28,349 nt of DNA from Candidatus Iainarchaeum sp. (lineage in GTDB: Archaea > Iainarchaeota > Iainarchaeia > Iainarchaeales > JAZDDZ01). Under the pieces are notes generated by a model. That model made no database searches. It was not told the DNA's origin and worked only from the letters and a program-made list of their open reading frames with translations. Shown here one piece after another: positions 1 to 28,349 of this stretch. The stretch spans positions 1 to 28,349 of the forward strand of contig JAZDDZ010000029.1 in the NCBI GenBank assembly GCA_043809245.1, read 5' to 3'. The stretch's first letter is position 1, and the number at the start of each line of letters is the position of its first letter. The position numbers and the translations under genes were made by a program.

Positions 1-54
1 AACCTTCTCAATAACCTCAAAACCCTCCATGCGCAGAGAAATTGTCTTTTTCAT
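1..54 (-). CDS. 5' part of a DUF2080-like (transposase-associated, AbrB-like) small protein; runs off the window
   Basis: ATG at 54-52 gives MKKTISLRMEGFEVIEKV, matching the 'EG[FY]EVIEK' start typical of DUF2080 proteins; TTTAAA box at 83-88. Confidence 0.6.
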   Translation of the reverse strand, partial: MKKTISLRMEGFEVIEKV

Positions 55-55
55 A

Positions 56-74
56 GTAGCTACTTTGTAGCTAC
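56..74. promoter_or_regulatory. Tandem palindromic operator GTAGCTAC-ttt-GTAGCTAC
   Basis: Two perfect 8-bp palindromes (56-63, 67-74) between the TATA-like box (83-88) and the ATG at 54. Confidence 0.55.
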
Positions 75-274
75 AATATGCGTTTAAACATATCTATCAG
101 CCAAAACAACACAAAAACACTCAAAAACCGTTAGCAGTTACAGCATTAAATGAATTAGTTAAAAAAAACACCCGAATATTAACAGATTGTAATCTCGTAA
201 ATTACTCTCAAAAAACATATTTTGATCCTGGTTTAATTCACGCACTTTCACAAAATGGTCTTACTCTTCTTGAC

Positions 275-826
275 GTGACGTATTCTTGTGGTATTCTTGA
301 TTTTAAAACAGATATTTATCATAAGAATGGGGCGTTTTATTCTTTTTCTTCTGGCTGGGTTCCCTGCGGAGTTGAAGCCGTCCGTTTTGACGAGAATATA
401 TTCTCCCCGTTTAATAGGCGCGAGTTTCCTCATGATTTTGAAGGTAAAATCATACTTGAAAATATTTACAATAACCATCTTTTTTGTACAACTGTTATGG
501 AAAGAATATATGAATCACATGAACTCAAAGAAAAAATGCGTTACTGGTTATATCCCGGCGACATGAATCAAAGCATCGAGGATAATTGTAATTATGTGAG
601 TGCAATTGGCACAAAATTAAATAATATCGACGAAGCTACGGGTTTTTGTGAAAAGATTAATGTGATGGAAACGAAATTTTTATGCTATCTTAATGTCGTT
701 GATACTGCAAAAGACAGCTACAATATAAAAAAAGCCACGGAGGCTTGTGAACTGTTTTATTCCGGGTTAACAAATGATCAAAAGAAAAAATATAGAATAG
801 CTGGATGCAATAATCTTGTATCGTGA
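275..826 (+). CDS. AT-rich Cys-containing hypothetical protein, probably 5'-truncated
   Basis: 183-aa ORF from GTG; the frame is open back to 71 without a start codon; C-terminal 'CY...A.....C'-like segments. Confidence 0.5.
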   Translation: MTYSCGILDFKTDIYHKNGAFYSFSSGWVPCGVEAVRFDENIFSPFNRREFPHDFEGKIILENIYNNHLFCTTVMERIYESHELKEKMRYWLYPGDMNQSIEDNCNYVSAIGTKLNNIDEATGFCEKINVMETKFLCYLNVVDTAKDSYNIKKATEACELFYSGLTNDQKKKYRIAGCNNLVS

Positions 827-845
827 GGGTGTCTTTAAGAGAATT

Positions 846-926
846 TCATCCGCCTTTTGCCGCCGCGCCGTTCCTCTGCATCGCATTGATTCCAGTCCTG
901 CTTATCTCTTTTACGCCGAATTTCTG
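846..926 (-). pseudogene. Relic second copy of the ilvH 3' end (QKFGVKEISRTGINAMQRNGAAAKGG*)
   Basis: 51/60 nt identical to ilvH 2241-2300 and 19/20 aa identical; has its own TGA stop at 846-848. Confidence 0.9.
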
Positions 927-942
927 GCAACATTTTCAGGCT

Positions 943-2124
943 TTAAAGCAGCCCTATCGTGAATAGGGGTATTTTGTTTTCGCTTGTGTCAAGAGTGTCT
1001 GTTACTATTATATCCGCGCCTTGCTTTTTGCCCTTGCCTTTTCCGCCTATTTCGAAAGTCATTCCCCCGAATTTGAAGTCTGGCGTGGGCTTGCCGCTTG
1101 TCCTGAAATAACAGCAGTCCAAATGGTTTACAAAGAATTCTTCCCTTACTGCGCCGGTATCCGGTTGCATTCCAAGAGAAGTGCATAATGCGTGCCTGTA
1201 AGGCATTGGCAGATAATATTTCGCTTCTTTTCTTTGGCTTTTGGCTGCAGAGCCGCATGAATAAACTTTTCTGATTGCCTCGGTTTTTTCAACGTTGTAC
1301 AAGAACCTCATCACCCAAACCTTGTTTTTTCCCATGGTTTCGCCTATTTTTGAATAGCTTAGCTCCAAGGGCTTTGAAGAGGCAATTATCTGCAGCAATT
1401 TGAAAAAATTTTCCTCAGTATCCTTGTCAATTCCTTTGGCCGATGGAAGGTCTTTTGCCGCAATTGTTTCAATGGTTGAAATTATTGTTTTGTAAAAATA
1501 AGTTTTTGCGTCATAGAGCACCCCCCCGTTCGTATAATATTCCTGCAAAAGCCTGTTTGCATGGCCGTACTTCCTCGCGATTTCCGCCTTATTTTTCAAC
1601 AATTGCTTTAGCGAAAGCTTTGGCAGCCGCATCCCTTTTTTGATTTCAAGCCATTCCCGAAAACCAGCGGGCCTCAAATGTTCAAGCACCACTCTCCTTG
1701 ACAGGTCCGCTTTAAGCGTTTTAAGCTGTATTGCCGAAGAACCCGTGAAAGTAACGCTCACCAGCCTTTCGTCAAAAATTGTTTTCAAATCCACGTCCCA
1801 CTTGGCTTTTGCATGGATTTCGTCAACAAACAGTTTTTTGTGGCCTGCCTCTGAAAGCGCTTTAATTACGTCGTAAAGGTCAACGCCCCTTAGCTCCCTG
1901 TCATCAGCGGAAAAATAAACGCCATTGGCAGCCTTTGAAAGCTGCAATAAAAGCACTGTTTTGCCTATTCCCCGCAAGCCGGTTATGCCTAGAAAATATT
2001 CCCTTTCTTTCACCACTTTAAGCAGTTCATTGAAGGCAAACCTCTTCCTTTCAATCCCTTCAAGCCTTTTAGCAGCCTCTGAATTCGCTTCCAGCACCCT
2101 TGAAACAATGCGCTCCCGCTCCAT
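943..2124 (-). CDS. AAA+ superfamily ATPase (COG1373 / AAA_14 + DUF4143-like) with C-terminal PD-(D/E)xK-like domain
   Basis: Walker A GLRGIGKT, Walker B FVDEIH, FTGSSA, C-terminal PDF..FEIGGK. Confidence 0.85.
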   Translation of the reverse strand: MERERIVSRVLEANSEAAKRLEGIERKRFAFNELLKVVKEREYFLGITGLRGIGKTVLLLQLSKAANGVYFSADDRELRGVDLYDVIKALSEAGHKKLFVDEIHAKAKWDVDLKTIFDERLVSVTFTGSSAIQLKTLKADLSRRVVLEHLRPAGFREWLEIKKGMRLPKLSLKQLLKNKAEIARKYGHANRLLQEYYTNGGVLYDAKTYFYKTIISTIETIAAKDLPSAKGIDKDTEENFFKLLQIIASSKPLELSYSKIGETMGKNKVWVMRFLYNVEKTEAIRKVYSCGSAAKSQRKEAKYYLPMPYRHALCTSLGMQPDTGAVREEFFVNHLDCCYFRTSGKPTPDFKFGGMTFEIGGKGKGKKQGADIIVTDTLDTSENKIPLFTIGLL

Positions 2125-2156
2125 GCAATAAAACGTGCAGCGAAGAATTTAAAAAC

Positions 2157-2204
2157 GTTACATTTTTGTAACAAAAACAGCTATTTTCGTTACAGTGGTG
2201 TAAC
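2157..2204. promoter_or_regulatory. Two operators GTTACA-N4-TGTAAC upstream of the ATPase promoter
   Basis: Inverted repeats at 2157-2172 and 2189-2204, 32 bp apart, adjacent to TTTAAA at 2148-2153. Confidence 0.7.
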
Positions 2205-2231
2205 ACGGAAAAAACAGGCATCACCAATAGA

Positions 2232-2753
2232 TTATTTCTCCCCGTTCCTCTGCATTGCGTTGATTCCCGTGCGACTGACCTCTTTTACGCCGAATTTCTG
2301 CATTAATTCCAGGAAACTGTCAATTTTTTGGGGGCTGCCCACGATTTCAATGATAACGGAATCATCGTCCACATTCAGGGCATTTGCCTTGTGGAGCGCG
2401 CAGTAATTCACTATGTCCTGTCTTTTCTCCGCGTCAACAGCCGAAACCTTCAAAAGGCAGTGCTCCCTGACAACGGAATGCTTTTCATTCAAATCAATAA
2501 CCTTAATCACGTTGATTAATTTGTTTGCCTGCTTTTCCACCTGCTCCAAAGTCCTGTCATCCCCAAAAAGGCTTATTACAATATGCGAAACCCCCGCGCG
2601 GTTCGTTTTTCCGACAACAATTGTGTCAATGTTAAAGCCCCGCCTCGCAAACAAGCCTGCGACCTTTGTGAGAACCCCTGCCCTGTCTTCAACCAGAAGG
2701 CCCACAATGTGCTTGTGCAGCGAAACCGCGCCGTCCTTTCGTTCCTCAATCAT
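2232..2753 (-). CDS. ilvH: Acetolactate synthase small (regulatory) subunit
   Basis: ACT domain 'LVEDRAGVLTKVAGLFARRGFNIDTI', 'EQVEKQANKLINVIKV', C-terminal 'KEVSRTG'. Confidence 0.95.
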   Translation of the reverse strand: MIEERKDGAVSLHKHIVGLLVEDRAGVLTKVAGLFARRGFNIDTIVVGKTNRAGVSHIVISLFGDDRTLEQVEKQANKLINVIKVIDLNEKHSVVREHCLLKVSAVDAEKRQDIVNYCALHKANALNVDDDSVIIEIVGSPQKIDSFLELMQKFGVKEVSRTGINAMQRNGEK

Positions 2754-3504
2754 TTTTGCTCCACCCCCGCCGATAGCTGATAAGCCTTATGAATTCATCA
2801 ACACCCTCAACGGGGTGTTTTCTCAGAAGCTTTCTCAAATGCAGCGGGCTGCTTGTCTCAGTCAAAAAATTAATTAAAAAATTGTTATTCCTCCCGCCAT
2901 TCAGTTCAGGGTCAGCCATTATTTTTTTGAAAATGCCCGGGGCTTCTTTTGAAATTATTTCAGTAATTAATGTTATTTTTGAGCCAACACTCCTTCGCGC
3001 GTCTTCAACAATTTTTGCTTTCGGAATTTTTAACACCCTTTTAACATATGTCGCATATGTTGGAACGCAGTCTCCTTTATGGTGGCCAAAGGATACAATT
3101 TGTGACACCTTGGAAACAGAAATATTTCTTTTCCTGACAATGCCTGCTAGTTTTTTTGACAATCCTTTGGAAGGATGCCAAGGGTCATATACATCTTCTT
3201 GCTTGACAATCACACCCCTTCTGCCTAATTTTTTTATCGCAGAATAGAGTTCATACATATATGGCGCGTGCTTTTTATAGGATTCAACGTTTGGCGCCCC
3301 ATCAAAGATTCCTACAACCATTGTGCGCGGGTCACCTTTGGCTTCCATTACTGCCTTAACAAAACCCCGCTTTTGTCTTGGGGATGCGATTCGCGAATAC
3401 CCCTGCCTTATGGCCTCAATGCCCAATATGCCAGGAGACCAATCAGGAAGAACAACCGTTACAATCTTATTAACTGATTGTTTCGGAACTTTTCTTGGCG
3501 GCAT
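2746..3504 (-). CDS. Hypothetical protein, possible highly divergent isochorismatase/cysteine-hydrolase fold
   Basis: 252-aa ORF between ilvB and ilvH; motifs VVLPD, VIVK, FGHHKGDCV, KIVEDA occur in the family order. Confidence 0.6.
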   Translation of the reverse strand: MPPRKVPKQSVNKIVTVVLPDWSPGILGIEAIRQGYSRIASPRQKRGFVKAVMEAKGDPRTMVVGIFDGAPNVESYKKHAPYMYELYSAIKKLGRRGVIVKQEDVYDPWHPSKGLSKKLAGIVRKRNISVSKVSQIVSFGHHKGDCVPTYATYVKRVLKIPKAKIVEDARRSVGSKITLITEIISKEAPGIFKKIMADPELNGGRNNNFLINFLTETSSPLHLRKLLRKHPVEGVDEFIRLISYRRGWSKND

Positions 3505-3516
3505 TTTTTTCTCACT

Positions 3517-5214
3517 TCACTTCCTGAAATAGTCCTTTGGCACGCATTCCCCGAACATTTCCGAAACGCTTGCCCCTGCAGCAAACATCGGCAGAATATT
3601 GGATTCCTCTTTTACGTGAACGTCAATTACAACTGTTTCATCGCTTTTCCTTGCGCGCAAAAAAGCCCCGCTTAGCTCCGAAGGCTTTGTAACTGTTATT
3701 CCCGTGAGCCCGTATGCTTCCGCTAGCTTTGCAAAATCCGGAACGCGCTTCAAGTGCACAGCAGAATACCTTTTCCCGTGGAACAATTCAAGCCACTGGC
3801 GCACCATTCCAAGGTATGCGTTATTCATTATCACTGCATTAACCTTGATGTTTTCTTGGCTGCATGTTGCAAGCTCCTGCATTGTCATCTGAAACGAGCC
3901 GTCCCCGTCAAAATCAAACACCTCTACCTCTGGCTTTGCGACTTTCGCGCCAATCGCTGAAGGAAGCCCAAAACCCATTGTTCCCAAGCCACCACTTGAA
4001 ATGAAAGTGCCGGGCCTTTCCCTTCGCAGGTAATGCGCTGCAAACATCTGCTGCTGCCCCACGCCAGTGGTAACAATGTCATCTGCCTTCAAAACCTTTT
4101 GCAGTTCAAGCAAAACCTTGCGCGGCTCAATTGGATTGCCCGGCAAATCCATTGCACAATCGCATTCCCTGCGCAGCTGTTTCATTTTCTCAGCCCAAGG
4201 GCGGCTCTTAACTGCCTTTGCCTTTACAACCACTGCCAGTTGCCCAAGCACATCTTTTGCGTCCCCCTGAATAGGCAAATCACAGTGCACGTTTTTCCCA
4301 ATTTCAGCTGAGTCAATGTCAATGTGAATCACTTTCACGCCCTTTGCATAGCTTGCAGTGCTTCCAGTTATCCTGTCCGAAAACCTGCATCCAATTGCAA
4401 CCAATAAATCCGCATTTACCACTGCATAATTTGCTGCCTTCAAGCCGTGCATTCCACAGACACCCATTGAAAGGGGATGCGTTTCAGGAAAACATCCTTT
4501 GCCCATGAAAGTAGTGGCAACAGGCGCGAGAATCGCTTCCGCCACATCCATCAGTTCACGCGAAGCGTTTGAAGCCAGAACTCCGCCGCCTGCAAGAATA
4601 ACAGGGTTTTGCGCCTTCAAAATCATTTCCGCTGCACGCTTTACCTGCACTGGATGCCCCTCTGTTTTTGGCTTGTATCCCTGCATCTCACTGTTTTTTT
4701 CCTCTGCGGTAACCCCTCCAACCTGAACGTCTTTTGGCAAATCAATGTAAACAGGCCCTTTTCTTCCGCTTGAGGCAATGAAGAAAGCCTTTTTTATTGT
4801 TGAGGAGATTGCATTCGGGTTCCGCAGCTGGAAATTATGCTTTGTAATCGGAATCGTTAGCCCCATCATGTCGGCTTCCTGGAAGGCGTCATTTCCAATG
4901 AGGTTTGTGGGCACCTGCCCTGCGAAAGCAACTATCGGCACTGAATCCGAAAAAGCATCAGCAATTCCCGTGATAAGGTTTGTCGCCCCTGGTCCAGAGG
5001 TTGCAACGCAAACCCCTACTTTGCCTGAAGCCCTTGCATATCCTTCGGCTGCATGCGCAGCGCACTGCTCGTGCCTAACCAGAACATGCCTTAACTGCTT
5101 GGAGTAATTCAGGAATTCATCGTAAAGCGGAATAACCGCCCCTCCGGGAAAGCCAAACACGTGCTCAACTTTCTCCGCAACCAATGCCTTTACGATTGCC
5201 TCTGCGCCCTTCAT
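3517..5214 (-). CDS. ilvB: Acetolactate synthase large subunit, biosynthetic type
   Basis: FGFPGGA, RHEQ, TSGPGATN, GNDAFQE, SGGLGTMGFG, ThDP motif GDGSFQM...NN, LGMVRQW. Confidence 0.97.
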   Translation of the reverse strand: MKGAEAIVKALVAEKVEHVFGFPGGAVIPLYDEFLNYSKQLRHVLVRHEQCAAHAAEGYARASGKVGVCVATSGPGATNLITGIADAFSDSVPIVAFAGQVPTNLIGNDAFQEADMMGLTIPITKHNFQLRNPNAISSTIKKAFFIASSGRKGPVYIDLPKDVQVGGVTAEEKNSEMQGYKPKTEGHPVQVKRAAEMILKAQNPVILAGGGVLASNASRELMDVAEAILAPVATTFMGKGCFPETHPLSMGVCGMHGLKAANYAVVNADLLVAIGCRFSDRITGSTASYAKGVKVIHIDIDSAEIGKNVHCDLPIQGDAKDVLGQLAVVVKAKAVKSRPWAEKMKQLRRECDCAMDLPGNPIEPRKVLLELQKVLKADDIVTTGVGQQQMFAAHYLRRERPGTFISSGGLGTMGFGLPSAIGAKVAKPEVEVFDFDGDGSFQMTMQELATCSQENIKVNAVIMNNAYLGMVRQWLELFHGKRYSAVHLKRVPDFAKLAEAYGLTGITVTKPSELSGAFLRARKSDETVVIDVHVKEESNILPMFAAGASVSEMFGECVPKDYFRK

Positions 5215-5227
5215 TTTTTCCCTCGCT

Positions 5228-5521
5228 TTATCTTCTCCTATGCTTTCTTATTGGCTTTTTTTTTAGGAGCCCCCTTGCTTGAACCAGTTGAATCTTGCGG
5301 TTATACCTATGCACAGTAGTAACTAGCCTGCCTGCCTGCTGCAGGATATGATTTTGGCCTTTAATGTTCCTGAGTGCAGTTAAACGCGCGTCATTCGGGT
5401 TAATGAACTTGCCCTGTTGTATACATTCATTTACATACTTTGTTGCAGCAGCAAGAGCTTTCTCCGCAGCGGCTTCTGCCCCTTGGGGGTCTTTTTTTTT
5501 CCTGCTTCCCTTTTTCGCCAT
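5228..5521 (-). CDS. Basic hypothetical protein between leuA and ilvB
   Basis: ORF fills the leuA-ilvB gap; likely start MAKKGSRKKK at 5521; Lys/Arg-rich ends. Confidence 0.65.
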   Translation of the reverse strand: MAKKGSRKKKDPQGAEAAAEKALAAATKYVNECIQQGKFINPNDARLTALRNIKGQNHILQQAGRLVTTVHRYNRKIQLVQARGLLKKKPIRKHRRR

Positions 5522-5526
5522 TTTTT

Positions 5527-7074
5527 TCACTTCGCGTTTTTCCTGTAATTCAGCACCTTGTTCGCGCCCTTAAGCAGCGCCTCAACCGAAGCCATTATCA
5601 CGTCCTCGTTCACGGATTCAGCGCTGAAGATTTTTCCGCTTTTGTCCTCAAGCTTTATCATCACATCCGCCAAAGCGTCTGTTCCCCCTGTAATCGCCTT
5701 GATGTTGTATTCCTTTAACTTAATTTCATTGCCCACAACGCTTTTAATCGCTTGGCTTGCAGCGTCAACCGGCCCCACGCCCTTGCCAAAGCCAGCGACA
5801 TCCTTTCCGTCAACCAATAGCTTGACTGTCGCTGTCGGCTTTATTTTGTTTCCAGTCAAGACAACAAGCTCATCAAGCTTTATTATCTGCTCTTCCTCGC
5901 CTAGCCTTCGCGAAACATTGAACGCAATTGCCTCAATGTCTTCCGGCAAAACTTTTTTCTGCTTGTCCGCAAGCGCCTTGATTCTGCCGATGACTTCGCT
6001 GACTTCCGCTTCAGTTAAAGCAAAGCCAAGCTCCTTTAACGCTTTTTCCGTTGCATGCTTTCCGGAATGCTTTCCAATCACAAGCCTTGTTTCCGCTCCG
6101 ACTGTTTTAGGGTTGATTATTTCATAAGTGCTGCTGCTTGCAATTATTCCCTGCTGGTGAATTCCTGCCTCGTGCGCAAAGGCGTTCTTTCCAACAATCG
6201 CCTTGTTCGGCTGAACCATTATGCCTGTGAAATCCGAAACCATTTTGCTTGAACGAAAAATTTCATCAAGCTTTATACCTGTTTTCGCTTCAAAAAAATC
6301 ACGCCTTGTATGCAGCGCCATGGCGATTTCCTCAAGCGAAGCATTTCCTGCCCTTTCCCCCAATCCATTGACTGTGCATTCAACCTGTCCCGCGCCGTTT
6401 CTCACAGCCTCAAGGGAATTCGCAACCGCCAAACCCAAATCGTTATGGCAGTGCACGCTAATAACCGCTTCCCTGATGTTCGGCACGTTTTCCCTTATCC
6501 CAGCAATCAGTTTGCCGAATTCTGCGGGCTGGGTATAGCCAACAGTGTCAGGCACGTTAATTGTTTTTGCACCAGCATCAATTACCGCTTCAAAAATTTC
6601 AAACAAAAATTTTGAATTTGTCCTGGTCGCATCCATTGCACTGAACTCCACGTCTTCACATAGTTTTCGCGCATGCTTTACTGTGCCAACCGACATCTTC
6701 AATGCCTCTTTTTCGGTTTTTTTGAACTGGTGCTTTAAATGAATTGAAGAGGTTGACATGAAAGTGTGAATGCGTGGCTTTGCAGCGCCTTTGACCGCAT
6801 TCCACGCAGCGTCAATGTCTTTCGGCAAAGCCCTTGCAAGCGCCGCTACCCTTGTGCCTTTCACTGTTTCGCTTATCTCTTTAACTGCACGGAAATCATC
6901 CTCCGACGCAATTGGAAAACCTGCTTCGATGACATCTACCTTTAATTTCTCCAGCTGCGCCGCGATTTTGAGCTTTTCTTCGTGCGTTAGCGTTGCTCCC
7001 GGGCTCTGTTCTCCGTCCCTCAGCGTAGTGTCAAAAACCATTATTTTCCTGAATTTTCCCGCTTTTTTCGCCAA
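5527..7074 (-). CDS. leuA: 2-isopropylmalate synthase (LeuA/CimA family) with C-terminal regulatory domain
   Basis: [50 protein letters not shown]; TTG start with SD AGGTGA at 7079-7084. Confidence 0.92.
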
Positions 7075-7122
7075 TTTTTCACCTTTCTCTTCTTCACGTT
7101 TTTTCTCTTTTTTTTGCTTTAA

Positions 7123-7180
7123 CGACTTCTGGTTTTTTTGTTTTCGCCGCCCCAGAAGCCGAAATTTTTTTGGGTGCGGC
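7123..7180 (-). promoter_or_regulatory. Structured leuA leader RNA (alternative helices / H-type pseudoknot)
   Basis: GCCGC(7180-7176) pairs with GCGGC(7150-7146); CGGCUUCUGG(7161-7152) pairs with CCAGAAGUCG(7132-7123). Confidence 0.65.
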
Positions 7181-7278
7181 TATCGAAGCAGTACAACCAA
7201 AAGCAATGCAACGCTTAGGGCCTCTACGCTGAACAGCATTGAGAGAATTCCCCTTTTCTTCGCCTTCGGTTTCTGCAT
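7180..7278 (-). CDS. Putative leu/ilv operon leader peptide MQKPKAKKRGILSMLFSVEALSVALLLVVLLR*
   Basis: 32 codons with 8 Leu, 4 Val and 1 Ile, including an LLLVVLL run just before UAG; lies between a BRE/TATA and leuA. Confidence 0.65.
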   Translation of the reverse strand: MQKPKAKKRGILSMLFSVEALSVALLLVVLLR

Positions 7279-7309
7279 AAAAACTACTATCAATTATTGC
7301 CCTCAAGAG

Positions 7310-7324
7310 TTTAAATAGTTTTCC
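7310..7324 (-). promoter_or_regulatory. BRE-TATA promoter of the leader/leuA operon (possibly bidirectional)
   Basis: Minus strand reads GGAAAAC-TATTTAAA about 32 nt before the leader ATG; plus strand reads TTTAAATA before ORF 7350. Confidence 0.55.
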
Positions 7325-7349
7325 ATCAATGTTTTTGTTAGTGGATTAA

Positions 7350-8033
7350 ATGCCGCAAATACACGAAAGCCAGCTTTTAAGTGGGAACAACCCCAAAACT
7401 ACAAGGCGCAAGTTTGTTAAGTGGACTGTTGGAACACTAGCAGGGGGCTTGACTGCTTTGGGACTTGGGCGCATGTATAAGGCAAAAATAGAAGTGAGAA
7501 ATGCGCATTCTGCAAAAATCTCCAAAGAATTGGCTTCTTTGGGTTTCAACAAGGATTACGACATTATATGCAATAGTTACAAGTGGGAGCCGTCTGACCC
7601 AAAACACATGCAGTTTATGGAACTGGTAAGGTCACTCAGTGCCAAGTATAAAATTGGTCCCTTCAGGGTGCTTGATACGATTCAAGCCAACCCTATTTCC
7701 GCAGAGCAACTCTCGGCAATTAACCAAACCCGCGACTTTTGGGAGAGGGAAATGAAAAAATTGTCCGCAAAAAAGGACCCCGAATCAATTGAGAAATATA
7801 AAAAGGCAACTTCCAAATACAATCACTGGACACTTATAAATGAGATAATCAGCGATGTGATGGGCTCTAATACTGGAAGGGAAATGGAAAGCGAAATAAG
7901 CAAAGCAGGGGGTGGAAGAGACGCAATTCATGAACAAGCCGAAATGGAAAGGCGGCGCCAGTCCTCAAAAACTTCGGCAGCAGTTAAAAGATTCCTTGCG
8001 GCAAGAGCCGCAGGCAAAGCAAAAAAAGCATAA
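7350..8033 (+). CDS. Hypothetical protein with twin-arginine-like signal/anchor
   Basis: TRRKFVK followed by hydrophobic WTVGTLAGGLTALGLG. Confidence 0.7.
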   Translation: MPQIHESQLLSGNNPKTTRRKFVKWTVGTLAGGLTALGLGRMYKAKIEVRNAHSAKISKELASLGFNKDYDIICNSYKWEPSDPKHMQFMELVRSLSAKYKIGPFRVLDTIQANPISAEQLSAINQTRDFWEREMKKLSAKKDPESIEKYKKATSKYNHWTLINEIISDVMGSNTGREMESEISKAGGGRDAIHEQAEMERRRQSSKTSAAVKRFLAARAAGKAKKA

Positions 8034-8053
8034 CCCATTTCTTTGTTTCAGAA

Positions 8054-8407
8054 CTAACGGCGCATTCCCTTTAATTTAACCCTTCCCTCATGAATGGCTT
8101 CCTCTTCAAACCAGTCAAGGGCCCTCTGCAATCGCGTTTCCTGTTTTTTTGAAAGTTTTGGCGATTTTCTTGCAATGTTCGCAAGGGCGTTCAGAAAATT
8201 AATTTTTTGCTTTTCTGTCAGCGCAGGGCTTGAGATTATGCTTCTTGCGGAAAGCTTCATCTCCCTGTGCGCTTTTCCTAAACCCCAAATTTTTTCCGCA
8301 GCCAATTCAAGTTTTGAAGGGGCTGGTGCAAAATATTCTTTGCTTTCAATGGTTCGTCCGCCAAAAGGCCAAGCACTGCTAACTTTTTTCTTTGGAGGAC
8401 CAGCCAT
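8054..8407 (-). CDS. Basic hypothetical protein downstream of ilvE
   Basis: Start MAGPPKKK at 8407, preceded by an AGGTG SD overlapping the ilvE end. Confidence 0.65.
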   Translation of the reverse strand: MAGPPKKKVSSAWPFGGRTIESKEYFAPAPSKLELAAEKIWGLGKAHREMKLSARSIISSPALTEKQKINFLNALANIARKSPKLSKKQETRLQRALDWFEEEAIHEGRVKLKGMRR

Positions 8408-8415
8408 TTCAACAC

Positions 8416-9327
8416 CTAAACAAAATCCAGCCATTCTTTGTATTTTTCTTCTTTTCCGTGAATGATTGAGTAAAACTTTTGCTGCAGTTTTTTTGTAATC
8501 TCCCCCGGCTTGCCTTTGCCGATTGTTTTTCCATCCACCTCGCGGATTGGCGTGACTTCCGCGGCTGTTCCAGTCATGAATGCCTCATCCGCTGAATACA
8601 ATTCTTCTTTGCCGAAAAATTCTTCTTTCACTTCAATTCCAGAATCCCCTGCAACTTTCATCACTGAATCCCTTGTGATTCCAACCAATGCGAATTTTGT
8701 CGGCGGAGTCAAAAGCATTCCATCCTTCACAATGAACAAATTCTCGCCAGTGCACTCGCAAACCTTTTCCTCCAAATCAAGCATTATCGCTTCCTCGTAA
8801 CCGGAATTCAGCGCCTCCATTTTTGCAAGAGTGGAAATAGTGTAATGCCCTGTTGTCTTTGAGTGCGCTAACTCCTGTTTCACATAATGGCGGCGGTAAG
8901 AGGAAATTCTTGCCTTGATTCCGTTCTTTATTCCTTCCTCGCCGAGGTATGCTCCCCAAGGCCAGGCAGCAACCCCTGCCTCCACTGGCGCGCCTTTTGT
9001 GTCCAAGCCCATTTTTCCGTAACCGTAAAAAATCAGCGGGCGGATATAGCATTCGCGCAATTTGTTTGCTTTCACGACTTCCTTGCAGGCGCCTTCCAGT
9101 TGGCTTTGTGTAAAACCGTGCTTCATCTGCATTATTTTCGCTGAATTCATGAGGCGTTCAATGTGGTTTTTCAATCGGAAGATTGCAGGGCCTTTAGGCG
9201 TGTCATAGCAGCGAATGCCTTCAAACACTGCAGTGCCGTAATGCAATGAATGTGTGAGGAAATGCGTTTGCGCTTCCCTCCACTTCACCATTTTCCCGTT
9301 CAGCCAGATGAATTCGGTTTCGTTCAA
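8416..9327 (-). CDS. ilvE: Branched-chain amino acid aminotransferase
   Basis: HSLHYGTAVFEGIR, YIRPL, ECTGENLF, LVGITRDSV, DEAFMTGTAAEVTPI. Confidence 0.96.
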   Translation of the reverse strand: MNETEFIWLNGKMVKWREAQTHFLTHSLHYGTAVFEGIRCYDTPKGPAIFRLKNHIERLMNSAKIMQMKHGFTQSQLEGACKEVVKANKLRECYIRPLIFYGYGKMGLDTKGAPVEAGVAAWPWGAYLGEEGIKNGIKARISSYRRHYVKQELAHSKTTGHYTISTLAKMEALNSGYEEAIMLDLEEKVCECTGENLFIVKDGMLLTPPTKFALVGITRDSVMKVAGDSGIEVKEEFFGKEELYSADEAFMTGTAAEVTPIREVDGKTIGKGKPGEITKKLQQKFYSIIHGKEEKYKEWLDFV

Positions 9328-9395
9328 AAAAACACCTATTAAAGGTTGGGGGAAAAAATTTAATAAAGTGTTCTGGCTTGTTTTATCTGTTTGCT

Positions 9396-9629
9396 ATGAT
9401 TGGGAGAAAGGCCAAAGTTCCTGTAAAGAAAAGCCAGGGCGGTTCTCCGCCAATAGAGTTAAGGCAAATGGGCAGCATTATTCTTGCAATGGGCAAGCTA
9501 AATATGAAACCCAGAATTAATTTTTCTGACGCTGAGATTGCAAAAATTGCTTCAAGAACAAAGCTTGCTCCAAAGAGAGTCAAATACTTATTGGAAGAAT
9601 TGCAAAAACAAAAAAATCAGAACCTATAG
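9396..9629 (+). CDS. Small basic hypothetical protein (possible HTH-like C-terminus)
   Basis: ORF starting MIGRKAKVPVKK; C-terminal helical 'IAKIASRTKLAPKRVKYLLEEL'. Confidence 0.55.
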   Translation: MIGRKAKVPVKKSQGGSPPIELRQMGSIILAMGKLNMKPRINFSDAEIAKIASRTKLAPKRVKYLLEELQKQKNQNL

Positions 9630-9922
9630 GCCTTTTCGGCAAAATTTTCAATTTTTCCCTTTGAAATGCCCAAACCCTCTTTTTCCAACAATTCAATTTT
9701 TTTCTTTTTTCCTTGCACGTATCCTCCAACGGTTCCGTCGCTTTTCACCACTCTATGGCAGGGCACTTTCGGCGCAAAGGGGTTTTTATTGCAGGCGTTT
9801 CCCACTGCGCGCGCCGCCTTCGGCTTTCCAAGCCCTTTAGCTATCTCTTTGTATGTTGTCACCTTTCCAGGGGGAATTTTTTTCAGTTGCGCCCAGACTT
9901 TTTCGTTAAAGTTTTGCGCCAT
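9617..9922 (-). CDS. ogt: Methylated-DNA--protein-cysteine methyltransferase (single-domain MGMT)
   Basis: IPPGKVTTYKEIA, ARAVGNA, active site PCHRV. Confidence 0.92.
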   Translation of the reverse strand: MAQNFNEKVWAQLKKIPPGKVTTYKEIAKGLGKPKAARAVGNACNKNPFAPKVPCHRVVKSDGTVGGYVQGKKKKIELLEKEGLGISKGKIENFAEKAYRF

Positions 9923-9956
9923 AAATTAATTAATTGAATGGCTATTATTTTAAGTT

Positions 9957-10442
9957 ATGCCGCCGAATCTGCCAAAGCATGAGTTTGTTAGATTGCAAGG
10001 CAAAAAAATTATAGTAACGTCTCCAACGCCTCATGGCACGCCTTCAACTGCCTGGGCAGAATACGCTGGCAAGGAAGGCATAAGGATTGGCAGGACAGTT
10101 TATGGTGGCAAGGGAGGCATAATACGCGTGTGTGACGGAACCCCTACGGGACAAGTTAATGCAATGCATAGAGGAGCAGACCTTAAAGCAGCGGGTGTGA
10201 CAGCATTCTATTCCTTCAGGAAAGACCTTTTCATGGCAATGCATTCATGGAATGAGATGAGCATAAATAAAAGAGCCGAAGCACTTGCGGCACTTCAAAA
10301 AAAACTCTTGGAAATAAGAGAAAACTATCCCCTGTTCAGCCGCGCATTGGAACGCTCTAACATAAGCTTAAGCGGCAACGCAAAACTTTCTGATTTAAAA
10401 AAGCTTCGTGGAGCGCTTCAAAAAATTGTTAAAGAGGAATAA
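9957..10442 (+). CDS. Hypothetical protein upstream of panB
   Basis: 161-aa ORF starting MPPNLPKH, ending 3 nt before panB. Confidence 0.65.
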   Translation: MPPNLPKHEFVRLQGKKIIVTSPTPHGTPSTAWAEYAGKEGIRIGRTVYGGKGGIIRVCDGTPTGQVNAMHRGADLKAAGVTAFYSFRKDLFMAMHSWNEMSINKRAEALAALQKKLLEIRENYPLFSRALERSNISLSGNAKLSDLKKLRGALQKIVKEE

Positions 10443-10445
10443 CGC

Positions 10446-11228
10446 TTGCTGAAAAAGACAGTGCGTGAAATCCTTTCAATGAAGGGAAAGGAAAAAATCT
10501 GCATGCTGACAGCCTACGATGCGCCGACAGCCAAATTGCTTTCCGATGCGGGAATTGAAATAATTCTTGTCGGCGATTCCGTTGCAAACACATTGCTTGG
10601 ATATGAAAGCACAAAGGAAATTTCAATGAATGAAATGCTTCACCACACAGCAGCGGTTGCAAGGGCAAAGCCTGAAGCGCTGATTGTTGCCGATATGCCA
10701 ATCAATTCCTATGAAAACAAAAAAATTGCTTTAAGGAATGCACAAAGATTCCTAAGTGCAGGCGCGGACGCGGTGAAAATAGAGGGCGCAAAAATTGAAG
10801 TGGTGAAAGCCTTGCGCCTGAAAAGAATTCAGGTGATGGGGCACTTAGGCCTTTTGCCGCAGAGCGCAAAAAAATTCTCAGTTAAGGGAAAAAATTTTGA
10901 GGAAGCGAAAAGGATTCTCGATGACGCAATTCTGCTTGAGCGCGCCGGCTGTTTTTCAATTGTATTGGAATGCATTCCCGCGGCGCTTGCCTCAAAAATA
11001 ACTAAAAGCGTTTCCATTCCAACAATCGGCATCGGAGCAGGCCCGCTCTGCGACGGGCAGGTGTTGGTAATCAATGATTTGCTTGGATTCAACGCGGATG
11101 AAAATTTCAAGCCAAAATTCGTGAAACGCTACGCAAACCTTAACCAGGAGATTCTGCGAGCGGTAAAGGAATTCAGGAGAGAAGTGAAGGAGCGAAAATT
11201 TCCTTCGAAGGAATTATGTTATCCTTAA
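10446..11228 (+). CDS. panB: 3-methyl-2-oxobutanoate (ketopantoate) hydroxymethyltransferase
   Basis: MLTAYD, ILVGDS, VADMP, AVKIEG, MGHLGLLPQ, PTIGIGAG..CDGQVLV. Confidence 0.96.
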   Translation: MLKKTVREILSMKGKEKICMLTAYDAPTAKLLSDAGIEIILVGDSVANTLLGYESTKEISMNEMLHHTAAVARAKPEALIVADMPINSYENKKIALRNAQRFLSAGADAVKIEGAKIEVVKALRLKRIQVMGHLGLLPQSAKKFSVKGKNFEEAKRILDDAILLERAGCFSIVLECIPAALASKITKSVSIPTIGIGAGPLCDGQVLVINDLLGFNADENFKPKFVKRYANLNQEILRAVKEFRREVKERKFPSKELCYP

Positions 11229-12466
11229 GCAACCCATTTTTCCAACGCGGCTTCCAGTTCTTTATGCGTTTTCGCGTACTGCTTTAATTCAATGCCCTGA
11301 ACTGCTGCTTCAAGCGCCTGCCTTGCGGCTTTGGCGCCGGCAATTGTGCCCTGCGGGTGGCCGTGCACGCCGCCACCCATTTGAATGACAATGTCTTTTC
11401 CTAGCGCTTTAACAAGCGAGGGAACATGCCCTGGGTGCAGTCCACCAGAACAAACTGAAAGAGTTTTCTTCAAGCCAAACCAATCCTGTTTCAATGCATT
11501 GTCTATTTCCTGAACCTCTTCTTTTCCGCCCTCCATTTTTCCGAAAATCGCGCCAATGTGCAGTTGGTCCATTCCAATCATTCTGCAAAGCCTTGCAATG
11601 ACAAGCATTGAAATTCCGTGCTTTGGGTTTCGCGTGAAGGCAGCGTGCCCAGCGCGGTGCGCGTGAAAAACAAGCTTTAAGTTTTCGTTGCGCAGTTCCT
11701 GCAAGGCGCCCCATCCAACCGTTAAAACGTCAACCATTGCATACTCTCCGCCTTTTTCCTTAACCAATTGCGCGCGTTTCACCATTTCCTTAAATGGAGA
11801 GGAAACATTCGGCATGTAAATTTTTTTCTCCCCGGTTTCCCCCTCACACTTGTCGCGCAGGCGAAAGGTTTCATTCATTCGCTCCCTGAAATTATTGAAT
11901 GCCATGGAAGAAAGGTTTTCATCATCTTTCACAATGTCCAATCCGCCTAACCAGGCATTGTATGCGACTTTTGCATGCTCTTTTGCATTCAAACCCAGCT
12001 TTGGCTTTATGATTGTTCCAACCAATGGCCTGCCTTTCACGCCAACAATTTTTCTGATGCCTTCAATTCCGAATTCAGGGCCTTTGTATTCTTTCACAAT
12101 TTTTTCAGGAAAAATCAAATCATTCAGGCGAAGGCTGTCAACTTCCTTCATTCCGAAAACGTTTCCTGCAACAGAGCTCATTATCTGTGAAATGTTTCCG
12201 GCTTCAAACAAGTCAATTGGATAGGCAATCTTCGCAGTGCCTTTTTTTTCATCCAGTTCAAAAATTTTCGGGCGCAGCCTTTTCAAAATGTCCTGCGTTA
12301 AAGTGCTTAGCTCTGTCCATGTGCCGATGCTGCTTTCCGCTGCAACTGCCTGAGCCGCCTCTTCAAATGGAACTTTTGCGTTTGGTTCAAGAAAGAAATC
12401 CGCAACCAAATCCCCTTTTCCCGGCTTGTAGGAAAGGTCAACGTATCCTTTATAGCTTGTTGTCAT
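11225..12466 (-). CDS. rbcL: Ribulose-1,5-bisphosphate carboxylase, archaeal form III
   Basis: AAESSIGTW, GTIIKPKLGL, catalytic GLDIVKDDE, HAHRAGHA, SGGLHPG, GGGVHGHP. Confidence 0.93.
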   Translation of the reverse strand: MTTSYKGYVDLSYKPGKGDLVADFFLEPNAKVPFEEAAQAVAAESSIGTWTELSTLTQDILKRLRPKIFELDEKKGTAKIAYPIDLFEAGNISQIMSSVAGNVFGMKEVDSLRLNDLIFPEKIVKEYKGPEFGIEGIRKIVGVKGRPLVGTIIKPKLGLNAKEHAKVAYNAWLGGLDIVKDDENLSSMAFNNFRERMNETFRLRDKCEGETGEKKIYMPNVSSPFKEMVKRAQLVKEKGGEYAMVDVLTVGWGALQELRNENLKLVFHAHRAGHAAFTRNPKHGISMLVIARLCRMIGMDQLHIGAIFGKMEGGKEEVQEIDNALKQDWFGLKKTLSVCSGGLHPGHVPSLVKALGKDIVIQMGGGVHGHPQGTIAGAKAARQALEAAVQGIELKQYAKTHKELEAALEKWVA

Positions 12467-12477
12467 TTGACCACGCG

Positions 12478-13119
12478 TTAAATCCCTTCGCCGAATTCAT
12501 CCTGCACAAAGAAATTGTTGCATAAGTCCACCAGCTGGCCTGCCTTTTGGCAAAGCGCCTGGTTTCCGTGAACTGTTGCCACGCCATAATAGCAGTCGTC
12601 TTTCTGGTAGCCCGCAAGGTCACAATAGGAGGGGGAATTGTTTGAAATCGCGACTTCGCCAATGCACATTTCCTTCATGCAGCCGATTTCACAGAAAAGC
12701 GCGTCAAGCCCATTGCATAAGGATGCATCGTTTTTTTTCACTCCAAGCTGCATAAGGCAGTCGTCCCTTGCCTCACCCGCATTTTCACACAATGAAGCAT
12801 CGCCGTTATACAATGCAAGCGCGTAAAGGCAGTTCTGCTGCTTGAATTCATTTTCCGCATTAGCGCAGCTTTCAATTGTTTCCTTTGAGCCGTCAAATTC
12901 AGGCTTGTACAATTCGCTTGGGTCAGAAATATACTCGGATGGGTCAAAATTTTCGTCCCCGGGATTGATGTCAGTGAAGTCACTTAAGTCCTGAATGTCT
13001 TTCTGCGTTTGCTCCGGCAGCTGGCTTTCAGGCGAAGGCTTTGGCGCCAAAACAAAAACGTAAAGCAATGCAAACACCACTATCGCGATTACCGCGCCTA
13101 AAACAAATTTGCTGTTCAT
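12478..13119 (-). CDS. Membrane-anchored Cys-repeat surface protein
   Basis: N-terminal TM segment, acidic linker, four C-x-x-x-x-[A/G]-x8-C style repeats. Confidence 0.8.
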   Translation of the reverse strand: MNSKFVLGAVIAIVVFALLYVFVLAPKPSPESQLPEQTQKDIQDLSDFTDINPGDENFDPSEYISDPSELYKPEFDGSKETIESCANAENEFKQQNCLYALALYNGDASLCENAGEARDDCLMQLGVKKNDASLCNGLDALFCEIGCMKEMCIGEVAISNNSPSYCDLAGYQKDDCYYGVATVHGNQALCQKAGQLVDLCNNFFVQDEFGEGI

Positions 13120-13232
13120 TTAAACCGCGCAACACTTTTTCTATAAATAAAGGGCTTAACTTGTTTTTAAGCGTATCGGAAAGCTAAGCCAGCGCAGATT
13201 CCTTTATTAATTTTTTACCCCTTTTTTTTGGC

Positions 13233-13823
13233 ATGAAGAAAATGGTTTTGCTTATCGCGGGCCTGAGCGGCACGGGAAAAAGCAACCTCTGTGAAAGGCT
13301 GGCGGAAAAGTTCCGCCTGCATTACTATCCCACTTCCTCGCTTTTAAAGCAGTTAAGGGAAAAGGAGTTCAAAAAAATACGGAGAAAAGAGCTTGGAAAA
13401 AACCTTGGCTGGTTTGAAAGCACTGAGGGAAAAAAGTTTTTGGATGAAAGGCTCAGGGACTCAAAGACAGACGAACTGCTTGACAGGGAGCTGTTGAAAC
13501 TCATTGGAAAAGGCAACGTTGTTTTGGACAGCTGGACCATGCCCTGGCTCAGCAAAACAGGATTCAAGGCATGGCTAACCGCTTCGGATAATGTTAGGTT
13601 TAAGCGCCTGGCTGGAAGGGATAAAATTGCAGTCAAAAAAATTGAGTCAATTGTAAGGGAAAAGGAGAAAAAAACCGCTGCGCTTTTCCGCCGCATTTAC
13701 GGCTTTGAATTCGGAAAAGACCTGGAGCCATTCAACCTTCTAGTGAACACTGATAATTTAAGCGAAAAAGAGGTCTTTGGCATTGTTTCAGGGGAAGTGA
13801 AAAGGTTTTATGGCTTACGCTGA
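13233..13823 (+). CDS. cmk: Cytidylate kinase, archaeal type
   Basis: P-loop IAGLSGTGKS, 'D..LD', GNVVLDS, WLTAS..VR..R, 'IYG', 'VNTD'. Confidence 0.75.
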   Translation: MKKMVLLIAGLSGTGKSNLCERLAEKFRLHYYPTSSLLKQLREKEFKKIRRKELGKNLGWFESTEGKKFLDERLRDSKTDELLDRELLKLIGKGNVVLDSWTMPWLSKTGFKAWLTASDNVRFKRLAGRDKIAVKKIESIVREKEKKTAALFRRIYGFEFGKDLEPFNLLVNTDNLSEKEVFGIVSGEVKRFYGLR

Positions 13824-13864
13824 CTCATTTAATCGTCTATCAAACGGTTTTGGGGGTGTTTTTT

Positions 13865-14569
13865 TTGGACAGGGTTCAAACAGGAATAAAGGGCTTTGAT
13901 GAATTGGTTCAGGGCGGAATCCCAAGGGGAAGCACGGTTCTCCTTGGAGGAGGCGCCGGAACCTGTAAAACGATTTTCGGAATTCACTTCATTTACCAGG
14001 GCGCGGTTAAGTTTAATGAACCCGGCTTGTATGTAACGCTTGAAAGCAATGTGAAAAACATCACGTGGAATTTGGAGAATTTCGGCTGGGATGTGAAAAA
14101 ACTGCAGGACAAGAACATGGTTCGCGTTTACAAGCTGAACTTGAATGCAAAGGAAAACGTGGAAATGCAGATTGACGCGGAACTTGACGCGATAGCGCAG
14201 ATAGTAAAGGAAATGGGGGCAAAAAGAATTGTTGTTGATTCAACAACTGCTTTCGCTGTTTGGATAAAGGAACCCGGCGCAATCCGCTCACTGCTTTACA
14301 GGTTCACAGAAGGCTTAAAGGAATTGGGCTGCACTTCGCTTTTGATTTCAGAGACCAAGGGAATGAGGAATGACTTCAGCGCTTTCGGCGTGGAGGAATT
14401 TGTCGCGGACGCAGTGATTGCATTGTACTTCACTCCGCCCCACCGCTCTATTTTCGTGAGAAAAATGAGGGGAACAAACCATTCAAAAGGTGTTCACCCG
14501 TTTGAAATAACGAACACTGGCCTGGATGTCAAGCCAAAGGATGAAATTCTTTGGGATGCAATCAAATAA
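13865..14569 (+). CDS. KaiC/RAD55-like RecA-superfamily ATPase
   Basis: DRVQTGIKGFDELVQGGIPRG, Walker A GGAGTCKT, RIVVDS, VEEFVADAVI, KMRGTNHS; TTG start after GGGGTG. Confidence 0.9.
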   Translation: MDRVQTGIKGFDELVQGGIPRGSTVLLGGGAGTCKTIFGIHFIYQGAVKFNEPGLYVTLESNVKNITWNLENFGWDVKKLQDKNMVRVYKLNLNAKENVEMQIDAELDAIAQIVKEMGAKRIVVDSTTAFAVWIKEPGAIRSLLYRFTEGLKELGCTSLLISETKGMRNDFSAFGVEEFVADAVIALYFTPPHRSIFVRKMRGTNHSKGVHPFEITNTGLDVKPKDEILWDAIK

Positions 14570-14581
14570 TTTAATTGAAGC

Positions 14582-15187
14582 GTGAATGAAATGCAGACCG
14601 AACCGTCCCTTGACGTAATTGACATCCATTACGGCGTAAAGCAGGTTGTAAGGGATGAGCTTGAAGCCTTGCCCGAAGAATACACTTTGTTAGTGGTTGT
14701 GACGCCGAAAAGCTATGAGGTAACAATTTCGTCTTTCATGGATTATTTTTTGAACGGCAAAAAGCTTTTCGGCACATACATCACAACCAACAAGCCTTTC
14801 CGCAAAATAATGGAGAAGTTTTTGCGCGAAGGCATCAAGGCGGAGAACCTTTTCTTCATTGACTGCGTCACAAGGGAGGCAACCGACAACAGCAGGGCTT
14901 CAGGTGTAAAGGTCTTCAGTTCGCAGAACGTAACGGAAATGACAGTTGTGCTTGACAAAGTCGTGAAATCAAAGAAAATCGGCGGAGAATTCATTTTTTT
15001 GGACAGCGTTTCAACGCTGTTGGTTTACAATGACGAGAAGACAGTTGAAAAATTCGTCCACGCAATGCTTGAACGCATTTACTTTTGGCGCACAAAAGGC
15101 GTTTTCATCACGGTTGAAACAAGCTCCAACAAGCAGACAATCGAAAACCTATCTCTTTTCTTCGACAAAACGATTAGGATTGAGTGA
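14582..15187 (+). CDS. Inactivated KaiC/RecA-fold partner protein (DUF835/DUF7504-like)
   Basis: YITTNKP, FFIDCVT, FIFLDSVSTLLVYN; no Walker A; co-oriented after the KaiC-like gene. Confidence 0.7.
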   Translation: MNEMQTEPSLDVIDIHYGVKQVVRDELEALPEEYTLLVVVTPKSYEVTISSFMDYFLNGKKLFGTYITTNKPFRKIMEKFLREGIKAENLFFIDCVTREATDNSRASGVKVFSSQNVTEMTVVLDKVVKSKKIGGEFIFLDSVSTLLVYNDEKTVEKFVHAMLERIYFWRTKGVFITVETSSNKQTIENLSLFFDKTIRIE

Positions 15188-15205
15188 CTGCGCGGGGGTT
15201 TAAGC

Positions 15206-15532
15206 TTGAAGCGAAAAAAAGGCCCAAAGTCTTTTGGTTTGCCCAGCGGGAATAACCCTTAAGACGTTGTATTCGCGCACCTGCAGTTGGCAAAACCGCA
15301 TGGAATAAAATTTTCAAGAAGCGGGGCTTCTAAGTTCTTAAATCAATTCTATGCAAGAAAAAAGCAATGGGTCGGCGGCAAAAGCGAACTTGATAGGCTT
15401 AAAGGCGAATTGAAACTTAACCAGTGGTTCATTGAACAAACCGAGGTAAGCCTTCTTGCTCCGCAAACCCTGGCTGAAATGCAAAAAAGGATAGCAGAAC
15501 TTGAAACTGAAGCGCAAAAGAAACGAAAATAA
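15206..15532 (+). pseudogene. Basic orphan gene interrupted by one in-frame TAA (15260-15262)
   Basis: SD GGGGGT + TTG 15206 gives MKRKKGPKSFGLPSGNNP*DVVFAHLQLAKPHG..., in frame with ORF 15287-15532. Confidence 0.6.
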
Positions 15533-15542
15533 GCAGGCGGTT

Positions 15543-15758
15543 TTACTGCCCGCCTTTCACTGCAAGCTTGATGTCTTCCGCTGTAACGGTTTTTCTTTTA
15601 GCGTGTTTGGATAATTCGTCTGCTTTTTTTGCGACTTCAATTCCCCTTTCCTCTAAAACAATGCACAGCTCTGCTGCTGCGTCCTCGCTTACCCTTCCCG
15701 CTCCTGACTTTCTAATTAAGCGGTCAACAGCAGCCAAAGGCAAAATCCTGTCCCCCAT
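15543..15758 (-). CDS. Archaeal histone (HMfA/B family)
   Basis: LPLAAVDRLIRKSGAGRVSEDA...HAKRKTVTAEDIKLA; SD GAGGTG before ATG 15758. Confidence 0.95.
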   Translation of the reverse strand: MGDRILPLAAVDRLIRKSGAGRVSEDAAAELCIVLEERGIEVAKKADELSKHAKRKTVTAEDIKLAVKGGQ

Positions 15759-15798
15759 AAAACGAATACACCTCAGAAATCCTTTAAATGGCAAAAAT

Positions 15799-15847
15799 TA
15801 AAAAGCCATGGCTTTTTAGAGGCGGAAAAGGGTTTAAAACCGGTTTT
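15799..15847. repeat. Two perfect palindromes between MNT and histone genes
   Basis: TAAAAAGCCATGGCTTTTTA (15799-15818) and AAAACCGGTTTT (15836-15847). Confidence 0.7.
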
Positions 15848-15860
15848 TAAAGCTAAAATC

Positions 15861-16190
15861 TTATTTAATGGGGATTCCTGTTTCAAGGGCGTCTCTAACC
15901 AAGCCTAATTCGTTTTTTCTTTTTTGAATGTCATTTTCCGTATAGCAAAATACTTCTACATCCTGCCCTACGGGTTTTTCAATTAAAGAAAGCACTTTAT
16001 CCATTCTTTCACGAAAGGAAAGCCCTTCAAACCTGTTTGAAATTACAAGCAAATCCCAGTCACTGGAATTAAATGCGTCGCCTTTTGCCCTTGAACCGAA
16101 TAGAATGACTTCAACTGGCGCCAATTTTTCTCCAATGCGCTTAACAAGCAAGCGGATCGGGGGGCTTATTTCAACTGTTTTTCCAGCCAT
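15861..16190 (-). CDS. Minimal nucleotidyltransferase (MNT) of a HEPN-MNT module
   Basis: ILFGSRAKGD....SDWDLLVI (GS-x10-DxD). Confidence 0.9.
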   Translation of the reverse strand: MAGKTVEISPPIRLLVKRIGEKLAPVEVILFGSRAKGDAFNSSDWDLLVISNRFEGLSFRERMDKVLSLIEKPVGQDVEVFCYTENDIQKRKNELGLVRDALETGIPIK

Positions 16191-16546
16191 TCAACCAACT
16201 CCTTGGCGTCTCCCAATGTTTCTTCAGCAATAGCCTTGTCATAGCCTTTTGCAGGCACATCGCCCGCAGCATCGGGGTAACGGCTGATAACAAAATCGCG
16301 GGACAGCTTTCTTGCCTTAGTCAATAACTCTTTAGGCAGGCCGATAAGTTCGCCTAATTCACGCAGGTTATGAATGTTAGGGGGCAAATTTTTGGTTTTT
16401 GCCATATAAACCGCTTTCATCATTTTTTCAACCGCCTGCTGGCACAAAAAAGCGCAAACATAGTAAATATCCAGCTTAAAAATTTTTTGAGCCGACTCCA
16501 AGTCAATTTCAGCCTGCTGGACCCAAACATCAATTTCACGCCTCAT
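16166..16546 (-). CDS. HEPN domain protein of a HEPN-MNT module
   Basis: W..QAE.DL..A, CAFLCQQAVEKMMKA, IHNL..L, SRYPD; overlaps the MNT start. Confidence 0.9.
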   Translation of the reverse strand: MRREIDVWVQQAEIDLESAQKIFKLDIYYVCAFLCQQAVEKMMKAVYMAKTKNLPPNIHNLRELGELIGLPKELLTKARKLSRDFVISRYPDAAGDVPAKGYDKAIAEETLGDAKELVEWLEKQLK

Positions 16547-16603
16547 ACAAAAAAAAGAAGCCGAAAAAGAGTTAAAAAGAGGTTCTTTGCTTAATCAATT
16601 AAT

Positions 16604-18865
16604 ATGGAAAAAAAATTTATCTCACACCCTCTGCTGAAGGAAGATGTGGTCGAAAGCCGCCTCTTCCAGGAGGTTTTGGCTGCACGCGTGCTCGATAAAG
16701 GCAATTCTCTTGTAGTTGCCCCAACGGCTTTGGGCAAAACAGTTGTTGCAGCGCTTGTCTCCGCGGACTTATTGCACAAATTCCCGGAAAAAAAAGTGTT
16801 GTTCCTTGCGCCCACAAAGCCTTTGGCAGTGCAGCACCAGAAATCATTCAGGAAATTCCTCAAAATAGAGCCTGAAAGGATTTCCCTCCTAACCGGAACT
16901 GTTCCGCAAAAGCAAAGGGAAGCTGTATGGCGGGAAAGCGCAGTCATTTGCGCAACACCGCAAACCATTGAAAACGACCTAGTGAGCGGGAGGATTCAGC
17001 TGAAAGACGTTTCCTTAACGATTTTTGACGAAGCCCATCGAGCAGTCGGCGATTACAGTTATGTTTTCATTGCGAAAATGCTCGCAAAGCAAAACCCCGA
17101 GCACCTGATACTTGCGCTCACCGCTTCCCCTGGAAGCGAAGAGGAAGGAATTCAGGACGTGTGCAAAAACCTGTTCATCAAAAACATCGAGGTCAAAACA
17201 CCCAAAGACGAGGACGTAGAGCCTTACACTCATGAAATTGAATTGCGATGGCAGATGCTGGACCTTCCACCTGAATTCCTTGAAATCAAAAAGCACTTTG
17301 AACGCTACATGAAGGAACAGCTTGAGGCACTGAAAAAAATGGGCTGCGCGAAAACCTCTAACGTGAGGTATTACTCGCAGCGAAGGCTATTAGAGCTGCA
17401 GTCAGACATCAGGCGAAGGATTATCTCGCATGGAAAAACCCAGCCCTCGCTTTTCGCTGCATCCTCGCGCGCAGCAGCGCTGATGAAAATAGCTCACGCG
17501 CACTTATTGCTTGAAACGCAGGGAACAGCAGCGGTAAAGGATTACTTTGACAAGATGAAAGTCAAGGCAACGCATTCAGGTGCCTCAAAGGCATTGAAGT
17601 CATTGCTCAAGGATGAAAGCATAATGAAAGCGTTCACTGCAAACGAAAGATTGTTCAACGAAGGCTTGATGCACCCAAAGTTGGCGAAACTTTCACAGAT
17701 TTTGAAATCGCAGTTCAAGGAGCACCCTGAATCGCGTGTGCTTGTCTTCAACCACTACCGCGACTCCATTAACTCTCTTGAAAGGTATTTGAAACAATTT
17801 CCAGAGTTGAAGGTGAAAAGGTTTGTCGGGCAGGCAACAAAGGAAAAGGACAAGGGAATGAGCCAGAAAGAACAGATTTCCGTAATACGCGATTTTGAAG
17901 CAGGCGAATATAACACGCTTCTATGCTCTTCGGTTGCAGAGGAAGGCCTTGACATTCCTGCAGTTGACTTGGTGGTTTTCTTTGAGCCGGTTCCGTCTGA
18001 GATTCGTTCAATTCAGCGCAGGGGCAGGACTGGAAGGTTTGGAAAAGGAAAGGTAATTGTTTTGATGGCAAAGAACACAAGGGATGAGGCTTTTTATTGG
18101 AGCAGCATTGCGAAAGAAAAAAGAATGCATGAAACCCTGAAAACGCTTCGCAAAGAGGTTACGCCAGTGCTCCAGCAGCAGGCAACGCTTTCCGAATTCG
18201 TTGAGGCAAAGGACTCAGTGCTGATTTATGCTGATTCAAGGGAACAGGCTTCTCCTGTCACAAGGCTTTTGCAGGAAAAGGACGCGCTTGTGAAGGTTAG
18301 GCAGTTGGAAGTCGGGGACTTTGTTTTAAGCGACGACATTGTTGTTGAAAGGAAAACAATTGACGACTTCCTTTCCTCACTGCTTGACGGCCGCCTGTTC
18401 CAGCAATTGGTGAAAATGGCTGAAAACTATTCCGCGCCCCTTGTCTTGGTTGAGGGAAAGCGCGAGGAAATGTTTTCTTTGCGTAACGTGCATCGCAACG
18501 CAATCATCGGCGCCCTGACATCCATTGCATGCAATTACCGCATTCCAGTGCTTTTCACTGACAACGCAGAGGAAACAGCTGAATACCTTTTCTTAACAGC
18601 GAAACGCGAGCAGTTAGGCAAGGGAAAGGGCATTCGCCTGCGCTTGGGCAGAAAGGGCTTGACGCTTGCAGAGCAACAGCAGTTTTTAATTGAAGGCCTC
18701 CCATCCGTTGGCCCCACGCTTGCAAAAAATTTATTGAAACAATTCGGCAGCGTAAAAAAACTATTCAACGCCTCAGAAGAACGATTGCAGAAAGCCGAAG
18801 GCATCGGCGAAAAAAAAGCAAAAGAAATCAGGAAACTGCTGGAAAGCGAGTTTAAAGATGAATAA
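16604..18865 (+). CDS. hef: Hef: ERCC4-like SF2 helicase fused to XPF nuclease
   Basis: PTALGKT, DEAH, TAS, QRRGRTGR, nuclease GDF...VERKT, C-terminal HhH motifs. Confidence 0.95.
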   Translation: MEKKFISHPLLKEDVVESRLFQEVLAARVLDKGNSLVVAPTALGKTVVAALVSADLLHKFPEKKVLFLAPTKPLAVQHQKSFRKFLKIEPERISLLTGTVPQKQREAVWRESAVICATPQTIENDLVSGRIQLKDVSLTIFDEAHRAVGDYSYVFIAKMLAKQNPEHLILALTASPGSEEEGIQDVCKNLFIKNIEVKTPKDEDVEPYTHEIELRWQMLDLPPEFLEIKKHFERYMKEQLEALKKMGCAKTSNVRYYSQRRLLELQSDIRRRIISHGKTQPSLFAASSRAAALMKIAHAHLLLETQGTAAVKDYFDKMKVKATHSGASKALKSLLKDESIMKAFTANERLFNEGLMHPKLAKLSQILKSQFKEHPESRVLVFNHYRDSINSLERYLKQFPELKVKRFVGQATKEKDKGMSQKEQISVIRDFEAGEYNTLLCSSVAEEGLDIPAVDLVVFFEPVPSEIRSIQRRGRTGRFGKGKVIVLMAKNTRDEAFYWSSIAKEKRMHETLKTLRKEVTPVLQQQATLSEFVEAKDSVLIYADSREQASPVTRLLQEKDALVKVRQLEVGDFVLSDDIVVERKTIDDFLSSLLDGRLFQQLVKMAENYSAPLVLVEGKREEMFSLRNVHRNAIIGALTSIACNYRIPVLFTDNAEETAEYLFLTAKREQLGKGKGIRLRLGRKGLTLAEQQQFLIEGLPSVGPTLAKNLLKQFGSVKKLFNASEERLQKAEGIGEKKAKEIRKLLESEFKDE

Positions 18866-18869
18866 TTGT

Positions 18870-19298
18870 TCAATAATGCCTTGAAAGCCACACTACTGCT
18901 TTAAATGCAGGGCTCCCTGGCTTTAGCCTCTGTCCTTTGCTATTATATGCCGCCAAAACACATCCCTCAGTATTCCTTAGAATATATGGCTTTCCAGGAG
19001 GGCGGGGATTTCCTTGCATAACTTCCAGCACAGGCCTTTCAGTTCCGGCATTTCTCTTTAATCGTTCAATAAATATAAGTTCCGCCTTTATAGTTGGCTC
19101 ACCAACAGGAAAAATGTATTTGCTTCTAGAAGCGATTGCTTTAGGCATGCTATTCACTTGTCTTAAAATATATCTCCTAACGGCATATTTAAAGGTTCTT
19201 GGCGTGAGCTTTGCTCTTAAATTGCGGTTTGCTCTTAAATTCAAACCATTGAACCTAAATTTAATCCTTTTTGAGTTAAAAATAAAATTCCATCCCAC
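18870..19298 (-). CDS. Basic hypothetical protein (alternative start MPKAIASRSK at 19148)
   Basis: Open frame, stop 4 nt from the convergent hef stop; GTGA SD-like site before ATG 19148. Confidence 0.5.
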   Translation of the reverse strand: MGWNFIFNSKRIKFRFNGLNLRANRNLRAKLTPRTFKYAVRRYILRQVNSMPKAIASRSKYIFPVGEPTIKAELIFIERLKRNAGTERPVLEVMQGNPRPPGKPYILRNTEGCVLAAYNSKGQRLKPGSPAFKAVVWLSRHY

Positions 19299-19408
19299 TT
19301 AAAGTTTGGAAGGAAAAAAATTAATTTACGAAATGTTTGGATTGGTAATAGAAGCGAAGTTTTAATCTTAGTTCTTAGCCCCCTAGCCAAAATTCGTTAC
19401 GAACTTGT

Positions 19409-19711
19409 TTATTCCGTTCCATATACCTGTTTATGGTTACATACTTTGTGTAAAATAATACTTGACTCAACATTACCCCTTGTAATGCTAAAAAGTATTC
19501 TATTTGCACAATGCCTTAGTTCATATGCTCTAAACCCTTTAAGAGGCCCCCCTTTTTTAGAGCCTAATTTTTCTGGTTGTTCTGCATTTCTAAGTGTTAA
19601 TAGTGCTTCATTTACCTCTTTAATTATATATTTGGGCTGCTTTTTCTTTTTCTTATATAATTTATCAAATGTGTGTGTTCGTATTATAGTATTGGTTATC
19701 TGCTCACCCAA
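19409..19711 (-). CDS. RelE/ParE-superfamily toxin (mRNA interferase-like)
   Basis: IIRT.TFDKLYKK, LG..K.G.LKG.R.YEL, RILFSI, C-terminal V.NHKQVYG. Confidence 0.75.
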   Translation of the reverse strand: MGEQITNTIIRTHTFDKLYKKKKKQPKYIIKEVNEALLTLRNAEQPEKLGSKKGGPLKGFRAYELRHCANRILFSITRGNVESSIILHKVCNHKQVYGTE

Positions 19712-20041
19712 TTACAATTCGTTTAATTGACGTAAAAATCCTTCATCGCTTTCACTTGAAGATACCACAATATATCTGCCATTTTCCAAATCTTCTATGC
19801 TATCCTGCAAATATAAAATTTCATCTTTTGTGAGTGACGGGGTATCTTTATTTTGCAATATGGGGCTAATATAGAAAATTTTAGAGCTTGGCATTAGATA
19901 AATTCTAGTTAAAGGTATTTCTTCAATATCATTAATTTCTAAGATATTAGGTTTATCGCAACTTGCAAGTGACGCTCTGTTATTTACGGGCAGACAACTG
20001 CTTGGGGGTTCATAAATTGATGGCATCATATTATCATTCAA
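19712..20041 (-). CDS. Putative acidic antitoxin
   Basis: Abuts the toxin start; C-terminal 'DSIEDLENGRY....SDEGFLRQL' resembles RelB-type antitoxin tails. Confidence 0.6.
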   Translation of the reverse strand: MNDNMMPSIYEPPSSCLPVNNRASLASCDKPNILEINDIEEIPLTRIYLMPSSKIFYISPILQNKDTPSLTKDEILYLQDSIEDLENGRYIVVSSSESDEGFLRQLNEL

Positions 20042-20318
20042 TTTCTTTAAGTTTTATTTCTCCATTATCTGCAATTTCAAGTCTCCATTTTGAACCAACT
20101 TTGTAAGGTGCCACTTTGCCGAAGTTAAAATAAAGAATCATGATATTCTCAAATACTTTTTTAGGCGGCATTGTATTGGGTGGAGTTGGAATAGATTTTC
20201 TTATTTCTGGAGTTGCATCCTTCAATTCGCCAAATTGAACCAGATATATATTTTCTCCGGTTGTTGCTTCTGTTGCACGTGATACGTTCATCACTTCAAC
20301 AGTTTTAGTTTGTGGCAT
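20034..20318 (-). CDS. Hypothetical beta-rich protein, first gene of the toxin operon
   Basis: 94-aa ORF overlapping the antitoxin start by 8 nt; C-terminal YKVGSKWRLEIADNGEIKLKE. Confidence 0.7.
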   Translation of the reverse strand: MPQTKTVEVMNVSRATEATTGENIYLVQFGELKDATPEIRKSIPTPPNTMPPKKVFENIMILYFNFGKVAPYKVGSKWRLEIADNGEIKLKEIE

Positions 20319-20425
20319 ATTACAAAAATATTAGTTAGATAGTATTTTAAAAACTGCCTTTAAATTGCCTGATTTGTTGTTTTATCGGCTATTTTGGAGC
20401 TATTTAAGAGCAAAATCATAGGCGT

Positions 20426-20449
20426 GAAAAAAAGAAAAAGAAAGGGGAA
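20426..20449 (-). terminator. U-rich archaeal terminator after the metalloprotease gene
   Basis: Minus strand reads a pyrimidine/U tract (CCCCUUUCUUUUUCUUUUUUU) right after the stop at 20450. Confidence 0.55.
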
Positions 20450-21172
20450 TCAGCCGTAAAGGCTTGTGATTCCCGCGATGTCGCCTGAGTTTAAGGCCCT
20501 TTTGTTTGTTTCGCCGTAGTCAGCGTATCCGTACATTGTTTCGTCAATGCAGGAAGTGTCATATAAATCGTTCATTCCCGCTGCGTGGCCTAACTCGTGT
20601 GTGGCAATGTTCTGCAAATCCATTACTGAAGCGCCGTTAACTGTTGAATCGCCCCAGTTGAATGAATCATTGAACAGCATGTCCCATTCCACTATTTCCC
20701 TTGTCCTGGTTTTGCCTGAAAAATAACCCCAGACAGTGGTTATGGCTATGACGCCGTTATTAGGGTAGTAGCCAAAGCTCGCTGTGTTCAGGCCGTCCGC
20801 ATAGTTTGGGAGGTACGCAATTCCGTAATCCAATGAGCCTGCGCCGAAAATGTTTCCCCCATAGGCCTCCCATTCATTTATCCCTGAATTGACAGCGGAA
20901 AAAACAAATGAGTCTGAAAGGTTTTCATCGTTTATTGGGTTCACGAGGAAAGGCTCGTTTACCTTCCATTTAGCGCCGCTTGCAAGGAAAGCATAACAGG
21001 TTGTTCCCTTAGGCGGCTTTCCAACTCCAACGGGTTTTGCGTTTTTCTTGTAGTGAATGAAAGTAACCTTTTCAAGAACCTTGTCGTCTTTTTTTTCCGC
21101 AGAAGAAAAAGCGGAAACTGCAAAAAGCAGCAAGGCTGTTGCAACTAATACGAAAATGATTTTTCTATCCAA
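20450..21172 (-). CDS. Secreted matrixin-like (M10) zinc metalloprotease
   Basis: Signal peptide; HELGHAAGMND zinc motif; Met-turn ETMY; likely TTG start at 21172 after GAGGTGA. Confidence 0.88.
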   Translation of the reverse strand: MDRKIIFVLVATALLLFAVSAFSSAEKKDDKVLEKVTFIHYKKNAKPVGVGKPPKGTTCYAFLASGAKWKVNEPFLVNPINDENLSDSFVFSAVNSGINEWEAYGGNIFGAGSLDYGIAYLPNYADGLNTASFGYYPNNGVIAITTVWGYFSGKTRTREIVEWDMLFNDSFNWGDSTVNGASVMDLQNIATHELGHAAGMNDLYDTSCIDETMYGYADYGETNKRALNSGDIAGITSLYG

Positions 21173-21234
21173 AAAACAGCTCACCTCTTATACATTAATC
21201 GGAATAAGTGAATTTAAAGCTTTTGCTTCGCTTT

Positions 21235-22641
21235 TTAGCGTATTTCCAGCGCGAAGATTTTCGCGCCGTATCCCTCGTAGACCGCGCCAATTTGAGTGCA
21301 GTTTTTTGCCTCCAAAATGCCGTATTTGAGGGAATCGCTTTGCATGAATTTTTCAGGGGCATAAAAGAAGGAAGCGCCCCATTTTTGCGCCTCTCCTATA
21401 ATTGTGTTGCAGTCGGATGACTGCATCATCGTGAAAACAGATTTGTTCCTTTCCTCTAAACCCGGCGCGAATTCAAAGTAGCCGTCAACAACAACCTTTC
21501 TTTGTGCAAAATAAGTCAAAGGATGCCCCTGGTCCCAAACCAAGGCAATTGACGCATCCGCAGGAGTGTTTTCATTCAGCCATAAAAGCGAGGATTTTTG
21601 CGCAGTGCTGACGAAATTGCCCGGGGAATAAATCGCGGGAAAAAGAGCAGCAACTGAAAGCAAAAGCAGCAAGGCAACCAAAAACTTTTCCCTGCCTTTC
21701 ACTTTCTCTGCAACAAAATCAAGCCCGAAGCCGGCGAAAATTGCCGCGGGAAGAGCGAAAAAAAGCGCCAAACGCGTTCCAACCAAGCCGAATGCAAGTG
21801 AAAAAACAAGCCATGTTTTAAGGAAAAGGTTTTCCTTCAATTTGAATAAAGCAATGATAATGAAAGGCCATGCAATCGTGAAAAAGTAAAGGATTCCAAG
21901 CAAAGAAAACGCGCTCATTTCGCTTGACTGGAAAGAAGTCGTGGAAAGGTAATCGGTTAAGGGATAGTGCTGTGATAAAAGCCACAAGCCGACAATGATT
22001 GCAATAACTGCTGCGAGTGCAACAAAGTTTTTTTCCTTAACATTCAGCCGCCTTATTTTGAAAAACAAAAACCACGCAATGATGAAAGAGAAGAGATAGA
22101 AAGAAGAGGGAACGTGAAGCACTGCCTGTGCCATTGCAAGCAAAAGCGCGGGAAAAAGCTTTTCAGTGTAAAGCAGGTAAATTACCACAGGCAGCACAAG
22201 GAGCGCAAGGCCGTCCGGCCTTGCATTGCCGGCTGTACGCAGCACAGCGAAAGACATTGTCGCAATAAAGAAAGCGGAAAACAACGCGATTTTGTCGCCG
22301 AAAAATTTTCTCGCAATGATGAAAATCGCAAGCGCAGTTATCGCGCCGTAAAATGCGGGGAAAAGCTGCACTAGCAGGATTATTGGAAGGCCTGAGAAAA
22401 GGTTCAGGAAAGCGAAGATTACGTGGAAGAGCGGCGCGTAACTGTAATAGCGGCCCTGCATTGAAAGTTTGTCATAGATGGGAACGCTTTGGCTGTTTAC
22501 AATTGTTTCACTCTGCCTTGCGTGGAAAAAGTTATCAGGGTCGGGAAAAGAGTTGGTTAAAAGGGGATTTACGCGCAAAAGGAATGCAAGCAAAACAATG
22601 AAAAGCAAAGACAATGCGATTTTTTTGTTCATTGAAATCAC
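21235..22641 (-). CDS. STT3/AglB-like GT-C membrane glycosyltransferase
   Basis: DPDNFFH, multiple TM helices, WLNENTP, WDQGH (WWDxG-like), VVVDG. Confidence 0.8.
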   Translation of the reverse strand: MISMNKKIALSLLFIVLLAFLLRVNPLLTNSFPDPDNFFHARQSETIVNSQSVPIYDKLSMQGRYYSYAPLFHVIFAFLNLFSGLPIILLVQLFPAFYGAITALAIFIIARKFFGDKIALFSAFFIATMSFAVLRTAGNARPDGLALLVLPVVIYLLYTEKLFPALLLAMAQAVLHVPSSFYLFSFIIAWFLFFKIRRLNVKEKNFVALAAVIAIIVGLWLLSQHYPLTDYLSTTSFQSSEMSAFSLLGILYFFTIAWPFIIIALFKLKENLFLKTWLVFSLAFGLVGTRLALFFALPAAIFAGFGLDFVAEKVKGREKFLVALLLLLSVAALFPAIYSPGNFVSTAQKSSLLWLNENTPADASIALVWDQGHPLTYFAQRKVVVDGYFEFAPGLEERNKSVFTMMQSSDCNTIIGEAQKWGASFFYAPEKFMQSDSLKYGILEAKNCTQIGAVYEGYGAKIFALEIR

Positions 22642-23177
22642 CCCTGCATCCCAAGCAGCGCAATCCTTTCAATGACTGCTTCGCTTAACGGATTAGCGCA
22701 GTCGTTTAGCGCGATTAATTCTTTTTCTCCGACAGAGTAAATCTTTTTCAGCGCGGCAAAGTTTTTTTCCGCGTTTTCCGCAAGCAGGCCTTTTTTTTCC
22801 GTGAAGGAAAATTCCTTTTCAAACCACGCGAGTGCTTTCTTTGAATCGCTTACAACCGCAACTTTGTTCTCCCCCTCTTTCAGAGCGAACAATTCCAGCG
22901 CTGCACTTATCTGTTTTTGAGCTGAGAGGCGTAAGAGGAATTCTAGAGGAAGGCTTTTGGAGAACGTTTCTTTTTTTTCTTGTGCTTGAAGCGCCTGCGT
23001 GAAAGCGAAGAGAAGCTGCTCTCTTGAAACAACTGGTTTCAGTGAGACGAGCTGGATGAACGCTTTTTTTTCAGGGCAGAGCATTAGCCTTTTAATTGTT
23101 GCGCCGGCATTAGATATATCTGCGATTCCCTCTTTAATGAAGATTTTTTTTGCTTTAGGGGTGCTTTTTCGCGGCAT
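22638..23177 (-). CDS. cgi121: KEOPS complex subunit Cgi121
   Basis: SKSLPLEFLLRLSAQKQISAALE..., C-terminal VIERIALL. Confidence 0.85.
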   Translation of the reverse strand: MPRKSTPKAKKIFIKEGIADISNAGATIKRLMLCPEKKAFIQLVSLKPVVSREQLLFAFTQALQAQEKKETFSKSLPLEFLLRLSAQKQISAALELFALKEGENKVAVVSDSKKALAWFEKEFSFTEKKGLLAENAEKNFAALKKIYSVGEKELIALNDCANPLSEAVIERIALLGMQG

Positions 23178-23228
23178 TTATTAGAGTGAATGCAGAACGT
23201 TTAAAAAATTGTTTTAATCGGTGAAAGA

Positions 23229-23726
23229 ATGGTTCAGTATCATTTGAAGGGCAAAAGCAAGCCCTCAGGCGGCATCAGGAGAACGCTTAGAAGGAGTGAC
23301 AAGAAGCTTGCTTGGAAGGGAGGCGAAATCGCTTCAACAAGCATTGCCCCCGAAGATGATATAAAAATAGTGAAGGTAAGGGGCAATGGAACAAAAACAA
23401 AGCTCTTAAAGGCAAAATACGCCAATGTATCAGTCGGAAAAAACAAGACTGTTAGGGCGGAGATTTTAACTGTTGCATCAAACGCAGCAAACAGGCAGTT
23501 TGCAAGAAACAATATAATAACAAAAGGCGCATTCTTAAGGATTCTTTTGGATGGAGAGAAAAGGCTTGCAAAGGCAACTTCAAGGCCAGGGCAAAGCGGA
23601 AGCATTGAAGCGGTTCTCGCAGAAGAAACCGTAATAGAAGAGAAAAAGAAGCCTAAAAGGGCTGGAAAAGCAATTAAAGTGGATAAAAAGCCAAAAGAAG
23701 CGCGAAAAGAAGCTGAAAAAGAATAA
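23229..23726 (+). CDS. rps8e: 30S ribosomal protein S8e with Lys/Glu-rich C-terminal tail
   Basis: KPSGG, VRGNG.K..L, NAANRQFARNNIITKGA, TSRPGQSG. Confidence 0.95.
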   Translation: MVQYHLKGKSKPSGGIRRTLRRSDKKLAWKGGEIASTSIAPEDDIKIVKVRGNGTKTKLLKAKYANVSVGKNKTVRAEILTVASNAANRQFARNNIITKGAFLRILLDGEKRLAKATSRPGQSGSIEAVLAEETVIEEKKKPKRAGKAIKVDKKPKEARKEAEKE

Positions 23727-23763
23727 ATTCCTATTTTTTCGTTGATAGACGGAAACATTTTTG

Positions 23764-23915
23764 CGAAAGGCTTAAATATAACTTCCGCTGCAAAGTACTA
23801 TATAGCTTGATTCTAACTTTTAACAGCCCCCAGTCGTATTGTTTGAGGTTAGAGCTTAGCGTCGTTTTATGTATACTATACAAACACATATCTTGAGGAA
23901 ATTTGAAGGTGATTA
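23764..23915 (+). promoter_or_regulatory. TFB promoter and long structured 5' UTR
   Basis: CGAAAGG-CTTAAATAT BRE/TATA at 23764-23779; hairpin 23812-23825/23840-23853; TGTATAcTATACA at 23870-23882; SD AGGTGA. Confidence 0.55.
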
Positions 23916-24827
23916 ATGATGTCTGAAGCGAAATGCCCTGAGTGCGGTAGCACTAAAATTCACAAGGATAATGAAAGGGGAGAGATTTCCTGCCAGCAGT
24001 GCGGTTTAATCCTCTCTGATGACATGGTTGATTTCGGCAAGGAGTGGAGGAGCTTTGACTCCGACCAGATGGAGGAAAGGTCAAGGACTGGTTCTCCAAT
24101 GAAATATGTTAAATTAAACAAAGGGCTTGTCACAATGATTGACAGGCGCGGAACAGACTTGAGGGGAAACAAGCTTTCAAGCAAGAGCCGCGCGCAAATG
24201 TACCGCTTAATCAAATGGCATAAAAGGGCTTCAATCAGCTCTTCAATGCAGAGAAACCTTTCAATTGCCTTAACCGAGTTAAGAAGGGTTGCCTCTTACC
24301 TGAACATTCCCGAACAGCTCATTGAGGCAGCGGCTTTGCTTTACAGGAAAACCGTTAAAAAAGGCTTAATCAGGGGAAGGTTAATTGAAGCTGTTGTTGC
24401 AGCAGTGCTTTACACTGTGTGCAGAACCTACAGTGTTCCAAGGACCTTGAATGAAATGGCTGAAGCAAGCGGCTTAACCAAAAAAGAGATTGGGAGGACG
24501 TACAGGTTCCTTGTAAGGGAACTCAAGCTTGACGTGCCTTTGACAAACCCCATTCACTACATTCCGAGGTTTGCAAGCGAATTAAACCTTAGCGGAGAAG
24601 TCCAGGAAAAGGGACGCGAGATCCTTGAAGAGGCAATCGAAAAAGGCCTTATCTCCGGAAGGGGCCCGACAGGAGTTGCAGCCGCAGCAGTGTACATCGC
24701 CGGCTTGATTAAAGGCGAGCGCAGGACACAGAAAGAGGTTGCAAACGTTGCGGGCGTAACCGAGGTCACAATAAGGAACCGCTACAGGGAACTCAAAAAA
24801 AGATTAAACATTCCGGTTGTGGCGTAA
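23916..24827 (+). CDS. tfb: Transcription initiation factor IIB
   Basis: Zn ribbon CPECG..CQQCG, EWRSF, two cyclin repeats, TEVTIRNRY. Confidence 0.97.
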   Translation: MMSEAKCPECGSTKIHKDNERGEISCQQCGLILSDDMVDFGKEWRSFDSDQMEERSRTGSPMKYVKLNKGLVTMIDRRGTDLRGNKLSSKSRAQMYRLIKWHKRASISSSMQRNLSIALTELRRVASYLNIPEQLIEAAALLYRKTVKKGLIRGRLIEAVVAAVLYTVCRTYSVPRTLNEMAEASGLTKKEIGRTYRFLVRELKLDVPLTNPIHYIPRFASELNLSGEVQEKGREILEEAIEKGLISGRGPTGVAAAAVYIAGLIKGERRTQKEVANVAGVTEVTIRNRYRELKKRLNIPVVA

Positions 24828-24837
24828 AAGCCGCAAC

Positions 24838-24888
24838 TGTTTTTTTCCTTTTTTCTTTTCTCTTTTTTCTTCTTTTTCTGTTTTTTTA
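24838..24888 (+). terminator. Long oligo-T terminator after tfb
   Basis: About 50 nt of T-runs directly after the stop. Confidence 0.7.
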
Positions 24889-24939
24889 CTGCCTAGCGAA
24901 TGTTTTTTATTCAGTTGAGTGCTTATAACAGTGGTGAAA

Positions 24940-25159
24940 ATGCATAGAAAGAAGGTTTAAGATTGCAATTGAGAAAGGGCTTGACGGCTATTTTGTCGGC
25001 GAAGTTTTGGGTTTGCCCGGCTGCTATTCTCAAGGAAAAACTGTGAAGGAATTGCTGGCTAACATGAAGGAAGCAATTGAGGTTTACTATGAATCTTTTC
25101 GCTTTTTAAATTCTTATCCTTCTAAAATTCCATTATTTAAACCTTTTGCAGTTATATAA
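24940..25159 (+). pseudogene. Frameshifted orphan HicB-family (UPF0150) antitoxin
   Basis: Frame from 24941 encodes FKIAIEKGLDGYFVGEVLGLPGCYSQGKTVKELLANMKEAIEVY; the ATG at 24940 after GGTGA is out of frame by one base. Confidence 0.8.
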
Positions 25160-25177
25160 TCTATTTAGTGTTGTTTG

Positions 25178-25471
25178 ATGGATAAAACTGTTCTAATCAA
25201 TAACGCAAAAAAAAACTGCCTGATGTGCAACGGCAGGCGCTTTCTACGCGATGTCTCCAAGGAAAAAAACATTGTGCTTGACTCAATCAACGAATTATAC
25301 AAAGCGTTCAGCTATGACTTTGATTCGTTAAGGCACGAGGACGCGGATGTTTCGCTGATAAGCAAAGCGAAAGCAAACAAAACATTCTGCCTGGATTTAA
25401 TGGGCACGTGCAAGGCATGCGACAAGGAAATAGACAAGGTCAACAGGGAAATAAAGGGAATCAGGCTGTAA
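25178..25471 (+). CDS. Small hypothetical protein with two CxxC motifs
   Basis: CLMC and CKAC flanking a helical region. Confidence 0.75.
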   Translation: MDKTVLINNAKKNCLMCNGRRFLRDVSKEKNIVLDSINELYKAFSYDFDSLRHEDADVSLISKAKANKTFCLDLMGTCKACDKEIDKVNREIKGIRL

Positions 25472-25498
25472 GGGTTTCGCTATTTTCTAGTGATTTCG

Positions 25499-26218
25499 CT
25501 ATTTCACTATGCCCCAGTTAACAAGATTTTGCAATGCAATTTCAACTAGAGAATTGGGGATTTTATTTTCATTGATAGCTCTACTGGCTCTATCCCTATA
25601 GGGATTTTCCTTTAACGCTGATGCTGGCATTTCACCTAAAGAAAGCAGCCTTCCAATTTCTGCATTAACTGCCTGTTTAGGAGTCAAGCCTGCCAAAGAA
25701 TAAAATTCTGCAGGGGAAAACTCATTAAGGGGAAATTTTTCAGGTGGGGACTTTTTAGGCTTGTTTTCATTTTTTAACGGGGCTTTGCCAAATTCTTCTA
25801 ATTTTTTAATTACTGTATTAATCACACCCCTATATGCATTTTTAGCTGTTGAAACGCTTGGAGCAGTAAATCTGAATGAATTGCCGAGAGAACTTTTTGC
25901 AGTGATTCCTCTTTTTTCTTTGAAAGTTTTCACAGTTAACCTTTCCTTGGACGCGGTTCTTATATTATAGACTCCTCTTTCAGGCGTCTTGTTTGTTCTT
26001 TCAGACGCTTTGTTTGCACCTTTTTTCTTGATAACAAGCGCCTTAATTCCTTGCCCAAAGATGCCTGAAGTTATTATTCTCCTAGAGTGTCTTGTGCCGC
26101 GCGACCAAGCCGCCCCAGAAGCACCTGCATTCCTAAGGTAATACCTGTGCCTTTTGCCGGTTTTAGGGTCACGCATTGTTTTGGCTATCTTAATTTCAGG
26201 AATTTTTTTCATCGGCAT
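25499..26218 (-). CDS. Very basic hypothetical protein
   Basis: 239-aa Lys/Arg-rich ORF starting MPMKKIPE. Confidence 0.7.
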   Translation of the reverse strand: MPMKKIPEIKIAKTMRDPKTGKRHRYYLRNAGASGAAWSRGTRHSRRIITSGIFGQGIKALVIKKKGANKASERTNKTPERGVYNIRTASKERLTVKTFKEKRGITAKSSLGNSFRFTAPSVSTAKNAYRGVINTVIKKLEEFGKAPLKNENKPKKSPPEKFPLNEFSPAEFYSLAGLTPKQAVNAEIGRLLSLGEMPASALKENPYRDRASRAINENKIPNSLVEIALQNLVNWGIVK

Positions 26219-26269
26219 GATATCATTAGCCTTTTCAGGTATTTAATTATTTGTGCTGAAAGAAAGCGT

Positions 26270-26530
26270 TCAGCCGGCAATGCTTACAACAGAACCCAGC
26301 GCCATTCCAGGCAGTGCCTTGACAAATCTCGCTTTCACCGCGCCTTTTGCGCCGTGCGCTGAGGTTATTTTCCCGGAAAGCTTTTTGTCCGCCGGGCTTT
26401 TCCATTCAACTTTTTTTCCGACAAGCGTTGAGGCCTTTGCCTTTGAGTCAACGCCGTCAATTTCAATTACCACGTGGTTTACATCGCGATTTCTCCTGCT
26501 TCCGGTATAGTTCTTTATTCTTCCCCGCAT
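26270..26530 (-). CDS. rpl35ae: 50S ribosomal protein L35Ae
   Basis: IEIDGVD...A..LVGKKVEW, GKITSAHGAKGAVKARF...LPG; SD GGAGGA before ATG 26530. Confidence 0.93.
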   Translation of the reverse strand: MRGRIKNYTGSRRNRDVNHVVIEIDGVDSKAKASTLVGKKVEWKSPADKKLSGKITSAHGAKGAVKARFVKALPGMALGSVVSIAG

Positions 26531-26609
26531 ATCCTTTCCTCCCGAGTGCATTAACACTTTCCCTATCGATTGATTTATTAAATTATTTTTTCTAATCTAA
26601 TAGATTGGA

Positions 26610-27260
26610 ATGCTGATTGCAGGGGTTGATGAGGCTGGCAGGGGGCCTTGCTTGGGGCCAATGGTGCTTGCAGTTGCATCCATAGAGAAAAAAGAAGAGG
26701 ACTCGCTGCTTGAAATAGGGGTAAAGGACAGCAAATTGCTTTCTGCAAAGCAAAGGGAAGAGCAGTTCGGCAAAATCACGAAAGCGGTAAAGGAATTTTC
26801 TTTCACTGCAATAAGCGCGGAAGAAATTGACTCTTTAAGGGACAGGAAGTCATTGAATGAAATAGAGGCAATGCGCATCGGTGCCCTGCTGAACGGCTTG
26901 AAGCGCAAGCCCGAGATTGTTTTCATTGACTCGCCTGACTGCATCAGCGGCAACTTCGCGAAAAGGATTAAAAAATTCATTTCATTCGAGACAATGCTTG
27001 TGGCGGAACACAAGGCTGATGTGAATTATCCGATTGTGAGTGCTGCCTCAATCATTGCAAAGGTGCACAGGGACGATGAAATAAAGAAACTGGAGCGCGA
27101 GTTCGGGAGAATCGGTTCAGGCTACCCCCATGACGAGGACACGATTGCATTCCTGAAAGGCTTTCTGAAAAAAAACAAGTCGCTTCCTTCGTTTGCTAGG
27201 AAAAGCTGGATTACCAGCCAGAACATGCTTGAAGAGCAGTTTCAGAAAAAATTGTTTTAG
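26610..27260 (+). CDS. rnhB: Ribonuclease HII
   Basis: GVDEAGRGP, GVKDSK, HKAD, VSAASIIAKV.RD, GSGYP. Confidence 0.96.
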   Translation: MLIAGVDEAGRGPCLGPMVLAVASIEKKEEDSLLEIGVKDSKLLSAKQREEQFGKITKAVKEFSFTAISAEEIDSLRDRKSLNEIEAMRIGALLNGLKRKPEIVFIDSPDCISGNFAKRIKKFISFETMLVAEHKADVNYPIVSAASIIAKVHRDDEIKKLEREFGRIGSGYPHDEDTIAFLKGFLKKNKSLPSFARKSWITSQNMLEEQFQKKLF

Positions 27261-27269
27261 TGAGAAAAA

Positions 27270-27779
27270 ATGGATTGGGCGGAAGAAATGCGGAAGGGCC
27301 TGAGGAAAAAGCCGAAAGAGTTTGACAGGACATTTGAGGAAATAGAGCAATTAGAGGAATTAATGGACAAAATCATGGGCGACATTTCAGGGGAGCAGGA
27401 TTCAGCGGAAAAAACCGCGCCGAGTTTTTTGGGTGTTTCAATCAGGATTGACGCTGACGGAAGGCAGCACATAAATGAAGTAAATGGCAGGCGGCAGCTT
27501 TTAAGGGAAAGGGAAAAAGAGCATCCCTTAAAGCAGAAAGAGATTCTTGCAGAGGAAACTGTCCTCGGAGGAAACGTTGTTCTCACTGCGGAGCTTGCAG
27601 GGGTAACTGAAAGGCAGATAAGGATTAACGCTGCGGAAGAAACAGTAATTATTTCCACGCGTTCAATTCCACGCCATTACAAGGAAGTAAGGCTTGAAAA
27701 CAAAATCCAGCCGAAAAGCGTGAAAACCTCTTTCAAGAACGGAATTTTAGAGCTTGTTTTCGCTAAGGCAAAAAACTAG
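27270..27779 (+). CDS. Archaeal small heat shock protein (Hsp20)
   Basis: AELAGV, C-terminal 'SFKNGILEL' alpha-crystallin motif. Confidence 0.8.
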   Translation: MDWAEEMRKGLRKKPKEFDRTFEEIEQLEELMDKIMGDISGEQDSAEKTAPSFLGVSIRIDADGRQHINEVNGRRQLLREREKEHPLKQKEILAEETVLGGNVVLTAELAGVTERQIRINAAEETVIISTRSIPRHYKEVRLENKIQPKSVKTSFKNGILELVFAKAKN

Positions 27780-28287
27780 TAACCAAATTACTTTGAATAA
27801 CAAATATGAAAACAAGCAATAATAGAACTGGCGTGAGCCAGGAATAAAAAGCATAAAGCGTGGAATAGCGGTGGCTTTCTTTCAGGGCGGAATTCAAAAG
27901 GTAAAGGGAATATAGTGAAAATAATGCTGCCAATATTAAGCCGGCAAATGGATTAATCTGAAAAAAAATCAAAATTGGCATAGCTACTATGGACATTGGC
28001 ACAGTGTAAAGCGAGACCAGGTAATATTGGCTCTTGAAACTGCCATTTCCTTTGTAAATTTTTGAGAAAACAAAAAATACAAAATTTGAGACAAAAGAAA
28101 AAATTATGGTAGCGGCTATTCCAAGAATTATTAAACCCAGCGAAGATACTGCGGCATTAGTAAATCCGCCAATTCCCCTTCCAATAGCTAATGTGAGCGT
28201 TAGATTTAATCCCTCTTCTGCTGATTTAGGATAAAAATTGGTTGCCCAGTTATCGTTTTGGAGGCGATAAACATGGGCTACCGTAAT
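27763..28287 (-). pseudogene. Yip1-domain membrane protein lacking a proper start (5'-disrupted)
   Basis: Frame open 28287 to 27763 with Yip1-like 'KGNGSFKSQYYL', 'LYSLYLL..ALKESH..ST'; no ATG/GTG/TTG before 28002; in-frame TAA at 28288-28290. Confidence 0.6.
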
Positions 28288-28349
28288 TTATTGCCACTTA
28301 AAAGTTTATATGAGTTTCGTGGTTTTAAACCTAACTTTTCAGTTCTATC

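What the first reader, a model, noticed from the sequence alone, without database searches (positions are those of the whole stretch)
7075..7324. Candidate archaeal leader-peptide attenuator of the leuA-ilvB-ilvH operon with a pseudoknot switch
Seen: a BRE/TATA (7324-7310), then a near-leaderless uORF (7278-7180) missed by the ORF track, MQKPKAKKRGILSMLFSVEALSVALLLVVLLR*. It has 13 of 32 Leu/Val/Ile codons, seven consecutive just before the stop, and uses five different Leu codons. GC-rich segments follow in otherwise A-rich RNA. S1, GCCGC(7180-7176)/GCGGC(7150-7146), includes the G of the stop and can extend by CCCA/UGGG. S2, CGGCUUCUGG(7161-7152)/CCAGAAGUCG(7132-7123), has 10 pairs. S1 and S2 have H-type pseudoknot topology, and extended S1 competes with S2. 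The control codons themselves (GCUUUUGGUU, 7204-7195) can pair with AACCAGAAGU (7134-7125), a third exclusive helix. Established: bacterial leu/ilv operons are controlled by such leader peptides, and archaeal cases are scarcely characterised. There is no U-tract, so the output is not a bacterial intrinsic terminator. Inference: ribosome stalling controls factor-dependent termination, RNA stability or translational coupling.
Basis: partly seen in the sequence, partly recalled or inferred. Interest (0 to 1): 0.88.

Follow-up and report, generated by a model that had tools for sequence, protein, structure and literature searches.

The report
Archaeal leucine/valine leader-peptide attenuator
A tiny upstream gene rich in leucine and valine codons, followed at once by an RNA hairpin, sits in front of the leucine/valine synthesis genes of this small-genome archaeon and most of its relatives, which suggests that archaea can sense amino-acid supply through a translating ribosome as bacteria do.

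Summary
A 32-codon ORF (7278-7180, minus strand) lies behind a TATA-like box, carries 13 Leu/Val/Ile codons (seven consecutive before the last sense codon), and is followed by helices S1 and S2 exactly as described.

On its own, the window's fold is no better than chance (z -1.5). The support comes from relatives.
- 46 of 49 leuA loci in the same archaeal order carry such an ORF. So do 8 of 8 fetched loci in a second small-genome phylum. Only 4 of 80 leuA loci elsewhere, mostly bacterial, have one.
- The run is almost pure Leu/Val. Among 450 tail residues, Phe is 0% and Ile 1.6%.
- Val codons appear exactly where ilvB lies in the operon (38 of 38 loci).
- A hairpin starts within 4 nt of the stop codon in 38 of 45 loci, against 18 expected.
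- S2 is kept only in the window's own class (13 loci). There, S1 and S2 are nearly iso-energetic alternatives.

The regulated step is unresolved. The window has no U-tract, and masking of the leuA Shine-Dalgarno (SD) site got no general support. No Rfam match and no paper on archaeal leader peptides were found. A poly-Cys leader before cysE in the same genome suggests a wider strategy.

The parts
7310..7324 (-). BRE/TATA-like promoter element (GGAAAAC TATTTAAA). Its 3' end lies about 32 nt upstream of the leader ATG, so the 5' UTR is inferred to be 10 nt or less.
   Evidence: Sequence. A TATA-like 8-mer starts 28-48 nt upstream of the leader ATG in 34 of 45 related loci. The TSS has not been mapped.
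7180..7278 (-). Leader ORF: 32 codons plus TAG, MQKPKAKKRGILSMLFSVEALSVALLLVVLLR*
   Evidence: Equivalent ORFs occur in 46 of 49 leuA loci of the order and in 8 of 8 fetched loci of a second phylum.
7186..7206 (-). Control run: seven consecutive Leu/Val codons (LLLVVLL), followed by one Arg codon and the stop.
   Evidence: Tails of 45 leaders are L 62%, V 16%, I 1.6%, F 0%. At least 2 Val in the last 12 residues goes with ilvB in the operon in 38 of 38 loci.
7260..7276 (-). 5' strand of helix H0. The purine-rich start of the ORF (G CAG .. AACCGAAGGCGA) pairs with the control run at 7206-7188.
   Evidence: MFE. Across 45 loci, the duplex between the 5' half of the ORF and the run has mean -14.8 kcal/mol and mean z -1.35, with 30 of 45 below -1.
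7171..7180 (-). S1 5' arm (GCCGC A CCCA). It starts with the G of the stop codon.
   Evidence: In relatives, a hairpin starts -2..+4 nt from the stop with MFE <= -9 in 38 of 45 loci, against 18.2 expected from shuffles.
7146..7154 (-). S1 3' arm (UGGG GCGGC). Positions 7154-7152 are shared with S2.
   Evidence: Class alignment A1: helix 1 is 81% paired.
7152..7161 (-). S2 5' arm (CGGCUUCUGG), lying in the loop of S1.
   Evidence: helix 2 is 85% paired in 13 loci. In this locus S2 is iso-energetic with S1: -15.3 against -15.6 kcal/mol.
7120..7132 (-). S2 3' arm with the conserved motif (C)CAGAAGUCGUUA.
   Evidence: Motif AGAAGUCNUUA is kept in classes A and B. It is not a repeated motif in the genome: 3 hits genome-wide, only one at a leader.
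7085..7119 (-). Purine-rich, nearly pyrimidine-free spacer with no U-run.
   Evidence: Spacers in class A relatives are likewise purine-rich.
7072..7084 (-). Likely leuA ribosome-binding site AGGUGA (7084-7079) and TTG start (7074-7072). An alternative ATG lies at 7041.
   Evidence: Relatives have GGUG/GGAGG 5-10 nt before their predicted starts.
5527..7074 (-). leuA (2-isopropylmalate synthase), the first gene of the controlled operon.
   Evidence: Pfam HMGL-like, HCS_D2 and LeuA_dimer.
2232..5530 (-). Rest of the operon: orf100 (5530-5228), ilvB (5214-3517), orf252 (3504-2746), ilvN/H (2753-2232).
   Evidence: Pfam. Co-transcription is inferred only from shared strand and short gaps.

Best explanation
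This is a ribosome-read sensor of charged tRNA-Leu and tRNA-Val that controls the leuA-ilvB-ilvN operon. An archaeal promoter gives an almost leaderless mRNA whose first 32 codons end in a Leu/Val run.

With no ribosome on it, the run is paired with the purine-rich start of the ORF (helix H0). The RNA after the stop can take one of two nearly iso-energetic folds:
- S1, which starts at the stop codon. It is compatible with the core of S2, giving an H-type pseudoknot.
- Extended S2, which uses part of S1's 3' arm.

Inferred switch.
- When Leu or Val is short, the ribosome dwells inside the run, 3-10 codons before the stop. The RNA after the stop stays free, so S1 forms first, with S2 stacked on it.
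- When both are plentiful, the ribosome runs to UAG. There its footprint covers the 5' arm of S1, and only extended S2 can form.

I take the S1/pseudoknot fold to be the permissive one. I take the regulated step to be the fate of the transcript in the 105-nt untranslated spacer, that is, premature and probably factor-dependent termination.

My odds:
- Leu/Val-sensing leader ORF: about 0.85.
- S1/S2 choice set by ribosome position: about 0.6.
- S1 is the permissive fold: about 0.55 of that.
- Output is at transcription rather than translation or stability: about 0.4.

Shown here: the anatomy, its conservation and its amino-acid specificity. Everything about stalling, folding order and output is inferred.
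For: Conservation.
- 45 of 49 leuA loci of the order have an ATG-ORF of at most 70 codons within 500 nt upstream whose last 12 residues score >=12 (2L+I+V). A 46th has it upstream of ilvE-leuA.
- 8 of 8 fetched loci in a second phylum have one, as does L064.
- Control: 4 of 80 leuA loci outside, mostly bacterial.

The signal is codon identity, not hydrophobicity.
- Tails are L 62%, V 16%, A 10%, I 1.6%, F 0% of 450 residues. In the proteome, the shares among hydrophobic residues are L 25, V 17, I 17, F 14%.
- All six Leu codons are used. Synonymous CTG/TTG, CTA/TTA and GTA/GTG changes are visible in the class alignment.

Specificity.
- At least 2 Val in the last 12 residues matches ilvB downstream in the operon in 38 of 38 loci (22 with, 16 without).
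- This includes contrasts inside one genus (G151 and G140 against six others) and inside one family (G094).
- 3 independent pairs on supported branches, and 6 on all branches, are all concordant.

Hairpin at the stop.
- 38 of 45 loci against 18.2 expected. Mean z is -1.55, and 17 of 45 are below -2.
- Arm sequences differ between families (GCACUCC/GGAGUGC, GCACUUCC/GGAAGUGC, GUGCCCUCU/AGAGGGC, GGCAAGAGG/CCUUUUGCC and others).

Other structure.
- H0: mean z -1.35 over 45 loci.
- S1 and S2 in class A: 83.6% of cells paired, against 41-55% when slid. The two energies lie within about 1-5 kcal/mol of each other in 13 loci.
- Modelled S1 probability is highest with the A site 4-6 codons before the stop (0.60-0.73). 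It is 0.43 with no ribosome and 0 at the stop.

A second case in the same genome.
- MSAQNNKACNCCCCCCC* lies before cysE. Homologues lie before cysK-cysE in two relatives.
Against: - There is no expression data at all. No RNA run holds the stretch. TSS, translation and co-transcription are all inferred.
- The window's own fold is within chance.
- Inside class A there is little covariation: 2 pairs change on both sides, and shuffles reach this as often.
- S2 is absent from the other structural classes. The pseudoknot therefore cannot be the general mechanism.
- The window has no U-run. Only 2 of 13 class A loci have U4+ within 15 nt after S1.
- Where a U-run does follow S1 (23 of 45 against a 21% background), a bacterial-style reading makes S1 a terminator. 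That gives the opposite sign to my choice, because S1 is modelled as most likely in the stalled state.
- RNAfold cannot score pseudoknots.
- The assumed footprint (-15..+12 around the A site) is borrowed from bacteria (recalled).
- Related loci are not independent, so the p-values are overstated. The sign test on 3 independent pairs gives only p 0.25.
Confidence: 0.6

Rival explanations
1. The sensor is the same, but the hairpin S1 is the OFF element (occlusion model). A ribosome starved on the last Leu/Val codons, or waiting at the stop, keeps S1's 5' arm single-stranded. S2 then locks the 3' arm away. With ample tRNA the ribosome leaves quickly, and S1 forms. S1 then stops RNA polymerase (hairpin plus U-run in relatives) or blocks downstream events.
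For: - The geometry is tight. The run ends 1-2 codons before the stop, and S1 starts -2..+4 nt after it.
- U4+ follows S1 within 15 nt in 23 of 45 loci, against a 21% background.
- In the Cys leader of the same genome, the run abuts the stop. The hairpin's 3' arm is the G-run 10 nt before the cysE ATG, so only occlusion gives the right sign there.
Against: - Only a ribosome with its A site on the last 1-2 control codons reaches S1. The long runs (8-10 codons) would hold starved ribosomes too far upstream.
- Modelled S1 probability rises to 0.60-0.73 with the A site 4-6 codons before the stop; at 8-10 codons before it stays at the no-ribosome level, 0.42-0.44 against 0.43.
- The last codon is usually not Leu or Val.
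- The window and 11 of 13 class A loci have no U-run after S1.
- Archaeal polymerase is not known to need hairpins for termination (recalled).
Confidence: 0.2
2. The output is translational. An RNA segment next to the leader masks the leuA SD and start unless the ribosome stalls, as in erm/cat leaders and the mycobacterial leaderless poly-Cys ORFs. In the window the candidate is S1's 5' arm, with GCCG/CACC pairing to GGUG 7083-7080 and UGGC 7073-7070.
For: - The MFE of the ribosome-free 231-nt leader pairs 7180-7173 with the SD and start codon, enclosing S2.
- Modelled SD accessibility in the window rises from 0.67 (free) to 0.80-0.86 (ribosome late in the run).
- In L008 (class D), S1's 3' arm is complementary to the SD. 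Accessibility there goes from 0.11-0.15 to 0.30-0.36 when stalled.
- In L201 the 9 nt after the Cys leader's stop are the exact complement of the cysK SD.
- Mycobacterial poly-Cys leaders act this way (10.1101/834739, passages read).
Against: - No general support. Stalled is above stop in 13 loci and below in 6 of 45, and class means are flat.
- Duplex of the post-stop segment with the SD region: mean z -0.14, p 0.35. Run with SD: mean z -0.05.
- Spacers of 90-270 nt are poorly conserved and purine-rich, and the SD is mostly open in all modelled states.
Confidence: 0.15
3. The ORF is incidental or secondary. The conserved element would be a structured RNA bound by a protein or other factor, as was proposed for the actinobacterial LEU element. 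Alternatively, the peptide is a small membrane peptide with a function of its own.
For: - The actinobacterial LEU element also combines a Leu-run uORF and a pseudoknot before leuA. Its authors favoured a protein-binding site, citing mutations of the Leu codons that did not change regulation (PMC1262725, passages read).
- The motif AGAAGUCNUUA is conserved in sequence, not only in pairing.
- The peptides are hydrophobic at the C-terminus.
Against: - Structures after the stop differ completely between families, while the ORF, its run and its position are kept.
- Val content follows ilvB in 38 of 38 loci.
- There is no Phe and almost no Ile in 450 tail residues.
- N-termini are not conserved and the frame relative to leuA varies.
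- The motif occurs nowhere else in the genome in a comparable setting.
Confidence: 0.07
4. Stop-codon read-through. The leader is in frame with leuA, with TAG 7182-7180 as the only stop between them. A pseudoknot right after a stop can promote read-through, which would give an N-terminally extended LeuA.
For: The frame is open from 7293 to 5527 apart from that single TAG. The pseudoknot topology lies directly 3' of the stop.
Against: - In relatives the leader is in any of the three frames relative to leuA, and spacers hold stops (L002 frame 1; L003, L004, L005 frame 2).
- 36 of 45 leaders end in TAA.
- A hydrophobic extension on LeuA has no precedent in the 49 orthologues.
Confidence: 0.02

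Closest known systems
Bacterial leader-peptide transcription attenuators of leu and ilv operons (E. coli leuL, ivbL, ilvL type; Rfam Leu leader). Names are recalled.
   Same: A short ORF with a run of codons for the pathway's end products lies directly upstream of the biosynthetic operon. Leu alone controls leu-only operons, and Leu+Val controls operons with ilvB. Alternative RNA helices follow.
   Different: - The promoter is archaeal and the mRNA nearly leaderless.
- The run sits at the very end of the ORF and the hairpin abuts the stop.
- The window has no hairpin-plus-U-run terminator.
- No Rfam model matches.
- Ile codons are almost absent.
Actinobacterial LEU element upstream of leuA (Seliverstov et al. 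2005, PMC1262725; passages read)
   Same: A uORF with a Leu run plus a conserved pseudoknot or alternative hairpin lies upstream of leuA. [quoted passage not shown]
   Different: - Its base stem pairs the Leu run with the leuA SD. Here run:SD pairing has no support (mean z -0.05), and the run pairs with the 5' half of its own ORF instead.
- The domain of life differs.
- Homology could not be tested, because no model of the LEU element was to hand.
Mycobacterial leaderless polycysteine sORF attenuators (Canestrari et al., bioRxiv 10.1101/834739; passages read)
   Same: A leaderless short ORF carries its control codons at the 3' end, upstream of the matching biosynthesis genes, with no intrinsic terminator. 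The Cys leader before cysE in this genome is the direct counterpart.
   Different: There, the Cys tract pairs with the SD of the next gene, and the control was shown to be translational. For the leuA leader here, neither the run nor the post-stop segment is complementary to the SD beyond chance.
Leaderless ilvBNC leader peptide of Corynebacterium glutamicum. Morbach et al. 2000 was seen only as a reference title. For PMC11857589 I saw only the search listing and the start of the abstract.
   Same: A leader peptide is translated without a ribosome-binding site in front of branched-chain amino-acid genes.
   Different: A three-hairpin terminator/antiterminator model is described there. It is a bacterial system.
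erm/cat translational attenuation. This is recalled, and is also mentioned in the preprint passage read.
   Same: A ribosome stalled in a short leader ORF remodels a hairpin immediately downstream.
   Different: The signal there is a drug and nascent peptide, not tRNA charging. The hairpin holds the SD of the regulated gene, which is not the case for leuA here.

Membership tests
Leader-peptide (ribosome-mediated) attenuators of amino-acid operons | Short ORF upstream of the operon, enriched in codons for the operon's own end products. | tested here: met
   13 of 32 codons are L/V/I, seven of them consecutive. 46 of 49 orthologous loci have such an ORF. Val content tracks ilvB in 38 of 38 loci.
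Leader-peptide (ribosome-mediated) attenuators of amino-acid operons | Mutually exclusive RNA helices downstream, whose choice depends on ribosome position. | tested here: inconclusive
   S1 and extended S2 share 7154-7152 and are iso-energetic. They are kept in 13 class A loci but with little covariation. Other classes have S1 only. The ribosome dependence is modelled, not measured.
Leader-peptide (ribosome-mediated) attenuators of amino-acid operons | Intrinsic terminator (hairpin followed by a U-run) as the OFF structure. | tested here: not met
   No U4+ lies between 7179 and 7075. Class A has it in 2 of 13 loci, and all classes together in 23 of 45.
Leader-peptide (ribosome-mediated) attenuators of amino-acid operons | Expression of the operon responds to starvation for the amino acid and needs translation of the leader. 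| not testable with these tools
   No RNA run was listed. The organism is uncultured.
Rfam leader, T-box and riboswitch families | Match to a curated covariance model. | tested here: not met
   0 matches at gathering score in the window. At E<=10 in 6900-7450 there is only one chance hit, on the other strand.
Translational attenuators (erm/cat, mycobacterial poly-Cys sORFs) | SD or start of the regulated gene is sequestered by the leader tract or adjacent hairpin, and freed by the stalled ribosome. | tested here: inconclusive
   In the window, the MFE pairs 7180-7173 with the SD and start, and accessibility goes from 0.67 to 0.80-0.86. Over 45 loci there is no consistent effect and no excess complementarity.
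Actinobacterial LEU element | Base stem formed by the Leu-codon run with the leuA SD, enclosing a pseudoknot. | tested here: not met
   Run:SD duplex has mean z -0.05. The run pairs with the 5' half of the ORF instead. Pseudoknot topology is present in class A only.
Archaeal type IV pilin-like or small membrane protein | Conserved class III signal peptide (charged N-terminus, cleavage motif, hydrophobic stretch) followed by a mature domain. | tested here: not met
   The ORF stops right after the run. N-termini differ in all families. The KKRG-I motif is seen in the window only. The tail composition is L/V only.

The most novel reading that the evidence does not exclude
Small-genome (DPANN-type) archaea use ribosome-mediated attenuation as a general way to control amino-acid synthesis. 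It is seen for Leu/Val before leuA operons in at least two phyla and for Cys before cysE/cysK. The expression platform is not the bacterial hairpin-plus-U terminator. Instead, the position of the first ribosome on a leaderless leader ORF would decide whether archaeal RNA polymerase is released in the untranslated spacer, for example by the FttA/aCPSF1 factor or at short U-runs. That would make this the first regulatory use of transcription-translation coupling in Archaea.
Probability: 0.3. Interest if true: 0.9.

Novelty: new variant of a known kind. Interest (0 to 1): 0.8.

Why it matters
Leader-peptide attenuation is a textbook bacterial mechanism. I found no paper describing it in Archaea. 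Searches were judged from listings and abstract starts. Passages were read in three papers and one preprint. Supplements were closed.

If the element works as read, three things follow:
- Archaeal cells couple tRNA charging to gene expression through the ribosome.
- It offers a natural, compact test case for how RNA structure and translation act on a eukaryote-like polymerase that does not use bacterial terminators.
- It gives annotators a rule for finding unannotated regulatory ORFs in DPANN genomes: a run of one or two amino acids at the C-terminus, a stop, then a hairpin.

The link between leader composition and operon content could also help predict pathway output in uncultured archaea.

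Tried and rejected
Dead ends and rejected ideas.

1. Rfam. Nothing was found.
2. Masking of the leuA SD.
   - Constrained folding over 45 loci gave no consistent change.
   - There is no excess complementarity of the post-stop segment (mean z -0.14) or of the run (mean z -0.05) with the SD region.
3. It is strong in the window (z -2.73) but not kept (mean z -0.11 over 17 class A/B loci).
4. AGAAGUCNUUA as a regulon motif. It has 3 hits in the genome and only one at a leader. There is no sign of a second promoter, a conserved small ORF or a conserved stop codon over it. That last point comes from reading.
5. Read-through fusion with LeuA. Rejected because the frame is not conserved.
6. Leaders before other branched-chain genes of this genome (cimA-like on C22, ilvC on C17, leuC-like on C34, ilvE in the window). 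None was seen by eye in 600 nt upstream.
7. Metagenome pattern scan anchored on S2, meant to gain class A members. It returned 23 stretches:
   - 2 true leaders, near-copies of L034 and L035;
   - 18 contigs of an unrelated soil repeat family;
   - 3 chance-like hits.
   It added no new covariation.
8. RNA evidence. No RNA holder was listed, and read laying was not used.
10. Pseudoknot energy could not be computed, because ViennaRNA does not score pseudoknots.
11. The search for related loci with LeuA missed the order's own relatives and returned mostly bacteria. I used it as a negative control instead.

Rows dropped or not fetched:
- G122:C200, a C-terminal LeuA fragment, was not fetched.
- L065 has only 159 nt upstream and could not be judged.
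- In one search, four loci (L054, L057, L058, L060) had no anchored S1 by my rule and were left out, leaving 41 of 45 scored.
- In one search, only the 38 loci with a leader and either an ilvB hit or at least 2.5 kb downstream entered the test.
Full report
WHAT IS THERE.

On the minus strand, a TATA-like box (GGAAAAC TATTTAAA, 7324-7310) is followed about 32 nt later by ATG 7278. This opens a 32-codon ORF, MQKPKAKKRGILSMLFSVEALSVALLLVVLLR, ending at TAG 7182-7180. One search lists the same frame from an upstream TTG.
- 13 of the 32 codons are Leu, Val or Ile.
- Codons 25-31 are LLLVVLL.
- Five different Leu codons are used.

- S1 (7180-7171 with 7154-7146, one bulged A) begins with the G of the stop codon.
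- S2 (7161-7152 with 7132-7123, 10 bp) has its 5' arm in the loop of S1. This gives H-type pseudoknot topology, and it overlaps extended S1 by three bases.
- No U-run follows.

A purine-rich spacer leads to AGGUGA (7084-7079) and a TTG at 7074. This is the likely start of leuA, since relatives have GGUG/GGAGG before their starts.

Downstream on the same strand lie leuA, an ORF of 100 aa with no Pfam family, ilvB, an ORF of 252 aa with no family, and ilvN. The window is archaeal: it encodes TFB, a Hef helicase-nuclease and a RuBisCO large subunit. The genome is 1.48 Mb.

IS IT MORE THAN CHANCE?

Taken alone, the RNA fold is not.
- The 65 nt after the stop fold to -15.6 kcal/mol, z -1.50, and 17 of 200 shuffles fold as well.
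- The whole 231-nt leader has z 0.00.

The ORF is unusual. Of 13,348 ATG-ORFs of 10-60 codons in the genome, it ties for the highest Leu/Val tail score. It is the only top scorer with a strong hairpin after the stop.

RELATIVES.

The phylum held here has 215 genomes, 196 of them in the window's order. 49 of the 196 have a LeuA orthologue at E<=1e-90, and none of the other 19 do. I fetched the upstream DNA of all 49.
- In 45, an ATG-ORF of at most 70 codons within 500 nt has a tail score of at least 12.
- In a 46th (G004), leuA follows ilvE directly, and the leader (…SLSLLNLLLLK*) lies upstream of ilvE.
- Three have none (L009, L043, L044). Two of these are short LeuA-like genes in other contexts.

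As a control, 80 LeuA loci from outside the order, mostly bacterial, gave 4 such ORFs. Two are in small-genome archaea and two in Deltaproteobacteria.

The genome holding one of the archaeal hits belongs to a second, larger phylum of 0.7-2.1 Mb genomes. 10 of 301 sampled members have the orthologue (one of them is flagged unpublished and was not used). All 8 loci I fetched carry a Leu-run ORF 80-183 nt upstream.

The frame of the leader relative to leuA varies. The in-frame arrangement in the window is therefore a coincidence.

WHY IT IS A SENSOR AND NOT A MEMBRANE PEPTIDE OR A BY-PRODUCT.

- The last ten residues of the 45 leaders are L 62%, V 16%, A 10%, I 1.6%, F 0%. Long ORFs of this genome have L 25, V 17, I 17, F 14% among hydrophobic residues. 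The remainder of the leaders has F 5.5% and I 7%.
- N-termini are unrelated between families.
- All six Leu codons occur. Changes inside the run in the class alignment are mostly synonymous.
- Composition follows the operon. I identified gene clusters by Pfam and mapped them by tblastn. All 22 loci with ilvB downstream of leuA have at least two Val in the last 12 residues. All 16 loci with only leuA, leuA-leuBCD or leuA-ilvE have none or one (38 of 38).
- I predicted that the two Val-containing leaders inside an otherwise Leu-only genus would have ilvB, and that a Val-free leader in an ilvB-rich family would not. Fetching more DNA confirmed both.
- On a LeuA tree, each trait changes six times. 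Three independent pairs on supported branches (six on all branches) all agree. With so few pairs, the sign test cannot reach significance.

RNA STRUCTURE ACROSS RELATIVES.

A hairpin begins -2 to +4 nt from the stop, with MFE <= -9, in 38 of 45 loci, against 18.2 expected from shuffles. Mean z is -1.55.

Its sequence differs by family. I grouped the loci into classes:
- Class A: the window plus one family, 13 loci.
- Classes B, B2, C and D, plus singles.

In class A, the S1 arms and both S2 arms align cleanly. 83.6% of cells pair, against 41-55% when the partners are slid. Only two pairs change on both sides, and shuffles do as well. In most class A members, S2 extends into the G-run of S1's 3' arm. 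The two folds are close in energy: -15.6 against -15.3 kcal/mol in the window, and within about 5 elsewhere.

Class B shares the motif AGAAGUCNUUA but has no stable alternative to S1.

In the window this is G7276-G7273 and A7271-A7260 with 7206-7188. Over 45 loci the mean is -14.8 kcal/mol and the mean z is -1.35, with 30 below -1.

WHAT IS THE OUTPUT?

This is the weak point.

Transcription.
- U4+ follows S1 within 15 nt in 23 of 45 loci, against a 21% background. This holds in only 2 of 13 class A loci and not in the window.

Translation.
- Constrained folding with a ribosome placed along the run or at the stop gave no consistent change in accessibility of the leuA SD.
- Neither the post-stop segment nor the run is more complementary to the SD than shuffled versions.
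- In the window's own MFE, however, 7180-7173 pairs with the SD and start.

Modelled S1 probability, by ribosome position:
- A site 4-6 codons before the stop: 0.60-0.73.
- No ribosome: 0.43.
- A site 2 codons before the stop: 0.23.
- At the stop: 0.

Most stall positions in a long run thus leave S1 free. I therefore take S1 (with S2 stacked on it in class A) as the starvation fold and the permissive one, and extended S2 as the fold formed behind a terminating ribosome.

This choice conflicts with a bacterial reading of S1 plus a U-run as a terminator. It holds only if, in archaea, a hairpin next to a U-rich stretch protects against termination rather than causing it. That is not established. 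The opposite (occlusion) model and a translational output remain live, and I give them 0.2 and 0.15.

A SECOND LEADER IN THE SAME GENOME.

The genome-wide scan found MSAQNNKACNCCCCCCC* on contig C4. It lies behind a TATA-like box and is followed at once by a hairpin. The hairpin's 3' arm is a G-run 10 nt before the ATG of a serine acetyltransferase gene.

Homologous leaders (MSGQNNKKKCTCNCCCCCCC*) precede cysK-cysE in two relatives. There, the 9 nt after the stop are the exact complement of the cysK SD. Only 3 of 24 cysE loci in the order show such a leader within the 1.5 kb fetched.

This is the counterpart of the mycobacterial leaderless poly-Cys attenuators, which act on translation (10.1101/834739, passages read). 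It suggests that leader-ORF sensing is a broader habit of this lineage, and that its output need not be the same at every operon.

COMPARISON WITH WHAT IS KNOWN.

The logic is that of bacterial leu/ilv leader peptides. The defining terminator is missing and no Rfam model matches, so I do not file it as a member of those families.

The nearest described anatomy is the actinobacterial LEU element. It has a Leu-run uORF plus a pseudoknot before leuA, no terminator, and an unknown mechanism (PMC1262725, passages read). Its base stem (run with SD) is not found here.

Six searches found no paper on leader-peptide attenuation in Archaea. These were judged from listings and abstract starts only. The library lacks most subscription journals, and supplements were closed. 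I therefore rate it as a new variant of a known kind.

LIMITS.

Everything is computational. Related loci are not independent. TSS, start codons and the ribosome footprint are assumed. No RNA run was listed.

Noticed in passing
L195:1398-1451 (= own genome contig C4:39213-39266, + strand; outside the window): A poly-cysteine leader ORF, MSAQNNKACNCCCCCCC*, lies behind a TATA-like box. It is followed at once by a hairpin whose 3' arm is a G-run 10 nt before the ATG of a serine acetyltransferase (cysE-like) gene. Homologous leaders precede cysK-cysE in L199 and L201. Only 3 of 24 cysE loci of the order show it within 1.5 kb.
   Followed up: partly
own genome contig C27:15170-15305, + strand (outside the window): Two tandem ORFs encode only Met plus 16 and 12 Asn. 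Each sits behind a GGAGGTG ribosome-binding site. They lie between an unknown gene and an unknown 130-aa ORF. They could be Asn-sensing leaders or a repeat peptide.
   Followed up: no
window 5228-5530 and 2746-3504, minus strand: Two ORFs with no Pfam family (100 aa, Lys/Arg-rich; 252 aa) sit between leuA and ilvB and between ilvB and ilvN. In the relatives examined, leuA-ilvB-ilvN are contiguous. These look like lineage-specific insertions into the operon.
   Followed up: partly
L151, L149, L150, L152-L155 and other loci of family f11: The LeuA-like genes of one family are only about 380-405 aa and lack the LeuA_dimer allosteric domain (L151: HMGL-like plus HCS_D2 only). They still carry Leu-run leaders. 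Control by the leader may stand in for feedback inhibition there.
   Followed up: no
L110 and L120 (Desulfobaccales / Deltaproteobacteria records): These bacterial leuA loci have upstream ORFs ending in ...LALLLLLPA* and ...LRLLPA*. Two class A archaeal leaders have the same ...LPA* ending (L036, L037). This is either convergence or shared origin.
   Followed up: no
window 7180-7293 with 5527-7074: The leader ORF is in frame with leuA, and TAG 7182-7180 is the only stop between them. Relatives do not keep the frame.
   Followed up: yes
L219, L221-L232, L234-L238 (soil metagenome contigs): The S2-anchored pattern scan hit 18 near-identical contigs with tandem repeats that read ...LLEPDFWV... 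in one frame. They are unrelated to the leader.
   Followed up: no
own genome contig C22:951-2450 (L018/L194): A second LeuA-like gene, 32-33% identical and probably a citramalate-synthase-type paralogue, shows no run-type leader in the 600 nt upstream.
   Followed up: partly
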